A stretch of 63,999 bases of DNA, the filler included, from Chlamydiia bacterium (GTDB taxonomy: Bacteria; Chlamydiota; Chlamydiia; Chlamydiales; FEN-1388), in the NCBI GenBank assembly GCA_903848235.1. It is 9 parts of 9 records of this genome, joined end to end, with 100 filler letters (N's around TTAATTAATTAA, not from the genome) between each part and the next. Parts side by side here need not be neighbours in the genome. Positions count along the whole stretch, not along the records: positions 28,749 to 50,043 come from CAINFV010000045.1; 8 more parts are not named here. The stretch is one strand, 5' to 3'. Made by a program: the position numbers and the translations under genes. The notes under the pieces were generated by a model, which saw only the letters and a program-made list of their open reading frames with translations, did not search any database and was not told the DNA's origin. Each line of letters starts with the position of its first letter. Position 1 is the first letter of the stretch. Shown piece after piece: positions 1 through 63,999 of this stretch.

Positions 1-137
1 CATTTTTTGGGCACCGAGTTCGCAGAGCGTTGTCTTTCAGACAATTGCATTTATCATAGATCGGCCTAGGCAGGCCATCTATGATAAATGCAAGAAGTAT
101 GAGAGACAACGAATGCGAACTCGGTGCCCAAAAAATG
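1..137. repeat. Long palindromic MITE-like element (may extend beyond the window start)
   Basis: Perfect 24-bp IR CATTTTTTGGGCACCGAGTTCGCA (1-24) / TGCGAACTCGGTGCCCAAAAAATG (114-137); inner arms TTGCATTTATCATAGA / TCTATGATAAATGCAA. Confidence 0.85.
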
Positions 138-292
138 CTAAAGTCCAGTCTGAATCGAGGAAATAGAATCTTCTCGCCGAGGATGGGTCCCTAAATTATA
201 CAAAGTCGAGTTCTTAGTCTCATTTGTTTTAAAGAGCTGCTTTGTGGTACAATCAGTCTTGTTCTTTATTTTTTGCCTATTGAGTTTTTTGT

Positions 293-925
293 ATGATTGA
301 ATCGATGGCACAATGGCTGTCCCTTCACGCTGACCATGCCCCCTTCTTTGTCTTTGGACTGTTGTTGCTCGCTGGTTTTAGTTTTCCTATCAGCGAGGAC
401 GTCCTTGTCATTGTCAGTGGAGTGATGGCTAGCACGGTGATCCCTGAGAAGACAATTCCCCTGTTCATCGCGGTATTTTTAGGGTCGTATCTTTCTGATT
501 GGATTGCCTATTGGATAGGAAGGCTCTTAGGTCCAAAACTGTCGAAACTCGCCATGTTTCGAAGAACTTTGTCGTTAGAACGGAGGCATATTGTCGAGCG
601 GTTCTTTCGGCGGTATGGGTTTTTAACACTCTTTATCGGTCGGATGATACCCTTTGGAGTCCGAAATAGCGTGTTTATGGCTGCCGGGGCTGGAAAGATG
701 AATTTTGGTCGGTTTTTGCTCGGTGATGGCCTCAGTTGCCTTCTCTTTTCGTCCGTGGTCTTTTTCCTTGCCTTCCGCGCAGGGGAAAACTATGACAAAC
801 TCCATCGTTTTCTGTCTTCAATGGGGTATGTAGCCTTCTGTGTTGCCCTGTTGAGTGCCATAGCGTGGGTTATCTGGTCACGCCTTGTCAGAGAGGAAGC
901 CTCTGATTCTGAAGTTTTACCTTAG
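293..925 (+). CDS. DedA family membrane protein
   Basis: GFSFPISED, YWIGR and FIGRMIPFGVR motifs; hydrophobic helices. Confidence 0.9.
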   Translation: MIESMAQWLSLHADHAPFFVFGLLLLAGFSFPISEDVLVIVSGVMASTVIPEKTIPLFIAVFLGSYLSDWIAYWIGRLLGPKLSKLAMFRRTLSLERRHIVERFFRRYGFLTLFIGRMIPFGVRNSVFMAAGAGKMNFGRFLLGDGLSCLLFSSVVFFLAFRAGENYDKLHRFLSSMGYVAFCVALLSAIAWVIWSRLVREEASDSEVLP

Positions 926-956
926 ATATGCCGATTCTTGAACAAGAAAGGTATAA

Positions 957-1496
957 ATGGCTTCTATGTCCGTTTGTCGTTACATTCCGAATCTATTGAG
1001 CACTCTAAGGCTTCTTTTGGTTCCGTATATCTTTTTTTGCCCTGTAGCATGGCGTTTCCCCCTTCTCTTTGCTGCTTCTCTGACAGATTTTTTTGACGGG
1101 TATCTAGCGCGCAGGTGGAACGTACAATCGCGATTTGGCACTATGGTCGATCCGTTAGGAGACAAGGGGCTAGCGATAGCCTTTGCTTATCTTTTTTGGT
1201 CAGAGGGGCTATTTTCACTTCCACAACTGGTGATCTTTTTTTCGCGGGAAGTGGCGTTGTTGCTCTTTGCCGGCTATCTATTCTTCCAAGGGCAGTGGCA
1301 ACAGTGGACGATTCAATCGTTTTGGAGTGGAAAGATTGCTACAGCCCTCCAAGCTCTGATCGTTGGATTTCTCTGCCTTGGACATGTTGCACCGGCAGTT
1401 GTATACGGCCTTTTACTGCTCTCTGGTATTGCGGCCATGCCTGAGCTTCTGTATCGAGCAAGAACTCAAGCACGGGCGCGCGGCTCGAGCGTTTAG
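957..1496 (+). CDS. CDP-alcohol phosphatidyltransferase (PgsA-like)
   Basis: PNLLSTLR and the D-x2-DG-x2-AR-x8-G-x3-D-x3-D signature (TDFFDGYLARRWNVQSRFGTMVDPLGDK). Confidence 0.9.
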   Translation: MASMSVCRYIPNLLSTLRLLLVPYIFFCPVAWRFPLLFAASLTDFFDGYLARRWNVQSRFGTMVDPLGDKGLAIAFAYLFWSEGLFSLPQLVIFFSREVALLLFAGYLFFQGQWQQWTIQSFWSGKIATALQALIVGFLCLGHVAPAVVYGLLLLSGIAAMPELLYRARTQARARGSSV

Positions 1497-1544
1497 GTTA
1501 GCCTGAGTGAAACTAAAATAAGCTTATTCATTAGGTTGCGTTCT

Positions 1545-2561
1545 ATGGCTATTGAAGTAACAACCTCTCTTGCCTCCCTGAATTCCTACTTTACAGGAGC
1601 TCCTGATCTGTCAGATGCGATGGATGGTGCCGAGCTAGGACAGGGACTCCCCTCCTTTCAACAGTTTGCTGCTTATGCCGACCAAATAGAGGCTTCTGAA
1701 TCCCAACGGGTGACGCATGAAATCGAAGACTGTGCTTCAGAATGCCAACATTGTCTCTCTCCGTCTCTGTCAGAAGAGATTTGTCGTATGATACGGAGTG
1801 TCAATTCTTCTCTCTGTGATGAAAGGTGGAAAGCAGCGATGGTTGAGGAGATCCGTTCTCTCTATCTTCTTCCAAGTAAGCAAGCGTTTTATACCGTTCA
1901 TCGGCTTGAAGAGTGTTTTTCTCGGGTTCATTTAGATGACGATTCGCCACAGATGATCGAACTGAATGCGTTGAAGAAGGTGCTGAAAAAAGCAGTAGAA
2001 GAGGAGGTGGGTCAAGGAATGGTATATCGTAATGGCTCCGAGATGCCCCCTGTAAGCTGTGTGATAAAACAAACAATGACGTATTCAGATACTGTTGATG
2101 AGCCTGTCACCGACTTTCATGCCTATATTCCTGGCCAAGCGGGTAAGGTTGGACGATGTATTGTGCGGGTAAACAAATTTACAGAGTGTAAGGGAGTGGG
2201 TTACGGAACGAATCTAGCCGTTGGCGTTCTGAAGTTAGATTCCTATGCGAACACAGTTTTTCATGGCATCGGCACTCTTCTGATGCAAGCGGCTATGGAA
2301 TATGGGTTACAGTACGGTTGTAGAGGCCGCATAGCCCTTCATTCAGAAAGCTCAGCCCTTGGTTTTTACTATAAAATTGGGATGCGGACGATGTCGAAAA
2401 GAGTCGATGCAATCATCAAAAGGAGCGTCGATAGAACTGTTTCTGGGACAGGTACACGGGTGGGTATTCCTCTAGAAGACCCGGAGTTTATGTACCTTCC
2501 TCAAGAGGCTGTTGAACGATGGCAGGAAAGAATTCAGAGAAACCCGGTTCTCTATTTGTAG
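1545..2561 (+). CDS. Hypothetical protein with C-terminal GNAT acetyltransferase domain
   Basis: HGIGTLLM (motif A) and ALGFYYKIGM (motif B); N-terminal half unrecognised. Confidence 0.7.
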   Translation: MAIEVTTSLASLNSYFTGAPDLSDAMDGAELGQGLPSFQQFAAYADQIEASESQRVTHEIEDCASECQHCLSPSLSEEICRMIRSVNSSLCDERWKAAMVEEIRSLYLLPSKQAFYTVHRLEECFSRVHLDDDSPQMIELNALKKVLKKAVEEEVGQGMVYRNGSEMPPVSCVIKQTMTYSDTVDEPVTDFHAYIPGQAGKVGRCIVRVNKFTECKGVGYGTNLAVGVLKLDSYANTVFHGIGTLLMQAAMEYGLQYGCRGRIALHSESSALGFYYKIGMRTMSKRVDAIIKRSVDRTVSGTGTRVGIPLEDPEFMYLPQEAVERWQERIQRNPVLYL

Positions 2562-2569
2562 CTCATAGT

Positions 2570-2593
2570 ACCTCGACTTTGCAAAGTCGAGGT
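2570..2593. repeat. Perfect 24-bp palindrome between convergent genes (minimal CTCGACTTTGCAAA-family element, possible terminator)
   Basis: ACCTCGACTTTGCAAAGTCGAGGT. Confidence 0.75.
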
Positions 2594-4131
2594 TACGCTA
2601 CTGTTTCAGCAACGGGTTCTTCTGAGTGCTCTTTTGTGAATTGGCTGAATTCTTTTCCGAGCGCCTTTACAGCCACTATCCAGACTGTTGTTGCGCCAAT
2701 GACAATGAGAGCGACATATGGGGCGCTGCAGGATAGCGTTCCGAAGAACAATAGCAGCCCCTGATGGATGACAGAACCGCCGGATTTTGCCATCCGCGAG
2801 CCGATGCCATCAATAGCTGCCTTTCCCTTCATCCGCTCATCGCGATCGAGGGGTATAAAGGCCATCTCTTTGGTAGCGTCAAACACAGAGTATTTTGCCG
2901 CTTTTGTAAAACAGTTCTGCACAGAGCCGAAGAGCACGGCAAGAGCCAATGGCGTTGTTCCAAGAACAGTAGAGACGATAGGGGCTATGGCATCCCCTCC
3001 AAACAGGCAGCCGAAGAACGCCATTGTTGTGATCATGAGGACTGCTGGTGTGAGAAGCGCTGTTTTGGTCCATCCCAAACGGTTGATGATCCCAGCCATG
3101 ACAACGGAGGCTATTGTTGAGATGATCCCCATCGCACTGGTGAGGTTGTTGATGTAGATGTTGTAGTCGACGGTCGATGGGTACAGTTGGCGAAGGCGGT
3201 CCTTCCAGATGACTTCAACGAGGTTGATGACGAGGTTGTATGAGATTACAATCGTCGCAATGCCAAGGAGGTACTTGGAATTGGCAATGCAGACTAGGCT
3301 TTCTTTGAAGTTCAGTTTTTTCTTCACTTTTTTCTGAGACTTTTCATCATCCTTCGGAAGATAGGAAGAATCAGAGAGGACGTTTCGATCCATCCACCAG
3401 AAGGTGAGCAGTGTGATAAGGGCGAGGCCTACGATAAGAAAGAGGATTTTCGTCAGCGACTGCTCCCAGGCATCTTTTCCAAAGGCAAAGTTGCTATCAA
3501 ACTCTCCATAGGAGAGAGCTACTGCGATCTGTCCGGCACAAAAGGCGGCGATATTTGAGGCGATGACCATGACGCTGTAGAAACGAGGTGCTTCAGAGAT
3601 TTTGGTGACTTCGTTGGCAAATCCCCACATCAAGACTTGCAAGACGATCGTTCCCCAGAGCTCTGAAATGATATAAAAACCTGTGAGGGTCCAGTTGCGA
3701 TACATCGCGATGAGCCCTTTGCAGCCTAAAGGGAGAACGCTTTGTAAAAAGTCGGCTGAAGCATTCGGATGGAGTGCTTCTCTGTTTGGGTAGATGAAGA
3801 GGCAGAAGATGAGGAAGAAGGCAGAAAACGACAGGATAATGATCTGGAAGACCACGGCTCTTGAAAAGCGGTTGAGGAGGTAGGAGAATAACATCGTCGC
3901 AACGATCGCCGCAGGGAGCATTCCCCAGAGCTTGATAAAGGGGATGACTTCTGCTCCAGATCCTCGAGCTGTGACGACGAGGGCATCCTTTAGGTTGCGC
4001 AGAATGCTGTAGTCGAGAGCAACCAGCGCAAGCATGATAACCATCGGCACGATCTTTTTGATCTCATGGGAGTGAATTGGCCAGAGGAAGGAGCGTATAC
4101 CAGAAAAGGCAGCGCTTTCTGTCTGATTCAT
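2593..4131 (-). CDS. ntt: NTT/TLC family nucleotide transporter
   Basis: YSILRNLKD, GAEVIPFIKLWG, WGFANE, KYSVFDATKEMAFIPL, KGKAAIDGIGSRMAKSGG. Confidence 0.95.
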   Translation of the reverse strand: MNQTESAAFSGIRSFLWPIHSHEIKKIVPMVIMLALVALDYSILRNLKDALVVTARGSGAEVIPFIKLWGMLPAAIVATMLFSYLLNRFSRAVVFQIIILSFSAFFLIFCLFIYPNREALHPNASADFLQSVLPLGCKGLIAMYRNWTLTGFYIISELWGTIVLQVLMWGFANEVTKISEAPRFYSVMVIASNIAAFCAGQIAVALSYGEFDSNFAFGKDAWEQSLTKILFLIVGLALITLLTFWWMDRNVLSDSSYLPKDDEKSQKKVKKKLNFKESLVCIANSKYLLGIATIVISYNLVINLVEVIWKDRLRQLYPSTVDYNIYINNLTSAMGIISTIASVVMAGIINRLGWTKTALLTPAVLMITTMAFFGCLFGGDAIAPIVSTVLGTTPLALAVLFGSVQNCFTKAAKYSVFDATKEMAFIPLDRDERMKGKAAIDGIGSRMAKSGGSVIHQGLLLFFGTLSCSAPYVALIVIGATTVWIVAVKALGKEFSQFTKEHSEEPVAETVA

Positions 4132-4218
4132 CTTTCTCTCCTAATCCAAATAGAGAATAAGCTTATCAATAATTTTCTTTCTTTTCAAGATAATTTCTCG
4201 TTATTAGCAAATCTGCAA

Positions 4219-5793
4219 TTACACTAAGGCCGCTGCAGGTTGTGCTTCTAGCTCGAGAGAGCCAACAGTTGGTTCGAGCTGGGGCTGTGTTTTTTCGAGG
4301 AACTGTTTTCCAAGACTTCGAACAGCCGCCATCCAGACGCCAATGATAGAGAAGAGAATGACAGCAACATATGGGACACACGCAGAGATTGTTGAGAGGG
4401 TGATGAGGAGAAATTGATAAATAACCGATCCTCCAGACTTGCCCAGACGATTGCAAATTCCGTCGATGGCAGCCTTGCCTTTCACTTTTTCCTCTTGAGA
4501 GAGGGGAATGAATACCATTTCTTTGGTAGCGTCGAACACCGTGTATTTGGCGGCTCGCGAGCAGCAGTTTTGAAGCGTCCCGAAGAAGACGACCAGCGTC
4601 AGCGGCGAGATGCCCACGAATGCAAGAGCGAGTTCTGGAGATCCTTTCATGAAGAAGAAGCCAAAGAAGCCAATGCTTGTGATCAGAAGGATGGCTGGGG
4701 TGATCAGAGCTGTTTTCGTCCAACCGAAGATGCGAAGAGAGTTTCCAGACACAAGAAGTGAGGCTAAGGTAGCAATAATTCCAATCCAGGTCGTTACTTG
4801 ATTCATATAGAGGTTGTATTGGAGAGGATTGGGGTAGAGTTCTTGGACCTCATGCTTCCACAGGACTTCGACAAGGTTGATCACGACATTGTAGGAGATG
4901 ACAATCGTGACGAGACACAGCATATATCGGGAAGAGAAGAGATATCGGATATTTTCTCTCATGGATAGCTTTAGCTTTTTGGTTTTCTTTGAGGCCACAG
5001 AGTCTGTCGATGGTCCTAATTGTGGGTGAGTTTTTAAGACATGGTTGAGATAGACGAGCAGGAGCAGGGCTACTGCGCCTACCCCCACGACCATCGAGAT
5101 CAAATATTCAAGAGTAGGTCCCCACGAATCGCCACTGGACATTTGCGAAACGTTTGATTGGGAGAGCTGTGTTGCAAAGATCGAAAGCTGTCCAGCAGCA
5201 ATTCCTGAGAGGTTGATGCCTACTCCGAGCAAGCCGTAAAACCGCTTTGCTTCATCTAGTTTTGTTATCTGATTTGCAAATCCCCAGAGGAGCATCGCTA
5301 TAATAATGTTGCTCCATAGCTCTGCCATAGCGTAGAAGATGGAAAAGCTCCAATAACGAATCATCGAGATAAGGCCTTTGCAACCTACGGGCAACACTGT
5401 CGACAAAAAGTCAGCCGCGGAGTGGAAATGTACAGCCTCTCGTTTGGGGTAGAGGAGGAAGGCAAAAAGAAAGAAGAAGATGAGAAAAGATCCGAGCATG
5501 ACGTAAAAAACATTTTCGCGGGAAAAACGGTTCGATAGGCGAATGAAGACCCATGTTAAAAGAACCGACATCGGGAACATAACCCATACTTTGATAAAAG
5601 GGATGACTTCAGCGCCCGAATTTTTCGCCGTGATAACCAATGTGTCTTTCATGCATCGAAGAACATTATAATCAAAATGGAGGAGGAAAAAGATAAACAG
5701 CATGGGGACAAGCTTTTTCAGCTCTCGACCGTAGATGGGCCAAAAGCAGGTACGCCACTTGCCAAACGTCTCTGATGTTGAACCATCAGTCAT
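4219..5793 (-). CDS. ntt: NTT/TLC family nucleotide transporter (tandem paralogue)
   Basis: GAEVIPFIKVW, WGFANQIT, KYTVFDATKEM, KGKAAIDG, GKSGGS. Confidence 0.95.
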   Translation of the reverse strand: MTDGSTSETFGKWRTCFWPIYGRELKKLVPMLFIFFLLHFDYNVLRCMKDTLVITAKNSGAEVIPFIKVWVMFPMSVLLTWVFIRLSNRFSRENVFYVMLGSFLIFFFLFAFLLYPKREAVHFHSAADFLSTVLPVGCKGLISMIRYWSFSIFYAMAELWSNIIIAMLLWGFANQITKLDEAKRFYGLLGVGINLSGIAAGQLSIFATQLSQSNVSQMSSGDSWGPTLEYLISMVVGVGAVALLLLVYLNHVLKTHPQLGPSTDSVASKKTKKLKLSMRENIRYLFSSRYMLCLVTIVISYNVVINLVEVLWKHEVQELYPNPLQYNLYMNQVTTWIGIIATLASLLVSGNSLRIFGWTKTALITPAILLITSIGFFGFFFMKGSPELALAFVGISPLTLVVFFGTLQNCCSRAAKYTVFDATKEMVFIPLSQEEKVKGKAAIDGICNRLGKSGGSVIYQFLLITLSTISACVPYVAVILFSIIGVWMAAVRSLGKQFLEKTQPQLEPTVGSLELEAQPAAALV

Positions 5794-6324
5794 GGAAGCC
5801 CTCTAGTAGTAGTGAAAAAATCTCCCTGCTGTTTGGGAGTTCCTCGGATTCTTCAAACCCGGGTTTCAATATCTGCGAATATGAGCACATGTAGGAATAC
5901 GTAGAGCGGACGGAAGCGAGTTTATTCGCCTTAGGCGACATGGCACCCGCCTGACGCCACCAAGAGCAAGAGGATAGGCTGCACTGCAGCACTAAACACT
6001 AGTCGTGTGGTGTCGATAAAAACTTTACAACAAGTCTGGCAAGACTGAAACGACATGAATAACACCGTTACTTAGTCCACAAGTAGCTTAACTGATACTT
6101 TAAAAATGTTCAAGAGAAAAAGCAGTTATCTTACACAACGAGATACGTTTTTTAGACCCCACGGGCCGAAAAGTGTACAAAGTCGAGTTAAAGGCTCTCT
6201 GACCATGTTGAAAGCGATGTTTTAAAAGGAAATCAATGACTCATCATCGGTGGTTGAATGATGATTAAAAAAGAGCTGTTTTCGAGGTGAATGCACATTT
6301 TTTCCTTGGATCGAACAAAGGTAC

Positions 6325-6353
6325 TTGATACATATTCTTTTTTTGTGCATAAT
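6325..6353 (+). promoter_or_regulatory. Putative sigma66/70 promoter of euo
   Basis: TTGATA-N17-CATAAT about 80 bp upstream of the ATG. Confidence 0.6.
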
Positions 6354-6435
6354 CGAACCGTATTTTTAAGGAACGCAACCTGTTTAGTACTTGTGTGGTG
6401 ACTGAAAGGCTGCGCTATAATTTAGGTGAAAAAAG

Positions 6436-6855
6436 ATGGAAAAACAATCTGATAATGAATTACATGGGCTTGTCTCAATTACAGAGGCAGCAAGGATTCA
6501 CAACGTAACACGGCAAGCTATTTACGTAGCTATTAAGTCGAATAAGTTACGTGCAAGAAAAGATACGCGCCGTTGGATGATCGATTTAGCTGATTTACGC
6601 GAATATAAGCGATTGAAATACTCCAGAACACGGTCGATGTTCGAAGGAGAACTGCTTTTTGACAATGCAAAAGGCTTTTATTCTGTCAATCAAGTTGCGA
6701 AGTTGCTCAATGTTCCAGCTCAAAAGATCTACTATGCTGCTCGCAGTGGCTATCTGAAAGCCACCCGAAAAGGAGCTGCATGGGTGATTCATGAGAACGA
6801 TGTAAAATCGTATAGAGAACAATACTTGGCTGCTAAGAAGCGTAAAGCTGCGTAA
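6436..6855 (+). CDS. euo: EUO, chlamydial developmental transcription repressor
   Basis: Two HTH_17-like units: VSITEAARIHNVTRQAIYVAIK and YSVNQVAKLLNVPAQKIYYA. Confidence 0.92.
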   Translation: MEKQSDNELHGLVSITEAARIHNVTRQAIYVAIKSNKLRARKDTRRWMIDLADLREYKRLKYSRTRSMFEGELLFDNAKGFYSVNQVAKLLNVPAQKIYYAARSGYLKATRKGAAWVIHENDVKSYREQYLAAKKRKAA

Positions 6856-7173
6856 AAAAGGACCTGGCCGATTGTGATCGGCCGTTCCATGACAGCATGT
6901 TGTGATTTTTCGTCTGCATTTTTCCAAGATCAACGCTCGAGCGTCTTGGAAAAATGCAGTTTTTTTTCAGTCCCTAGCTGATTCACCGTTCCCCATCTCT
7001 TTTGCCAATCACCGTTGGTTCTTCGAGAATCTGCCTTCAAACCAATGTTGCCATCTATCTTGCGACAGTATTTTCGGGAAGACGAAAAGTCGAAAATAAG
7101 AGGCTTCCGGATTTGCGTCAGTGAAAATAGATCCGGCTGTTGTTATCGAAGAACATCAAAATTGAAAATATCT

Positions 7174-7332
7174 GCCTTTTGCAAAACGAGCAGCGCGCGC
7201 TGCTCGCGGCGGCTCGAATAGAGAGGGTATCTCTTCTCATCAATAGCTAGCGCTATTGGCTTCGTCGAGATAAACTCTCCCTTCGTCGCCGGCGCTTTGC
7301 ATATCGCAGCCATTAGTTTTGCCAAAGCCTCT
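7174..7332. mobile_element. Degenerate MITE-like palindromic element with GAGGCTTTTGCAAAAC-type ends
   Basis: GCCTTTTGCAAAAC ... GTTTTGCCAAAGCCTCT; central CAATAGC-TAGC-GCTATTG hairpin; same end motif as a mini-palindrome near 49791-49822. Confidence 0.6.
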
Positions 7333-7348
7333 ATAAATAGGATAACCC

Positions 7349-10300
7349 GTGAACCCTATTAATGTATCAGTCCGACAAGACCTCGATGGCGGGGTTTCCT
7401 TTGTGGTAGAGGACAACGGCGTTATGTATGAAGGGCCTGACGCTCTGGCTCACTTGCACAGTGTTCCTGATCCGAAACTAAGATTCTCATTGGAGCAAAG
7501 GGTCTCTTCTCTTTCTCAAGAACAATTGTTCCCTACTATCCCTCAAGGGGAATCTTTTGAAGGCCCTCCTTGCGAGGTTTTTCCAACACATCTTCTTTTA
7601 CCATTGAAGGCAATTCTCAAATTCTGTCAGCGCGGAGACAATGCTACGTCTATCGCCACAGGAAGAGCTGTTGTTGGGACAATTGGTAAGATGACTGATG
7701 TATGTAAGATTTCTCAGAAACACATACCCTCCCATCCAACGTATTCTGAAGTGGGAGTGGGAGGTCTGAAAACGGGTGCTGAATGCTGGGCAAAGTGGCA
7801 AATCTCAAAAAAACTTGAGCAGTTGATGGCCCAATCTCTTTGTTCTATGGCCGGGCTGTCACCTGGTACTTCGGTTTATATCGGGGTTATCTCCCTAGTA
7901 GGAAGTTCTGTCGCGCTCTCTTATGAATGGGATAATTTTATTGACTTGCTCGGTAACACATCTTCATTGTGCTTAGATGCCCTAGGTCAGATTCCTACGA
8001 TTTTAGAAAGAGAAGCAGAACGAGAAGGGCAGTTTGCACTGCAGTGCCGAGAGGCAGTTGAAGGCTTTTTTCGCATAGCTTCTACAGGCTGCCTGGATGC
8101 CTTAGGTCAGATTCCTACGGTTTTAGAAAGAGAAGCAGAACGAGAAGAGCAGTTTGCGTTGCAGTGGCGAGAGGCAATTGAAGGCCTGTTGCACAAAACT
8201 TCTACAGACCGAAAAAAGGAAGGGTATGTCCCTTTTGAATATGACCTTACCATGACAGGGCGTGAGCTTCTGGGAAAGCGTCCTTTGGAATCTTCTACGA
8301 AAATCGACCTTCAAGTCTCTGAAGGAGAAGAGAGCACTCAAAAGTCGACTCAACTTGGCAAAGAGGCCACTGGCCAAACAGCGGTACAGAAAGACCCGCT
8401 TCCAGAAGAACCGCCCCAAGGGGAGGAAGATCCTTCCCCCCAAAAAATACATCTGAATTTTTCACTGAACCTTGCCTTTGAAAAAAAGGACTTTGTCCTT
8501 ACCCCTCCCCCTCCGCCGCTTCCCTCCTATTGGGAGGATAGAATCAATGTACGAGTGGGTCCTGGGCGAGTGTATGTTGGGGTTGATTTTTCGAAAAACC
8601 CTGGGGGCTCACTCGAGGGGTCGATTCATGATCCGGCCCACTGGCGTCAAGAAAATGCAGAATATGTAAAGGCGTATTTCGCATACCAAGACTACAAGAC
8701 AACAGAAGTGGAAGCGCTGAAGATCGACCATAAGGTGATGCCAAATCCCAAATTGGGTGATGGGCATCATAGAGTGAAATTTGATGCGACTCCTCTGACA
8801 AAAGAGAACCCATTCGATCCCAAACATCCGTTCCAGATCACGTTTGCAGAATTTAAGTACGGTTTTGCATACAAAATGGACCGCGAAGTGATTGGTGTGA
8901 GTGACGAGCTTTTGCCGTTCGTAGAGTTTCATCGAGTCTTCTTCGGCAAGGGGAAAAATGCAGCATGTGCCCAACATGTATGTAAGACCAAAGAAATGAA
9001 GTATTTTGAAGAGATATGCGATGAATATATTGAATATAAGAAGCAAGAAAGCCTGGCTTTTATTGCCGGAAAAAATTTTAGACCAGCGAAAAAAAACCTC
9101 GCGATATATCACCAGCTCCATCCTGACGACCTAGATACATGCAAAGCCCTGATGTATCTGTGCTCCGAAACTGGCAACGATACTGAGGCTCTCACGTATG
9201 CCTATCAAATACCTTCGGAAAAAAGAGGTGCTGACATTGAGTTGTGGATGGCAAGGATGAATGCACAGCTCGGCCACCAGACAGAAAGCCTAGAGTTGTA
9301 TCGCCATTACGAAGGGGTGGCACCCGAGGACAAAACGGCGTTACTCGAACACGCGATACTCTCCTTGCAGGGTCAAGAAAAGGATAAAGAAGAGGCGAGG
9401 AGAATCTTGGCCGGCCTTGAAACACCATCTTCGTGGCAACTCCTTGCGCTGGATTCTGCCCAAAGAAATAGCTGGAAAGAGGCTGTTGAATTTGCAGAAA
9501 AAGATCCTTCATTGAAAAATTTTTCGACTGAGTTGCGACAAGCGGCGAGTCTGTTTTTTGAACAGCAGAAAGATTTTAGCCAATCTTTTTCTATGCTCGA
9601 GCCGTTAGTTGATCGAGCTGAAGGGGCCGAAAAGAGCACGTACAACTATGCTTTAGCTGATTTAGCGTGCAAACAAAACGAGTTTTCAAAAGCAGCTTTT
9701 TATGTAAGCGAGGGTCTTAAAACCGATAGCTCACCAGACAAGAATGTACGGGTCTCGCTTTTGGGACATTTACAACTTCAAACCAGAAATGTAGACAAAG
9801 CTCTTGAGTCATTTCAAACATACCTGAAAAATGCGCCGGATGATCTTGTCATTCAATCTCTGTGTGCACGATTGTACAAAGATAAAGGAGATGTGGCAAA
9901 AGCCAGAACCACTTTATTAGGAGTTTTGGAGAAAAAACCAAATCATGTAGAATCTCTTATTCTTCTTTCCAACCTGTATATAGAACAAAAGAATGCCTTT
10001 TTAGCAGTAGAGACACTTGAAAGAACTCTGGCCGTTGATCCAAAGCAGAATTGGGCGCACCTTGTTTTAGGAAATCTCTATATGCAAGAAAGGAGCTTCT
10101 CCAAGGCTCTTGATCATCTTGAAAAGTTTTTGAAAGTAAATCCCAAAGAGGAACGGGCCCTGTATCTTGCAGGGATGGCCTATATGGAAACGAATCAGCT
10201 AGACAAGGCTAGAGAGAAGTTTCTCTTGATGGTAAAACATAACCCGAACTCAGCCGTAGGGGAACATGCCCTTCAAGTGGTACAACAGCAAATGACTGTG

Positions 10301-10591
10301 CGCATCGCTCAGAGAAGGCTTGTTGAAGAACATCGAGTTTTGCAAATGGGATCTGATACCTGCGACGAGCCTAATTCTGATTTTTCTCTTGGTGCTGCGA
10401 CAGCCGCCGCCTATTGGTTCACAAGACGTCTGAAAAGGAGACGGGGGCACTCCGGCTGCGAATCACTTGAGTCGGCCCACAGCCCAGAGGGGCTTCCTAC
10501 AGTCCGCCTGAGTGAAGAGTCGTTGTCGTTTGAAAATCCCGAAGCCGTTCGCCTCGCACAAGAAGACCAAATTCGTTATCCAAAGTATTAA
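7349..10591 (+). CDS. Large TPR-repeat protein with orphan N-terminal half
   Basis: Successive TPR units (e.g. WAHLVLGNLYMQERSFSKALDHLEKFLKVNP); Pro-rich linker; internal 40-aa duplication. Confidence 0.85.
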   Translation: MNPINVSVRQDLDGGVSFVVEDNGVMYEGPDALAHLHSVPDPKLRFSLEQRVSSLSQEQLFPTIPQGESFEGPPCEVFPTHLLLPLKAILKFCQRGDNATSIATGRAVVGTIGKMTDVCKISQKHIPSHPTYSEVGVGGLKTGAECWAKWQISKKLEQLMAQSLCSMAGLSPGTSVYIGVISLVGSSVALSYEWDNFIDLLGNTSSLCLDALGQIPTILEREAEREGQFALQCREAVEGFFRIASTGCLDALGQIPTVLEREAEREEQFALQWREAIEGLLHKTSTDRKKEGYVPFEYDLTMTGRELLGKRPLESSTKIDLQVSEGEESTQKSTQLGKEATGQTAVQKDPLPEEPPQGEEDPSPQKIHLNFSLNLAFEKKDFVLTPPPPPLPSYWEDRINVRVGPGRVYVGVDFSKNPGGSLEGSIHDPAHWRQENAEYVKAYFAYQDYKTTEVEALKIDHKVMPNPKLGDGHHRVKFDATPLTKENPFDPKHPFQITFAEFKYGFAYKMDREVIGVSDELLPFVEFHRVFFGKGKNAACAQHVCKTKEMKYFEEICDEYIEYKKQESLAFIAGKNFRPAKKNLAIYHQLHPDDLDTCKALMYLCSETGNDTEALTYAYQIPSEKRGADIELWMARMNAQLGHQTESLELYRHYEGVAPEDKTALLEHAILSLQGQEKDKEEARRILAGLETPSSWQLLALDSAQRNSWKEAVEFAEKDPSLKNFSTELRQAASLFFEQQKDFSQSFSMLEPLVDRAEGAEKSTYNYALADLACKQNEFSKAAFYVSEGLKTDSSPDKNVRVSLLGHLQLQTRNVDKALESFQTYLKNAPDDLVIQSLCARLYKDKGDVAKARTTLLGVLEKKPNHVESLILLSNLYIEQKNAFLAVETLERTLAVDPKQNWAHLVLGNLYMQERSFSKALDHLEKFLKVNPKEERALYLAGMAYMETNQLDKAREKFLLMVKHNPNSAVGEHALQVVQQQMTVRIAQRRLVEEHRVLQMGSDTCDEPNSDFSLGAATAAAYWFTRRLKRRRGHSGCESLESAHSPEGLPTVRLSEESLSFENPEAVRLAQEDQIRYPKY
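7970..8209 (+). repeat. In-frame 120-bp tandem duplication (2 x 40 aa)
   Basis: CLDALGQIPT(I/V)LEREAERE(G/E)QFALQ(C/W)REA starting at 7970 and 8090. Confidence 0.9.
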
Positions 10592-10607
10592 TGTAAGGAA
10601 CGTTCAT

Positions 10608-12473
10608 ATGTATGATCCCGTTGGAGAAAGAATGCTTCAAGACACCCAAGACTATCGTCATGCGACGTGGCTTGAGACTCAACGACACAATCGAGAGGTA
10701 GAAAGAGAACAAGCTGCCATGCGTGGTTTAATGGAGAGTCAGGCAAGAATGGATCTTGCACGCCTTCAAGAAGAACAAATGGTGGCAGCCCAATCACGAA
10801 CCCTTCAAAAGATGGTGGAGGTTTTCCAGAAAACCATGGCAAAGGGAACCGCTTATTTTGAAGAGGGGGCCTATCCAGCTGCTATAGCAGAATTTAAGAA
10901 AGCTAAAGATGATTTTACAAGTGGGGAGATCAGGGCCCTTGGAGCGGCTTTAGACGGTGATGATCGATCTCTATTTTCTAATGACGATTTCTTAAGAACC
11001 ACTCGAAGAAAGTGGGAAGAGATTTCTCCTGATTACTATTACAACATGAGTCTGGCCTCATTGCAAAACAAGGACTTTTTCTCCGCTATAGCATCCGCAT
11101 CTCCGCTGATTGAAAAAGAACCCCACAGCTGGAAGGCTTATAACTTGCGAGCCAAGGCAGAGATCCGTCTCGCTAGAAGAGATCACACTGAGTTTCCAGA
11201 GCGCATTGTACAAGATCTTGATGCCTCTTTGCTTCTTTCTGCCAATCAAGAAACAATAAAAGCGCGACGCTATTTTGTCCAAGGTGATTTTCCTCATGCT
11301 ATTAGATTCCTGGAACTAGCATTAAAGGAGCCAATTCCACTTCCTGAACGAATTGAGCTTTTAGAGTTTTTAGGAGACGCATATATCGCAACTAAAAACA
11401 TAGAAAAGGCCCTAGAAGCCTATGAATTGGCACTAAAAAATGTGCCCGATCACCTACAGTTTTTTGAGCAGATTGAAATTCTAAGGACAAAAAGAGGTGA
11501 TATTTTACTAGGAGCGGGCAGGGAAGAAGAAGCCTTTGCAGAATATCGAAAAGCACACGAAGTAAACGAAAAAAACCCCCTATGTTTCATCCCAGAAGCA
11601 AACGGAGGAGCCGCAGAAAAACAGTTTGCGCTCGGTGTAGCGTATTATAACGGAACTCCGGCTATCAAACGAAATTGGACAAAAGCAAAAGAGTGGTTCC
11701 TAAAATGTGCTGAGAAAAAAGATCGTGCCAAATACCTTCTTGGATGGATGCATGAGCAAGGATGGGGTGGCGCGAATAAAAACTTGACTGAGGCCGTTCG
11801 TTTTTATCGGGAATCAACGGAAGGTGATGGGCGGTATAGTGCCGGCTTGTTGCTCTTGAAGGGGGGCGAAGGCCTTGCCGCAGATCCTCGTCAAGCGCTT
11901 GAATGTCTACGGTATGCCGCAGACCATGCAACCCCAAAGTTGCGAACGGAGGCCTCCTTTAAATTAGGTACACTTTTGAGTGAAGGCGAGGGAGTAGAAC
12001 GATCCTTTCCAGAAGCATTCCAAAGATACCAATTTGTGGCTGATTCGACTGTTGAAGGAGTCGATGCTGCTAAAAAGACGATGGCTGCTTATACAATTGG
12101 GGTATGGTACCTGGAAGGAAGAGATGGGGTTCCCAAAAATCTTACCATGGAGGGGTCCTTCAAATATTTACCATCGGCGCACAGAGCTGGATATGCACAA
12201 GCAAAAGCCCCCTATGCCAGGCTGCTTTTTGAGGCTGCTGAAACCTATAGCCAAGATAAAAAAAATGAGGTTCTCGGTAACTATACAAAGGCTGCGGATC
12301 TAGGTCATGCTATGGCCGCATATCGGGCGGGCGAGCTCTATCGCCTTGGCGCTTCAGGCATTGCGAAAAAGCGGGCGCTAGCAAAAAAATATTTACAAAT
12401 AGCTGTTGATCATGGTGTTAAGGAAGCGAAAGCATCACTAGAAGAGATGAATTCTTGGTGTACCATTGCGTGA
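10608..12473 (+). CDS. TPR and Sel1-like repeat protein ending in a CaaX motif
   Basis: Sel1 repeats (QFALGVAYYNG, AKYLLGWMHEQGWG, ASFKLGTLLSEGEGV); TAAGGA RBS before ATG 10608; C-terminus WCTIA. Confidence 0.85.
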   Translation: MYDPVGERMLQDTQDYRHATWLETQRHNREVEREQAAMRGLMESQARMDLARLQEEQMVAAQSRTLQKMVEVFQKTMAKGTAYFEEGAYPAAIAEFKKAKDDFTSGEIRALGAALDGDDRSLFSNDDFLRTTRRKWEEISPDYYYNMSLASLQNKDFFSAIASASPLIEKEPHSWKAYNLRAKAEIRLARRDHTEFPERIVQDLDASLLLSANQETIKARRYFVQGDFPHAIRFLELALKEPIPLPERIELLEFLGDAYIATKNIEKALEAYELALKNVPDHLQFFEQIEILRTKRGDILLGAGREEEAFAEYRKAHEVNEKNPLCFIPEANGGAAEKQFALGVAYYNGTPAIKRNWTKAKEWFLKCAEKKDRAKYLLGWMHEQGWGGANKNLTEAVRFYRESTEGDGRYSAGLLLLKGGEGLAADPRQALECLRYAADHATPKLRTEASFKLGTLLSEGEGVERSFPEAFQRYQFVADSTVEGVDAAKKTMAAYTIGVWYLEGRDGVPKNLTMEGSFKYLPSAHRAGYAQAKAPYARLLFEAAETYSQDKKNEVLGNYTKAADLGHAMAAYRAGELYRLGASGIAKKRALAKKYLQIAVDHGVKEAKASLEEMNSWCTIA

Positions 12474-12495
12474 GGCACAACTATCCCGTGAACCA

Positions 12496-12578
12496 ATTTA
12501 ACTGTCACCGGTGTATACCGGTGACAGTTAAATCCTCGATCTTTTAAGCCATCAAAAAACTGCAACTTTCAGCGGTCA
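12496..12578. repeat. 17-bp-arm hairpin plus a short derivative of the 28508-28648 element
   Basis: ATTTAACTGTCACCGGT-GTAT-ACCGGTGACAGTTAAAT, then CCTCGATCTTTTAAGCCATCAAAAAAC...CAACTTTCA shared with the 28.5-kb element. Confidence 0.75.
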
Positions 12579-13369
12579 CCGGGATATGACAGCAACTGTT
12601 TCAAAATGAGTTGTCTGCGGAAACATGTCATATGCTTTCAGCTTCTGTACATGCCAATGTGCCGCTCGTAAGAGGGCGAGGTCACGGGCCATCGTTGGCG
12701 GCGAGCAGGAGACATACAAGATCCTCTTCGGCCCAATTTCGAGCATACGAGATGTCACTTTAGGGGAGAGTCCACTCCTGGGTGGATTGACGATCATCCA
12801 ATCGCACGGTGCTTTGACGGTAGAGAGAAACTTTTCCACAGAAGACTGTAGAAGGGTGAGGTGGCCTTTTTTGAGGATCTTCTCAGCAGACATTCGTGCT
12901 GCCCGAACCGCTGCTTCTGAAAGTTCTACAGCAGTGACGAAATGTCCACGCTGAGCCAAGCCGATAGCTGTGATGCCGATTCCAGAATAGAGATCAAAAA
13001 TCGTTTGCTCTCGGCCCGAAGAATCTACAATGTCGATAATATCTGCCCACAGCACCTCGCTGAGTGCTTTGTGATTTTGAATAAAAGCATCGACAGAGCA
13101 GTGCCAGGTCGTATGGAAAGCTTCGAATGCAAACTCTGTATTGCCGCTGTCATGCCGCTGTCTGGGCAATCGAAAGGAGACTGTTCGAACAAAGGGAAGC
13201 GAGCATAACTCATGGGTGATCTTTTGTACGGATTCTTTCGAGAGGTGGACAGAGCCCGAGAGGAGAATGGAGACGTTGTTTTGAGGAAGACGGAAGAAGG
13301 TAAGATCCAGCGTTGCAGATGACGTGCCTGGAATTTTGCTGATGATTGCTGTCACCTGTTGCAAATAGG
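12576..13369 (-). CDS. TrmA/RlmD family RNA m5U methyltransferase (5' end cut by contig end)
   Basis: AFIQ, DLYSGIG, VNPPRSG, YVSC and DMFPQTTHFE motifs. Confidence 0.9.
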
Positions 13370-13469
13370 NNNNNNNNNNNNNNNNNNNNNNNNNNNNNNN
13401 NNNNNNNNNNNNNTTAATTAATTAANNNNNNNNNNNNNNNNNNNNNNNNNNNNNNNNNNNNNNNNNNNN
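13370..13469. other. Artificial contig linker; others at 15807-15906, 17776-17875, 28649-28748, 50044-50143, 54260-54359, 58804-58903, 61743-61842
   Basis: Identical 44N-TTAATTAATTAA-44N blocks with stops in all six frames. Confidence 0.98.
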
Positions 13470-13568
13470 CCCTCCTCTTCAAATCCAACCCTAAAACCCT
13501 TCTTCTCTCCATTCCTCATTTATCCTCAACTTCTCCTTCCCGCCCTACTCTAAACTATTAAGGGGAAA

Positions 13569-14411
13569 GTGTCTCATTCTCATTGGCACGGAGGGATATT
13601 CGAACGCTCCTGTGAAATAGGCTTGTGGCTCATGATGCCGGACAAGATATCCAGGATATTCGGCACGCGTATAACCAGACAGCTTAAGGGCAAGCTGAAT
13701 ACAACACTCGAAAAAATCGAACACGGCCATCATATATTTCGGGCATACTGGAAAAATGCTTTCATCAAGCAATACGAGAAGTTCTCAACCTTTTTAAGAA
13801 ACGAAATCTGCTCCAACAACCTTTCGGATTTCCACCTCAAAAAGAATCTGGACAATCTCTTGAAAGTCCGAGAGAAGTTCCTTTCAATAACCGACCGCTT
13901 TGCAGATTTTCAGGCACAGGCCCTCAATGTCCATTTTGATTTTCCCCTGTTCCAGAGACTTGCACTGCCCATAATGCACGGGGCCGTGAAAATACCGGGA
14001 ATTAAAATCCATGACACACGTATTCTGAGGCTAATGGAAGTATTGCTCCATGCCGGAACAACCATCTCAGGTTTCACAACCAATATGATTCATGAGGCTG
14101 TCCTTTCTTCCTTTGGCATACCCGAAGAAAATTATCGCCTGCCCCAACTGAGATATGATCTGAGAAAGCTGAAAGCCCACGGACTACTTGAACGCGACGG
14201 CCGCCGGTATGCCAACAGGCTTACTGACAAAGGGATTAAAACAGCAACCATGTTCGTGCTGTTCCATAAGCGTCTCTGCGGGCCACTCGCCAATACTCTC
14301 TTTAATCACCGCACAAATCCCAAATACCGCTTCAATACCAAAATCGAAAAAGCTTATGACAAGGCTGACGCCTCAATCTTGCAACTTATTGATTTCCTTG
14401 AGGCTGCCTAA
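13569..14411 (+). CDS. C-terminal part of a poorly characterised IS-like protein with a winged-helix domain (likely 5'-truncated)
   Basis: FIKQYEK..FLRNE and LRYDLRKLKAHGLLERDGRRY.NRLT motifs; adjacent to another IS. Confidence 0.55.
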   Translation: MSHSHWHGGIFERSCEIGLWLMMPDKISRIFGTRITRQLKGKLNTTLEKIEHGHHIFRAYWKNAFIKQYEKFSTFLRNEICSNNLSDFHLKKNLDNLLKVREKFLSITDRFADFQAQALNVHFDFPLFQRLALPIMHGAVKIPGIKIHDTRILRLMEVLLHAGTTISGFTTNMIHEAVLSSFGIPEENYRLPQLRYDLRKLKAHGLLERDGRRYANRLTDKGIKTATMFVLFHKRLCGPLANTLFNHRTNPKYRFNTKIEKAYDKADASILQLIDFLEAA

Positions 14412-14463
14412 CATTTCCTTGACTGAAAATACACACATTGCGAGGGTAAGAATCTAAAATATA

Positions 14464-15806
14464 GGGTCTTTCGTATTTTAGTTGATAAGGATTTATAAAG
14501 GCATCGGATAACACCTTTTTCTGGTAAATTATTTTTGGGAAAACAAACTACCGGGAGGTGTATCCGATGCATATGAAGACTATCACAGAACTGCTGAATC
14601 TTCCAAAGTATAAGGTGAAAAAGGTCATTGAGATTACTGATGAAAGCCTGCACCTGGAAGTGACGCCCAAGGAAAAAGAACCACCTATATGCTCAGCCTG
14701 CATGATGGTTCATAATACAAAGATTCATAGCAGGCAGGAAGTAGTTGTCGAGGATATGTGGATGTGCAACAGGAAGGTCTTTCTTCATATTGTCAAAAGA
14801 AAGTCCATATGCATTGAAGACGAAACAATAAGGACAGAACATATTCCCGATCTGCTTGGCAGAAACACGAAGAGATTTTCCGAACATGTTTACAGGCTGA
14901 CATCTATCACCACCAATAAAGAAGCAGGTTGGTTTCTGGGAATCGATGATGAAAGGGTCTATCGAATAGATAAAACCATGCTTGAACAGCTGGCAAAAGA
15001 ACGGCTTGATCCTGTGCCTATTCCGAAACACATGAGTGTTGATGAAGTCGCATGGCAGAAATGGCACAAGTATGTCACCAATGTTGTGGACACTGATTCC
15101 AGGATGGTCATCTGGAACCACCAGGGAAGAGGAAAAGCTGTCTTGGACAAGTTCTATCACAAGCTTGGGAAAGAAAACCGCAAAGAGATAAAAGCCGTTG
15201 CCAGTGACGGAGCAAGGGGTTTCCTCAAATCCACAAGGGAACACACTGATGCGCTGATTGTCCTCGATCATTTCCATGTGAAGATGTACCTCAATAACGC
15301 TCTTGATGCTGTCAGAAAAGAAGAGCTCAAAAAGGCAAGAAAGCAGGAAAACCGTGAACTTGAGGGCATACTCCATTGCAATCAGAGATTCATTATGATG
15401 AAAAACAAGCCTTCCAAGAAGAAAGAAAACATCCTTGAAACTCTTTCACGTCTCAATCAGCGTGTCTATGAAGCAATGCTTCTTAAGGACCAGTTCATTG
15501 AAGTGTATAATGCTCCAAACAAGAAAGCAGCAAGCGTACTACTCGGGAAGTGGATCGTCTCTGCCATAAAGTCGGGAATAAAACCATTTGTGCAGTTGGC
15601 TGACAAGTTCTTCCGTAAGAGACATTATATCCTTAATATCTTCGAACACCGCATCTCTACTGCGATCTCAGAAGGTATTAACAACAAAATCAAAAGGCTA
15701 AGAAGAATGGCTTACGGTTATAGAGATGTCCATTACTTCCTGTTGAAAATCCATCAGCATTGTGGCTTGCTAAATCCTAAGTTATCAACTTAAACACGAA
15801 AGATAG
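14464..15806 (+). mobile_element. ISL3 family insertion sequence
   Basis: Imperfect 25-bp terminal IRs GGGTCTTTCGTATTTTAGTTGATAA (14464-14488) / TTATCAACTTAAACACGAAAGATAG (15782-15806) flank the transposase. Confidence 0.85.
14558..15793 (+). CDS. ISL3 family transposase
   Basis: CxxC zinc finger, SVDE, ASDG, LDHFHV and SEGINNKIKRLRRMAYGYRD. Confidence 0.92.
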   Translation: MYPMHMKTITELLNLPKYKVKKVIEITDESLHLEVTPKEKEPPICSACMMVHNTKIHSRQEVVVEDMWMCNRKVFLHIVKRKSICIEDETIRTEHIPDLLGRNTKRFSEHVYRLTSITTNKEAGWFLGIDDERVYRIDKTMLEQLAKERLDPVPIPKHMSVDEVAWQKWHKYVTNVVDTDSRMVIWNHQGRGKAVLDKFYHKLGKENRKEIKAVASDGARGFLKSTREHTDALIVLDHFHVKMYLNNALDAVRKEELKKARKQENRELEGILHCNQRFIMMKNKPSKKKENILETLSRLNQRVYEAMLLKDQFIEVYNAPNKKAASVLLGKWIVSAIKSGIKPFVQLADKFFRKRHYILNIFEHRISTAISEGINNKIKRLRRMAYGYRDVHYFLLKIHQHCGLLNPKLST

Positions 15807-15906
15807 NNNNNNNNNNNNNNNNNNNNNNNNNNNNNNNNNNNNNNNNNNNNTTAATTAATTAANNNNNNNNNNNNNNNNNNNNNNNNNNNNNNNNNNNNNN
15901 NNNNNN

Positions 15907-16533
15907 ATCCATGTCTTGTAGGGTTGCCTCCCGGTTCTTCTGGTAATCGTCATTGGCAGAGTCGATGGTGATTGCTTTGTTGAAGCAGGTCAAAGCCTCC
16001 TGATATCTTTTCATTTCCCGGAGGACGACACCTTTATTATTCCAGGCGGTGGGATCTTGAGGCTTGATTTGAGTGGCTTTTTCAAAGCATTCCAGGGAGC
16101 CGGAAAGGCTGCCTTCACCGGCCAGAGCCATGCCCATTCCTGTCCAGGCATCAAAATAAGAGGGATTTGTCTGCAGGATCTGGTTGAAGATGACAATAGC
16201 CTCACGGTTTCTATTTAATCCTCGGGAGAGTGCAATTGCTTTCAGGTTTGAAGACTCGGGATTGGAGGCGTTGATAGCAATCGATTTATCAAAACAAGCG
16301 ATGGCATCGTCAAAGCGGCGCATCATGCCCAGTGCTCTTCCCTTATTATTCCACAGCTCCGTGCTGTTCGGCTCCTGCTCCAGGGCCTTGTCATAGCTTG
16401 CAGCCGCTTTTTCAAAGTCGCCCGAGATGAAGTACCCATTTGCCTGATCGGACCAGAACTGTGCCGATTCTCCCATTGCCGGCAGAACATATATCGCCGC
16501 CAGCACCGCGATAATAGTAATTGCAAGTTTCAT
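15907..16533 (-). CDS. Secreted TPR protein, methanogen-like (3' end cut)
   Basis: Signal peptide MKLAITIIAVLAAIYVLPAMG; repeated (L/A)WNNKG TPR units. Confidence 0.85.
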
Positions 16534-16616
16534 AGAGAACCTTTCTTTAACGAAGGGGTAAATATCTCTACCCCTTGGCTTTGCAACCAATTGCAAAAAA
16601 AAGCGCTTGACTTAAC

Positions 16617-17168
16617 CTACCCGTCATCTTTTTTGATTTTCTCCATAAACGTGTTCCATTTTCTCGCCTCGTTAACCTTTCGCCGGGTCAATTCCTCAGC
16701 GTCGTACTCTGTCAGAGTGCCATGTTCTTTCTTCTTCAGGATATCATTGAAGTCCAGAAGCGCTCTAATTATACTTGCAGCTTCATCATGAAGCGCTAGT
16801 GCCTGTTTTTGGGTCAGCTTTGCCACCTTGAGATCTTCCTCATCGATCTTCTCTTTTTTCTCCAATATCTCGATCAACTCGGCAATTTGCAGCCGCTCTT
16901 TCTCTGTGATCTCTTTTTCGTTAATCAATCTCCAGATGAGACTGTGTAGCTCTACTAGGCCCTGCCCGGCATTAATCTCAGGTGGGAGATCCTTTTCACT
17001 CTGATGAAACTTTTTCATCTCGCTTTTTAGATCATTGCCATCGATCTGCATCTGCTCCGGCTCTTTCACCCCTACCCATACCAAAACGTGATGAAGACTG
17101 GCCAGGAGCTTTTTGCGTTCCGCTTCAGTCAGATAGTCGATGATGTCATTTTTTTCAATTTCAGACAT
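16617..17168 (-). CDS. Conserved archaeal hypothetical protein (DUF5788-like)
   Basis: ERKKLLASLHHVLVWVGVKEP start and ARKWNTFMEKI end resemble a euryarchaeal family; coiled coil. Confidence 0.6.
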   Translation of the reverse strand: MSEIEKNDIIDYLTEAERKKLLASLHHVLVWVGVKEPEQMQIDGNDLKSEMKKFHQSEKDLPPEINAGQGLVELHSLIWRLINEKEITEKERLQIAELIEILEKKEKIDEEDLKVAKLTQKQALALHDEAASIIRALLDFNDILKKKEHGTLTEYDAEELTRRKVNEARKWNTFMEKIKKDDG

Positions 17169-17193
17169 GAATCCTCGTTCTAATCGGGGCGGC

Positions 17194-17206
17194 AAAAGTT
17201 TTATAG
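17194..17206 (+). promoter_or_regulatory. Putative archaeal BRE/TATA box
   Basis: AAAAG-TTTTATAG about 25 nt upstream of ATG 17230, the spacing expected for a leaderless transcript. Confidence 0.55.
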
Positions 17207-17229
17207 CTATGCATGCAATGCTATGGTCT

Positions 17230-17286
17230 ATGACACACGAAAGCTCTGTGGGGAATCGTCTTCTACGACGTTCGTTCACTCGTTGA
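17230..17286 (+). CDS. 18-aa uORF MTHESSVGNRLLRRSFTR overlapping the leuA-like frame
   Basis: ATG 17230 to TGA 17284-17286; tandem Leu codons CTT-CTA at 17260-17265. Confidence 0.5.
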   Translation: MTHESSVGNRLLRRSFTR

Positions 17287-17775
17287 TGAAAAGGTCCGCA
17301 TTTTTGACACCACTCTCAGGGATGGCGAGCAGACTCCGGGCGTATCTCTCACCCAGGACGAAAAGCTCAAGATCGCCAGGCAGCTTGACAAACTCGGTGT
17401 GAATGTTATCGAGGCCGGATTTCCCGTATCCTCCAAGGGGGAGTTTGACAGTGTCCGGAAAATCGCTGGGGCGGGCCTGCGGGCCCAGGTCTGCGGCCTC
17501 TCCCGCATTGTGAAAAAGGATGTCCAGGCCTGCCTTGATGCCGATGTGGGCATGGTGCATGTCTTCGTTCCCACCTCCGACATCCAGATAGCTCATACTA
17601 TTAAGAAGAGCCATGACGAGATAGTGGCCAAAGCTATGGAGACGGTGCAGTTTGTCAAGGACAACGGCAGAACATGTCTCTTTTCTGCCATGGATGCCAC
17701 CCGCACCTCGCCGCAGTTTTTGCATCGCATCTTCCGGGCTGTGCAGGAGGCGCACTGCGATATCATCAACATCCC
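17234..17775 (+). CDS. leuA: 2-isopropylmalate synthase family enzyme (LeuA-like); no canonical start codon; 3' end cut
   Basis: Frame open from 17234: KVRIFDTTLRDGEQTPGVSL, IEAGFP, HVFVPTSD, FSAMDATRT; the catalytic RDGEQ lies upstream of the first GTG (17399). Confidence 0.8.
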
Positions 17776-17875
17776 NNNNNNNNNNNNNNNNNNNNNNNNN
17801 NNNNNNNNNNNNNNNNNNNTTAATTAATTAANNNNNNNNNNNNNNNNNNNNNNNNNNNNNNNNNNNNNNNNNNNN

Positions 17876-18226
17876 AAAATCTCAAAAAACCATCCATAGT
17901 GGAGAATAGACTAACTCTAACATCTTTTCTTGACGAGCCAAATCTTCTTTCTGATCATGGATTGAAAATCGGGCATACGCCATTATAGGTAGCTCTTCAA
18001 ACCGACTGGAAGAACGATTTCGAGGATGTAGAGATGATACGGCGTACCGACGCCGGCCTCCGGGCGTCCTTTGAGAGGGAGCCAACATTCCTTGACACTC
18101 CCAACGACGGAGCGTTTGAGGTGAGACTTAAAAAAAAAGTCGGGGGCTTTTCCGATGCTTAAAATCTTAGTCATACTGACCAAATATGATCAGGTATGAT
18201 TAACTACAGAAGAAACTGTTAAAGCC
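17876..18226 (-). pseudogene. Frameshifted IS607 serine-recombinase (TnpA) remnant with its left end
   Basis: MTKILSIG / RTPGGRRRY / AYARFS.HDQKEDLARQ split across frames; minus-strand end GGCTTTAACAGTT followed by short CATA.. repeats. Confidence 0.75.
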
Positions 18227-18330
18227 CCGGTCGAGAGCCAGTAGGATCCACAGGGAATGTCAACACACTACGCACTACTGAATCCACAGATCGGTTGGTC
18301 CAGCATCCGCTTCAGGAGGAGCTATCACAG

Positions 18331-19095
18331 ATGCCCCCTCTAGCTGATCGTTGGAACGCAGAATATTATAAAAAACACTCTGGCAGCCAATTTCAATTGG
18401 GGATGGGGGTCCTTGATTCGTTGCAATTCAAGGTAGACGAGAGAGTCCTTGATGTCGGATGCGGCGAAGGACGACTTACCGTTGAAATAGCAAGACGCAT
18501 TCCCAAGGGCAAAATCGTAGGTATCGATATCTCTGCAAACATGATCCGCGAAGCCCAAAAAACGTATCAAGATGTTTCGAATGTGTCATTTGGACGGATT
18601 GACGCTACCGAGTTTGATGCCAAGGATGTATTTGACAGAGCGGTAAGTCTTGAGACCTTCCACTGGATTGAGGACCAGCCCAAGGCTCTTAAAAATATCT
18701 ATGCCGCGCTAAAACCCGGCGGGCACCTATATATCTTGATGAAGCCATCAAGAAAAAATCCGATATTCGAAGCCATGGAAAGCAAGAAATGGTCCAGTGT
18801 ACTTCAGCAGAGTAAGGCTTATTTTCAAGGACACAGCCCAGAAACAATTACGCCATTGTTGGAACGGTGTGGGTTTGTAAACATTGATGCCCGCATTAAA
18901 GCAAATGAATGTGTTTTTAAAAATCAAAAAGACTTGTGTGATTGGCTGATGGGGTGGGTGCCTTATGCCACGGGTCTGGTGGAAGACAAGGCACAAGAAT
19001 TTGTGCAGGATACTACCCAGGCTTTTAAAAATTGTCCTGGAGATATTGTATGCACCCAGTATTCATTGCATGTTACCGCGCAAAAACCAGGTTAG
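18331..19095 (+). CDS. Class I SAM methyltransferase (trans-aconitate methyltransferase-like)
   Basis: WNAEYY, VLDVGCGEG, GIDISANM, FHWI, LKPGG; AGGAGGA RBS before ATG 18331. Confidence 0.88.
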   Translation: MPPLADRWNAEYYKKHSGSQFQLGMGVLDSLQFKVDERVLDVGCGEGRLTVEIARRIPKGKIVGIDISANMIREAQKTYQDVSNVSFGRIDATEFDAKDVFDRAVSLETFHWIEDQPKALKNIYAALKPGGHLYILMKPSRKNPIFEAMESKKWSSVLQQSKAYFQGHSPETITPLLERCGFVNIDARIKANECVFKNQKDLCDWLMGWVPYATGLVEDKAQEFVQDTTQAFKNCPGDIVCTQYSLHVTAQKPG

Positions 19096-19350
19096 TGTCC
19101 TCGTGACGACAACCTTTTCTATAAGAGTGTCAGGTTTGGCATTTGGGCATTTGCCACGTATTTGTTCTCTGATTTGCTACGAGGCCGCATTCGTTTACAA
19201 GCCATCATCCTAACCATGTCAGACATGTCGTCGATGAATGATAGCAAAGGCTAGGAACGGAGTATGTCGATCTTCTGTATCAGCGTCACGTCGATGTTTG
19301 GGTCCAGCATGGTGTCGTATGCAGGTGAGGCGGGAGCATTTACAGAAGAA

Positions 19351-20649
19351 TCACCTCTTCTTCAAAACCAGCAGATGCATGCCCATTAACGTCCAGGCAC
19401 TATCATCAGTTAAATAGGCGACCGTTTCATCGTATGCTTTTGCTAAATCGATTGGAATGTGCCAATGTCTTTTCAAAAGGTGTGAGAACAAGAGAATTTG
19501 ATTGAAGTAGAGTGCGTTTTTGCTGCCCTCTATTCGGACAAACTCACGTAGAACTTCTCCGTTTTTATCAAGATTGCTAAAAACAACCTCGTACAGTTCA
19601 CACAAAGGTGAATCTCCACTCTCCAATCCATGCAATAACTCAAGGGTTACTTTTCGGTTTCCTGTTTGTTGTTCTTTTTCCTGAACTCGAGCAAGCTCTC
19701 GCAGCCCCTCATCAACGGAGGGGATTGGATGGGAGGTTCTCACGGCAGAGTCACAGGTATCGATGATAATAAGATGACCGCCCGACGATAGATACTGTGC
19801 AGTATTTTGGAGGGCCATGATCGGATTTTTGAGATACTGTACGACTAACCTATATACTACAGCATCAGCTGACCCAATCAGTCGTTCATCCAAAACCTCA
19901 GCATCACCTTCTTGAAAAACGATATTCCTTCTTACGTAGTGCTCTTGAGCTTCCTTGACATATTGCGGACGCATCTCCATCCCTCGAAATGTCTTTCCCT
20001 GAAATTCACAGGCACATCGATGAAGATAGGAGCCGTTTCCGCTTCCGATTTCAAGAATTCTGTTGGAGTCTTGCCACCACTTCCATTTCGCAATCTCTTG
20101 AAATTCGAGATCGAAAAGGAGTTCCACTTGATTTTTGAGCATGAGGTCCCAAAGCTCAGCATTGCTGAGTTGATCAAAGCTTTGAAGACAATGATTGCGT
20201 AATTCTTTTATGATGTTCGGCAGAAGTTCAGAGGCATCCTTTGCGCCCTGTTTCAATATTTCAAAGGGCAGCATACTCCCGCTGCCCCCCCCTTGATATG
20301 TTTGAAACGCTAAAAGCACCTGCTCTAAGGGGTTTTCTCCTTGAACGACCTTTTGGAAGGAATGGATTTCGGCGAGTTTCAATCTCACACAATCCAAAAT
20401 CTTTCTATCTGAATAATGGCAAACAAAGGAACCTAGATTGGATATTGCCGAAAAATCATCTCTAGATCCATGTTGTTCGGAAATCTTTTGAAAATATTGT
20501 TCCAACGATATTTTAGGGGCACTATAGGCCTCCAAAAATCGAACCATCTCTCCTTGCCGAAATGAGCTTGGGTCATAATGTGGGGCGCCTGAAATCTGTA
20601 ACGCTGAGCACGGCTGTGTCGAAGAGTAAAACGCTTGAGCTGCATCCAT
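19351..20649 (-). CDS. Class I SAM methyltransferase with an orphan N-terminal extension of about 190 aa
   Basis: ILEIGSGNG, YRLVVQYL, LSSGGHLIIID; GGAGG before ATG 20649. Confidence 0.8.
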   Translation of the reverse strand: MDAAQAFYSSTQPCSALQISGAPHYDPSSFRQGEMVRFLEAYSAPKISLEQYFQKISEQHGSRDDFSAISNLGSFVCHYSDRKILDCVRLKLAEIHSFQKVVQGENPLEQVLLAFQTYQGGGSGSMLPFEILKQGAKDASELLPNIIKELRNHCLQSFDQLSNAELWDLMLKNQVELLFDLEFQEIAKWKWWQDSNRILEIGSGNGSYLHRCACEFQGKTFRGMEMRPQYVKEAQEHYVRRNIVFQEGDAEVLDERLIGSADAVVYRLVVQYLKNPIMALQNTAQYLSSGGHLIIIDTCDSAVRTSHPIPSVDEGLRELARVQEKEQQTGNRKVTLELLHGLESGDSPLCELYEVVFSNLDKNGEVLREFVRIEGSKNALYFNQILLFSHLLKRHWHIPIDLAKAYDETVAYLTDDSAWTLMGMHLLVLKKR

Positions 20650-20764
20650 ATCGAGCCTCCGTTGTAGAGAAACACGATACTTGTAGTACGAGGTGCAATT
20701 AATCGGCAAGCGGACTTGTTGAGCTCATATCGACGCTATACCCATAAAAGTTGAAGAATTGTTC

Positions 20765-21169
20765 TTAGTGCTTTTCGTTCTCATCAATGAGTTTTTGCAC
20801 CAAGGCAGAATCTAGATATGCTCGTACTTCGACAATTTTATCGTTTTTAAACCTGACAATCCAACAATATTGATTGTTAAAATTCATGCCGTTGTTGGCT
20901 ATTGAGGTTGAGACCATTTCGACAGCGGCCATATCACCTTGTACGATGATATTCTGTACGTTGAGGATGACGCCATTCCGCAACAGCTTGTTGAGTCTGT
21001 GGAAGGTGTGGGCAAGGAAATCTTCTTTGGACAGGTATTCTCCCGCTAGAGGGTGGGTGCCCATGACAAGCCATCGTACGTCCGGCGCTACTTTGGCAAA
21101 AAAACGTTCGCTATGACCGGTTCGTAAATGGTCAAATAATGTCTCAACTTGATTGTGGGTGACGGCCAT
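20765..21169 (-). CDS. SnoaL/NTF2-like protein
   Basis: DVRWLVMGTHPLAGEY, FNNQYCW, IVEVRAYLDS. Confidence 0.9.
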   Translation of the reverse strand: MAVTHNQVETLFDHLRTGHSERFFAKVAPDVRWLVMGTHPLAGEYLSKEDFLAHTFHRLNKLLRNGVILNVQNIIVQGDMAAVEMVSTSIANNGMNFNNQYCWIVRFKNDKIVEVRAYLDSALVQKLIDENEKH

Positions 21170-21198
21170 TGCTACCTCAACTAGCTCGAGTTTACACG

Positions 21199-21813
21199 TT
21201 AGGGGGCATCAGATAATGCGAAGTCCCTTGTCAAAGGTTCGTGGATGGGTTTGGCGGTTTTGCTAGTAGGTAATACACCAACACCATCCACACATATGTG
21301 CGAGGAAGATCGCGATAGATGATGCGCCCTAACGTGTAAATTCGGGCTAGCTCTTAGGATAAAAGGGATGACGACTGCAAGCAGCACGAGAGTCATGATC
21401 GGCCGCAAAAAATTTTTTGTACTTGTGTTGTGCTCTTGGATGGCAGAGTAGGTGTGGTTGATTGCAGAAAAGAAGAGGAATAAAAGAAGTGCAATCAAAA
21501 GGCTGGCCTTGGCCTGAAGGTTCCATCCAAGAAGGTAGACGCCGATCGTGGTGAGAGCTAAAGAGAGATTGGAAAGCCCCGATTGTCTTTGGTAGGCGCT
21601 TCCTTGTTCGTATCCCGACTGCTCTGCAGCGGCCTTCCCAAAGAAGATACTTTCAATGCCTGTCAATCCTGCGATAGGAACTACGACCCAAATACAGAGA
21701 AGGTCAAGCTGTCTCGACGCATCGTTCGGCGACAGGAAGGCGAGGAATATCCCTGTTCCTGCTCCTACCCACCGTAGGAGCTCGAGGAGATGGGTGACGC
21801 GTGTTGGTTGCAT
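21199..21813 (-). CDS. Membrane protein of unknown function
   Basis: About five hydrophobic segments; AAEQSGY..SAYQRQSG motif. Confidence 0.65.
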   Translation of the reverse strand: MQPTRVTHLLELLRWVGAGTGIFLAFLSPNDASRQLDLLCIWVVVPIAGLTGIESIFFGKAAAEQSGYEQGSAYQRQSGLSNLSLALTTIGVYLLGWNLQAKASLLIALLLFLFFSAINHTYSAIQEHNTSTKNFLRPIMTLVLLAVVIPFILRASPNLHVRAHHLSRSSSHICVDGVGVLPTSKTAKPIHEPLTRDFALSDAP

Positions 21814-22096
21814 CAGAATATCCTTGAGAAGCGGCGAATATGGTGTGTATACCCAAACAAGTTGAGAAATTGGTTTTTGGCATTGGCAAATTCCCAATTC
21901 TTCAACTTGTTTGGGTATATCAAAAAAACTACGATCCTTCCATCAAAAAATTCAAACATTCTAGTGGCATAAAGCGGGTTGGTATAAGGTAGAAGTGAGA
22001 TCTCTCATCCTTATTATAGTTTTAAAAACATGTTTTGTTGTTATAATTTCAATATTGTTGATAATTGAATGTGAATAATATTTGTCATGAGGCTTT

Positions 22097-23854
22097 ATGA
22101 CCATAAGAAATGATAGCGAACGTCCTCCCGAGTCAAGGGAAGCTCTTATAGTACGAGCTGTCAAACCATGTGTTGACCTTCGTGTCGACCTCAGTCGCCT
22201 TCCTGATAGAGAAACACTTTTACACGAGTCTCGTCTGTCGCCGGAACTTCGTGCTGGACGAATGTTCTTGCGTTCGGGTGAAAAAGACCTTCCCGATGGC
22301 AAAATGATTTGGCTGCGAGTTCTTCCCGCTGCTGACCAGTGTACCTTTGAACTTGTGGATTTGCTAGCGGTCGATCTTGAAAAATGTCAGCGTGTTTTTG
22401 CTCTCGTCCATGGGTTCCAAGACCATGTAGGGTTCCTCTCCAAACTTGCTGCCCCGTCGTTTCCTGGGAAGAGGGCTATCGATGTTTTGTGGAACTTGAT
22501 GGCTCTAGGAGGAATGGAGACAATGTTTTTTGGCGATGGGTCAACTCTGCTCGCGTCGAGCAGCCATGCCCCCGCCTGTTGCGATTCTGGAGCATTGACT
22601 TCTCTTCGTTCTATCGGAGCATTTGCCGATGGAAAGAGCTGGTATGAAATGCAGGGGGCGACCGGAGAACAGCCAGCGATACCGTTTCAATCGTTCGCGT
22701 TAGCGGTCGAACCGCTCGCGGATGACCTCCTCGAAGACAGCAAGGATCGAAGAATATTGACAAGACGGCCTGAAGAGTTCGATAGAATGGTGTTCGAGCG
22801 ACGGTCGTTTTTGCTTCGCGAATTTCAACCAAGCCTGAAGGCATATCGCTTGGCATGTCACTTTTTGCATTCACTTCCACTTCGCACACTCGATGATGGG
22901 TTGGCACGACTCTCCGACCGTTATCCCTCGTTGTTGCGACTGCGAGAGACATTGAGCGAAGCATCATCAGTGACATCATGCAGTGGATCTGTAGGCGGTC
23001 TTGTGAAATCAATGATGAAACGAAGAGATGTCCCGGCATATCACCAGCTCCACCATGAGATTCGCGATCGGCTTGTTACGAACAAAGAATCAGTATTTTT
23101 TCCATACATTGCCGATGTGCTCGACACCCAATATTCCCACGATGAGGTTTCGTGCATGCTCGCTTGGTGCGCTCTAAGGCAGTTTGGTATCGACCTCAGA
23201 AACGGGGGATTTTCTCAGAAAGAGACGTGTGACGTTGTTGCAGAGCTGCTGGATGCTGCTGCTGCTCAACGAAATGCTATAGCCCAGAGAGTGTGCAAGG
23301 ATGTGCATTGTAGATTAACGTCTGGCGCTGATAAGAGGCTGGGCGAGAGCGAGGAGATAGAAGCCGAACCGATCGCTAAACAGGTTCGCAAAGCAGACTT
23401 GAAACACCTAGAACAAAGTAATGGCTCTCCATCCGTAAAAATGTGTGCTCATTCAAATCGCCTTCAACGGAAGCGATGGCATCAATATGCGACAGATGTT
23501 GGTGACGTAGATGCATTTTTTTCTGCCCAGCAGGCCATTCAGTATCTGGTGCGATTGCCCTTAAAAACAGTGCAGTCAATCTATCCCGAGCTTGGCAAAA
23601 GGCTAGAAAGCCGATTTCATCCTACTGATGAAATGACCGTTTCAGATTTGATGAAATCGGTGGATTCTAACGCACGCGGTTGGATACTCGATGAACTTCT
23701 TCGAGGAGCAAACAACCACATCTCTGCCTTGTTTGTGCGTTATCTTGAAGGCCATCAAGCAGCGAAAATTGAGTCCGAAAAAATGTATGCTCTCTTCAAC
23801 ATTGCGAAGACCGTGTGCGATGGGATGTATAGCTTTACATTCAGAATTTTGTAG
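22097..23854 (+). CDS. Orphan hypothetical protein (585 aa)
   Basis: Long ORF after an AT-rich promoter-like region; no motif recognised. Confidence 0.6.
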   Translation: MTIRNDSERPPESREALIVRAVKPCVDLRVDLSRLPDRETLLHESRLSPELRAGRMFLRSGEKDLPDGKMIWLRVLPAADQCTFELVDLLAVDLEKCQRVFALVHGFQDHVGFLSKLAAPSFPGKRAIDVLWNLMALGGMETMFFGDGSTLLASSSHAPACCDSGALTSLRSIGAFADGKSWYEMQGATGEQPAIPFQSFALAVEPLADDLLEDSKDRRILTRRPEEFDRMVFERRSFLLREFQPSLKAYRLACHFLHSLPLRTLDDGLARLSDRYPSLLRLRETLSEASSVTSCSGSVGGLVKSMMKRRDVPAYHQLHHEIRDRLVTNKESVFFPYIADVLDTQYSHDEVSCMLAWCALRQFGIDLRNGGFSQKETCDVVAELLDAAAAQRNAIAQRVCKDVHCRLTSGADKRLGESEEIEAEPIAKQVRKADLKHLEQSNGSPSVKMCAHSNRLQRKRWHQYATDVGDVDAFFSAQQAIQYLVRLPLKTVQSIYPELGKRLESRFHPTDEMTVSDLMKSVDSNARGWILDELLRGANNHISALFVRYLEGHQAAKIESEKMYALFNIAKTVCDGMYSFTFRIL

Positions 23855-23923
23855 CCTGTTGCAGTAAAAATTTTTGATCGAAGATACTTGATACGGTGAG
23901 TGGCTTGTCGTATTGTGGCTCGT

Positions 23924-24085
23924 AGGGACTGTAAAAAAATAACATGTGCAAGTTGGGTGAGCGAGGTCGTCGAGATGTCGAGGATCGTAACGAGCCCCAT
24001 AGCGTGCTATGGGCGAGGAACGATCCATCGGCAGATCGATGGCCGCAGCCATCCAACTTGCACATGTTATTCTTTTACAGTCCCT
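23924..24085. mobile_element. 162-bp palindromic MITE-like element
   Basis: AGGGACTGTAAAA.AATAACATGTGCAAGTTGG ... CCAACTTGCACATGTTATT.TTTTACAGTCCCT; central CCCATAGC-GT-GCTATGGG. Confidence 0.85.
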
Positions 24086-24134
24086 TAATTGATGCACACG
24101 TAGCCAAGAGCTGCAGAACAACATGTGAGGGGTT

Positions 24135-24344
24135 ATGGCAGATCCAATAGAAGAAGATATAAGGATCTCTCGTCGGAAGAAGCTATTGCTGCAGTATCAA
24201 AACATAGCCGAGGCGAACCAAGAATCGAATCAAGAGGTATCATCAGAGTCGGTCGGCAATATGCAGGGGAAAAAAGTAAAAGACATTACTTCGAAGAATC
24301 CCGAATCATATATCCGACATGTCTTCGACAATAAGATGAAGTAG
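24135..24344 (+). CDS. Small hydrophilic hypothetical protein
   Basis: GAGGGG RBS; fills the intergenic space. Confidence 0.5.
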   Translation: MADPIEEDIRISRRKKLLLQYQNIAEANQESNQEVSSESVGNMQGKKVKDITSKNPESYIRHVFDNKMK

Positions 24345-24375
24345 AACCTATGCTTGAGCACTATTGAGGAGGCCT

Positions 24376-25083
24376 ATGCCTTACCCCTTCATCGCGTTTA
24401 TCTCTGTCGTCATCTTTTCTCTCGTCCACATCTATGCTGAAAAAGTGAGAACCCTTGGGGTTCTCTCACAGGGACGGTTTCTCTCCCTCGGTGGCGGTGT
24501 TGCCATAGCGTATGTTTTTATCGACCTTCTCCCAAAGCTTGGCAAAAGCAATCAGCTCGTAGAACAGATCCTTGCCGGCTTTTTTCCGTATTTCGAACGC
24601 CATGTCTTCGTGATGGCGCTGTTGGGATTTTTACTGTTTTTTCTGATCGATAGGGTTCCTTCTGGGTGGCTCAAAGATGAGAAATTTACCCTCTCGCTCT
24701 GCTCGTATGCGCTGTTTAATTTTTTAGTTGGGTATGCTGTTGTCAATAAAGATAACCCAGAAGTCCAGCCTCTTGTTCTGTTTACCATCGCCATAGCGCT
24801 TCACTACTTCACCAATGACTACAGCCTGTGCGAGAGTCACGGGGAAGCCTACAGAACCACTGGCAGGTGGGTGTTGATTGCTGCTCTGTTCTTCGGCTGG
24901 CTGGCTGGCTTGACCATACAGCTTTCTGTAACGGCCATCGCCCTTATCAGTGCATTTATTGGAGGAGGAGTGATGATGAACGTCACTCGGCACGAGCTTC
25001 CTCAGGGAAATGAGAATAGTGTTAGTGCTTTTGTCCTGTCTGCTGCTGTTTATACAGCAGTTCTTCTCAATATTCATGCGTGA
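24376..25083 (+). CDS. Multi-pass membrane protein, ZIP-transporter-like
   Basis: GGGVAIAYVFIDLLP, IALHY, NVTRHELP; GAGGAGG RBS. Confidence 0.7.
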   Translation: MPYPFIAFISVVIFSLVHIYAEKVRTLGVLSQGRFLSLGGGVAIAYVFIDLLPKLGKSNQLVEQILAGFFPYFERHVFVMALLGFLLFFLIDRVPSGWLKDEKFTLSLCSYALFNFLVGYAVVNKDNPEVQPLVLFTIAIALHYFTNDYSLCESHGEAYRTTGRWVLIAALFFGWLAGLTIQLSVTAIALISAFIGGGVMMNVTRHELPQGNENSVSAFVLSAAVYTAVLLNIHA

Positions 25084-25165
25084 TATCAGAGTTCAGTTTC
25101 AATTTTTTTCTGTCAAAAATCGCAGACATGCTATCGTTTTTTTCTCATCAAAGAGGGAGAATATT

Positions 25166-25648
25166 ATGAGGATAGAGATGCCCGAGTTTGCAAACGCCTT
25201 TCCAAACCTTTCTGAAGCGGTCACCCTGGCAAATCGATTGTTTCAGGGAGACGGTGACTTTTTTACACAGGTTGGTGCAATACCGCAGTTTGCTTTGTCA
25301 GAGCACGCCGCTACGCGTCAGCCAGTGACAGGAGCGGAAATAGTGCCATTATTATCGCAACAGATTGATGTGATGGTCGTTACATATAAGCCTTGGTATG
25401 TGTGTTCGAAGGCGACAGCAAAAACAATACTCGGTGAAAAAGTCATTCAACTGAACGCGCGCAAGCTCCAACGTTCTATAGATGAGCTGGTGGCTACATT
25501 AGTCCATGAATGTGTCCATGTTGTAGATACAGTCCCTGGAATGTCGTTTGGACATGGAAACAATTTTGCAAATGGCAAGAAGTTGACGGCTCCGTATCGA
25601 ATTGGGAAGATCGCGCAAGATCTTGTGCCGGGCTTGCAAGCTCACTAG
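25166..25648 (+). CDS. Small zincin-like metallopeptidase (HExxH)
   Basis: ATLVHECVH followed by FGHG; GAGGGAG RBS before ATG 25166. Confidence 0.65.
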   Translation: MRIEMPEFANAFPNLSEAVTLANRLFQGDGDFFTQVGAIPQFALSEHAATRQPVTGAEIVPLLSQQIDVMVVTYKPWYVCSKATAKTILGEKVIQLNARKLQRSIDELVATLVHECVHVVDTVPGMSFGHGNNFANGKKLTAPYRIGKIAQDLVPGLQAH

Positions 25649-25684
25649 TATGTTTTTCGGAAGATATATCTCTTCTTGTTCAAG

Positions 25685-25809
25685 AATCGGATTTCACGCT
25701 TAAGAAAAAGCCTCGGGATTCGACGGTCAAAAAGGGACCCGTATTTGCACTATTGGTTCCTTTTTGATCGTCGAATCCTGAGAGCTTTTTCTTAAGCGTC
25801 AACCCGATT
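25685..25809. repeat. Palindromic intergenic element
   Basis: ACGCTTAAGAAAAAGC.TCGGGATTCGACGGTCAAAAAGG ... CCTTTTTGATCGTCGAATCCTGAGAGCTTTTTCTTAAGCGT. Confidence 0.85.
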
Positions 25810-25850
25810 ACAGCCAAAACGGCAGAAAACGAAAATTCAAAGGATCAAGT

Positions 25851-28511
25851 ATGATCGACCCGGGAACAATTCGCGAAAACCGCTTAGACAATACCACGTT
25901 TCGACATGAACTGTACCCCCCGTCAGCGGAGGGGGTGAGTGAAATTCGGATGTCAATTGCTGATGTAGATGATGGCGAAGCGCGGTTCAGACTTGTCAAT
26001 ACGATTCAGAATCTCTTTCAAAAAAAAGTTGTTGATTTAACGAGGACGAATCTGGAACGCGGTATCATCGCCGACATTGATGCGTCAGATAGCCCTATCA
26101 GAGGTCGGTGGTTGATCACTTCGCGAAAGGTTGGATGTCTCTTCTGGAGAATTCTCGAGAGCATTCTATATTGGGTAAAACAATGGTTTCCGTGTTTCTA
26201 TACCCCGCCAACCGGCTGGAGGGTTGATGTTACCATCACGAATATCAAAGGACATTGCTGCGAAGAGCTTGCCGCAAGGATCGCTGGTGCTACCGCCATT
26301 CTTCATGTTCCATCATCAGAGGGACTTCCCGACAGGGCCAGAACACTGCCTCTCCCGCAAACAGCGGAAGAGATTCTGAGGATACCGAACTTCGCTGATC
26401 CGGCGACCTGCCTGTCACGACTCTGCTTGCAAACTGTTGAAGGCCCGTATGTGATGGAGGCTGATCTACAGTCTGATTATTGCCTTTTAATCGAAGGAGA
26501 AAGTCTTTCCCTAAAAAGAATTCCTTCTAAAAAAGACGATGCCTATCGCGATGCCAATCGAGCTGTGGTGCGCTACTATGTGACTTTTCTCAAGCGTGAG
26601 TTTGGGCTTGATTTTTTGACACAAATCCAACAGACAAGCGGCATCGATTTAGGAGCTATGATTGACAGCGGTTCGCCGTTGACGCCAGATATCGTTTCTC
26701 GGTGCAATGCTTGTGCGAATAACATCGAAATGAGGCATCTAGAAAGGCTTTGGCACCGACTTTGCATTTTTAAATCGCGCTTTTCTGCCATTAGCACGGG
26801 CAAAGACCATGAATTTTTATTGTTGATGCCTACTGATGAAGTCGATATTCGGCAGCATATTCTTCCGTGGAGAGGTGTGAGGAGGCTTTTGGAGGGGAGG
26901 ACTTATGAGCAAGTGACAGCCTTTCTTCATAAGCTGATTGGCGATGCTCCCCCTGAATCGGTGCAGGATCTATCTCCAGAAAAATTTAATGCTGTCAGAG
27001 GTCTTTTTGAGTCTACACCTGAGGAACTGGATCGAGTCTACACAGGACGAAAGATCACACATATTGCTATCTCTGGCTTCAATACGATGGGGAATCCCAA
27101 CAAATCCAATCCCGTTTCATGTCAGGCAGAACTTCTCCAAATTTTTAATGGGCTACGGCATGATTGGAATACGTTTGTTGAGTTAACAGCACACGTGTAT
27201 TCCAAGAAAAATCACTTTCGCCTCACTTCTGATCAACGCAAGGAAGAATGGCATGTTGGCGCGATCATTCCAGGGCCAATGGCGGACGATAAACAAGAGA
27301 CGTCGTTTTTTACGCAAGCCGTTGTCGATGATGGACAGGGATCCTTCAGCTATGTTCTCGAACCGGCATGCCATAACTACACCTTGAATGGAAGAAGGCT
27401 TCCATGGTTTAAGGTATACCGAAGTACGAATAGCAATCCCAATTCTCCTGGCTGGTGGACATCCCTGTTGGCAGATCTGAATTCCACTGGGTCGCCAGGC
27501 TCCTTGAATCCTGATGCTGCCTATGTCCAGGAGCGTGCCGCTCTTGACAGAAGGTCTTTGCCGATATGGAGTGCGTACTTGGAGGCTGCCTGTATGATCA
27601 AATCTGATCCCGCCCTCAGTGCTCTTACCCACGAACAAGCTTTGACAAACGCTGTAGAAGAGCTCGATGAGTACTTGAAGATGATAGAGCCAGAGGCGAG
27701 AGTGGGTCTTATGGAGCCCCTAAGAACTGCTTTGCATATGAAACAGACAGAGCATGTCGAAAAATCCTTACGTTGGATTGCGTCAAGATATCGAGAACGT
27801 CCGAGTGATAAAATAGCACAAGACACCTTTCATATCGGCCATAGTCTAGGAGCATCGAATGCGCAATTATTTACCTGGCATCATTTTCCAAAACAACGGC
27901 GTATCCCAATGATCGGATGCGGAAGCTATACCGTTGCCTTTAACGGCACTGGTATTGACAAGGCGCATGATGAAGAATTTATCTCTTTTGGAAGGCAGCA
28001 CAAAGAGCTGTTACGTCTCTTACATGTTCACTTCTCAGTTCAGCATCAACTCGAATATGGGGACATCGTCCCGCAGGGTGGTGAGAGACACTTAGGGACT
28101 ACAGGACATACTGACGAAGATGATTCCTGGCTCCGCGTGAACGCTTATGTCTTTAAGCCGAATATTTATGATGCACCGCAAACAGCAACTGCCCTTCCAA
28201 TTATAACCCTTCAAACACATGGAAGGAGGATTAGTGAGGCTGTTGAAGGAGAAGGGCAAGACTTTGTTCGCACACCGCTGACGCCTCAGCAGCTCGTTGA
28301 TTTTCATGACTCATGGTATCTGCCGAGCGACCTCCATCGACTTTTCGGCTATCCACTTCTCATAAGTCCCTATATCAGTGAGAAAGTTCGACGCGTAGTC
28401 GCAGGTGTCTTCTCGCCATTAGGGCAGCTGCTCTCCCCATTCCTGGAAATAGAGGCACCTGTCCGTACCCACGAAAATGTGACGTATGTGGAATATACTG
28501 GTTCCAATTGA
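25851..28511 (+). CDS. 886-aa protein with a C-terminal class-3 lipase-like alpha/beta hydrolase domain
   Basis: HIGHSLGA nucleophile elbow, GDIVP and a downstream THG. Confidence 0.7.
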   Translation: MIDPGTIRENRLDNTTFRHELYPPSAEGVSEIRMSIADVDDGEARFRLVNTIQNLFQKKVVDLTRTNLERGIIADIDASDSPIRGRWLITSRKVGCLFWRILESILYWVKQWFPCFYTPPTGWRVDVTITNIKGHCCEELAARIAGATAILHVPSSEGLPDRARTLPLPQTAEEILRIPNFADPATCLSRLCLQTVEGPYVMEADLQSDYCLLIEGESLSLKRIPSKKDDAYRDANRAVVRYYVTFLKREFGLDFLTQIQQTSGIDLGAMIDSGSPLTPDIVSRCNACANNIEMRHLERLWHRLCIFKSRFSAISTGKDHEFLLLMPTDEVDIRQHILPWRGVRRLLEGRTYEQVTAFLHKLIGDAPPESVQDLSPEKFNAVRGLFESTPEELDRVYTGRKITHIAISGFNTMGNPNKSNPVSCQAELLQIFNGLRHDWNTFVELTAHVYSKKNHFRLTSDQRKEEWHVGAIIPGPMADDKQETSFFTQAVVDDGQGSFSYVLEPACHNYTLNGRRLPWFKVYRSTNSNPNSPGWWTSLLADLNSTGSPGSLNPDAAYVQERAALDRRSLPIWSAYLEAACMIKSDPALSALTHEQALTNAVEELDEYLKMIEPEARVGLMEPLRTALHMKQTEHVEKSLRWIASRYRERPSDKIAQDTFHIGHSLGASNAQLFTWHHFPKQRRIPMIGCGSYTVAFNGTGIDKAHDEEFISFGRQHKELLRLLHVHFSVQHQLEYGDIVPQGGERHLGTTGHTDEDDSWLRVNAYVFKPNIYDAPQTATALPIITLQTHGRRISEAVEGEGQDFVRTPLTPQQLVDFHDSWYLPSDLHRLFGYPLLISPYISEKVRRVVAGVFSPLGQLLSPFLEIEAPVRTHENVTYVEYTGSN

Positions 28512-28648
28512 AAGTTGGAGTTTTTTGCCGCGTTAAAGCCTCGATCTTTGAGCCATCAAAAAACATCCAATAGTACACTATGGGGTGTTTTTTGATGGTC
28601 AAATCTCGAGCCTTTTCCGCGACAAAAAACCTCAACTTTCAACTGTCA
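28508..28648. mobile_element. Palindromic MITE-like element overlapping the stop codon of the lipase-like gene
   Basis: TTGAAAGTTG..GTTTTTTG.CGCG ... CGCG.CAAAAAAC.TCAACTTTCAA; inner CCATCAAAAAACA / TGTTTTTTGATGG. Confidence 0.8.
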
Positions 28649-28748
28649 NNNNNNNNNNNNNNNNNNNNNNNNNNNNNNNNNNNNNNNNNNNNTTAATTAA
28701 TTAANNNNNNNNNNNNNNNNNNNNNNNNNNNNNNNNNNNNNNNNNNNN

Positions 28749-28948
28749 AGAATCGTCCCTCCGCGCTGAATAATATTTGACACAGAGCGAGATCCCATTT
28801 CATCGAGCTCTCCATAGATCAGTCCTCGATATCCTCGACGCACGCCAAATACGGTCCAGTTTTGGATTTTTGCTACTCGTACTGAGCTACGGATCGCGGC
28901 GTTCATGCCTGGCGCGTCACCACCACTTGTTAAGATTGCCAGTCGCAT
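28749..28948 (-). CDS. pfkA: 6-phosphofructokinase, PfkA type (N-terminus only)
   Basis: [15 protein letters not shown] ... GYRGL ... [17 protein letters not shown]. Confidence 0.9.
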
Positions 28949-29130
28949 AATAAAGCCTCCTCCGCCTAAGATTGCGGTTGTTAAAGAAATAACCTGTTTC
29001 CTTCACCATAAAGAATATGGGTAAGAAAGGCAAAAAGTTTTTTTATCATGTTCGGTAGATGAGAGGTTATAGCGAAGCAGTTCTTCGTTTCAAGCTTTTT
29101 AATCTGCCTATTAACAGAAGGTGTGCTTTC

Positions 29131-29412
29131 GTGAAAAAAATGATATATCCATTGTTGTGTATGGCTCTTTTCTCGTCCATGGCCTTGGTTGCCGCTCCTT
29201 CGGCTCCTCAGACTTCCAGCCAAGCGGCGAGAGAAAAAAATGTCCCTCCAGACCTTGTAGACCAAATCGATGCTACAGATGTCTATGCGATTCCTCTTGA
29301 TGACAGCGAAGAAGAAGAGGATGTAGAAGAAGCGCGTCTTGAAAAGATGCAAAAGGAGCTTCAAGCCAAATCATCAGCACCCGCAAAAACTCAGACTACA
29401 ACGAAAAAGTAG
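29131..29412 (+). CDS. Small secreted acidic protein
   Basis: Signal peptide MKKMIYPLLCMALFSSMALVA; DDSEEEEDVEE tract. Confidence 0.65.
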   Translation: MKKMIYPLLCMALFSSMALVAAPSAPQTSSQAAREKNVPPDLVDQIDATDVYAIPLDDSEEEEDVEEARLEKMQKELQAKSSAPAKTQTTTKK

Positions 29413-29418
29413 TAAGGG

Positions 29419-30603
29419 TCACTGATATAGCCGTTCGTGATTTCGACATCCAAGGAGTCGAAACCGAACGGCAGAATGAACGGGTGTTGTGTGATCTCCC
29501 CCGTCTTCTGGAAGCTGATAGGTGAAAAAGTCCTTGTATTGCTCGTACGAGAGCTTTGCTCTTGATGTGAGAAGAGACTGATGCTCCTCTCTGAAAAGAG
29601 CCTTTTGATAGCCTCGCTGAACAACGCCGCTGAAAAATTCACCAACACACCCAGAGCCATAGCTAAAAAAGCCTATTCGCTTCTCTGAGAGATCCTCAAG
29701 TTCATTTTCAAGTAGTGACGCGCAGCCGATGTACAAAGAGGCGGTATAGGCATTGCCTAGCTGCTTAGAGTAGAGTAAGCCAGGTTCTATCTGGCTATGG
29801 AGAGCTGTCGCACAGGTCTGAGAAGAAGCGCTTCTGGAAAGCCGTTCATGAGCTTTTTCCGCCATCCGTGTGAAGGGGATATGGTAGCAAAAGCGAGCGT
29901 GTTCTGAAAATCCGTGACCTGATTGTCGTGAATATTCTTCCCAGCACTTCAAAAGAGTGTTTAAATAGACTTTTGTCGAATATTTGCCATCGACGACAGC
30001 TTCATTCAAGTAGTTGGGCCTCCAAAAGTCCATCACATGATCTGCCACGACACCTTGATGGGGCTCTATGGCAACAAGACGGGGGGAGACCGACAAGATG
30101 ATAGCAACGGCTCCACAGCCTTGGGTAGGCTCTCCAGGAGTGTTCAGCCCATAGCGAGCATTATCAGAGGCAAGCAGCAATACCTTTTCGGTAGGATGCA
30201 TATGAAGGTAGCTTATTGCCAGCTGCAAGGCACAAGTAGCGCTATAGCAGGCTTGCTTGAGTTCGACAACACGGCATGATGAGGAAAGGCCGAGTAAATG
30301 GTGAACCCACAGCCCTGCTGCTTTTGACTGATCGACGCCTGATTCAGTAGCAAAGAGGACGAGATGGATATCGCGTTTGTTTTGCTCATCGATCAGAGGC
30401 AGAGCTGCGTGTGCAGCCATGGTTACAATATCTTCATCGGGAGGCATGACGGACATACAGTGCTGTCCTAAGCCGACATGGAACTTGTTGGGATCGATGC
30501 CACGCTGACTGGCAATTGTATGAAGATCGATAGCAAAGGACGGCGTGTAAAACCGTATGGCGTCTATTCCTATCTTTTTTTCTGATGACACCACATGACT
30601 CAT
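29419..30603 (-). CDS. mvaS: HMG-CoA synthase
   Basis: IGIDAI, FATESGVDQSKA, ELKQACY (catalytic Cys), GEPTQG, DFWRP, HIPF, GNAYTASLY, FSYGSG. Confidence 0.95.
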   Translation of the reverse strand: MSHVVSSEKKIGIDAIRFYTPSFAIDLHTIASQRGIDPNKFHVGLGQHCMSVMPPDEDIVTMAAHAALPLIDEQNKRDIHLVLFATESGVDQSKAAGLWVHHLLGLSSSCRVVELKQACYSATCALQLAISYLHMHPTEKVLLLASDNARYGLNTPGEPTQGCGAVAIILSVSPRLVAIEPHQGVVADHVMDFWRPNYLNEAVVDGKYSTKVYLNTLLKCWEEYSRQSGHGFSEHARFCYHIPFTRMAEKAHERLSRSASSQTCATALHSQIEPGLLYSKQLGNAYTASLYIGCASLLENELEDLSEKRIGFFSYGSGCVGEFFSGVVQRGYQKALFREEHQSLLTSRAKLSYEQYKDFFTYQLPEDGGDHTTPVHSAVRFRLLGCRNHERLYQ

Positions 30604-30609
30604 CTCGTT

Positions 30610-31650
30610 TTAGACACCTCTTTCTAATGACATGTGGGATCTGACAAGCTCACCAGGTTTCGTCTGTGCGGCGAGGAGGTTCAGTTCTCCACATAGGACA
30701 GTTGCTGCTACAATTTCTGCCAGGCGTCGGCTGTTAAGACCGGGAGGGCGAGCTTCCAGACAGCCAAGGCGTAGAAGAGCATCGTGAGTAGAAGGAAGCT
30801 CTTTGCCGGAGCCTACAGTCCCTACGATAATATTAGGGATGCTGACGCTAAAGTAGAGGTCTTCGCCTCGCACTTCACAATAGGTGATGCCTTGGGATCC
30901 TTCAACGATATTCGCAGCATCCTGGCCAGTGGCGAGATAGACAGCGAGTAGCATGTTGGCAAAGTGCGCATTAGCGCTTTGGACGCCGCCATTGATGATG
31001 GAACCGAGGAGGTTTTTCTTTGTGTTGAGTTCAGTAACCGCCTCAGGAGTAGTTTTGAGGAGTGTCTGGCAGATCTTTCGAGGGATGGTGACGTCGGCGA
31101 TGACACTCTTCCCTCGGCCTAAAATAGCATTGACAGATGAGACTTTCTTATCCGTGCAGTAGTTGCCGGAAACAGAGATATGACGCACGTCGGGAAACTT
31201 CGAGCAAATCCACCGCAAGATGGCGTCGGCTCCCTTTGTAATCATATTGTGACCCGCAGCATCGCCAGTGCTTCCGCTGATGCGAACATAGACACAAGGC
31301 CCAACGATTCGTACAAAAAGAGCGTTGCAATGAAGATAACGGCTTGTCGCATCGGCAATCGAAAAGAGTGTTGCTTCTTCGGTTTCCAAAAATGTTGCGA
31401 TTTCTGAGGCGCGCCGCGCGCTGCCAGCGTCAAAGACCACCGAGCGTGCCATAGCATCGTGGGTGATAGCGGTGGAGATGCCTCCTGCCTTGCTCGTCGC
31501 TCGTGCTCCTCGGGTAACCGATGGCCAGAGAGGAGTTTCGAAGGTGGCAAGAGGTACCTTTACTTCATATGTTGACGACTCCCCACATATAGTGAGGGGG
31601 CCAACATAGCGCATGGGCACCGGGGCGTAGCTGAGCTTTTTGTCTTCCAT
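30610..31650 (-). CDS. HMG-CoA reductase (short class I-like type)
   Basis: PLATFETPLWPSVTRG, TGDAAGHNM, SGNYCTDKK, ATGQDAANIVEGS, GTVG, GELNLLAA. Confidence 0.92.
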   Translation of the reverse strand: MEDKKLSYAPVPMRYVGPLTICGESSTYEVKVPLATFETPLWPSVTRGARATSKAGGISTAITHDAMARSVVFDAGSARRASEIATFLETEEATLFSIADATSRYLHCNALFVRIVGPCVYVRISGSTGDAAGHNMITKGADAILRWICSKFPDVRHISVSGNYCTDKKVSSVNAILGRGKSVIADVTIPRKICQTLLKTTPEAVTELNTKKNLLGSIINGGVQSANAHFANMLLAVYLATGQDAANIVEGSQGITYCEVRGEDLYFSVSIPNIIVGTVGSGKELPSTHDALLRLGCLEARPPGLNSRRLAEIVAATVLCGELNLLAAQTKPGELVRSHMSLERGV

Positions 31651-31899
31651 TCAGAGAGATTTTTGTTACGATCAGAAAACATATAGCATACCCCCCTTAC
31701 CACTTAGTAGTCCATCTTTACTAACTCATGTATCCTGGACTGTGTGCATTCAAAATCGCATTGCAACCTACACCTCTCTGAGGCGTTATGGCGCAAATGC
31801 AATTGTCGAATAAAACTTGTATTTCATGCTTTTCCATGATAAGCAAATAAATTGTTATAAAATATGAACTTTGCGCTGGACGTTGATAGGGAGGTCGGC

Positions 31900-32286
31900 A
31901 TGAGTGTCGGAGCTGAAGGTAACACATGGAGTCTTGAACAAACTATGTGGCTATTGGCCGGTCTACAAGAGCACCAATTTCTTTCTACAACTGCGATGTC
32001 TGGCAGTTCGGCTCTTTTCGGCGGTCGCCTCTACATCATTCCATCCCCAGGGATTTTGCCGCAGGGGATGCATGCTTCCTCCCCGGTTGAGGAACGAAGG
32101 GCTATTCAGGATGAAGTCAAACTGTTCTTAGAGAGGTTAGTGGCATCCTCCGGACTAGTGCCTGGAGCTAATCATCAGCTCCTTACACAGATTAAAACCA
32201 ATCTTGAAAAAAGGGGCTTTTATCAGGTGAAAAGTCTCAGGAAGAAGAACATATTCGGCAACTCATTCAAAAAGCCTTTACGATGA
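31900..32286 (+). CDS. Hypothetical protein translationally coupled to the large ORF downstream
   Basis: GGGAGGT RBS before ATG 31900; ATGA overlap with 32283. Confidence 0.55.
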   Translation: MSVGAEGNTWSLEQTMWLLAGLQEHQFLSTTAMSGSSALFGGRLYIIPSPGILPQGMHASSPVEERRAIQDEVKLFLERLVASSGLVPGANHQLLTQIKTNLEKRGFYQVKSLRKKNIFGNSFKKPLR

Positions 32287-35200
32287 TTAGTGATAGCGGC
32301 TCATCTCATGCGGAGGCACAAAGTGAGGCTACACAGCTCTCTTCGATTTCTGAGATCGATGGCTCTCTTGAGGAAGATGTGTCGAAAGAGACCCTTCATT
32401 CGGTACAGTTAGTCGAGATATTCGAACCCCCACCACTAGCAATAGAGGAGGAAGGTGAAGAGGCCGTTGAGGTAACTGCAGAGCCTTTCTCCCAAGAGGA
32501 AAAAAAAGAAGAGGCTCAAGAGTTAGAGGGGGGGCGTGAAGAGGCTGCTCGGATACCTGCGGCATCTCTCTTCTCAAAAGAGGTCGAACGGGGTGTTCTG
32601 GTGGCAAATACGGCATGGTTCCTCGACAGTCCCGTACATGGGGAGGATCTTGAATCCTGTGTCCGAGCTGTTGATTATTGGGACCAGTTGAGCAAAACTC
32701 AAATTTCTCTTCAGCCTGAGCAGTGGGTTTTGGCGGCTCGTGCAATTCTTGTGCTCCTCAAAACCGAAAAATACCAACAGAGTCCGGAGCTTCTTCAAGG
32801 GGCTGCTGATTTGCTCCTTCGTTTCTACATCTGCCATAACCGCCCTTCTCGCCTTCCTCCGGAATTATTTGCCCTTTCTCAACGGTTGAGCCAAACAACA
32901 GACCTCCAGGAACGGTGTTTCTTTGTCCGGTCAATGGCTCGTTGCACCCCAACGTTGGAAGATCCAAACGGGGTTGCCTGCCTGAAGATCATCGATGAAG
33001 AACACCGTGCCTCACGCTGGAGAACATGCGACCTTCAACTAAAGGGGGTTTCCAAAGATAAACCCTGGGCTGGTCAAACTGATCGAAAGGCCATTTTGGG
33101 GTTGTTGCACCATCTATCATCCTCTTGTAGCTCGGTGGAGCTTCTTTCCCGACCCGAGAATCTCGACAATCTGTGCGTGTGTCTTTTGTTCATCCTTTCA
33201 GCGCACTCTCTGTACGATCAAGAATGGGCAGAAAGTAAAGCATATTTTCGCACTCTCTTGCCTCTGCTAGAACCCTTGCTTCAACATCTTGGACAGATCG
33301 ACCAAATGAGTGACGAGGACCGGCAGCGGGCGAATAATTTCCGCATGCTCTTTTTCTTTATGCAAGGAACAAACTTTGTTCACAGGATGGATCATGAACG
33401 AGAGCCTTCAGGCGGCTTTTCTATTTGGGGGCAAAGGCAAGGAACGTCTGCGCTTGTAGGGAATACCAAAGATACCTTCACAATATCGGATCTCCATAGC
33501 GCTTTGAGCGAGGCTCGTGAGGTTGCAAAACGTGATCGACGAAAGCTAACTCCACAGAGGCCGGTCGATTTGTTTCAGGTCGAGCCTCTTCCCTTGATCC
33601 CGCCCCCGAGGGGTGGCATTGTTCCTCAGTGGGAGAGGATTTTTTTCGAAGGTTCCGCAGAAAGCCTAGCATCCTCCTGGAGTGATCGACAAGATGCCGC
33701 TCGACATGCTGCTGCTGATATCGTAGAGGCTTTTCACGATGTCCTGCCTCCGATTGATTTCCTCGCATTAGTTCGAGCAGTGCAAGAGGGGAGTGGGACT
33801 GTTAATTCATACCTTGCCTCTATGGAAGATCAGGGGCTTACCCTTTTGAAGGAGTATGTATACCCTTTCATCGTTCTTACAAGACTAGCTCAGACGGACC
33901 AGGAAGCTCTTTGCGCAAAATTTATCGCTGGTGCGGCCAGCGCTGATGAGATCTGCTCGTTGGGCGGCGAAGATCGAGCTGTACAAATTGCTGTTTTGAA
34001 GAATGTGGTGCGCCTGATGCGGCCACAAACACAAGGTGATGTTGGAGGAGGTCTTGCCACAAGTGCTATCCATGCCAGCCAGGTTTCGATGTTGCGAACC
34101 ATGGTCTCATCGATCGAAACCGGAAAGCAAGTTTACATATGTAATGAGACGGGTTCTGGGAAGACGACAATGGCAAAGATAGCCGCACAAATTGTCTCCT
34201 TCCAAGTTCCTATGGTGCTTCACGTTGCTCCATTTACGCAGGCTGAAAAGGGGTGGAAGCGCTTAACTCAGTGGAGCGATCTAGATGGGGTGGAGGAGCA
34301 GCAGACGCCTCACTTTTGGATTACAGCTGCAGATCTGAGCGATCTTATGCGAAAAGGCGTTCCAGAGAGATATAAGACTATCCTTCAGAAAAGTTTTCTC
34401 CTTATGGATGAGTATGACAGCGAAGCATACCGATATGTTGTTCAAAAGGCCTCTGGCGATACCGAGATGAGCTCAGTGCAAGATGAGTTGGTCTTTAGCC
34501 TGGGTGCCCAACGATTATGCAACATGTCTGCCACGCCGAACCTTGAAACCTTTAAGAATAAAATCGAACGATATCAAAAAAAGCTCGAAGAAGTATCTTC
34601 CCTGCCAGAAAAAGTTCGAGAAGAACGGGCTGCTTATTACCGCACCCAGATAGGTGAATTGACAGCCCGCCGTGATGAGTTGCTGCGGTCCATGACCAGA
34701 GAGTGGGCCCGTAGTATGACCATTGTGCCAATAGCCTCCGAGTCTGATCCGCAAGCTCAGATCGAACAGGTCTTTACTCATCTGCGATCTGAGCCTTTTG
34801 GCCAAGAGCGAAGGGGGAGTGTGTTAGTAGAGATGCCAAGATTTGTCTTGACGCCACCCTTTGTCGATTCTCTTCATGACCAAATGCAATCGCTCTTTCC
34901 AACCGGCCCCGCAGCTATTCTTTTCAGGGATAGCAACGGATCTGTTCAAGCCCATCTTTTTGGGCCACCCTGGACGCAGATGTCGCTAGAGGAGTTCACT
35001 GATCGCTATCCTTCGTTTGATTCTGCGCCGCCAACAGTGTGCTTCTACGCCCAGGATAGCGTTGGAGGTGATTTTGGGCTCTTCAGTAATGAGCGCTTTG
35101 TCCGCTCTCAGCACATCTTATATCCAGGCAGCGTAGCACCAAGCTATGCTTTTTTCCAAAACCTACGTCGCCAACGCGTCAATCGAGGAGCGCCTGCAGC

Positions 35201-36326
35201 AGGAGAAGCTCTGGTTCCTTCTAGGACACCTGCGACCATGTATTTAGGTGTTGAGGCTGAAGCGTCGCTGCATCTAACCCTAGAAGAGGAACAAGGCCTT
35301 GCCCTGTTGCCAGGAACGGAACATAGTGCGCGTCTAGACGAGCTGCGAAAGCAAAAGCTTATAGTTCAAGCTGATGCAACAGCGTTGCATTTTTATCGAC
35401 AGATGGAGAGTAGCCGCATCAAACTGAAGACCATTCGGAAGAAACAGCAGATGCTCTCAGAAATATTGGAGATGGATAGGATCGCCCTTATGGGAGTGTT
35501 AGAAAAACTTCAACTTCCTGTTGATTCAGCAGAACTTCTTACGAAGCAGATAAACCAATTGTTTTCCGAGGCGCGAGCGAACAGTGTCGTTGGTTTTGAA
35601 GAGGATGTCAAAGAAGCTCGAAAACGAATCCATTCGAGTATAACGGAACAATTGACAGTTCTTCAGACAAATCCTCTTTTCCGTGCGTCTGAACTTGAAT
35701 GGCACGAAGCAGTGCTTGGCCTACACGCTCTATTTCCTCCAACGATTCCATCTGCCGACCCGTGGGACTACATCGTCAAGTGTCTTAAAAATGCGTACAG
35801 TAAGCAGACCTCTCCTGTAGATGTACTTTTGGATCCTGTTCAGCAGTGGTCAGAGCGCCAAGCAAATCGCATGCTCCATCCGATTCCTTCGCGTAAAGCG
35901 GTCGAAGAGGCTCTCAAGCGTGTGCGTCTGCGGTCAAAAATTCTTCCTGCTGTAGATGCTTACATTGAAGTCCCGCCGGAGCGACCAGGAGTGCCTCTTT
36001 TGCCGCCTACAGATATGATTAAGGCAATCGTTGGTGCTCAGACACGGGATCTGAAGGCAGCGCAGCGATTTCTCGACCGCTTGGCCGTAGCAAAAGAAGA
36101 ATCGGTTGCATTTCAAGACAAGCATGTCAAATATTTGAAGGAGTTCGCTGAGCAGGGCCAACAGATCAAAGAGTGGTTGCGAGAGTACATTGATGCTCTT
36201 GGAACTGATAGGCCAGGCGTTTTCATGTCTGAGGAAGAGGCTCTTGCTCAATCTCCTAGGGTCAAAGCGCTCGCTCGTAAGTCAGAAGAATACAAACGGA
36301 AACACGAAGAATACACTGGCCGTTAG
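32283..36326 (+). CDS. 1347-aa protein with a divergent SF2 helicase/ATPase-like core
   Basis: NETGSGKTT (Walker A), LLMDEYD (DExD), MSATP (motif III), QNLRRQR (motif VI-like); acidic N-terminus. Confidence 0.7.
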   Translation: MISDSGSSHAEAQSEATQLSSISEIDGSLEEDVSKETLHSVQLVEIFEPPPLAIEEEGEEAVEVTAEPFSQEEKKEEAQELEGGREEAARIPAASLFSKEVERGVLVANTAWFLDSPVHGEDLESCVRAVDYWDQLSKTQISLQPEQWVLAARAILVLLKTEKYQQSPELLQGAADLLLRFYICHNRPSRLPPELFALSQRLSQTTDLQERCFFVRSMARCTPTLEDPNGVACLKIIDEEHRASRWRTCDLQLKGVSKDKPWAGQTDRKAILGLLHHLSSSCSSVELLSRPENLDNLCVCLLFILSAHSLYDQEWAESKAYFRTLLPLLEPLLQHLGQIDQMSDEDRQRANNFRMLFFFMQGTNFVHRMDHEREPSGGFSIWGQRQGTSALVGNTKDTFTISDLHSALSEAREVAKRDRRKLTPQRPVDLFQVEPLPLIPPPRGGIVPQWERIFFEGSAESLASSWSDRQDAARHAAADIVEAFHDVLPPIDFLALVRAVQEGSGTVNSYLASMEDQGLTLLKEYVYPFIVLTRLAQTDQEALCAKFIAGAASADEICSLGGEDRAVQIAVLKNVVRLMRPQTQGDVGGGLATSAIHASQVSMLRTMVSSIETGKQVYICNETGSGKTTMAKIAAQIVSFQVPMVLHVAPFTQAEKGWKRLTQWSDLDGVEEQQTPHFWITAADLSDLMRKGVPERYKTILQKSFLLMDEYDSEAYRYVVQKASGDTEMSSVQDELVFSLGAQRLCNMSATPNLETFKNKIERYQKKLEEVSSLPEKVREERAAYYRTQIGELTARRDELLRSMTREWARSMTIVPIASESDPQAQIEQVFTHLRSEPFGQERRGSVLVEMPRFVLTPPFVDSLHDQMQSLFPTGPAAILFRDSNGSVQAHLFGPPWTQMSLEEFTDRYPSFDSAPPTVCFYAQDSVGGDFGLFSNERFVRSQHILYPGSVAPSYAFFQNLRRQRVNRGAPAAGEALVPSRTPATMYLGVEAEASLHLTLEEEQGLALLPGTEHSARLDELRKQKLIVQADATALHFYRQMESSRIKLKTIRKKQQMLSEILEMDRIALMGVLEKLQLPVDSAELLTKQINQLFSEARANSVVGFEEDVKEARKRIHSSITEQLTVLQTNPLFRASELEWHEAVLGLHALFPPTIPSADPWDYIVKCLKNAYSKQTSPVDVLLDPVQQWSERQANRMLHPIPSRKAVEEALKRVRLRSKILPAVDAYIEVPPERPGVPLLPPTDMIKAIVGAQTRDLKAAQRFLDRLAVAKEESVAFQDKHVKYLKEFAEQGQQIKEWLREYIDALGTDRPGVFMSEEEALAQSPRVKALARKSEEYKRKHEEYTGR

Positions 36327-36437
36327 TGTTTTTTTGGGGCAAGAAGAGGTGTAAATCTTTCTTGCAAAGTACGGTGATGTTTTGACATAGATTGAATATG
36401 CGGAGTCGCTCGTTAGCTACAAAGAGAGGAGGCGTGT

Positions 36438-37520
36438 ATGCCTATCGAAAGAGCAAGTGTACCACCACTGCCAGAAGCGGTTGGCTCGACCGCACTTCCT
36501 TCTGCAGCTGGAGACGTTTCCCTTTTGGAGCAGAAGACTGACTCAGTAGGGGAAAAAACCTTTAATAATGGTGTTTTGCCCGATAAGTTCCCCCCACTAG
36601 TTACCCGTGAATTCACGCGGCTTTCGAAGCCATTGCCATTAGGATTATCGCAGAACGACCTGATAGGCGTGGTTGGATCTATTATGAAGACGCATGGAAT
36701 ATCTGGAGGTCCTGCCATTGGAGCGGAGGCGGTGGCCCTCCATCGGTTGAGTTCTCTTGTCAATCGCCTTTGCGAAGGCAGTGGCTACCAAGCGCCAATC
36801 CCTCGATCAGAACGGCTTGCCATCCATACAAAAGAAGGAAAAGAGGTAAATGTAATCCTTACCGACGCTGGGGCTACTATCACCGGTATTGAGAAAAATC
36901 AGCTTCTTCAGTTGCTCGAAGAGCTAAAAGATACAAATCCCAATCAGTATGCTCATTTACAATCACTTTTAGATGCGGGGAAATTGGTTGTCGTTTCGAA
37001 AGATGAGCTGGCCAAGATCGATGAAATTGCGGAAGACAAATTTAGTCAGATAGCCACCGCGCTCAGTGACAGCCTCAGCGAAAAAGTAGAAACTGATGAG
37101 AGAGTGGCAGCTGGTAGCAGAGTGGGACAACACCGGACGATTACAACGATCAGTGTAGATGCTGTTGTGACAAATGGGATAGCGCAGGAAATATTGATGC
37201 AAGGCTTCAGGGATCAGAAAAGGAGTGCAGAACACGTTCATCAAGAACGGCAACTCTTGAGACAACAAGAGGAAAAGGACATTCGTAAGGAAGAACTGAA
37301 AAAACACGAGAAAATGGAAGCAATTCTGAAGGAAGATATAGTGCATTATGCCCTGGAAACTGACGTAGAAAAATTAGCTGCTGTGAAGTCGAGAGAAAAA
37401 ACACAGGCTGTCGGTCATGACAGGGGAGACCAAGACTTCAACCGTCGTGTTGGAGTTTCTGAAGAACTGAGGGAAGGCGGGGTTGCAACACCTCCTCCTA
37501 GTACGCCGCGCGCACTGTAG
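36438..37520 (+). CDS. Orphan coiled-coil protein, effector-like
   Basis: GAGGAGG RBS; Pro/Ser-rich N-terminus; charged coiled coil. Confidence 0.7.
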   Translation: MPIERASVPPLPEAVGSTALPSAAGDVSLLEQKTDSVGEKTFNNGVLPDKFPPLVTREFTRLSKPLPLGLSQNDLIGVVGSIMKTHGISGGPAIGAEAVALHRLSSLVNRLCEGSGYQAPIPRSERLAIHTKEGKEVNVILTDAGATITGIEKNQLLQLLEELKDTNPNQYAHLQSLLDAGKLVVVSKDELAKIDEIAEDKFSQIATALSDSLSEKVETDERVAAGSRVGQHRTITTISVDAVVTNGIAQEILMQGFRDQKRSAEHVHQERQLLRQQEEKDIRKEELKKHEKMEAILKEDIVHYALETDVEKLAAVKSREKTQAVGHDRGDQDFNRRVGVSEELREGGVATPPPSTPRAL

Positions 37521-37601
37521 CGATGACATTTTTTACCTTTGTCTCCAAAATTACCTGGAAATAAAGAATTCCAACCTCACGGTAGATCATTTTTCTCTCT
37601 T

Positions 37602-37612
37602 TGTGGTATGAT
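37602..37612 (+). promoter_or_regulatory. Extended -10 promoter upstream of rplS
   Basis: TGTGG-TATGAT about 200 nt before the ATG. Confidence 0.5.
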
Positions 37613-37813
37613 GTTGCCACTTTTACAAGAACAACCTTCAGTTGTCTGCTTGTGTGCCATCTTTAACCGCTTCTTTTTTAGTTTGTGAAGCGCTTGAAGG
37701 TTCCTACAATGAGGTGGCTGCCGCTGATAAGGCCGTGCAGTGGGGCGTACGAGACGTATAGCTGATCGTGTATTTACGAATGACCGTACCCGACGTCGAT
37801 CAAGGAGAAACTC

Positions 37814-38233
37814 ATGGGTAGAAATGCATTAATCGAGGCTGTTGAACAAGGGCAGCTGAAAAAAGATATCCCTTCCTTCCGTGTCGGCGACACAGTGAAA
37901 GTGGACATTCGTATCGTCGAAGAAGGCGGAAAAGAGCGCGTTCAAAGTTTCAGCGGAACCTGTATTGCTCGAAAGGGGACAGGGATCTCGGAGACATTTT
38001 CTTTGCACCGTATTGCCTACGGCGAAGGAATGGAGCGGGTTATCTTTCTCCACAGCCCACTTGTTGTTGGCATTGAAGTTGTTCGCCATGGAACTGCCCG
38101 ACGAGGGAAGCTCTATTACCTCCGAGGAACCTCTGGGAAAGCTGCGAAAGTCAAAGGCCGCTATGAGCCTGCTGTAAAAGCAGAAGAGATTGAACTTCAA
38201 GAAGCTGTTGTCGTTGAAGAAACTCCTGCATAG
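37814..38233 (+). CDS. rplS: 50S ribosomal protein L19
   Basis: FRVGDTVKV, KERVQSFSG, GEGMER, RRGKLYYLR. Confidence 0.97.
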   Translation: MGRNALIEAVEQGQLKKDIPSFRVGDTVKVDIRIVEEGGKERVQSFSGTCIARKGTGISETFSLHRIAYGEGMERVIFLHSPLVVGIEVVRHGTARRGKLYYLRGTSGKAAKVKGRYEPAVKAEEIELQEAVVVEETPA

Positions 38234-38244
38234 GGTTTTTCCGT

Positions 38245-38949
38245 ATGCGCCAGCTGGAGCTGTTTGCGCGGTCAAAAGATCGGTCAAAAACGAGCGAGCT
38301 CTCAGAGATCGCTCGTAAAAAGCCATCGTCGTTAGAGCGTCAACTCAAAAAGCGCGGTATTTGTCGGTTTGCTGGCGTTGATGAGGTAGGACGAGGGCCT
38401 CTTGCCGGCCCCGTTGTTGCGTGTGCTTGCGTCATCCCTGAAGGAGCCTCCTTCAAGGGTCTTAAGGACAGTAAACTGTTAAGCCCAGAGATGATCGTTA
38501 GGCTCTACCATGAGCTTATCGAATGCCCTCTTATTGATTATTCTATTGCCATTGTTGATCACGAGGTTATCGACCGCATCAACATCCTGCAGGCCAGCCT
38601 CCAGGCAATGAGGGAGGCCGTTGAAGGCCTTAAAACACCTCCCCAGATGGCCGTCATCGACGGCAACCACATTCCGCCAGCCCTTTCCATGCCATGCCTT
38701 GCTGTTGTCAAAGGCGATAGTCATTGCCAGTCTGTGAGCGCGGCATCGGTGATTGCGAAGTTTATCCGAGATCGTCTCATGGACGATTTTGATAAAAAGT
38801 GGCCTGAATACGGCTTTGCAAGCCATAAAGGCTATGGCACGGAACTGCATTTTGAGAAGCTTCAGCAGTTTGGCCCATGTCCCATACATCGTAAGACCTT
38901 TTCCCCAATCTCTGAGCTTTTAGGTCCTCAACAGCTCTCTTTGTTCTAG
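38245..38949 (+). CDS. rnhB: Ribonuclease HII
   Basis: GVDEVGRGPLAGPV, DSK, DGN, AASVIAK, HKGYGT, HRKTF. Confidence 0.96.
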   Translation: MRQLELFARSKDRSKTSELSEIARKKPSSLERQLKKRGICRFAGVDEVGRGPLAGPVVACACVIPEGASFKGLKDSKLLSPEMIVRLYHELIECPLIDYSIAIVDHEVIDRINILQASLQAMREAVEGLKTPPQMAVIDGNHIPPALSMPCLAVVKGDSHCQSVSAASVIAKFIRDRLMDDFDKKWPEYGFASHKGYGTELHFEKLQQFGPCPIHRKTFSPISELLGPQQLSLF

Positions 38950-38959
38950 CAGTGGAGTT

Positions 38960-39694
38960 ATGTACTGTATGTATTTTTCTGAGGTGGTGATTCCGGTTGT
39001 TGACCTACGTGCAGATCCTACGGCAGAGCCACTGATGGTGCGAGGCCATGATCGCCGAAGGCACACACAGCTTCTCGCTGGTCAGTGTGTGCATGTGTTG
39101 GGCTCATCGAATGGATGGTGTGACGTTGAGGTTCCTGAGCAGATGATTGGCCATGCGCAGGGAATTCCTCGCCCCTACCGAGGATTTGTTCCAGAAGAGG
39201 CGCTGCGTCATCAAAATCACTGTTCATGCCGCTCTTCCCATGTGTCACCGTGGTCTGCTGATACCGGAAATTGCTTGTGCCAAAAAGCTCGAAGCTACTT
39301 GACGCAACCCTATCTGTGGGGGGGATTGAGCTGTCACAATCCTTTGTGCCAGCAGCCGCAAACGGGACCAGACTGCTCAGGCCTTGTCTGGTTAGCCTAT
39401 CAAGAGATAGGGCTGCTCATTCCTCGGAATGCCGCCGATCAGTGTGCCATAGGCCGCCGTGCCGCCTTTTCTGAATTGCGGTTAGGAGATCTTGTATTCA
39501 CGGCACCCTCTGGCGGAAATGTGAATCATGTGCTCATCTATGCAGGCCCGACAGTGATAGAGGCTACGGCTCGTGATGGGGCTGTTGTTCGGGAGATTCT
39601 TCCTGAAAAACGATTTGGTTTCCCGTTTTCCTCCTGTATGGACGGGGACAACATCAATGATACTCAATTCTTCTTTCGCGGGTATCTATCCTAA
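38960..39694 (+). CDS. NlpC/P60 (C40) peptidase with an SH3-like N-terminus
   Basis: PYLWGG, DCSGLV, IPRNA, GDLVF, HVLIY. Confidence 0.9.
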   Translation: MYCMYFSEVVIPVVDLRADPTAEPLMVRGHDRRRHTQLLAGQCVHVLGSSNGWCDVEVPEQMIGHAQGIPRPYRGFVPEEALRHQNHCSCRSSHVSPWSADTGNCLCQKARSYLTQPYLWGGLSCHNPLCQQPQTGPDCSGLVWLAYQEIGLLIPRNAADQCAIGRRAAFSELRLGDLVFTAPSGGNVNHVLIYAGPTVIEATARDGAVVREILPEKRFGFPFSSCMDGDNINDTQFFFRGYLS

Positions 39695-39802
39695 TCGGCC
39701 TAAGCTTCTGACGTGGCAAAAATATTTGGGAATTGGAATTGAGCTTTAGACAAGTATTCTATATAATTAGCATGATTATTCATTGATATTGAGAGATATT
39801 TC

Positions 39803-41164
39803 ATGATTCGCGAAGCATTTCACCTGCTCGGGCAGACGGAAGACTTTTTGTGGGGATATATCGGATTTCCCATCGTCGTTCTCCTGGGGATTTATCTCTC
39901 ATGGAAATCGCGATGCGTCCAGCTTCGACGGTTTCCTGCCATTTTCCGAAATTTCGTTTCTGCTTTTTCACGCCAGGAAGGTGATTCTCCAACGGCACTC
40001 CATCCTATTCGAGCTTTTTTTGCTTCTATTGGCGGTAGCTTAGGGATCGGCAACGTTGTATGTGTGGCTGCAGCAGTGAAGCTTGGTGGGCCCGGAACTA
40101 TCGTATGGATTTGGATGACGGCGATCATCGGCGCTCTTATCAAATATTCGGAAGTATATATAGGCATGTCACGGCGGCGGGTTGGCCCTGATGGCAACTC
40201 CCGTGGCGGCCCCATGTATTTTTTAAAAGATGCTTTTGGCGTCTCCTGGCCAGCAACGCTATTCTGTCTGCTGATCTGTATGTATAGTGTCGAGATTTAT
40301 CAGTTTGGTGTCGTAGCGTCAGTGACATCCCAGGCAATGGGAGTAAGCAAATGGGTGAGTGCTAGTGCTTTACTGTTGATCATCGTCCTTGTGGAGAGGG
40401 GAGGCTTTCGTCGAATAGGTCTTATTGCGAGCATCCTCGTTCCCTGTGTCGTAGCAATATATGTGGCAATGGGATCCTATGTGCTACTCGCCAATCTAGA
40501 GCGTCTTCCAGCAGTCTTCATGGATATCATTCACTCTGCTTTCACAGCACGTGCTGCAGAAGGGGGTTTTGTGGGAAGTACGTGTCTGCTAGCGATGTCG
40601 CACGGCGTGCGGCGGGGATGCTATAGCTCTGACATTGGGGTTGGGTATGCATCGATCATCCATAGTGCAAGCTCTGCGACAACACCTGCTAAACAGGCAA
40701 GCCTTCTTATTTTCGAAGTGTTCATGGATACGTTTTTTGTCTGTACGATGAGCGTACTCTTAGTGCTTGTCACTGGGACGTGGACAGAAGACATTGATTC
40801 TCTGCTCTTAGTACAAGCGTCATTGGGCAAGTACTTTCCTCATATGGACATTTTCATGCCATTTTTCTTGTCGTTGCTAGGCTATTCGGTGATTATCACC
40901 TACTTTTCGACCGGTATGTATACGATGCGGTATTTGTTCCCGGGATGGGGGCCTCGATTGTACTATGTTTATGCCGTTGCGGCGTTCTTGACCTTTTCCT
41001 TTGTTGAGAATGGTCAGGCGATTTCCATCATGTCGTTCGTTGGGTTCTTTTTACTCGTTCTCAATGCAGCCGGGATTTGGAAGCTTCGTCATACCGTTTC
41101 CTTTGACATGGCACAGGAGGATCACCCGATGTCTGCAGCAGCGCCAGAAATCGCAGCCTCGTAA
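39803..41164 (+). CDS. Alanine/glycine:cation symporter family protein
   Basis: GIGNV, GGPGTIVWIW, KYSE, GGPMY, RGCYSSDIGVG. Confidence 0.92.
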   Translation: MIREAFHLLGQTEDFLWGYIGFPIVVLLGIYLSWKSRCVQLRRFPAIFRNFVSAFSRQEGDSPTALHPIRAFFASIGGSLGIGNVVCVAAAVKLGGPGTIVWIWMTAIIGALIKYSEVYIGMSRRRVGPDGNSRGGPMYFLKDAFGVSWPATLFCLLICMYSVEIYQFGVVASVTSQAMGVSKWVSASALLLIIVLVERGGFRRIGLIASILVPCVVAIYVAMGSYVLLANLERLPAVFMDIIHSAFTARAAEGGFVGSTCLLAMSHGVRRGCYSSDIGVGYASIIHSASSATTPAKQASLLIFEVFMDTFFVCTMSVLLVLVTGTWTEDIDSLLLVQASLGKYFPHMDIFMPFFLSLLGYSVIITYFSTGMYTMRYLFPGWGPRLYYVYAVAAFLTFSFVENGQAISIMSFVGFFLLVLNAAGIWKLRHTVSFDMAQEDHPMSAAAPEIAAS

Positions 41165-41257
41165 AATTTTTTTTGCGCATTTTTTAGCATTGAGGATAGG
41201 TGGTTATTTGTGATACTACCTCAGTCTAAGAACGGTTTTTTGTAGGGCTTTTTTTTC

Positions 41258-42715
41258 ATGCGTATTCTTCAGGTCGCTTCTGAAATCACACCGATTGCCA
41301 AGGTCGGAGGACTTGGGGATGTTCTTATGGGACTTTCCCATGAGCTGTCATGGAAAGGCCATGAAACGTTAGCGCTGATTCCTTTTTATGGGTTGATTGA
41401 TACAGAGCAACTTATCCCTGAAGGCCGTGTCGATTGGTTTGATACAGAATTTGACAAGGTAAAACAGCGAGCTTGTGTCACCTATTATCACACTCACAAT
41501 AACATCTCAATTGGCCTCCTAGATACAGCATCAGGATACTTTAGGAATCGTCAGACGATTTATGGCGATGGAGATGGCATAGCAAGCTTTCTCTTTTTCT
41601 GCCGCGCTGTTGCAAACTGGCTGTTGACAACGCAACGGCAGATAGAGATTCTCCATGTGCATGACTGGCCGACGGCCCTTCTTCCGTCGATCTATCAGAT
41701 TCTCTCACGAGGGAAGGCTCCTTTTAAATCAGTCCTGACAATCCACAACTTTGAGTACCAAGGAAGGTGTGATTGGAGTGACATCAGAAGGGCGGGGATC
41801 GACCCTCTCGATTTCTCAGACCCCTCGATTCTCAACGACCCTATCCACTCCTGCGCGAACCTCGTGAAGGCAGGGCTGCTCTCCGCTGATGTGGTAACAA
41901 CGGTCTCTCCTACCTATGCTCGTGAGATGGTAACTCCTGAAGAAGGCCAAGGATTGCATACGATTCTTGCAGGACTAGGAAAGAAATTTGTAGGGATATT
42001 AAACGGCATTGACTATGCCTTTTGGAATCCCGAGATCGATACCTATCTGTCCAAGCGCTATAGCGGGTCCCAAGAGATGGAAGCGGTTCGCGCTGCAAAG
42101 CTACAGAACAAAGCACGTCTCTTTTTTCAGATTGATGTGCCATTGCTTCCAGATGTCCCGCTGATCGCATCCATCACCCGTCTTGTCAAGCAGAAGGGGA
42201 TTTATCTCATTCGTGATCTGTTTGCCCAGGCTGAGGAGTTAAACGTCCAGTGTCTTGTCTTAGGATCTGTTCCCGAACCTGATGCAAAGCAGGCATTTGC
42301 TGAGCTAGACAGGGATCTGCGGCGAAAAGGACGAGGGGCTGTCTTCCTCATGAGTGATGAGGCTTTTGCACACCGTGTCTATGCCGCGTCTGATATTTTC
42401 GTAGTCCCTTCGCTCTTCGAGCCGTGTGGGTTAACGCAGCTTATTGCTTTAAAATACGGGTCTATCCCTGTAGTTCGAAAGACAGGAGGCCTTGCTGATA
42501 CCATTGTGGATGTCGAAGAGAGCCGCCCGACGTCAAATGGCTTTGTATTTCAGTCCGCACAATCCACTTCTTTTACAACAGCTGTTACTCGTTCTGTTGA
42601 TCTCTTCAAGAATAAGGTGGCATGGGATGCGCTGATGCTGCGCGCTATGAGGCAAGATTTCAGCTGGAATATCCCAGGAAATCAGTATGTCTCCCTGTAT
42701 CAAAGTGTGCTCTGA
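41258..42715 (+). CDS. glgA: Glycogen synthase
   Basis: KVGGLGDV, HVHDW, TIHNFEYQG, TVSPTYA, PSLFEPCGLTQ, TGGLADT. Confidence 0.96.
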   Translation: MRILQVASEITPIAKVGGLGDVLMGLSHELSWKGHETLALIPFYGLIDTEQLIPEGRVDWFDTEFDKVKQRACVTYYHTHNNISIGLLDTASGYFRNRQTIYGDGDGIASFLFFCRAVANWLLTTQRQIEILHVHDWPTALLPSIYQILSRGKAPFKSVLTIHNFEYQGRCDWSDIRRAGIDPLDFSDPSILNDPIHSCANLVKAGLLSADVVTTVSPTYAREMVTPEEGQGLHTILAGLGKKFVGILNGIDYAFWNPEIDTYLSKRYSGSQEMEAVRAAKLQNKARLFFQIDVPLLPDVPLIASITRLVKQKGIYLIRDLFAQAEELNVQCLVLGSVPEPDAKQAFAELDRDLRRKGRGAVFLMSDEAFAHRVYAASDIFVVPSLFEPCGLTQLIALKYGSIPVVRKTGGLADTIVDVEESRPTSNGFVFQSAQSTSFTTAVTRSVDLFKNKVAWDALMLRAMRQDFSWNIPGNQYVSLYQSVL

Positions 42716-44196
42716 GAACCTGCTATCAGAGTGATATTCACCGGAATAGGAAGTCGTTCTCCGAGAAGAGTATCATGGAGCTTTTGGACGAAGAGCCCCG
42801 TCTGTTCCATAGGAGCGTGCCGGACGACAAGTTCTATGTGGTTGCCCCCATAGTGTGCCCATGAGGAGAGGACGCCAGGAAGATTTTTAGTACTCTCTTC
42901 ACATTGTTTGACCATCGATAAAAAAAGCGGCTCAGCGGTGTGACGAATACCGGGAAGCTCAGCAGAAAGACGATCGCAAATAGGAATAAGGCGTGCTTCA
43001 TCGGTACGTGGAGCTTCTTCTCCATGGTGAGAGGCGACGGCATTGGCAATGTCGCCGTCTACACCCCATTTTTCTAAAAAGGTCTTTCCGGCAAGAGCGT
43101 GGCTGTTACCCCATTCTGTGGAGAGCCCCTTTCCAATATCATGAAAGAGCCCCATCGCCTTTGCTGTCTCACTCTTCAGGCCTAGTTCTTCAGCGAGTAT
43201 TCCCATCATCTCGGCGACTTCTATCGAGTGTTTGAGGACATTTTGCCCTGCACTGGATCGGAAGTTGAGCTGCCCTAATGTGAAGACGATGTCATGAGGA
43301 AGTGCTTTCTGATATCCACAAGATCGAAGGGCGTTCCGTCCCTGTTCTTCAACAGTGTGAGAAAAAGAAGACAGCGCTTTCTCATGGGCCATGCGGATCG
43401 TCACCGGCGTTACTTTTTCATCTTCAATGAGGCGTTCGATGGTCATCTTTGCAATACAGCGCGCTTTTCCATCGTGGGCACTGATAAGGATGCGAGGAAC
43501 CTGTTCTTCGATGATGAACGAGACTTGAAGGAGATCTTCAAGTGTTTGAATGTTACGTCCGTCTTTGCCAATACAGCGGGGGATGAAAGATCGATCTTTG
43601 AGGGGGACTTCCGTCAGAAACGTATCCTTGGAGAGGGTTTGCGTCTTTCGTTCGAGAGCAGAAAGGAGAAGGCTGACGGATCGGGAGTGACATTCGCTTG
43701 CAAAGCACCGCTGCCAGTTATCTGTCTGCCGTTCAATTTCAAGGCGAGTTTCATCTTTAGCCTTTTGAAGGATAGCAGAGCGTGCTTCGTCGTATGATAG
43801 CCGTGCGGTTTGCTCCAGAGTTGCTATCATCTGCTGGCGAGCTGATGCAAGGGCTCGTTCTTGGTCCTGAAGTTCTTTTTGTAATGACAGTAAGCGTGAT
43901 TGTTCTTTTCTACAGCGATCGGCGTCATCGCGAAGCTTCTGGCTCTGGCTTTTGAGGGCCTGCTCTTGCGACTGAAGACGAAACCGATCTTCTTGCATCT
44001 GTTGTTCATGCTGATTTTGGATGACGTTCTGCTCTAGGGAGAACGCTGCTTTTTCCTGCTCTGCTTTACTCTCTGCCTGACGAACGATAAAGAGCGCATG
44101 CTGCCGAAAAGATCCTAGACGAATCATGTAGAAAACCCAGAATAGAAGCGCTCCAACAGCACCTCCAAGAACAGAGCTAAAGAGAGAATATTCCAT
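42700..44196 (-). CDS. rny: Ribonuclease Y-like protein (TM, coiled coil, KH, HD), divergent
   Basis: N-terminal TM; IGKDGRNI; GQNVLKHSIEVA, LFHDIGK, SHA, ASHH, CDRLSA..PG.R. Confidence 0.85.
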   Translation of the reverse strand: MEYSLFSSVLGGAVGALLFWVFYMIRLGSFRQHALFIVRQAESKAEQEKAAFSLEQNVIQNQHEQQMQEDRFRLQSQEQALKSQSQKLRDDADRCRKEQSRLLSLQKELQDQERALASARQQMIATLEQTARLSYDEARSAILQKAKDETRLEIERQTDNWQRCFASECHSRSVSLLLSALERKTQTLSKDTFLTEVPLKDRSFIPRCIGKDGRNIQTLEDLLQVSFIIEEQVPRILISAHDGKARCIAKMTIERLIEDEKVTPVTIRMAHEKALSSFSHTVEEQGRNALRSCGYQKALPHDIVFTLGQLNFRSSAGQNVLKHSIEVAEMMGILAEELGLKSETAKAMGLFHDIGKGLSTEWGNSHALAGKTFLEKWGVDGDIANAVASHHGEEAPRTDEARLIPICDRLSAELPGIRHTAEPLFLSMVKQCEESTKNLPGVLSSWAHYGGNHIELVVRHAPMEQTGLFVQKLHDTLLGERLPIPVNITLIAGSQSTL

Positions 44197-44249
44197 AGAT
44201 TCGGCTGCTTGATGGTTCTTGGGTTATCCTAATGGGGTCTGTTACTAGC

Positions 44250-45614
44250 CTAGCTATCCTCTTCTGATGAGGAGTCTCCTTCTTTCGTTCTAGCTACAGG
44301 GGTGATCTGTACCTTTTCTACCATTCTATCATTGCTCTTGAGAATTTCGATCTCAAAGTTATCGTGATGGAGCACAAGTCCTGCTTGAGGAATTGACCCT
44401 ACGCGGTAGAAAACATATCCAGCAAGTGTGTCATAGTCCTCTTCTTGAGGAATTTTGACACCAAGCTCCTCTTCAACGTCTAGAAGGTTCATCCGAGCAT
44501 CGACAATCCATCCTCCTCCAGGAGCTGGGGAGAAAAGTGCCTCTTGTTCGTCGTATTCATCAGAAATCTCGCCGACGATTTCTTCTAAAATGTCTTCGAT
44601 GGTGACAAGGCCAGCTGTTCCGCCATATTCATCGACCACAACAGCAATATGGGTTTGTCTTTTTTTAAATTCCTGTAGAAGAGATGCAATTTTTTTCGTC
44701 TCTGGGCAGTAAAAAACTTTTTTTACAAGCGTCTTTACGGGAGCAGAAAGGAGGCTCTCACGCTCAGGCCCTGCATCAGCGGCAGCAGCATACTTTGAGA
44801 GGACGTCCTTATAAAATAACACACCAACAATCGTATCTATCGTATCTCGATAGACAGGGACACGGCTGTAGCCTTCGCGTTGCAGAAGCTCAGCGGCTTG
44901 GTGAAGACTCAGATTTTCGGGGATGCAAAAGAGGCCGACGCGTGGCCGCATGATCTCACGAGCTATCCTATTTCGATAATTGAGAACAGATTGGAGCAGT
45001 CGCTTGTCATTTTCTGACCATGTCCCTTCCATTCCTCCGAACAATTCAAGAAGCTGTTCTTGCGGCTCACTGAACGTGGAGAACGTTGCTTGCGGAGCGG
45101 CGAACTTGTACAAACGGCAGGCTAAGAAAGTTAGAGGGGAGATAAAAAAGAGAAAAAGACCTGCAGGACGCTGTGAGAAGCGGAGAAGAGAATTCGGTGA
45201 GAGAAAAGCCCATGTTCTAGGAAGAAGGTCAGTAAATATGATGGTGCTAGCAAAGAGGAAGAAAAAGAAAGCGATGAGTTGAAAAACTGTCGAGGGCTCT
45301 GTCCAGGCGTACGATTGAAAGAACTCTGCTAATGAGAGAGCGTTGAGAAGGCAGGCGCTATAAAAGATGATGTAGAGAGCTTCGAAGATATTTCGCGCGC
45401 AAGAGACGCAAAATAGGAATCCATTCATCCCATCGTTTTTGCATAATCTACAGTGAAGCTTCCAAAAAAAGGGGGGTGAATTTTGAAGCATGGTAGAAAC
45501 GCTTCTTCGCTGTAACTGGGCGACAAAAGCGAGTGCGCTGACGAAAAAAAGGCCGACTAAGCTAGCTGCAGCTAAGAGGGCGAAAAGTAGGGTCTTGGGT
45601 TCTTGAGTCATCAT
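44250..45614 (-). CDS. CNNM/CBS/CorC (hemolysin-family) membrane protein
   Basis: AREIMRPR, YSRVPVY, VVDEYGGTAGLVTIEDILEEIVGEISDEYD. Confidence 0.92.
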   Translation of the reverse strand: MMTQEPKTLLFALLAAASLVGLFFVSALAFVAQLQRRSVSTMLQNSPPFFWKLHCRLCKNDGMNGFLFCVSCARNIFEALYIIFYSACLLNALSLAEFFQSYAWTEPSTVFQLIAFFFFLFASTIIFTDLLPRTWAFLSPNSLLRFSQRPAGLFLFFISPLTFLACRLYKFAAPQATFSTFSEPQEQLLELFGGMEGTWSENDKRLLQSVLNYRNRIAREIMRPRVGLFCIPENLSLHQAAELLQREGYSRVPVYRDTIDTIVGVLFYKDVLSKYAAAADAGPERESLLSAPVKTLVKKVFYCPETKKIASLLQEFKKRQTHIAVVVDEYGGTAGLVTIEDILEEIVGEISDEYDEQEALFSPAPGGGWIVDARMNLLDVEEELGVKIPQEEDYDTLAGYVFYRVGSIPQAGLVLHHDNFEIEILKSNDRMVEKVQITPVARTKEGDSSSEEDS

Positions 45615-45649
45615 ATATTGAAAAAATATCTAAAATAAAGAATTCATCG

Positions 45650-46249
45650 CTACTGAAGAATAGCACGTTTAGCAGTTTCTTGACTCAATAATTTCCTATG
45701 GATAGCGCCCGAAAGAGAGATTCCTCTCTTTTGAAGGCGTGCCATGGCGCTTCGTTCGCGGCGTCTCATGAGCGATCTGCTGGCAGGATCAATGTCATCA
45801 TATCCCAGAAGGTGGAGCATGCCATGAACGATGTACAGTGTGACCTCGCTCCAGAAGAGCGCTTCTATCGCCGCTTTTGTGCTTAAAGTGGCTTTCATGT
45901 CCTCTTTTGCTACGGCAGCGAGTGCATAGCGAAGTGCGGTGAGAGGGCAAACGAATATATCACCCAGGTGCCGTGTTTCACCTTCTTTTGCCTGCTCGTC
46001 GAGAGGAAAGCTCATACAGTCTGTAGATGATGCGTCGTGGAAAAACTTCTTGTGGTAGAGGCGCATAGCCCTGTCGCCAAGGAAATGAATGCTGACAGTA
46101 GAGGCGTGTTCGGATTCGTTCTCAAGTACTGTCAGGACAATCTTTTGAATACATTCTGCTGGCGCGTTGAATGAGACCTCTCGTTGACGATTGATAACAT
46201 CAACGTGGCATTGAGAAGATGGAAAAAGAGGGCGTTTTTTCATAAACAA
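45650..46249 (-). CDS. ybeY: rRNA maturation endoribonuclease YbeY
   Basis: TDCMSF, LGDIFV, HGMLHLLGYDD (third His replaced by Asp). Confidence 0.9.
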   Translation of the reverse strand: MFMKKRPLFPSSQCHVDVINRQREVSFNAPAECIQKIVLTVLENESEHASTVSIHFLGDRAMRLYHKKFFHDASSTDCMSFPLDEQAKEGETRHLGDIFVCPLTALRYALAAVAKEDMKATLSTKAAIEALFWSEVTLYIVHGMLHLLGYDDIDPASRSLMRRRERSAMARLQKRGISLSGAIHRKLLSQETAKRAILQ

Positions 46250-46349
46250 GGAAAAAAACGAGGGGGGAGGAAAAACAAAAAAGTTGCAATTTTTGACCCT
46301 TCAAAAAGAAGACAAAAATTGCAACTATTCATCAAATAGGTCCAAAGCA

Positions 46350-46505
46350 TTAGGTAGCTAACGTTTTTGGAAGACCAGTGACGCGATTAGCGCCCTCTTT
46401 CCAGCGACCTAATTTTTTCAAAGCGTCAATTCTTTCATAGCGCTTTAACACACTACGTTTTTTGACGTTTTTATTCGAACGACCGAAGCTTGAGTGACGA
46501 GACAT
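46350..46505 (-). CDS. PVC-superphylum small basic signature protein (51 aa)
   Basis: MSRHSSF...KRSVLKRYERI..LK..GRW......VTGLPK. Confidence 0.88.
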   Translation of the reverse strand: MSRHSSFGRSNKNVKKRSVLKRYERIDALKKLGRWKEGANRVTGLPKTLAT

Positions 46506-46515
46506 AGTGTTACAC

Positions 46516-46677
46516 CTACCGTATCTTCGGAATAAAGGCCAATATAGCCTGGTCGCCACTAAGAGCATTCACATGGAGATTTCTCGATGTTTGCTTTGAG
46601 GGGGCTTTTGGACCAGGAGCAGATGGCCGTTTAAAACTAACATGCCGCTTGCGTTCCGGCTTACTCATGCGAACCAT
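46516..46677 (-). CDS. Small basic protein (53 aa) upstream of the PVC signature gene
   Basis: GAAGGA RBS; MVRMSK..RKR start; operon position. Confidence 0.6.
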   Translation of the reverse strand: MVRMSKPERKRHVSFKRPSAPGPKAPSKQTSRNLHVNALSGDQAILAFIPKIR

Positions 46678-47432
46678 AGCATTTCCTTCTTTCCTGTTTT
46701 GTGAGCGATGATACTCCAAACACGAAATAGGCTCAACTGAGAAAAATCGGGATCAGCAGTTTTATTGGGTTTTCAGGTTGAAGGATGGTTGTGAGATTGA
46801 AAATCATCACATTCACTCGTGAAGGAGATCAAAGTGGATTGAAGCTCATTGAGGCTACATAGATTGAAGGGTGGAATTTTGCATACATTTGCATACAAAT
46901 ATTGTATCAGTGTTGGAGTGTGCAAAATTTGCAGTTGATAATACGGCCTTACAAGCATAGGAGAATTTCCGAGGCTGAGTCGAGAGACAGAAATTAATTT
47001 ATTTCAGAAGAGTTCCGATGCCGCTACTTTCAATTTGCGAAATATTCCTCACGAATGGTAAAAATGTGCAACTTTTGCTTAAAAAATCGACGGATTGACC
47101 GAATTTTTACTATGCTGAGTCTCAGATTTAAAAAAAGTCGTTGTTTGGGCGAATTTTTTTTTGCGCCTCTCAGACTTCTCTGGGAGCTTTTTTGCAAAAC
47201 ATACACAAGAGCTATTGCATTGTTTTTATAATTGTGTATTGTAGTAAGTATGGCGAGAGGCTCGGTTTAGGTCTTTTTTCGCCGAAAATTTCTCCCGCGC
47301 TCATTATTGAGGCGAACCGCCTGTGCGAGGGGAGATGACAGGTTGCGAGGTTTGTACTTGATAAAAATTCTCGCGGGAAGTTAGAGGTTAAGTTGAGACC
47401 TTTAAAAACGCACTTGAAAGGAGTTTGTCGTT

Positions 47433-48368
47433 ATGAAGCGTTTTATTTCGTTGTTAGCTCTGGTTGTCTTACCTGCTTTAGCCTGGTCGGCTGATGCGGT
47501 TACGCAACAGAGTTCAGGGTATGCGGATAAAGTGAAGTCATGTGTGTGCATGACTCCAACGAATCCACGAGATGAGTGCATGCTTTCCCGAATCGACTTA
47601 GGTGTCGATTTTGGAAGATTGCCAAGCCGTCTTGTAAAAAAAGACAAGAAGTATGATCTGTGGAGTATCAATACAATCCAACCTATCTACCGTAGCGATG
47701 ACATGCACAATACCCTCTTAGGGTTCTTGGGCATTGGCTCCGCTAAATGGAAGAAAGGTGCATGGAATATTGGTACTGGATATCGTCATCTGACAGCTTC
47801 TGCTGATCACATGTTCGGTGTCGGTGTATCCTACCGCCATTTTGATCTGCGTCATCTGCATTTCCGTGGGCCACAAGCCTACGTTGAATGGCTCACCCAA
47901 TACACGACCTTAACGTTAGGGCGTGCATGGTACAGGATGCATGTTTCAGAACATGCTCAAAGGAATTTCCTCAAAGATAAACACAATCTTGATGTGACTT
48001 CCCTTGACCTTGCGTTCCAATTCCCCGGACTTCCATGGACCCAAGTATTAGTTGGCAGATCATGGTTCCAAGAGAAAATTGGCCGCAAATGCTTCAAGTC
48101 TTTCCACGGCAATTCATTCAAGAAGCTTGACTACGGTCTGCGCTTCAATATTTTCGGCTGCTTGGCATTAGAAGGCGGCTACCTCGGTGGCTGGGGCAAC
48201 GGCGCATTCGTACGCCTTATCCTCAACATCGGGCGCCCAGCTTCTAACGAGTACACACTTGCTGATGGAATCCTTGGCAACGAAGTATTCACGCCAAGAG
48301 ATCTGAAGAATTACACCTTGGCTCCTGTAGCTCGTGAAAGAATCGACTCAATCGCTCAGATTAAGTAA
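47433..48368 (+). CDS. Outer-membrane protein made only of an inverse-autotransporter (intimin/invasin-like) beta domain
   Basis: Signal peptide; TIQPI, NIGTGYRHL, MFGVG and terminal LAPVAR..I patterns; AAAGGAG RBS. Confidence 0.7.
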   Translation: MKRFISLLALVVLPALAWSADAVTQQSSGYADKVKSCVCMTPTNPRDECMLSRIDLGVDFGRLPSRLVKKDKKYDLWSINTIQPIYRSDDMHNTLLGFLGIGSAKWKKGAWNIGTGYRHLTASADHMFGVGVSYRHFDLRHLHFRGPQAYVEWLTQYTTLTLGRAWYRMHVSEHAQRNFLKDKHNLDVTSLDLAFQFPGLPWTQVLVGRSWFQEKIGRKCFKSFHGNSFKKLDYGLRFNIFGCLALEGGYLGGWGNGAFVRLILNIGRPASNEYTLADGILGNEVFTPRDLKNYTLAPVARERIDSIAQIK

Positions 48369-48410
48369 TCTGATCCGATTGTGCGTGATTCTTAAAAAGG
48401 ACTCGCTTTA

Positions 48411-48441
48411 GCTCCCCTGGGGTAACCTTGGGGAGCTTTTT
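48411..48441 (+). terminator. Rho-independent terminator
   Basis: AGCTCCCC.GGG...CCT.GGGGAGCT followed by a T run. Confidence 0.7.
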
Positions 48442-48784
48442 CATGTCTATAGTGGCTTTTTCTCAATCCTCAAACCGATTCTTGAACAAGAACCGGTATA
48501 TCTCCTCTCACCAACATTTCCCTGTTCGTCTTCACTCATGATAAGCACGTGCTCGACATTCCAAGTTTTTGGACCCTCTCTTCGAGGGAGAAGCAAACCA
48601 CAGCGTAATGAATTTTGAAGGAATGGATATTTTTTCCCTTTCTGAGAAATTCATTTAGCTGTGGGAAGCTTCTCAACGAAAATGGGTCCAAAAAATTTGC
48701 AATGTCGAGTACGTAGTGTTTTGGGCTTTCTGGCTTGATTCCATGAAGATTTTTGCGGTTGTCTTGCAATGTTGTGTATTTTGA

Positions 48785-48811
48785 AAAAAGCCCCCTTATA
48801 AAAGGGGGCTT
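48785..48811 (-). terminator. Rho-independent terminator for 48853-49359
   Basis: AAAAAAGCCCCCTT-ATAA-AAGGGGGCTT. Confidence 0.7.
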
Positions 48812-48852
48812 AACACGTTACTGGAAAGAATTCTTCTGAATGTGATGCAGGC

Positions 48853-49359
48853 CTATTTTCCCATAGGCTGAATGGCTTGGGTGTAATCTTTGGCAAAGGC
48901 TTGCGTCATCACTGTGACGGTGTCTAGAACTTCTTTTTTAAGTTCTTCTGGCCTGCATGAGAGAAGAGATGCTTGGGACCATGTTGTAGCCTGGAAGAGA
49001 GATCGATTACGAATGAGCATGGCTTCTTCCAGTAAATTGAGCTGAAAGAAGGTGGCGAGGTCTAAGCCTACTTGCAGAGTTCGTATTCGCAAGACTAATA
49101 CAGGCTGGGAAATCCCTTCATTGAACGTGACCCCGGCAGCGTCTAGTTCATGGACGATGACATCCTTGATCTCGTCAGAGTTAAATCCTGCCTGTGTTTG
49201 CTCGTCTGAGAGAAGATCAATTTTTATATTCACCTCTCGTGCCAACACCTGCCGTGTTGTGGACGTTGTCATAGAAGCCGGTTGTGGCTGTTCTTGTGCT
49301 GTGAATGCCAAAAAGGGGACTAGAAGGCACGTTCCAAAAAGCATAATACGTTTCATCAT
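48853..49359 (-). CDS. Secreted hypothetical protein
   Basis: Signal peptide (M)MKRIMLFGTCLLVPFLAFTA; followed by a terminator. Confidence 0.75.
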   Translation of the reverse strand: MMKRIMLFGTCLLVPFLAFTAQEQPQPASMTTSTTRQVLAREVNIKIDLLSDEQTQAGFNSDEIKDVIVHELDAAGVTFNEGISQPVLVLRIRTLQVGLDLATFFQLNLLEEAMLIRNRSLFQATTWSQASLLSCRPEELKKEVLDTVTVMTQAFAKDYTQAIQPMGK

Positions 49360-49711
49360 ATTGACGACGCGGAAACCCAAGCCTTTAGGTTTGGGAGGAA
49401 GCGTCGCTCCTTAGTTAAGTGTTAAAAATGGGAGGGTTTCCCATCCCAAAATGCCCGTAAGGGCCTGAATAACGTTCGCCTCGACCTTGTCTTCTGTGGG
49501 TTTTTGTAGATATCCTTCAGAAAGCCACCTCTCTTGCATGAACATCTACCGCAGAGTCCGGGACTGGCAACGCATCCCAGAGTGCCTATTTCGGCTAGGT
49601 TTCCCTTGCCATTCCACAAAAACGTCTCCTCGAATATCCAAGGGGTCTGGTCAACCGCCTTTGGAGATTTCTCCCATCAAGCCGCTCCCTTTAGGGAGGG
49701 ATGTGGTTGAC
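49357..49711 (-). mobile_element. Non-autonomous IS200/IS605 (IscB-type) element of about 355 bp with no protein gene
   Basis: Starts GTCAAC with CTCCC-TAAA-GGGAG hairpin; ends GCGACGCTTCCTCCCAAACC-TAAA-GGCTTGGGTTTCCGCGTCG; abuts ATGA. Confidence 0.85.
49470..49711 (-). ncRNA. HEARO / IscB omega-RNA scaffold
   Basis: GTCAAC/GTTGAC stem; GACCAG ... GGTCGAGG; ATAGGCAC-TCTGGGA-TGCGTTGCCAG-TCCCGGA-CTCTGCG; GTAGATGTTC/GGATATCTAC helix. Confidence 0.85.
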
Positions 49712-50143
49712 TTTCTAAATAACCTCCATTCGTGGAAAAAAGCTACGATACTCATACGAAATTCTTCACAAGGATTGCAAGGAAAATGGTAGAGGCTTTT
49801 GCAAAACTTGCAAAAGCCTCTTCGGGAAAACGAAGGAAGCGGTACTAGAGATTATAGACCCCAGGTCCCTCCAAGATAGAAATATGGTGCGCGATGGAGG
49901 TGAATATGATGGCGGTGATTGTTGTTTTTATCACCAATTGTTAGGTTCCCCCCAAGCGTTGAGCCGAGAGCAACCCAAAAATTCAAGCGCGCTGTTAGCA
50001 GATAATCCCAGCGAAACTCTGCACCAGTATTTTTATAGCAGGCNNNNNNNNNNNNNNNNNNNNNNNNNNNNNNNNNNNNNNNNNNNNTTAATTAATTAAN
50101 NNNNNNNNNNNNNNNNNNNNNNNNNNNNNNNNNNNNNNNNNNN

Positions 50144-50360
50144 TGTTGCATTGCGGGCAGGATATCTTCATGCGAGATTTGAGGTGTTCAATCGTGACTG
50201 TGCCGTGTTCGAGGTCTATGTCATCTACAGTAAGCGCCAAGACCTCTGAGATGCGGCAGCCGAGATGGAAGAGCGACACGATCAACAACCGGTCACGCAT
50301 GTTGGTTGCTGCCTTCGCCAATAAATCTGTGTCACTTACTTCTAGATAAGCTTTGGACAT
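50144..50360 (-). CDS. Tyrosine recombinase with a CxxC insertion (3' end cut)
   Basis: RDRLLIVSLFHLGCRISEVLAL ... CPQC. Confidence 0.8.
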
Positions 50361-50364
50361 AATT

Positions 50365-50823
50365 TCATATACCTTTATTATCAAGGAGTTCTAGGAGATC
50401 AAGCAGATTGACAGACATTTTGTTTCCAGCCTTACCTTGTGCACATTCACTATGGCCCCAACCATGCTCTTGCAAGTACTTAGCTGCCGCCTTCCTCACG
50501 TCTTCACTTTCTACAGCTATTGTCTCCTTACATCCAGCACATTTAAACTGAACCGAATAAATCGCTTTAGCTTTCATGTATCCCTCCTGGTAGCTCTTTT
50601 CCCGAATTTCCTTTTCTGATCGTTGTCTCACTTCCAGTTTCCCTGCCCCGATTCTTATGAGATATTTAATTGCATCCGATCGGCTTAGGCCCTCGTCTTT
50701 CTGAGTCGCTTGGATAATTTCCTCAAGATCATGATCGCTCCGAAAGACTCTGGGCGGATGTTTCCCGTCATATTCAATTTTCAAAGGGGTCTTCTTTTGT
50801 TTTTTAACTTTTGACATATGCAT
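50365..50823 (-). CDS. Hypothetical protein with an RHH-like region and a CxxC...HxxC zinc finger
   Basis: GLSRSDAIKYLI; CAGC ... WGHSEC. Confidence 0.7.
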   Translation of the reverse strand: MHMSKVKKQKKTPLKIEYDGKHPPRVFRSDHDLEEIIQATQKDEGLSRSDAIKYLIRIGAGKLEVRQRSEKEIREKSYQEGYMKAKAIYSVQFKCAGCKETIAVESEDVRKAAAKYLQEHGWGHSECAQGKAGNKMSVNLLDLLELLDNKGI

Positions 50824-50835
50824 CGCCCTCCTTTA

Positions 50836-51003
50836 TTATGCGGTCTTCCCGCTGTTTCTCTGTTCGTTCTGTAATTGTTTCTGAGCTCCCATCGCAGTTT
50901 TGTTCTGGGTATCGCGGGCATAGACGCGAGCTATAATTCGAGCAAGTATCCGAAGTCCTTCCTCGTTAGGCCCTACGTTCGTTTTTACCATTTCTTTTGT
51001 CAT
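50836..51003 (-). CDS. Small hypothetical protein (55 aa, below the ORF-track cutoff)
   Basis: TAAGGAGG RBS; MTKEMVKTNVGPNEEGLRILARIIARVY... Confidence 0.6.
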   Translation of the reverse strand: MTKEMVKTNVGPNEEGLRILARIIARVYARDTQNKTAMGAQKQLQNEQRNSGKTA

Positions 51004-51041
51004 TTGCATCCTCCTTAGCTAGTTTTGGTAGTCTCCCCATT

Positions 51042-52103
51042 CTAAGAGACAGATCGTTTTCGATTGATGCACTGCTCCTTCTTACTTGAGTGAGGCATTT
51101 TTAGATTAAGGTTATCGGCGGGGGAGAACTTCTGGTGAGCAGTCTTAATATCAGATTCCGCCAACGCCACGTACCCCCGCAGAACCTCAAGACTTGAGTG
51201 TCCTGTCATCTGTTGTAGGTTGAAAAGATTGGCGCCGTTTCGCAGAAATTGAATACAGAAGGTATGTCGGAAGGTGTGTGGTGAGCACCGCACTCCTTGT
51301 AATCCAGCCTTTTTACCTAGATCCTTAATAATCGTTTCCACCCTGTTTTTTGTGAGCGGCCAGCCCTCTTGAGTCAGGAAAAAATTGTCAATTAACCCCG
51401 TTGCCGGTTGCGGCCGACGCAGTTGATATTTCCAGAGTGTTGCCAATAACCTTTTCCCTATCGGGACTCGTCTCTCTTTAGACCCTTTCCCGAAGACCTT
51501 GAGCGTTTTATTTCTGAGATCGACATCATCCTTTTTTAAGCCGGTCAACTCGCCTAATCTAATTCCTGTGTCCAGGAGTGTCAAAACTATTGCATAAGCC
51601 CTGAGTCCGGCAATATCGGAGGTGTCTAGGGCTTGAAGCAAGCTTTGAATTTGTTCCCCGGTAAATGGGGTTATGACCTTCCTAGGCGCTTTGGGTATCT
51701 TTGTTTTAGCGAACGGGTTGCTGTCTATGAATCCTTCTCTTGCTAGCCAACTCCAGAAGGCACTGATACTGCGCAGATAGCAGTTGATGGTATGCCCGGT
51801 GAGTTTTCTATCGTGATTTTTAATGAGCGGGTGAAATTCGAAGCGCTGGACTTCCTTTAAATGTAGAATGAAACTTCGAATCTCACTTACGCCGATTGAT
51901 TCCACATTGGTGGGCAGTCCAGAGCGCGTCAGATAATTATTGAAATAGCTTACAGCTCTGCTGGTAAGCAGGATTGTGTTTTCGCTGATTCCCTCGCTGC
52001 GAGCGCATAGTCTGTAGCCCTCGATCAGCTTGCTCAACTCTGTGGAGGCTGGCCTATCAAGGGTTTGCTCAAGGAATTCATCTATCTTACGATCTAACGT
52101 CAT
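51042..52103 (-). CDS. Tyrosine recombinase/integrase
   Basis: TGIR, GKGSKER, HTFRH, GHSS, Y: complete catalytic set. Confidence 0.93.
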   Translation of the reverse strand: MTLDRKIDEFLEQTLDRPASTELSKLIEGYRLCARSEGISENTILLTSRAVSYFNNYLTRSGLPTNVESIGVSEIRSFILHLKEVQRFEFHPLIKNHDRKLTGHTINCYLRSISAFWSWLAREGFIDSNPFAKTKIPKAPRKVITPFTGEQIQSLLQALDTSDIAGLRAYAIVLTLLDTGIRLGELTGLKKDDVDLRNKTLKVFGKGSKERRVPIGKRLLATLWKYQLRRPQPATGLIDNFFLTQEGWPLTKNRVETIIKDLGKKAGLQGVRCSPHTFRHTFCIQFLRNGANLFNLQQMTGHSSLEVLRGYVALAESDIKTAHQKFSPADNLNLKMPHSSKKEQCINRKRSVS

Positions 52104-52200
52104 TAGCCTTACCCTTTACAGTTGAACATCTTATACCTCCATGCTAGGATTACATAAGTTAAGGCATTTTAGGGCTTCTAAGGCGTGTAAACGAAGTAGT

Positions 52201-53100
52201 ATGAGTAAAGAGTTTTACAGTGTAAAAGAGTTTGCCAAAATCCTTGGCATGTCGACTGACCGAATATACGAATATTTGAGGGCTGATTACCTGCATGGAA
52301 GTCGGGCGACAAAACGGAGTGCGTGGCGAATCCCCGACGCTGAGCTTCAACGGTTTAAGGGGACAAGCTTGGTAAAATCCGGCGCTCAGACAGAGAACAA
52401 GTCTGCCTCATGGTCCGAGTATCTTGAATTGGCAATTCAGCTCCAAAATAGCCTGTCTGGCATTGGGTTCAAGGACTGGTCCATCTGGGGGCTTCCCGAT
52501 ACCGGCAAACCTCCGCAGACTTCCGAGGCAGGGCTAAGGCTCTGGATAGATCGGGGCGAACTGGCAGTGAATCTGTCTGTAGAATCGGATAAGCGATTTC
52601 CGCTATTTATCACCAGGCTGAAAGCCTCCTTTACGGAGTTTGAGTCCTATGACCGGTGGCGGAAATCGCTTATCAGCCTTGTTCGTATGTGTTGGGATAT
52701 GGCACATGAAATCAAGAGCAAGGCTGAGGCTGAAACGGGTTTGTTCTTGAGCCCTTACCCTCCAATAGGGAAGGGACATCTGATCAACGTGCCCAAGTAT
52801 ATTTACGAATTTGCCCTCGACAAGTACGCTTGCAAAGGGCAACCGGTACTGGAAATTCTCGAAAACGACCCCAAGCACTGCTGGGTTGTGCCTGGAGGCC
52901 TTCCTAACTATGCTCTCGCGATGGGGTCCAAGGATGAGATGGAGAAGTGCAGGGAAGCTACGATCTCTCTAGCTGTCCAATACGCCAAAGATGAGCGCAT
53001 GGGCAAAATAGTTGCCAAGGCGCGGCAGGTGAAGGATCAGACAGCTCCGTTTCAATCGGCGCTATCTGCAGTCATTGAAAAAGCCACTGGCGGCAGCTAA
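52201..53100 (+). CDS. Protein with an N-terminal excisionase-like HTH and unknown C-terminal region
   Basis: YSVKEFAKILGMSTDRIYEYLR...WRIP. Confidence 0.75.
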   Translation: MSKEFYSVKEFAKILGMSTDRIYEYLRADYLHGSRATKRSAWRIPDAELQRFKGTSLVKSGAQTENKSASWSEYLELAIQLQNSLSGIGFKDWSIWGLPDTGKPPQTSEAGLRLWIDRGELAVNLSVESDKRFPLFITRLKASFTEFESYDRWRKSLISLVRMCWDMAHEIKSKAEAETGLFLSPYPPIGKGHLINVPKYIYEFALDKYACKGQPVLEILENDPKHCWVVPGGLPNYALAMGSKDEMEKCREATISLAVQYAKDERMGKIVAKARQVKDQTAPFQSALSAVIEKATGGS

Positions 53101-53112
53101 GCATTTCATTTA

Positions 53113-54135
53113 TTAATGTTCTTTGACCTTCTTGCCTTTGGCGTTACGGGCTACAGCTAGCTTCATTCCCATCGCGAGATTATCTACGGGGCTGGCTATA
53201 GCATGGGCCTTCTTAATATCCACATTGGCCAACTCGCAATAGCGTCTGGTCATCTCAAGTGATGAGTGCCCCAGTATCTTCTGCAGGCTGAAAACATCGC
53301 CGTCGTTTCTAAGAAAGTTGATGGCAAAGGTATGTCTCAGGGTGTGAGGGGAGCATCTGACGCCGGTAAGCCCGGCCATCAGGCCGTAGCGTTTCATTAT
53401 ACTATCTACACGGTTCTTGGTTAGCGGCCTCCCGTCCTGGGTTAAGAACATGTTGTCGAGCTTGGGCAGTGCCGGTTCGGGGCGATATTGATTGATGTAG
53501 CGCCACAGCAGTTTACGGATCTGTTTACCGATGGGCACCAGTCTTTCCTTATTGCCCTTGCCCAGCACCTTGACCAGCCCATCCTCAAGCCAGACGTTTC
53601 CCATTTTTAAATTTATCAGTTCGTTCACGCGGAGGCCGGTATCCAGTAAGGTGAGGACGATGACCGCGCCTCTATAGCCTTCGGCAGAGCCGTTCATGAC
53701 ACTTAGCAGCGACTCGATCTGATATGGGGAAAAGGCGGCGATGATCTTCTTAGGCGGCTTCGGGATTTTGAGCTTGGAGAAGGGATTTACCTCGATGATC
53801 TCCTCCTCAACGAGCCAGGACCAGAAGGCCCGGATGGACCTCATGTAGGTGTTGACGGTGTGTCCGGAAAGCCCCCTCTGCTGCGGCTTGCTGTAGGGGT
53901 GATCGCTGAAGCATCTCTTCTGTTGCAGGTAGAGGATGAATTCCCTCAACTCCCCTGTGCCTATCCCAGTAACGTCGGTGCTCAAGTCATTGCTCTTGAG
54001 AAAATCGTAGAGGTATCTGATGCTGCTGGTGACGATTGCCGTGGAGTTGGGGCTTTTCCCTTCGGTTGCGGCGCACAGCTGATAGCCATGCAGCAGGCTG
54101 CCTATTTCGGTGCCGGAATTTGACGAAGCAAGCAC
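53113..54135 (-). CDS. Tyrosine recombinase/integrase (paralogue of 51042-52103)
   Basis: TGLR, GKGNKER, HTLRH, LGHSS, TRRY. Confidence 0.93.
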   Translation of the reverse strand: MLASSNSGTEIGSLLHGYQLCAATEGKSPNSTAIVTSSIRYLYDFLKSNDLSTDVTGIGTGELREFILYLQQKRCFSDHPYSKPQQRGLSGHTVNTYMRSIRAFWSWLVEEEIIEVNPFSKLKIPKPPKKIIAAFSPYQIESLLSVMNGSAEGYRGAVIVLTLLDTGLRVNELINLKMGNVWLEDGLVKVLGKGNKERLVPIGKQIRKLLWRYINQYRPEPALPKLDNMFLTQDGRPLTKNRVDSIMKRYGLMAGLTGVRCSPHTLRHTFAINFLRNDGDVFSLQKILGHSSLEMTRRYCELANVDIKKAHAIASPVDNLAMGMKLAVARNAKGKKVKEH

Positions 54136-54183
54136 CCTCCCTTTACAGATACGATTTTGCGGGCTAGAATAGATACGAATTTC

Positions 54184-54258
54184 GCGGGTGTAACTCAGCG
54201 GTAGAGTGCTTGCTTCCCAAGCAAGGAGTCGTGGGTTCGAATCCCATCACCCGCTCCA
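54184..54258 (+). tRNA. tRNA-Gly(CCC)
   Basis: GCGGGTG acceptor stem; CTTGC-TTCCCAA-GCAAG anticodon arm; GGTTCGAATCC T-arm; encoded CCA. Confidence 0.96.
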
Positions 54259-54359
54259 ANNNNNNNNNNNNNNNNNNNNNNNNNNNNNNNNNNNNNNNNN
54301 NNNTTAATTAATTAANNNNNNNNNNNNNNNNNNNNNNNNNNNNNNNNNNNNNNNNNNNN

Positions 54360-54502
54360 ATACCAGCTCATTGAAAAGGTAATCAAAGGAGTTCAATTCA
54401 AAAATGGAGAGGAGGTGAAGGAGCAAGAGGAAGTAGCGTAAATTTATTTTGGATTGAGGATGCGCTCATGATTTCCGAACACAACTTTTGACAATATCTC
54501 TC
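54360..54502 (+). mobile_element. Right end of an IS256-family element
   Basis: C-terminal ...KVIKGVQFKNGEEV..EVA* followed by ACACAACTTTTGACAATATCTC. Confidence 0.65.
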
Positions 54503-54749
54503 TGGAGGAAGCTCAAGAGGTATGGGATACGATCCCTTATCGAGACGTGTTTTTCTCGATTCAAGAGGATCTTTGGCGATCGGGCCTACTCTAAGGGAGA
54601 TATTGGGTTCAAGATTGAGGTTGCTGTCAAAACAATGATTTTGAATCAATTCGCCAGACTAGGACTGCCTTTTAGTCAGCCGGTCTAAAAAACAAAACCA
54701 GGTCTTCCTAGACCAGCACATTTTATGGGACAGGTTGCGCTACAGAGCC
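54503..54749 (+). pseudogene. 3' remnant of an IS5 (IS903-group) transposase and its right end
   Basis: W...YGIRSLIETCFSRFKRIFG...ILN...LGLP.S; ends ...TACAGAGCC. Confidence 0.7.
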
Positions 54750-54890
54750 TCTTGGGCGCATACCTTCGTTCGACCGCGCTCTGCACGCGGCGCCTCGATT
54801 ATAAAGTTGGGCTAGAGATTAATTCTCTCTAAGAGTTGGGGGACGGGGCGTCTACCGTTTCAAGGTCTTATAGGCGCCAAGAAGCCAAGA

Positions 54891-57416
54891 TCACCGCGTC
54901 AAAAGCGACTCGTCATAGATGAAAAGCCTTTGCACGCGAGGCCCCAGGCATGTCATCAGCTCATGGACGATAGAGCCCCCAGATGCAGCGAGCTTTTCTG
55001 GGGGAAGGTACGCTCCGAGCTCATCTTCTCCAAACAGCAGAACCTGATCGCCGACAGAGGCTTCAGGAATATTCGTGACGTCGACCATCATATAATCCAT
55101 GCAAATCCTGCCAACCATTGGCGCTTCTTTCCCACGGATGAGGACGGTTCCCTTCCCGCTGTAGGATCTGTGAAGGCCGTCATAATACCCTATTGGCAGA
55201 ACCGCAAGGCGTGCCTTGAGATGCTTGATTACATGGGTTCGTCCGTAGCTGACAGATTCACCCGCTATACAATCATTAAACCCTACAATTCGAGAGATGA
55301 GAGAGAGCGCAGGGCGAAGCTCAAGGAGAGAAAGGCTGGCTTCAGAGGTGTGAAAGCCATAGGTGGCAAGGCCAATTCTGACCATGTTGAACTGGTCGAA
55401 GGAAAAGCGAATGGCGGCGGCAGAGTTGCAGGCGTGGCAGTAGGTAGGGCTGATGCCATGGCTTTCGAGGGAGGCGATGGTGGAGGAGAGGATATGAGCC
55501 TGCTCGATGGTAAAGGTGTCTTGTGACGGATCGTCAGCAACACTGAAATGGGTGAAGATGCCTTCGAGTTTTAAGTGTGGCGACTGATCGATGGCGAGGG
55601 CCAGCGGCAGCGCCTCTTCAGGGGTACACCCAAAGCGCTTCATGCCAGTATCGACGTGAAGGTGGGCCTTGAGGATGACATTGCACTCTTTGGCAGCTTC
55701 TATGGCAGCAGCGATCTGTTGGAAGGAACTGACGCCAACTTCGACATTCCATCGAGCTGCCTTTTTCATCTCTTTTTCCGAGGCATGAATGGAGAAGATC
55801 GATTGACGGACCCCCATCTTTCGCATGCAGACACCTTCGTCGACATACGAGACGCCAAGGATGTCGACGCCGCAGGTCTGTAGGAAGTGAGAGATGCGTA
55901 TGTCATCCGTCCCATAGGCAAGAGCCTTTACCATGATCATGATCCGGGTGTTCTCTTTGAGCTTTGACCGTAGAAGCTCGATGTTGGATCGTATGGCAGC
56001 GAGGTTGATACAAGCGACGGTGTTAGGAGGGCTTTCTTCGATCTGTTCTATGAGCCATTCAAAAGGGATCTTATGGGGGCCTTTGAAGATGAGAACGTCG
56101 GATGGAGAAATGGTGGTTTTTACTGCCGCTAATGCTTCTTCAAGCGTGTCGAAAGAGTGAATGGGAATCAGTCCTCTGGATGCCTTTTGGAGGCTATCAC
56201 CGACAGCGGTAGGCCAGGCATAGACATCGTTGATACGGTGGTTTTTGATCGATTCGATGAGGCGCTTTGCCGATGAGAGGTGATGGTTGTCATCGCGAAG
56301 GCCTCCAAAGATGAGGATTGACTTTCCGGTTTTTGACGCAGCGGAGGATTGTGTGTAGGAGGTGAGGTCATCTAAAGAGGCGTCAAAGGATAGCGGCGTG
56401 TGGCAGTAGGTTCCGTTGACAAAACTCGTCCCGCTTTTATTTCTCCAAATCTCAGTGCGCATTGTCTCGGGCTGATATGTCTGAAGAGCTTTGATCAGTG
56501 TGGCATTGGGAAGTTTGAGCTTCCACGAGGCCTTCAGTGCAAGAGAGAGGAGCTCGACAAAATATGAGTGGTTTCCCTTGATGGTGAAGACCGCTTCCGA
56601 GCAATCTGGAAACTGGCATCCTACTTTGAGGCGCTCAGCGCCGCAAATGCCAATAGCATGTACTGTCGGCAGCTCTTTAGATTCTTCATTCCAGAAGAAT
56701 ACGGGGCAGGGCAGAAGTGAGAAATCTAGGCGACTGTCGTGCTCTACGATGGCAAACCCTGATTGGGGAATGGCGTTGAGGAGCGCCATGATTTGTTCAG
56801 CAGTTGTCTGCTTTATCGCCACGGTGCCGAGACGTTTTCTGTAGAAGTTTGTGACAAGAGCTATTTCTGGTTGTGCCATGCGCACGAGGCGCTCCATCTC
56901 TCCATCTTGCGTTGCTGCCATCTCTATAAAAGCAATCGACGCGTCCTTCGGAATGTTGAGAATGCTCAAGGCAACGCCAAGCTGGCTGTTGAAGCTCTCT
57001 GGACTTGTATAGACATGGGAGTCGCTGAACAGATGGCCCATCAGGTCTTTGAGCATTGTTTTGCCGCAGCTTCCTGCAACGGCGACGACTTTTAATGATG
57101 GAAGTGTGGCTCGATAGCATTGCGCCAGATCCTGGAGGGCTATAAGCGGGGAGTCAACCCGGATGAGCTTCTCCTCAGCTATGTCCGCTGGCGCGGCCCA
57201 CTCTCTTTCGACGAGCGCATAGAGCGCTCCTGATCGCAGGGCATCTGCTACAAAGCAATGGCCATCGCCATGGCGCCCACGAAGGGCGACGAACAGCGCA
57301 TGGTGCGTATGAATTGTTCTAGAGTCAATGCTCACATCGTCGATGTATAAGGGTGTTTTTCCCGTACGCCCTGCGAGCTTCCATTTGCGAATGTCGAAGT
57401 TATGCATACCACACAC
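54891..57416 (-). CDS. alr: MurF-like ligase / alanine racemase fusion
   Basis: IDSR, VAGSCGKT, SFNSQLGV (MurF part); MVKALAYG, HVDTGMKRFG, MVRIG, PIGYYDG, GRICMD (Alr part). Confidence 0.93.
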   Translation of the reverse strand: MCGMHNFDIRKWKLAGRTGKTPLYIDDVSIDSRTIHTHHALFVALRGRHGDGHCFVADALRSGALYALVEREWAAPADIAEEKLIRVDSPLIALQDLAQCYRATLPSLKVVAVAGSCGKTMLKDLMGHLFSDSHVYTSPESFNSQLGVALSILNIPKDASIAFIEMAATQDGEMERLVRMAQPEIALVTNFYRKRLGTVAIKQTTAEQIMALLNAIPQSGFAIVEHDSRLDFSLLPCPVFFWNEESKELPTVHAIGICGAERLKVGCQFPDCSEAVFTIKGNHSYFVELLSLALKASWKLKLPNATLIKALQTYQPETMRTEIWRNKSGTSFVNGTYCHTPLSFDASLDDLTSYTQSSAASKTGKSILIFGGLRDDNHHLSSAKRLIESIKNHRINDVYAWPTAVGDSLQKASRGLIPIHSFDTLEEALAAVKTTISPSDVLIFKGPHKIPFEWLIEQIEESPPNTVACINLAAIRSNIELLRSKLKENTRIMIMVKALAYGTDDIRISHFLQTCGVDILGVSYVDEGVCMRKMGVRQSIFSIHASEKEMKKAARWNVEVGVSSFQQIAAAIEAAKECNVILKAHLHVDTGMKRFGCTPEEALPLALAIDQSPHLKLEGIFTHFSVADDPSQDTFTIEQAHILSSTIASLESHGISPTYCHACNSAAAIRFSFDQFNMVRIGLATYGFHTSEASLSLLELRPALSLISRIVGFNDCIAGESVSYGRTHVIKHLKARLAVLPIGYYDGLHRSYSGKGTVLIRGKEAPMVGRICMDYMMVDVTNIPEASVGDQVLLFGEDELGAYLPPEKLAASGGSIVHELMTCLGPRVQRLFIYDESLLTR

Positions 57417-57472
57417 CTTTAGCTTGTAGAGCTCGGCATCCTACTTGATGTACTGTTTTTTTTCAGTCCCTT

Positions 57473-57557
57473 AGCTCGACTTTGCAAATTTTTGGACCCA
57501 TCTTCAGTGGGAAGCTTCTCACCGAAGATAGGTCCAAAAATTTGCCAAAGTCGAGCT
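57473..57557. repeat. 85-bp palindromic element of the CTCGACTTTGCAAA family
   Basis: AGCTCGACTTTGCAAATTTTTGGACCCATCTTC ... GAAGATAGGTCCAAAAATTTGCCAAAGTCGAGCT; partial copies near 170-212, 6150-6190 and 48655-48710. Confidence 0.85.
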
Positions 57558-57561
57558 TAGA

Positions 57562-58692
57562 TCAGCTGCCCATACGCCGCAACCTTCGAATGCCGACGAA
57601 AAGCGCGATGATCCATGGCGCAAGGAGTATTGGCGTTGGCCGTATAAAAGGAATGCGCGCGAGGACTGCAGAAGCGTGAATAGCAAGTTCGAAGCAGAAG
57701 AGGGCGGCAAGAGAGCCGAAAACTAAAAGTGCCTGGGGGAACCGTCTCTCAAAACGAAAGCAGAATGGCGCTGGGATGAGGACGGCGAGCAGGGCAAGAA
57801 AAGGGGACAAGAGCTTTCCGTAAAAGGCAATAGTGGTTTCCGTTGCACGTTCTGAGCGCGAAGAGCCAAACCGTGACATCAAGACGCCAAGCTGCGTGAT
57901 CGACAAGTCTCGTGGATCCGCTGTGGACATTTTCACCGTGCTGCGGGTGAACTTTAGCTGTGTCAGCTCGCAGAAGGGATAGGAAGCTGTTTTTACCATT
58001 TTTCCTGATGGCTCTCTCTCGATGACATCAACACCTTGTCCTTCTGGAGGCCGATCGCGGAAGTACGAGAGCTGTTCAATGTGAAGAATGTAGTCTGCAG
58101 AACGTACCCAGAAGGCGTCGGTGATCTTTCTATGAAGGGGGTCATGCTGAAAGAAGAAGAGCCTGCTCCCCTCAGGGAAGAGGACGACGCCAAGGCGCGA
58201 AGGCTCTTCATGAATGGACTTACGCCCGAAGTCTGACTCGATGATCCTGTGATGGCGTCGTATGGCTCTGGGGAGGAGATACTCGGCGTTACACCACAGA
58301 AGAAAAGAGGCAAAGAGCGCGACAGCTAGAAAAGGTCGGAAGATCTGTTGTAGGGAGACCCCGGCGTTGAGAAGAGGGATGAGTTCGTTGGTGCGTACGA
58401 TGCGAGGGATGAGAATGGCTGTTGCTGCAGCAAGAGAAAAGGCAAAGAGAATCTGAAGCCTACAGCTGAACATGCATATATAATATGCACCCCATGTCTT
58501 CCAGCTCGTCTCGGGGTCAAAGACATCTTTGATGTGAGAGAGTAAATCGGCAAAGACAAAAAGTCCGAAGGCAATAGCAGAAAGAGCAGCAGCAAGTAGC
58601 CCGAAACGAACGAAGAAATATCGCCACCATATGGGAATGCCGCAACGATACCATGTGTTCTGGGGAATCACAAAATTAGTATTCCATGCCAT
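57562..58692 (-). CDS. lptG: LptF/LptG family permease (LptG position)
   Basis: IWWRY start, NELIPLLNAGVSL..I.RP, six-TM layout. Confidence 0.82.
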   Translation of the reverse strand: MAWNTNFVIPQNTWYRCGIPIWWRYFFVRFGLLAAALSAIAFGLFVFADLLSHIKDVFDPETSWKTWGAYYICMFSCRLQILFAFSLAAATAILIPRIVRTNELIPLLNAGVSLQQIFRPFLAVALFASFLLWCNAEYLLPRAIRRHHRIIESDFGRKSIHEEPSRLGVVLFPEGSRLFFFQHDPLHRKITDAFWVRSADYILHIEQLSYFRDRPPEGQGVDVIEREPSGKMVKTASYPFCELTQLKFTRSTVKMSTADPRDLSITQLGVLMSRFGSSRSERATETTIAFYGKLLSPFLALLAVLIPAPFCFRFERRFPQALLVFGSLAALFCFELAIHASAVLARIPFIRPTPILLAPWIIALFVGIRRLRRMGS

Positions 58693-58801
58693 GTTCTAAC
58701 CTTGTTTTCAGCGTAGAAGCAAACATCCAGAGAATCGGATGGGGAAGCAGATAGAAGAAGATCGCAGCGGGTGCGACGTCATCCAGATTTTTGCCTGCTA
58801 G
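58676..58801 (-). CDS. C-terminus of an upstream LptF-like permease (5' end cut)
   Basis: LAGKNLDDVAPAAIFFYLLPHPILW...* overlapping the lptG start. Confidence 0.6.
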   Translation of the reverse strand, partial: LAGKNLDDVAPAAIFFYLLPHPILWMFASTLKTRLEHGMEY

Positions 58802-58903
58802 ATNNNNNNNNNNNNNNNNNNNNNNNNNNNNNNNNNNNNNNNNNNNNTTAATTAATTAANNNNNNNNNNNNNNNNNNNNNNNNNNNNNNNNNNNNNNNNN
58901 NNN

Positions 58904-59772
58904 GCTGTCCTAACTGATGGGATCTCCTGCTTCAATACAATAGTCTGTGGATAAGAGCCTAGGAACGCCTTCAAATCCTCGTCCTGTCCTCTCCACTCTG
59001 TCGTCTCGCCTGTTTCTGTGTCCACTATCAGTTGAGCTGTCCTAGAGGACATGTATGAGTATTCGTCGTATGTCAATAAATCCTTCTGGGCATAGCTGAA
59101 CGACTCTGGCATGTACATGAACTTCCCGTCTCGATTCCCTAAGGACTGCATGGCCTTGATCTCGTCCTCTCTCCCAGGAAGTAAGGATTTAGCCTGCGTT
59201 CGAGAGACATACTTCCTAATCCAAACAGAGTTGCAGTCAGATAAGTCTTTCTTCTTAAAGAATGGGTCAATTAGGAATCCATTGTATGATAGGTTATCGA
59301 CAACTATATCCCCATTGACAGGGTCTTTTGTCCAGTCAACCCAGACGCTCAGAAGATTCATGCCAGCCACACAAGCGCCTTCAAATGCTTCACTAATTGT
59401 CTCTAACACATGCCCATTGTTGTTTACGTGGTACATGAGCTTGGTCATTTGGTCAGCTGTGGCTTGGGAAGCTTGCTCTATAGGGTTGACGATCGTGCTC
59501 TTTCTGTGCTGTCTCTGATGCCCTGTGATCATGTTGATAGATCGTCGAAGCCTGTTGAAGTTCCAGTTCTTCTTTCGATAGATGGGACTCCCCCCTTGAT
59601 TCTCGTTGTACAAGGCTTGATCCCCTGCCACGAATCGATTGTCAATGTCAGCCTCGTTCCAGTAGGACTGATTAAGGACTATGTTTTTATTATAGTCGTC
59701 CTCCATCCTTTGAAGGATATTCTTGTCATTATCAACATAGTATTGGTCTGGTACGTATGGAAAGAATGTCAT
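58904..59772 (-). CDS. Phage portal protein, P22-like (3' end cut)
   Basis: D.RFVAGDQ, FNRLRRSINMITGHQRQ, IDP..KKKDLSDC patterns. Confidence 0.75.
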
Positions 59773-59807
59773 ATAAGCCCTTGTAAGAATTTTCTTTACA
59801 ATAAGGG

Positions 59808-60446
59808 CTAGGGGGATTTTTGGGAATATATGGTTGATACAGACTGTATGTTGCGTTCTGCATCATCTAATTTTTTAGCATGTTTAACTTTAAAATCATT
59901 CCATTCGTAAATTATAAAAGTTGAGTTTTTATTTATAAAATCATATAGAAATAAAGAAAAATCATGATAATTCTTATAAATACCTTCTTCTCGCATTATT
60001 TTTGAGCTTAAAATACATGAAGCTATTGCTTTAACAATATCTTTTTTCTCTGCTTTTGACACGTCAGCAATCCTTCCCAAAACCATATTAGAAGTTGTCC
60101 CTTCCGAAAAGCAAATCATTATTTGATTCTCTTCTTTAATTATTTTTTCCTTTAATTTATCTCCTGGAGTTACTCCAAAAGTCTCTCTAACATATGTCAA
60201 GGCTTCTTCCTCATTGTTAAAGTACATCTTTTTGTTACTATGAGAATGAGAATGGCATTTTTTACAAAGAGTCATTAGCAAATCTGGATGGACTTCATAT
60301 ATTTGTTTGTTATTAATATATGCTAAATGGTGGACATTCAAGATACCTTCATCAGAGCCACACTTTTTACATTTATGATTATCTCTGTAAAGAACACGAT
60401 TTCTAAGAATTATCCATTTTGTTTTTGTGTAAGGAGACCTTGACAT
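59808..60446 (-). CDS. HNH endonuclease
   Basis: W...R..VL.RDNHKCKKCG ... LNVHH ... LMTLCKKCH. Confidence 0.9.
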   Translation of the reverse strand: MSRSPYTKTKWIILRNRVLYRDNHKCKKCGSDEGILNVHHLAYINNKQIYEVHPDLLMTLCKKCHSHSHSNKKMYFNNEEEALTYVRETFGVTPGDKLKEKIIKEENQIMICFSEGTTSNMVLGRIADVSKAEKKDIVKAIASCILSSKIMREEGIYKNYHDFSLFLYDFINKNSTFIIYEWNDFKVKHAKKLDDAERNIQSVSTIYSQKSP

Positions 60447-60775
60447 TATTTTTCGTCCACCACTTGTTGATCAATCTTCTTCTTCAGCTCGATAAACTGT
60501 AGCAACTCCACGACCTCAGACCTCTTATAGATCGCCATGATAGGCTTGACCGAAGTAAATTTTGGAGCAATCCCCCATTCCAACCATTTAAGCATGAAGT
60601 CAGAGCCCTCTACTAGCCCTAGGTCGAATAGGTCATCTGCTACTAGGTACTCTCTCTCTGGGAGCATATCTCTAATAGTTCTCTCCTTGCATATCTGTTT
60701 TGGCTTAGGGCGATGCTCCTTTTTAACTTTCTCATACAACTCCACAAACTTTTCTTCAGAAACTACAGCGTCCAT
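60446..60775 (-). CDS. Phage hypothetical protein, possibly DNA-binding
   Basis: TAATG coupling to the HNH gene; GIAPKF...IYKRSEV resembles an AlpA/Xis wing. Confidence 0.6.
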   Translation of the reverse strand: MDAVVSEEKFVELYEKVKKEHRPKPKQICKERTIRDMLPEREYLVADDLFDLGLVEGSDFMLKWLEWGIAPKFTSVKPIMAIYKRSEVVELLQFIELKKKIDQQVVDEK

Positions 60776-61141
60776 ATTGGCCTAGTGATTGATGATTTTG
60801 ATTCTTTTTTGTAGGGTAGGAAGGAGAAGATTAAACATCAATAGGATTAAGTAGAAATATTCAGCTGTTGACAGGACCAACAACCATCTTACTATGAGTA
60901 ATCTATATATATCCTCTTCTTCTTAAGAGAGTGTTGAAGTGTTCGTAACTCCTAAATCCCCCTATCAACCCCATTGTCTATAGCATTGTTCACCCCTGTT
61001 TACAACTGAGTAAAATTGAGAGGCTTGTTGAGTAAATCCTTATTGTGAACAATCTATGGTATGGGTATATGTGGTTGATCCTTCACAAAGTGGTGTAGGG
61101 GTGGGTATAAGAGAGGCAATGGAAAACAAGGAAGAGGAAGT

Positions 61142-61552
61142 ATGACGATTGAAGATGTAATTGATAGCGGGAAGGTCGAGGACTTGCCTGGAGATGCAGA
61201 GAAAGAGGCGATAATGGCGAGGCAAATGGAGTACGTCAGGGGAGCGTTAGATGGGCTTAGGGCGGTAGCAGAGACGAAGAGTATGAAGGAGCTTTCTAAA
61301 GATGAAAAGATTTTTGAGATTAGGGCACAGCTGGAGTCGCTACCCTCAATAGTTATGACAGTCATCATGAGTCAAGGACAGGCTCCTGAGGTTAACATCA
61401 ACATCTTAACAAGTCTGGTTAACGTCTTTGATAACATTATTACAGAGATGGTCGACCACCTAGAGAGGGGCAAGGAAAAAGGGGAAGCTGAGTATGTGGC
61501 GACAGCGAAGGCAGTGCTGGAGGATGTGAGGGCGATAGGGGGGGGAAGTTAA
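61142..61552 (+). CDS. Phage hypothetical helical protein
   Basis: GAGG RBS; 136-aa ORF. Confidence 0.65.
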   Translation: MTIEDVIDSGKVEDLPGDAEKEAIMARQMEYVRGALDGLRAVAETKSMKELSKDEKIFEIRAQLESLPSIVMTVIMSQGQAPEVNINILTSLVNVFDNIITEMVDHLERGKEKGEAEYVATAKAVLEDVRAIGGGS

Positions 61553-61624
61553 GAAGTTAGAGAGTTGAGGGGTGTGGAAGTTAGATGGTTAAGGAGTTGT
61601 GAACTTAAGAACTTAAGGAGTTAG
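61545..61624 (+). repeat. Ten degenerate 8-bp tandem repeats (consensus G[A/G]AGTTA[A/G])
   Basis: GAAGTTAA GAAGTTAG AGAGTTGA GGGGTGTG GAAGTTAG ATGGTTAA GGAGTTGT GAACTTAA GAACTTAA GGAGTTAG. Confidence 0.75.
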
Positions 61625-61842
61625 AGGAATGTTTATTAGGACTGAAGAAGGCGAGATAGTTAACGCTGATTATATCGTGTCTGCGTATTGTATACTTACT
61701 AAGCCTTTTAGTGGTGAAAAATGGATTGTAAGGCTGTTTCTANNNNNNNNNNNNNNNNNNNNNNNNNNNNNNNNNNNNNNNNNNNNTTAATTAATTAANN
61801 NNNNNNNNNNNNNNNNNNNNNNNNNNNNNNNNNNNNNNNNNN

Positions 61843-62931
61843 CGGCACAAACTCCAACAGATTTTCTCTGTGGTTCTCCAGATATTTTCGTACGGGCTCA
61901 ATCCGATGGCGACACGCATTCTCTCGTAATAATAATTCATCGATCACGAATTGAAGGAGCTCTCTTCTGGTCTGATATGAAGGCCCAACCAATGAAAGAA
62001 TATCGTTTTTCAGCCACCCAAAGAGAGTCTCTACGTCTTCTGCCAGAGAAAATGCCTTTTCCAAGGCAATTTCAGCCTGTTCAAGGCTCTGGAATAATGT
62101 TTGATGGTTCTGTTCCTGTTTCCATTTTCCCCTTGGACATTGGATTTTATGCCTGAGTTCCTCGACTATTTTGAGTGCGTCCGCCACTCGGTTGTCCAGA
62201 TAGCAAATAAGCTTGTGCAATGGGTATAGGGCATGAAAAACATCGCCGTGGCAGGAAACCTCAGGCCATGCATCTTTTTGCCCTCTCCTTGCCGCAAGTC
62301 CGCCGTCAGCAACAGTGTGATTCGGCATAAGACATTGTTTCTCAGAGAGGTCTAAAAGCCGAACTCCCCATGTGTTGGCGTCACACGTGTCTTCCAGGCT
62401 GAGGAGATAGCAATACGTAGAGAATGTATCGCATCCTACTAAGACGGGATCGCCGGCCTGATAAATCTCATCATGAGCCCCCACTCTTATTTGAGAGAGG
62501 TTCTGATGGCGATTGATGTCTTTTGCTCTCTCGAGAGCGGTATAAACAATGTTGTGGACGGTTCCCTTTGATATCGGGTAATCGAATAGGTCTCGTAATA
62601 TCTCCACGACTCCATCGTATGAACTATGGCCTATTAAAATCTGTCCGAGTACGAATTGGTGAATCCATTGCTTCGTAATAGGTAGGTGAAAAAGGACTGA
62701 ATTGTCGTTGGCCCTCTCTTCAAAGGCTTGCGAAATGGCGCCACGAGCCTTCTCTTGTTGTTGATAAATGAACTTTCTGCTCACAGAGTAACTGTCCGCC
62801 ATTTGTGAGATAGTGGCTTTTTTTCCCAAGGACAGAATCGCGATTTCTTGACGCTGAGCGGAGCCCAAGGAATGGGCGGCGAAGTTTTCTTTAAAGTTAA
62901 GGGATGTTTGTGCAGTAATGGATGCTGACAT
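61843..62931 (-). CDS. DDE-type transposase, family unclear (3' end cut)
   Basis: N-terminal HTH; HDEIY...VLVGCD, VADGG, GDVFH; element end near 63035. Confidence 0.7.
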
Positions 62932-63011
62932 AGCTATTGATCCTGTAAACGGTTTGTGGATAAATGTTATACAGAAAAATTGATTGCTATGTCACCTTTT
63001 TTCGGAAAATG

Positions 63012-63746
63012 TTACCCGCTTTTGAACGGAGTCAATTTCTCGATTAGCGTTGCGATATAGAAAATGTGATCCAGCGCCTGCCGTATGAGAAAGCGGTGGT
63101 GGGGGGTAACACGCCCCGTCAGAGCCTTTATAAAATCCTCTTCCGATTTTTTGACATTGCCAACAATGTGCTTCACAAGATTCTTTGGATCAGTTTCTCC
63201 CTTGGCTAGATCCTCAATGATGCTACTGCCCGTCGTTCCAAAAACGTCGCTGAGGACAGACGAAAGCTTGATGTTTGCCGTCTCTAATATTTTAATGATC
63301 CTATTTTTTTCGGAGGCCATCGATCCCACAAGCTTGCTACGATAGCGAGTAAGGTCTCTGAGATTACGCATGTCTTCAGGAGGAATGAAGTTGCGTTCAA
63401 GTAGTCCCGACTTCAAAAGCTTACACAGCCATTCACTGTCCTTGATATCTGTCTTACGGCCAGGGACGTTTTTGACGTGTCTCGCATTAACCAGCATGAG
63501 GTCAAGGTGTTCTTCAACAGCCAAAATGTTAAATACAGGCTTCCAATACACTCCTGTGCTCTCTATGGCCACGCGGGTAATTTCGTGTTCCTTAAGCCAC
63601 GCTCCAAAGGCCTGAATATCTCCTGTGAATGTCGCAAACTGACGAATCTTTTTGATCATATTCTTTCCGCTTCCGATCATAATACAAGCCGTCAGGCTTT
63701 CCTTGTGCACATCAACGCCACAGCACCTATCAAGCATTTCTTCCAT
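63012..63746 (-). pseudogene. IS110 family recombinase truncated by insertion of the neighbouring IS
   Basis: DEDD domain GVDVHK, AIESTGVYW, KTDIKDS; Tnp20 domain absent; last codons come from the adjacent IS end. Confidence 0.85.
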
Positions 63747-63999
63747 ACAGACACTCCTTCGCCAAAATTTAGGATCAAAAAGAGCTGATGATAATAAAAG
63801 TTCGGATGATTGGCAGCAAAATTTTGAACCTACGCCAGCACAGACGGGCCTTGAGTCGATATGGAATGATGCAAATCGGAATAGCCATTAACAGGGGGCG
63901 CGTACCTGGAGAAGCCCTGTAATACACTCAGAACCCGTTTTCATAGATTCTTGTGAATCGACGAAGTCATTCATGAAGGTTTTCTCCAGTTTCCCCAAC

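Follow-up and report, generated by a model that had tools for sequence, protein, structure and literature searches.

In bacterial leuL attenuation, a short leader with one or more Leu codons, upstream of leuA, reports the supply of Leu-tRNA. The frameshift systems closest to the archaeal leuA locus described here are treated in sections of a 2016 review (PMC5009743). In prfB, a short first ORF leads to a P-site CUU (sometimes UUU) that re-pairs in +1 next to a slow A site, with feedback on the gene's own function and a Shine-Dalgarno (SD)-like sequence upstream. In antizyme (ornithine decarboxylase), the frameshift is both sensor and effector of metabolite feedback, polyamines being sensed at a stop codon with mRNA and nascent-peptide stimulators. 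Yeast Ty1, ABP140 and EST3, together with hungry-codon shifting, share a P-site CUU followed by a slowly decoded sense codon in the A site. The same sections leave open whether hungry-codon shifting is put to use, and the archaeal cases they list (viral genes, magnesium chelatase and a possible Sulfolobus case) include none that senses an amino acid. A first-pass annotation of the present locus had taken it as established that prfB and Ty1 shift +1 at a P-site CUU with a slow A-site codon, in agreement with these sections (PMC5009743).

A missing start codon has been reported for haloarchaeal leuA2 (HVO_1510) by Pfeiffer and Dyall-Smith (2021; PMC8305020), who offered either a CTG start or an out-of-frame ATG with slippage and speculated on leucine control. 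In the parts of that paper that deal with HVO_1510, no shift site, direction or sensor codon is named and CTG initiation is left open; they treat haloarchaea only and cover neither methanogens nor an isoleucine version on cimA. The shift is foreshadowed in print for this one lineage (PMC8305020). Our literature search, which for the most part did not extend to subscription journals, turned up no publication in which the site, its methanogen cases or the isoleucine version is named, and the uORF motifs and locus tags had no match in the portion of the supplement data of the H. volcanii Ribo-seq study (Gelsinger 2020; PMC7261190) that was searched.

Here we analyse the 5' region of a leuA gene in a window of 63,999 nucleotides, made up of contigs chained with N spacers. 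We propose, with a probability of roughly 0.7, that LeuA is made by a +1 ribosomal frameshift at CUU-CUA (17260-17265) that rises when leucyl-tRNA is scarce, because the enzyme frame lacks a canonical start before its catalytic motif and lies one base off a conserved ATG. From its layout, the site would most likely work like the sensor frameshifts of prfB and antizyme but without the A-site stop codon of prfB: the A-site signal is not UGA but a sense codon (Leu) for the pathway end product, the P-site codon varies much more, a strong SD-like element is confined to some lineages, and the gene is archaeal. Unlike antizyme, the site would sense a single aminoacyl-tRNA, and the search for RNA structure gave none. 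Whereas Ty1-type and hungry-codon sites are set by tRNA abundance or are side-effects of starvation, the leuA codon matches the enzyme's own pathway. In contrast to leuL, no separate enzyme start, alternative hairpins or terminator were found, there is a single sensor codon, and the archaeal leader would become the N-terminus of the enzyme.

The gene lies on contig C43 of the MAG G000, which carries a TPR gene, a DUF5788 gene and the 5' half of leuA and is 91.6% identical in DNA to the Methanothrix locus L007 across its whole 1869 bp. A contig search of G000 found C43 to be the sole contig matched by archaeal loci, the C43 leuA protein had a match in 0 of the 12 searched relatives of the MAG, and the listed contamination of G000 is 4.85%. 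In a tetranucleotide comparison C43 ranked 6th of 284 contigs towards Methanothrix, the separation not being clean. C43 is probably Methanothrix DNA mis-binned into an unrelated non-archaeal MAG. Its features are as follows.

15907-17775: contig C43 of G000, Methanothrix-like (from its DNA identity to L007 and the lack of a protein match in 12 relatives)
16617-17168, minus strand: DUF5788-family gene, divergent from leuA; context only, outside the switch
17191-17205, plus strand: BRE-like purine run and TATA box TTTATA (17200-17205), the box 30 nt before the uORF ATG
17230-17286, plus strand: 18-codon uORF, placed in the -1 frame with respect to leuA, the predicted true start of the enzyme
17231-17233, plus strand: TGA stop of the enzyme frame, overlapping the uORF ATG (17230-17232)
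17248-17259, plus strand: conserved lead-in, Gly-Asn-Arg in the uORF ([DGN]-[RCYH] elsewhere), with weak anti-Shine-Dalgarno complementarity
17260-17262, plus strand: predicted P-site slip codon CUU, which would re-pair on UUC (17261-17263)
17263-17265, plus strand: predicted A-site sensor codon CUA (Leu), assigned from the conservation of Leu in relatives
17264-17773, plus strand: leuA enzyme frame from the first codon after the predicted shift onward, cut by the contig end at 17775
17306-17332, plus strand: DTTLRDGEQ motif, which precedes the first canonical start of the enzyme frame

The basic reading of the first-pass annotation was borne out on the sequence: the enzyme frame is closed by TGA 17231-17233 and has no ATG, GTG or TTG until GTG 17399, after DTTLRDGEQ; a TATA-like box precedes ATG 17230, which opens the 18-codon uORF one base out of phase; and CTT-CTA provides the only Leu codons of the uORF, which ends in tandem TGA TGA (17284-17289). 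Given the usual archaeal distance from TATA box to transcription start, a box 28-31 nt before the ATG would mean a leaderless mRNA. The box begins 28-31 nt before the ATG in 51 of the 61 Methanotrichales-like loci with a box match, and from this spacing the leuA mRNA is predicted to be leaderless or near-leaderless. The RNA runs, whose data are contigs, contain just 0.12-0.13 of the words. Entropy by codon position in the uORF (0.63/0.33/0.52) is not clearly like that of the -1 frame, so that little protein-level selection is visible in the early uORF.

The first set of relatives comprised 48 loci, two of them bacterial with normal starts and two (L040 and L048) not scorable. All 44 scored archaeal relatives have the out-of-frame ATG and the same site, and the changes in ATG-to-site length among them are multiples of 3 (+9 in L002, L004 and L007; -3 in L046). 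Closed chromosomes such as L012 share the phase; the L012 frame is intact over 522 codons, and variation downstream of the site falls on enzyme-frame wobble positions. Contigs of 4 runs (contigs, not raw reads; run X1 may be the source sample) contain no indel at 17229-17300; a +1/-1 combination at 17352/17356, seen in one X5 contig, is the only indel pair they have. The small size of C43, its truncation at either end and its probable mis-binning would suit an assembly error or a pseudogene, but the identical phase in relatives and closed chromosomes, the intact frame with its wobble variation and the run contigs leave this explanation a negligible chance. The 1-bp assembly error that had been listed as an alternative is ruled out by the conservation of phase: the observation is real, conserved and not an assembly error. 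The closest relative, L001 (2285-3542, against window 15908-17775), lacks the DUF5788 gene and has the TPR gene immediately ahead of the leuA promoter, while its promoter-uORF unit is the same as on C43. The DUF5788 gene is present in 9 of the 46 loci L001-L046.

For a wider comparison, 5' regions were sampled within the class and the phylum to which G001 belongs and within the G182 class, as a hand-spread subset of the matches (40 further regions of 118 class matches, 40 of 149 phylum matches and the top 30 halophile-class matches), and CimA-like loci (40 + 30) were added, giving 164 leuA, 71 cimA and 5 aksA loci after removal of duplicates. The genome searches covered the archaeal phylum of Methanothrix itself, which we take to be Halobacteriota. 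Group labels (Methanosarcinales-like, Halobacteria-like and so on) were assigned by similarity, GC content and the class or phylum searched, and the Methanosarcinales label is anchored by the M. mazei gene. Sites were anchored on the three codons before the sensor, with the sensor left free; the pattern was written after the loci had been inspected, and kin among them are not independent.

The site could be anchored in 142 of the 164 leuA loci of this subset, and the sensor encodes Leu in 142 of 142 (CTA 66, CTT 36, TTA 35, CTC 2, TTG 2, CTG 1), so that each of the six Leu codons is represented. Upstream of the site, 141 loci have an open ATG in the -1 frame, as against 14 for the enzyme frame and 20 for the third; a short first ORF with its own start thus overlaps the main ORF in the -1 frame in 141/142 loci here and in 44/44 of the first set. 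The slip codon before the sensor is CTT (69), TTT (44), GTT (28) or ATT (1), and this N-T-T in 142/142 loci stems in part from the search pattern itself. All 135 leuA loci placed on the tree have TTY as the overlapping +1 codon (CTT, TTT, GTT or ATT, then Y), leaving the P-site codon able to re-pair in +1, with the N-T-T again part of the pattern. The tandem CTT-CTA had been put forward as the signal. Its second half stood, as the Leu sensor is conserved throughout, whereas tandem Leu as such had to be rejected with CTT as first codon in only 69/142 loci; across the loci compared, the conserved element is 'N-U-U (slippable) + one Leu codon'.

On the leuA tree the sensor codon changes 8 times and its amino acid 0 times. 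The enzyme-frame residue that overlaps it has 6 changes (Y, F, C, S, W), and at the next uORF codon there are 25 changes of amino acid; the corresponding counts for cimA are 4, 0 and 6. These counts leave out L117, L204, L205, L226 and L233. Because with CUA or UUA second only the first codon re-pairs one base on, we infer for these sensors that the slip occurs at the first codon, with the Leu codon in the A site. In lineages with a CTT sensor, a shift one codon later is also possible. Leu is nearly absent earlier in Methanotrichales-like uORFs (1 of 581 residues). Since an enzyme-frame Phe codon with any T-initial codon after it produces a -1 frame Leu in 6 of 8 cases, the number of Leu sensors taken by itself is too strong an argument, and the weight of the comparison falls on the swap of amino acid in CimA, the phase of the ATG and the upstream stops.

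It is also conceivable that part of the mRNA loses one base, and so regains the frame, through RNA polymerase slippage or RNA editing. Methanosarcina-like loci do have T runs of 5-7 at the site, but the present locus and the halophile loci have none longer than two there, and a contig from a related RNA library (X15 record 9) spans 17229-17388 gap-free, although it may derive from DNA and contigs drop rare variants. We regard this explanation as very improbable.

Of the anchored leuA loci, 97/142 (45/65, 17/28, 26/28 and 9/21 by group) have no in-frame ATG, GTG or TTG between the uORF start and DTTLRDG. The other 45 do have some in-frame canonical start, which could bypass the shift; many Methanosarcina-like loci have an in-frame ATG 27 nt before the motif, and M. 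mazei MM_1284 is annotated with an ATG. A canonical in-frame start no more than 57 nt from the motif is present in 21 of the 22 leuA loci in which the site was not anchored. Some loci have a degenerate or broken site (in L119 and in L117, the latter one of the 142, the site is degenerate and a uORF start is lacking; L387 keeps the site without a -1 frame ATG; the cimA loci L204 and L205 have a Val sensor, an in-frame ATG and no uORF start); such cases of a lost -1 start, an extra base or Val are possibly losses or assembly errors.

Initiation at a non-AUG codon of the enzyme's own frame, ATC 17255 or CTG 17246, could also yield LeuA, with the overlapping uORF regulating by a stall at the Leu codon. 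ATC or ATT occupies the 17255 position, two codons before the site, in 122/142 loci, the RefSeq start of M. mazei MM_0671 is ATC, and a conserved CTG in Haloferax was offered by Pfeiffer and Dyall-Smith in their treatment of HVO_1510 (PMC8305020). Yet the remaining 20 loci have GTC, ACT or AAC in place of ATC/ATT, CTG is found at the 17246 position in only 56/142, and an enzyme-frame stop lies within 5 codons of the site in 22 loci, so that neither of these starts, both raised by the first-pass annotation, is general. A ribosome stalled at the Leu codon would moreover cover the ATC or CTG, and the invariant re-pairable NTT-Y or GAA-A would be left unexplained. According to the proteomic part of PMC8305020, the HVO_1510 peptide expected from such a start was not found in ArcPP, and the tryptic peptide over Glu-45/Phe-46 was 'remarkably' missing from H. 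volcanii proteomes, as would be expected because a shift at this site would remove it. Non-AUG initiation thus seems unlikely.

The window protein matches PF00682, an HMGL-like TIM barrel with DTTLRDGEQ. Against NF002085, whose cut-off is 517 bits, its relative L012, full-length at 522 codons, reaches 697 bits, but a CimA-like paralogue of L012 also exceeds this cut-off (639 bits), so NCBIfam does not separate LeuA from CimA, and the Methanothrix genomes searched have up to three close paralogues each. We therefore compared active-site motifs and a tree, in which three clades are separate. The leuA clade has H-x-F, FSAMD and N-[IV]-PDT, and its VHVF/FSAMD/INIPDT align with IHTF/FSCED/INIPDT of the solved IPMS 3rmj; the paralogues have HLV/ELSGED/C[FY]CDT or SVF/FSAED/SVADT. 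The window protein stops just before PDT, and its third motif was taken from relatives 91-97% identical to it. Short halophile proteins with the EFF motif described for HVO_1510 fall in the leuA clade, and HVO_1510, as treated in PMC8305020, belongs to the same orthologue set by our tree and by its EFF motif. The other halophile paralogue, with 37-39% identity to the leuA-clade one, falls in the second clade (HLV, ELSGED, C[FY]CDT). The passages of PMC8305020 on HVO_0644 report isoleucine auxotrophy upon its disruption and a similar level of identity to the leuA2 protein; we named the second clade CimA because it holds this HVO_0644-like paralogue. On these motifs and the tree, the window enzyme is identified as the 2-isopropylmalate synthase LeuA (EC 2.3.3.13), its active-site motifs being of LeuA and not of CimA or AksA type. 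The third clade, which is short, we presume to be AksA.

The first-pass annotation had held that identity as CimA or AksA, together with no Leu response, would count against the reading, but the CimA-like loci turned out to have the same layout with Ile in place of Leu. In 61 of 71 cimA loci the site could be anchored, with Ile as sensor in 57, Val in 2 (L204 and L205) and mis-picks in 2; the site was found in 0 of 5 aksA loci. The enzyme frame at the cimA site reads TTA-TTY or AAA-TTC, and TTA makes up 1.3% of Leu codons in halophile cimA and 4.5% in Methanotrichales-like cimA. Because the TTA it would need is so rare in the halophile genes, selection on the enzyme frame fails to explain the Ile, and from these counts the kept feature is the -1 frame Ile codon. 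Seven halophile cimA loci (L225, L227-L229 and L234-L236) have a GAA-ATT-C variant with an Ile sensor, in which GAA would slip to AAA; the other halophile cimA loci have TTT-ATT with a 6-codon uORF. Re-pairing in +1 is weaker for TTT or ATT to TTA in cimA. In the Methanosarcinales-like cimA loci L261-L272 there is a tandem ATT-ATT with an in-frame stop just upstream, and the uORF starts with GTG or ATG four codons before, or with CTG in three loci; M. mazei MM_0671, whose RefSeq start is the ATC mentioned above, is the cimA orthologue.

Ordinary starts for the cimA paralogues were considered and rejected: the in-frame ATG arises from the uORF codons AAT-GCG, and it is missing in 6 of 21 Methanotrichales-like cimA loci. 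L294 and L395 have leuA and cimA in a head-to-head arrangement, a uORF with a Leu sensor preceding leuA and another with an Ile sensor preceding cimA, and in both records the leuA frame closes after about 91-97 codons. A further case is L354:2-547 (minus strand), downstream of a homoserine dehydrogenase, where a citramalate synthase of TIGR00977 type (TIGR00977 being its best match, with 33% identity to the archaeal LeuA/CimA set) has a -1 uORF with TTT-ATT (Ile). This suggests that the module may move between enzyme families.

A real +1 shift could also occur at a fixed ratio set by a rare codon, damping expression without any response to leucine. The sensor codons are rare among Leu codons of leuA in each main lineage (CTA 0.6%, TTA 2.9%, CTT 3.0%), and thus by usage in three lineages, as measured by codon counts; CTA makes up 5.0% of Leu codons in neighbouring Methanothrix genes. 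According to the section of PMC5009743 on Ty1, that element has a constitutive shift of about 40% where CUU is followed by a rare codon. But a fixed ratio needs no match to the pathway, and yet Leu is found on leuA in 142/142 and Ile on cimA in 57/61 loci, as well as on the unrelated citramalate synthase of L354. In the 'other' group, moreover, the sensor CTT is common (19% of Leu codons). We therefore consider a fixed-ratio shift improbable, and a shift that responds to leucyl-tRNA remains the preferred reading.

A metagenome scan with the sensor codon left open yielded at least 119 loci, with 110 distinct rows among the matches listed, 97 of these in -1 phase. Close kin of the first sample make up many of the rows, and the scan is for that reason a partial replication. 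Fifty-eight of the listed rows have at least 55% identity to a reference. Among these matches, all 40 LeuA-like rows have Leu, 39 of them with a -1 frame ATG (L387 lacks it), and all 12 CimA-like rows have Ile. Ile was also seen in three short listed fragments whose best match is LeuA: L382 carries the CimA motif, L380 shares the lineage of L382, and L315 (31 aa) is not assignable to the LeuA or CimA clade. The remaining listed rows at or above 55% are one spurious 42-residue match (Gln) and two bacterial-like rows (Gly, Val). The 39 distant rows among the matches listed have no Leu and a single Ile, that of L354.

Taken together, the out-of-frame AUG, the Leu codon, the LeuA-type motifs and the absence of an indel at the site support the leucine-sensing frameshift proposed by the first-pass annotation, and its prediction that the AUG and Leu codon would be conserved in leuA 5' regions held. 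Ribosomes would start at AUG 17230 on a leaderless mRNA, as the promoter spacing suggests, and after 11 codons the codon order would place CUU in the P site and the rare Leu codon CUA in the A site. With enough Leu-tRNA, CUA would be read and an 18-residue peptide released at the stop at 17284. When Leu-tRNA is short, the ribosome would pause, the peptidyl-tRNA would slip from CUU to UUC, the next codon would be UAC 17264 (Tyr), and full-length LeuA would be made with the uORF product as its N-terminus. More LeuA would restore leucine and shut the shift down. On cimA, an Ile codon would sense isoleucine likewise.

More broadly, and with somewhat less assurance, we favour the view that out-of-frame start and four-codon slip site form a portable and ancient archaeal module, its last codon naming the amino acid sensed. 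Such a module would gate leuA (Leu) and two unrelated kinds of citramalate synthase (Ile) in methanogens, ANME-like lineages and halophiles, as a natural hungry-codon feedback switch in the role that attenuation has in bacteria.

The uORF might instead act as a leader peptide without any frameshift, its stalling or termination altering mRNA folding, transcription or downstream re-initiation. The layout resembles that of bacterial leaders, the uORF stop falls 0-10 codons from the sensor, many relatives have a downstream in-frame ATG, GTG or TTG, and a hairpin over the site is possible in Methanothrix. On the other side, the 97/142 loci without a canonical start before the catalytic motif include the present one, the ATG that overlaps the stop of this uORF (17285) belongs to the third frame and not to that of the enzyme, and the sensor is a single codon and not a run. 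Neither a promoter nor a terminator-like site was found in a bacterial-type scan of this archaeal locus, there was no Rfam match in the contig at E up to 5, and 0 of 19 predicted pairs covaried in a consensus structure from 18 Methanothrix-like sequences. We hold leader-peptide control alone to be improbable.

The hairpin predicted in Methanothrix-like loci covers the site and the uORF stop (17259-17289) and has no covariation support. Because none of the 19 predicted pairs covary, no 3' stimulator is claimed for the candidate shift. A 'leuA-Halobacteria' RNA motif has been described in the literature. It was absent from Rfam scans of the contig and 8 relatives and from our literature search, and Rfam at gathering score returned only tRNA in the 8 relatives; the suggested comparison with known archaeal leuA leader RNA motifs thus produced no match. 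Duplex energy between the lead-in and the 16S tail (from G001) is -5.5 kcal/mol here and in Methanotrichales-like loci, where 19% of CDS windows are as strong. In Methanosarcinales-like loci its median of -9.9 kcal/mol exceeds in strength almost every CDS window; taking in the 'other' loci, the medians are about -9 to -10 kcal/mol. A nascent-peptide role for the [DN]-R of the lead-in is possible.

If the proposed shift is true, frameshifting would do in archaea what attenuation does in bacteria, and a published annotation problem, the start of haloarchaeal leuA2, would become a base-precise, testable mechanism that also takes in methanogens and isoleucine synthesis. Database entries for many leuA and cimA genes of archaea would have wrong N-termini or pseudogene flags, heterologous expression would have to supply the right start, and archaeal genetics would gain an amino-acid sensor of very small size. 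Versions for further amino acids may be concealed in other archaeal genes whose annotation is startless or broken.

For M. mazei leuA and cimA, the supplements of Tufail 2024 (PMC11456600) that cover them give gene-level values only. Translation efficiency of MM_1284 is 21.2, fourth highest among the 141 values listed there, against 1.3 for MM_0671 (PMC11456600). The high value could reflect a pile-up of ribosomes on the uORF or 5' end, or plain high translation, and we do not count it as support.

Elsewhere in the window, an ISL3-family transposase lies at 14558-15793, on the contig adjoining C43 in the window, and the first bases (11-60) recur on 8 G000 contigs and are probably a repeated element.

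Follow-up and report, generated by a model that had tools for sequence, protein, structure and literature searches.

Introduction

A number of ISC transposons with N|ATGA targets have been described, namely ISC1-1_MA, ISC2-1_HM, ISC2-1_MS and IS605B-1_MA (Kapitonov et al., 2016; PMC4810608); the main text of that paper holds no occurrence of the terms 'start codon' or 'translation'. In Geobacillus, the guide of IscB was reported to lie 5' of the scaffold and outside the element, the nuclease was found to cut the empty donor joint, and guides were found to need an outside promoter (Meers et al., bioRxiv 2023.03.14.532601).

The element reported here resembles the N|ATGA elements (PMC4810608) in its 5'-GT terminus, its subterminal hairpins, its insertion just 5' of ATGA without duplication and in having ends which are common to IscB and TnpB elements. 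However, unlike the ISC transposons of that study, the copy under analysis has no ORF. With the PATE-like elements of Geobacillus (bioRxiv 2023.03.14.532601) it has in common the existence of ORF-less omega-RNA copies, a nuclease supplied in trans and a flank in the position of a guide. The Geobacillus account treats an orientation bias of upstream genes; insertion at start codons and rescue of downstream translation are not discussed in the parts of the preprint considered here. At the present locus the element separates the Shine-Dalgarno (SD) sequence of a host gene from its start codon, and its sequence suggests that it probably carries a split ribosome-binding site (RBS) which the host gene uses.

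Identity and Boundaries of the Element

The window (the whole stretch of DNA analyzed, 63,999 nucleotides including filler) was found to hold an ORF-less IscB/HEARO element of the IS200/IS605 family on contig C45 (CAINFV010000045.1) of a genome assembly of 284 contigs. The features of the locus are as follows:

48853–49356, minus strand: host gene, 167 aa, intact, without a match to any Pfam family; N-terminus hydrophobic and resembling a signal peptide (by eye)
49353–49356, minus strand: ATGA, the insertion target and predicted TAM, comprising the host start codon and one base (empty allele; N|ATGA targets, Kapitonov et al., 2016)
49357–49711, minus strand: non-autonomous IS200/IS605-type element, 355 bp (empty allele; ends as in sister copies)
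49357–49363, minus strand: 7-nt spacer between stem and start, holding the first in-frame ATG, which is the element's own (sequence, empty allele)
49364–49407, minus strand: terminal structure, a 7-bp outer stem around an inner TAAA-loop hairpin (49376–49395); left end in transposase orientation (folding)
49407–49413, minus strand: element-borne Shine-Dalgarno sequence TAAGGAG (−7.9 kcal/mol)
49424–49447, minus strand: GC-rich hairpin with five T, terminator-like, which may mark the 3' end of the omega-RNA (by eye; not called by the consensus scan)
49453–49464, minus strand: small hairpin past the end of the Rfam model (alignment with the copy on contig C268; the IscB-coding copy diverges here)
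49469–49711, minus strand: HEARO/omega-RNA scaffold, full model (Rfam RF02033, 98.9 bits; gathering score, 83)
49682–49711, minus strand: 5' terminus GTCAAC with TAAA-loop hairpin (common to the IscB and TnpB elements of the genome); presumably the right end in transposase orientation, as in the family
49712–49731, minus strand: predicted guide, consisting of the host 5' leader including its SD (IscB guide placement as in Meers et al.; guide length assumed)
49723–49727, minus strand: host Shine-Dalgarno sequence GGAGG, now 366 nt from the ATG (−10.5 kcal/mol with the anti-SD probe)
49751–49780, minus strand: possible host promoter, TTGCAA-18 nt-TATGAG (by eye; similar spacing upstream of several orthologs)

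Read along the minus strand, the host GGAGG (49727–49723) is followed by an 11-nt spacer, by GTCAAC at 49711 and by two TAAA-loop hairpins. At the 3' end, TAAGGAG (49413–49407) abuts the outer stem (arms 49407–49401 and 49370–49364), from which 7 nt lead to the ATG at 49356. An earlier note on this DNA had placed an element between the host RBS and ATG, with TAAGGA directly 5' of a terminal stem and an ATG shortly after it, and the sequence reads as described there. Hairpins are found near both ends of the element and there are no terminal inverted repeats. The Rfam match is full length (model positions 1–211, E 4e-19), and model position 1 coincides with 49711, the boundary set by the empty allele, with the guide in the 5' flank. 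The covariance search agrees with the earlier claim that a full omega-RNA scaffold is kept; the accompanying claim that iscB and tnpA are missing is borne out by an ORF check of the window, in which neither was found inside the 355 bp. Besides HEARO, the Rfam scan of the window returned one tRNA only, and no group I or group II intron core.

The existence of an uninserted form was indicated by a metagenome contig (run X5) which joins 49356 to 49712 with exactly 355 nt absent and no overlap ambiguity. The support for this empty allele comes from one of four runs compared, as a single contig with a depth of 3 and 54 letters on the short side; run X5 belongs to another study than runs X1–X3 and is listed as DNA. 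The empty allele restores an arrangement of host SD, 11 nt and ATG, as had been expected from removing the element on paper, and its clean junction indicates insertion beside a fixed 4-nt ATGA without target duplication. Sister copies which lack the first ATG share the end position of the window element. On account of this junction and of the sister-copy ends, the target is the second ATGA, i.e., the host start codon, while the first ATG is part of the element; the right boundary, previously described as ambiguous (ATGATGA), is thereby resolved. The element is a non-autonomous, PATE-like member of the IS200/IS605 type with omega-RNA only.

The joined sequence is also what would be expected if the element were spliced or processed out of the mRNA in the manner of an IStron, since precise removal would rejoin the host SD to the ATG at 11 nt, and the RNA is highly structured. 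However, no intron family was matched in the window, the joined form came from a run listed as DNA, and splicing is impossible for some copies because only their 3' end is kept, making this explanation extremely unlikely.

Orthologs of the host gene were found in 17 of 60 relatives, and at 18 orthologous loci in relatives the gene begins with the equivalent Met and carries no element. In the printed upstream DNA of orthologs, SD-like motifs occur 5–12 nt before this Met (examples have gaps of 5, 11, and 12 nt), and the restored gap of 11 nt is therefore normal for the gene. From these comparisons the ATG at 49356 is read as the true host start. No close relatives of the host gene were found among the genome contigs searched, and the related genomes gave no usable empty alleles at the nucleotide level as the orthologs are too distant.

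The outer stem was predicted with a probability of 1.0 when the RNA was folded to ATG+6, and compensatory variants of its arms occur among the copies. The 3' end of the genome's own 16S rRNA is missing from the assembly; in loci from family relatives (4/4) the 16S tail is complementary to the element SD. No other site in the genome matches at least 8 nt of the guide 3' end beside ATGA. A consensus promoter scan did not call the candidate at 49751–49780 and found no promoter.

Two further features were observed in the window. Positions 50144–54259 are a contig of their own, on which three ORFs resemble tyrosine recombinases (one Pfam-confirmed) and lie beside a tRNA gene; this is either an integrated element or foreign DNA binned with the genome. 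A short fragment at a contig start (54398–54688) is presumably the remnant of a DDE transposase.

The Element Family within the Genome

Six full omega-RNA scaffolds were identified in the genome by BLAST and Rfam, five of them above the cut-off, and four complete ORF-less copies of 355–374 bp are present. Contig C268 encodes an IscB of 440 aa with RRXRR and HNH domains, accompanied by an omega-RNA which is 89% identical to that of the window copy over 267 nt. Alignment with four homologs showed D57, E156, H211, and D312 of this protein to be invariant, and these we take to be its catalytic residues. Three short Y1_Tnp fragments of tnpA were detected, at or near contig ends of the assembly. The element had been called stand-alone, which holds locally, as it contains no ORF, but not for the genome as a whole, which has this likely cognate IscB and ten ends of the same type.

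Fifteen 3' ends were found in the genome, ten with (A/G)GGAG before the stem and five without. The search pattern required ATGA, so its presence at 15/15 ends is given by the method; a pattern free of ATGA still gave it in 92 of 100 cases. Nine of the ten SD-bearing ends lie on start codons, with ORFs of 70–391 aa which begin exactly at the ATGA, while the tenth opens ten codons. All nine downstream ORFs are unbroken and six match Pfam families. The SD-less sister family, which in our reading of the sequence encodes TnpB on the opposite strand, has the same target, but none of its five ends is on a start and none opens more than 21 codons (Fisher p = 0.002 for 9/10 vs. 0/5). As background, 641 of 3276 ATGA sites outside coding regions (~20%) are starts by a crude gene call. 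In three of the ten SD-bearing copies the body of the element has been lost and the end with SD and hairpin is kept before the gene. A stable hairpin between SD and start codon was predicted in 9/10 genome copies; when at least 30 nt of coding sequence were included in the refolding, the SD of the window copy was predicted to pair with the coding region. The simpler idea that GGAG merely pairs with an adjacent CCTCC was discarded, as it fits one degenerate copy of the ten.

Several derived forms were also observed. Relics of 45–49 nt, consisting of the 5' hairpin of the element only, stand directly before the ATGA starts of long ORFs at C37:8646(+), C102:26323(−), and C96:20076(+), and possibly represent a one-hairpin mini-element. 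One of the ORFs behind them is presumably pheS. Two of these relics, when scored, had a GGAG/GAGG-like site before the ATG (−6.4 and −7.0 kcal/mol). At C7:4642(+) and C100:4894(+), decayed 5' parts of the omega-RNA run directly into the ATGA starts of ORFs of 329 and 82 aa, respectively. The IscB-bearing copies on C4 and C146 are composite or recombined, their 3' part having a piece of the window-family omega-RNA tail before the end hairpin.

Survey across the Chlamydiae

An end pattern without SD had matches in 61 of 401 genomes of the phylum and was absent from 22 genomes of the same family. A set of 129 loci, forming part of the matches (29 were left out and some contig-edge matches skipped), gave 111 ends for analysis, as 17 loci yielded no kept end and one non-element match was removed. 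In 105 of the 111 ends the 15 nt preceding the stem (the conserved hairpin motif) contain GGAG or GAGG, compared with 0/109, 7/107, and 3/100 in the next windows upstream. At least 60 codons are open after 82 of the 105 ends with GGAG/GAGG, as against 1/6 without (p = 0.004, with an SD-less group of six ends only), so that the start-codon placement of SD-bearing ends seen in the genome extends to the phylum. At least 95 codons are open at 72/111 ends vs. 60/344 flank ATGA sites. Copies are related by descent, and the p-values therefore overstate the significance.

The spacer between stem and ATG is 8 nt in 74/111 ends. The stem forms with a probability above 0.8 in 98/110 ends, with many different arm pairs, a count which is partly circular because the arms were picked by the script. 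As in the window copy, a terminator-like hairpin is present just before the SD in 13 of 84 scored ends, which counts against use of the split site. Twenty six of 40 long ORFs (picked by eye out of 83) matched NCBIfam, nearly all from their first residues, and include rplB, nusA, rpsF, hisS, polA, dxs, and kdsB. In two high-copy genomes, each represented by its first 30 matches (of 104 and 75, respectively), 12/28 and 8/30 ends are on starts, with no significant association with SD.

Cross-Phylum Sample

A broader sample comprised 147 ends from genomes and phages, in 91 families. Reading frames of 95 codons or more are open from the ATGA at 31/59 and 48/88 of these ends, compared with 18/81 and 93/549 for flank ATGA. 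In an earlier parse of these ends, 28 of 80 downstream ORFs matched Pfam, 26 of the 28 from the model start. An SD of −7 kcal/mol or stronger precedes the stem in 40/91 families, vs. 4, 5, and 4 in control windows and an expectation of 13.9 from shuffling. SD before the stem and SD next to the ATG are mutually exclusive (p = 2.7e-4). The motif before the stem is also found in 30 of 64 TnpB elements with the same end type, where it cannot be IscB coding sequence; the trait is not special to omega-RNA elements.

In the second architecture (e.g., L068, L075, L138, L143, L231, L302) the SD is placed within the 3' arm of the outer stem or immediately behind it, 5–8 nt before the ATG, where it would be partly hidden once the stem forms. 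As a third route, found in full-length IscB elements, the IscB stop overlaps the target in 6/14 protein-found loci and 8/23 pattern-found IscB ends. In L176, L177, L179, L196, L197, and L347 the IscB ORF runs through the terminal hairpin, with a stop-start overlap with the host gene; the stop is the TGA of ATGA/GTGA in five of these (L176, L177, L179, L197, L347), while in L196 it comes one codon earlier and overlaps the ATG. Strong-SD ends followed by ATGG rather than ATGA (L407, L408, L433) suggest ATGR targets, and in L480, L481, and L096 (Poribacteria) the end hairpin is found in tandem arrays, ~117 nt apart.

Among the TnpB elements (within L035–L474) the register of tnpB relative to the target is biased (24/41 families, p = 0.002), such that the TGA within ATGA closes the naturally open frame on the antisense strand. 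Selection on this antisense frame was rejected, as it is equally open in all registers (18/24 vs. 13/17). It was also considered that the purine tract could be an anti-SD guarding the opposite-strand tnpB, an idea set aside as tnpB starts look leaderless by eye (20 cases). The base after GGAGG did not serve as a discriminator (T 7, A 6, G 5, C 3).

No association between SD presence and start-codon placement was found in the cross-phylum sample (on starts: SD before stem 39/73, next to ATG 20/30, both 7/8, neither 23/36). Furthermore, wobble pairs in the inner hairpin favor the transposase (opposite) strand by 27 to 8, and there is no RNA-strand wobble bias in the outer stem, for which reason the stem may be kept for DNA recognition. 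These observations would suit a host gene which is translated without the split SD: ribosomes might initiate at the AU-rich spacer with no need of an SD, or a short transcript might start inside the element end. The purine tract would then serve transposase binding or be an inherited by-product. The A/T-rich tract (79%) and terminator-like hairpin before the SD could likewise suit an internal restart. However, phylum copies with a broken SD core are mostly off starts (5/6), and each of the two positions between which the motif switches has a spacing from the ATG that suits an SD. No promoter for such a transcript was called by the consensus scan, and the transcript could in any case still use the split SD. 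Translation independent of the split SD is consequently considered unlikely.

Copies in Front of rplB, nusA, and rpsF

ORF-less HEARO elements of 347, 385, and 348 bp separate the ATG from the native SD in rplB, nusA, and rpsF, respectively, each in the expected gene cluster. Each gene is the sole copy found in its own genome, one of which is a single-contig assembly, and these genomes encode IscB elsewhere. The nusA case has no other in-frame ATG, GTG, or TTG, whereas other start codons are available in frame within the elements before rplB and rpsF. All three genes are generally regarded as essential. Since ORF-less copies part these single-copy genes from their native SD, translation must survive insertion. 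From this placement, together with the loss of the SD in copies away from starts, we infer that ribosomes use TAAGGAG across the folded hairpin.

The enrichment on starts could in principle come from IscB retention alone, if copies backed by a promoter make guides and are reinstated while the downstream gene is knocked down. IscB guides do need outside transcription, with upstream genes co-oriented (Meers et al., bioRxiv 2023.03.14.532601), and the one non-start copy of the present genome also lies in a probably transcribed leader (gene names by recognition). However, TnpB elements, for which no outside promoter is needed, are on starts about equally often (35/64 vs. 15/23 for IscB). Tolerance of a knock-down of rplB, nusA, and rpsF is unlikely, and the nine downstream ORFs in the genome are all unbroken. 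Retention as the sole cause is very unlikely indeed.

The overlapping IscB stops suggest another possibility, in which AAGGAG is a relic of the C-terminal codons of IscB, insertions are tolerated through translational coupling, with ribosomes that finish IscB at the TGA within ATGA restarting on the host gene, and copies without an ORF persist as slightly harmful remnants. In the window copy the sequence reads open for the final 21 codons up to the overlapping TGA, but no start codon occurs in this frame, and the stop of the intact IscB of the genome lies 88–90 nt before the ATG. The motif occurs in TnpB elements as well, and the copies before rplB, nusA, and rpsF have no ORF to couple. Coupling is already inadequate for ORF-less copies and is regarded as very unlikely to explain the motif.

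Proposed Mechanism

Overall, the interpretation given in the earlier note was supported. In the mechanism proposed here, mobilization would begin with the Y1 transposase TnpA, which in trans would move the gene-less element and insert it 5' of ATGA. This sequence is often a start codon, and insertion there would displace the host SD by hundreds of bases. The host promoter would be expected to read through the element, transcribing leader, scaffold, element end, and gene as one. The hairpin of the transposon end, needed as DNA by the transposase, would also fold in the RNA, looping out ~43 nt, so that 7–8 nt and the width of one helix would remain between the element SD and the host ATG. The gene would stay translated, and start-codon insertions would therefore be tolerated. 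As the start-codon position supplies a host promoter, the host leader would become the omega-RNA guide, and an active IscB from another copy could cut the empty allele at guide plus ATGA, the putative TAM, and so reinstate the element.

A wider reading is held tentatively. ATGA-targeting IS200/IS605 elements may have reached, free of splicing, harmlessness at the most protected sites of the genome. In this view the start codon would double as insertion target and TAM, promoter and leader would be borrowed from the host to make the guide, and the gene would receive a portable RBS in return. The RBS could be returned in hairpin-split, ATG-adjacent, or stop-start-coupled form, and such elements might be seen as a translational counterpart of homing introns. 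On essential genes, loss would be possible by precise excision only, which IscB would punish, and one transcript could thus be both guide RNA precursor and mRNA leader.

If true, this would offer a reason why many IscB and TnpB elements target ATGA, as the start codon gives a promoter for the guide and can be neutral. The persistence of these elements in compact genomes, including copies before essential genes, would be explicable without silencing. It is also predicted that transposon ends act as mobile translation-initiation modules which reset the expression of host genes, ribosomal genes included.

Comparison with Known Systems

The class of the element is ordinary, while its trait, docking at start codons together with a probable replacement SD, is well supported and apparently undescribed; the full-text literature covered (main texts, with thin coverage of subscription journals) yielded no account of it. 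IStrons and homing introns are known to combine a selfish element with a homing nuclease and to be made harmless at important genes. Here, in contrast, harmlessness is proposed to come from replacement of the RBS and not from splicing. Introns in essential genes are treated in a review (PMC13565253).

In the omega-RNA of DtIsrB an SD is associated with the 3'-end hairpin (Hirano et al., 2022; PMC9581776). However, the SD of DtIsrB serves its own nuclease gene, whereas the SD of the window element belongs to the transposon end, with a host gene ahead of it. Split sites are known from phage T4, where a hairpin between SD and AUG shortens the spacing from 27 to 11 nt and from 22 to 5 nt in genes 25 and 38, respectively, and is needed for efficient initiation (PMC3014915). 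The present case differs in its linear distance of 50 nt, in having a transposon end as the hairpin, and in that the site is delivered to unrelated host genes. The elements described here would therefore provide many natural examples of a 50-nt split RBS, longer than both of the T4 cases in that review.
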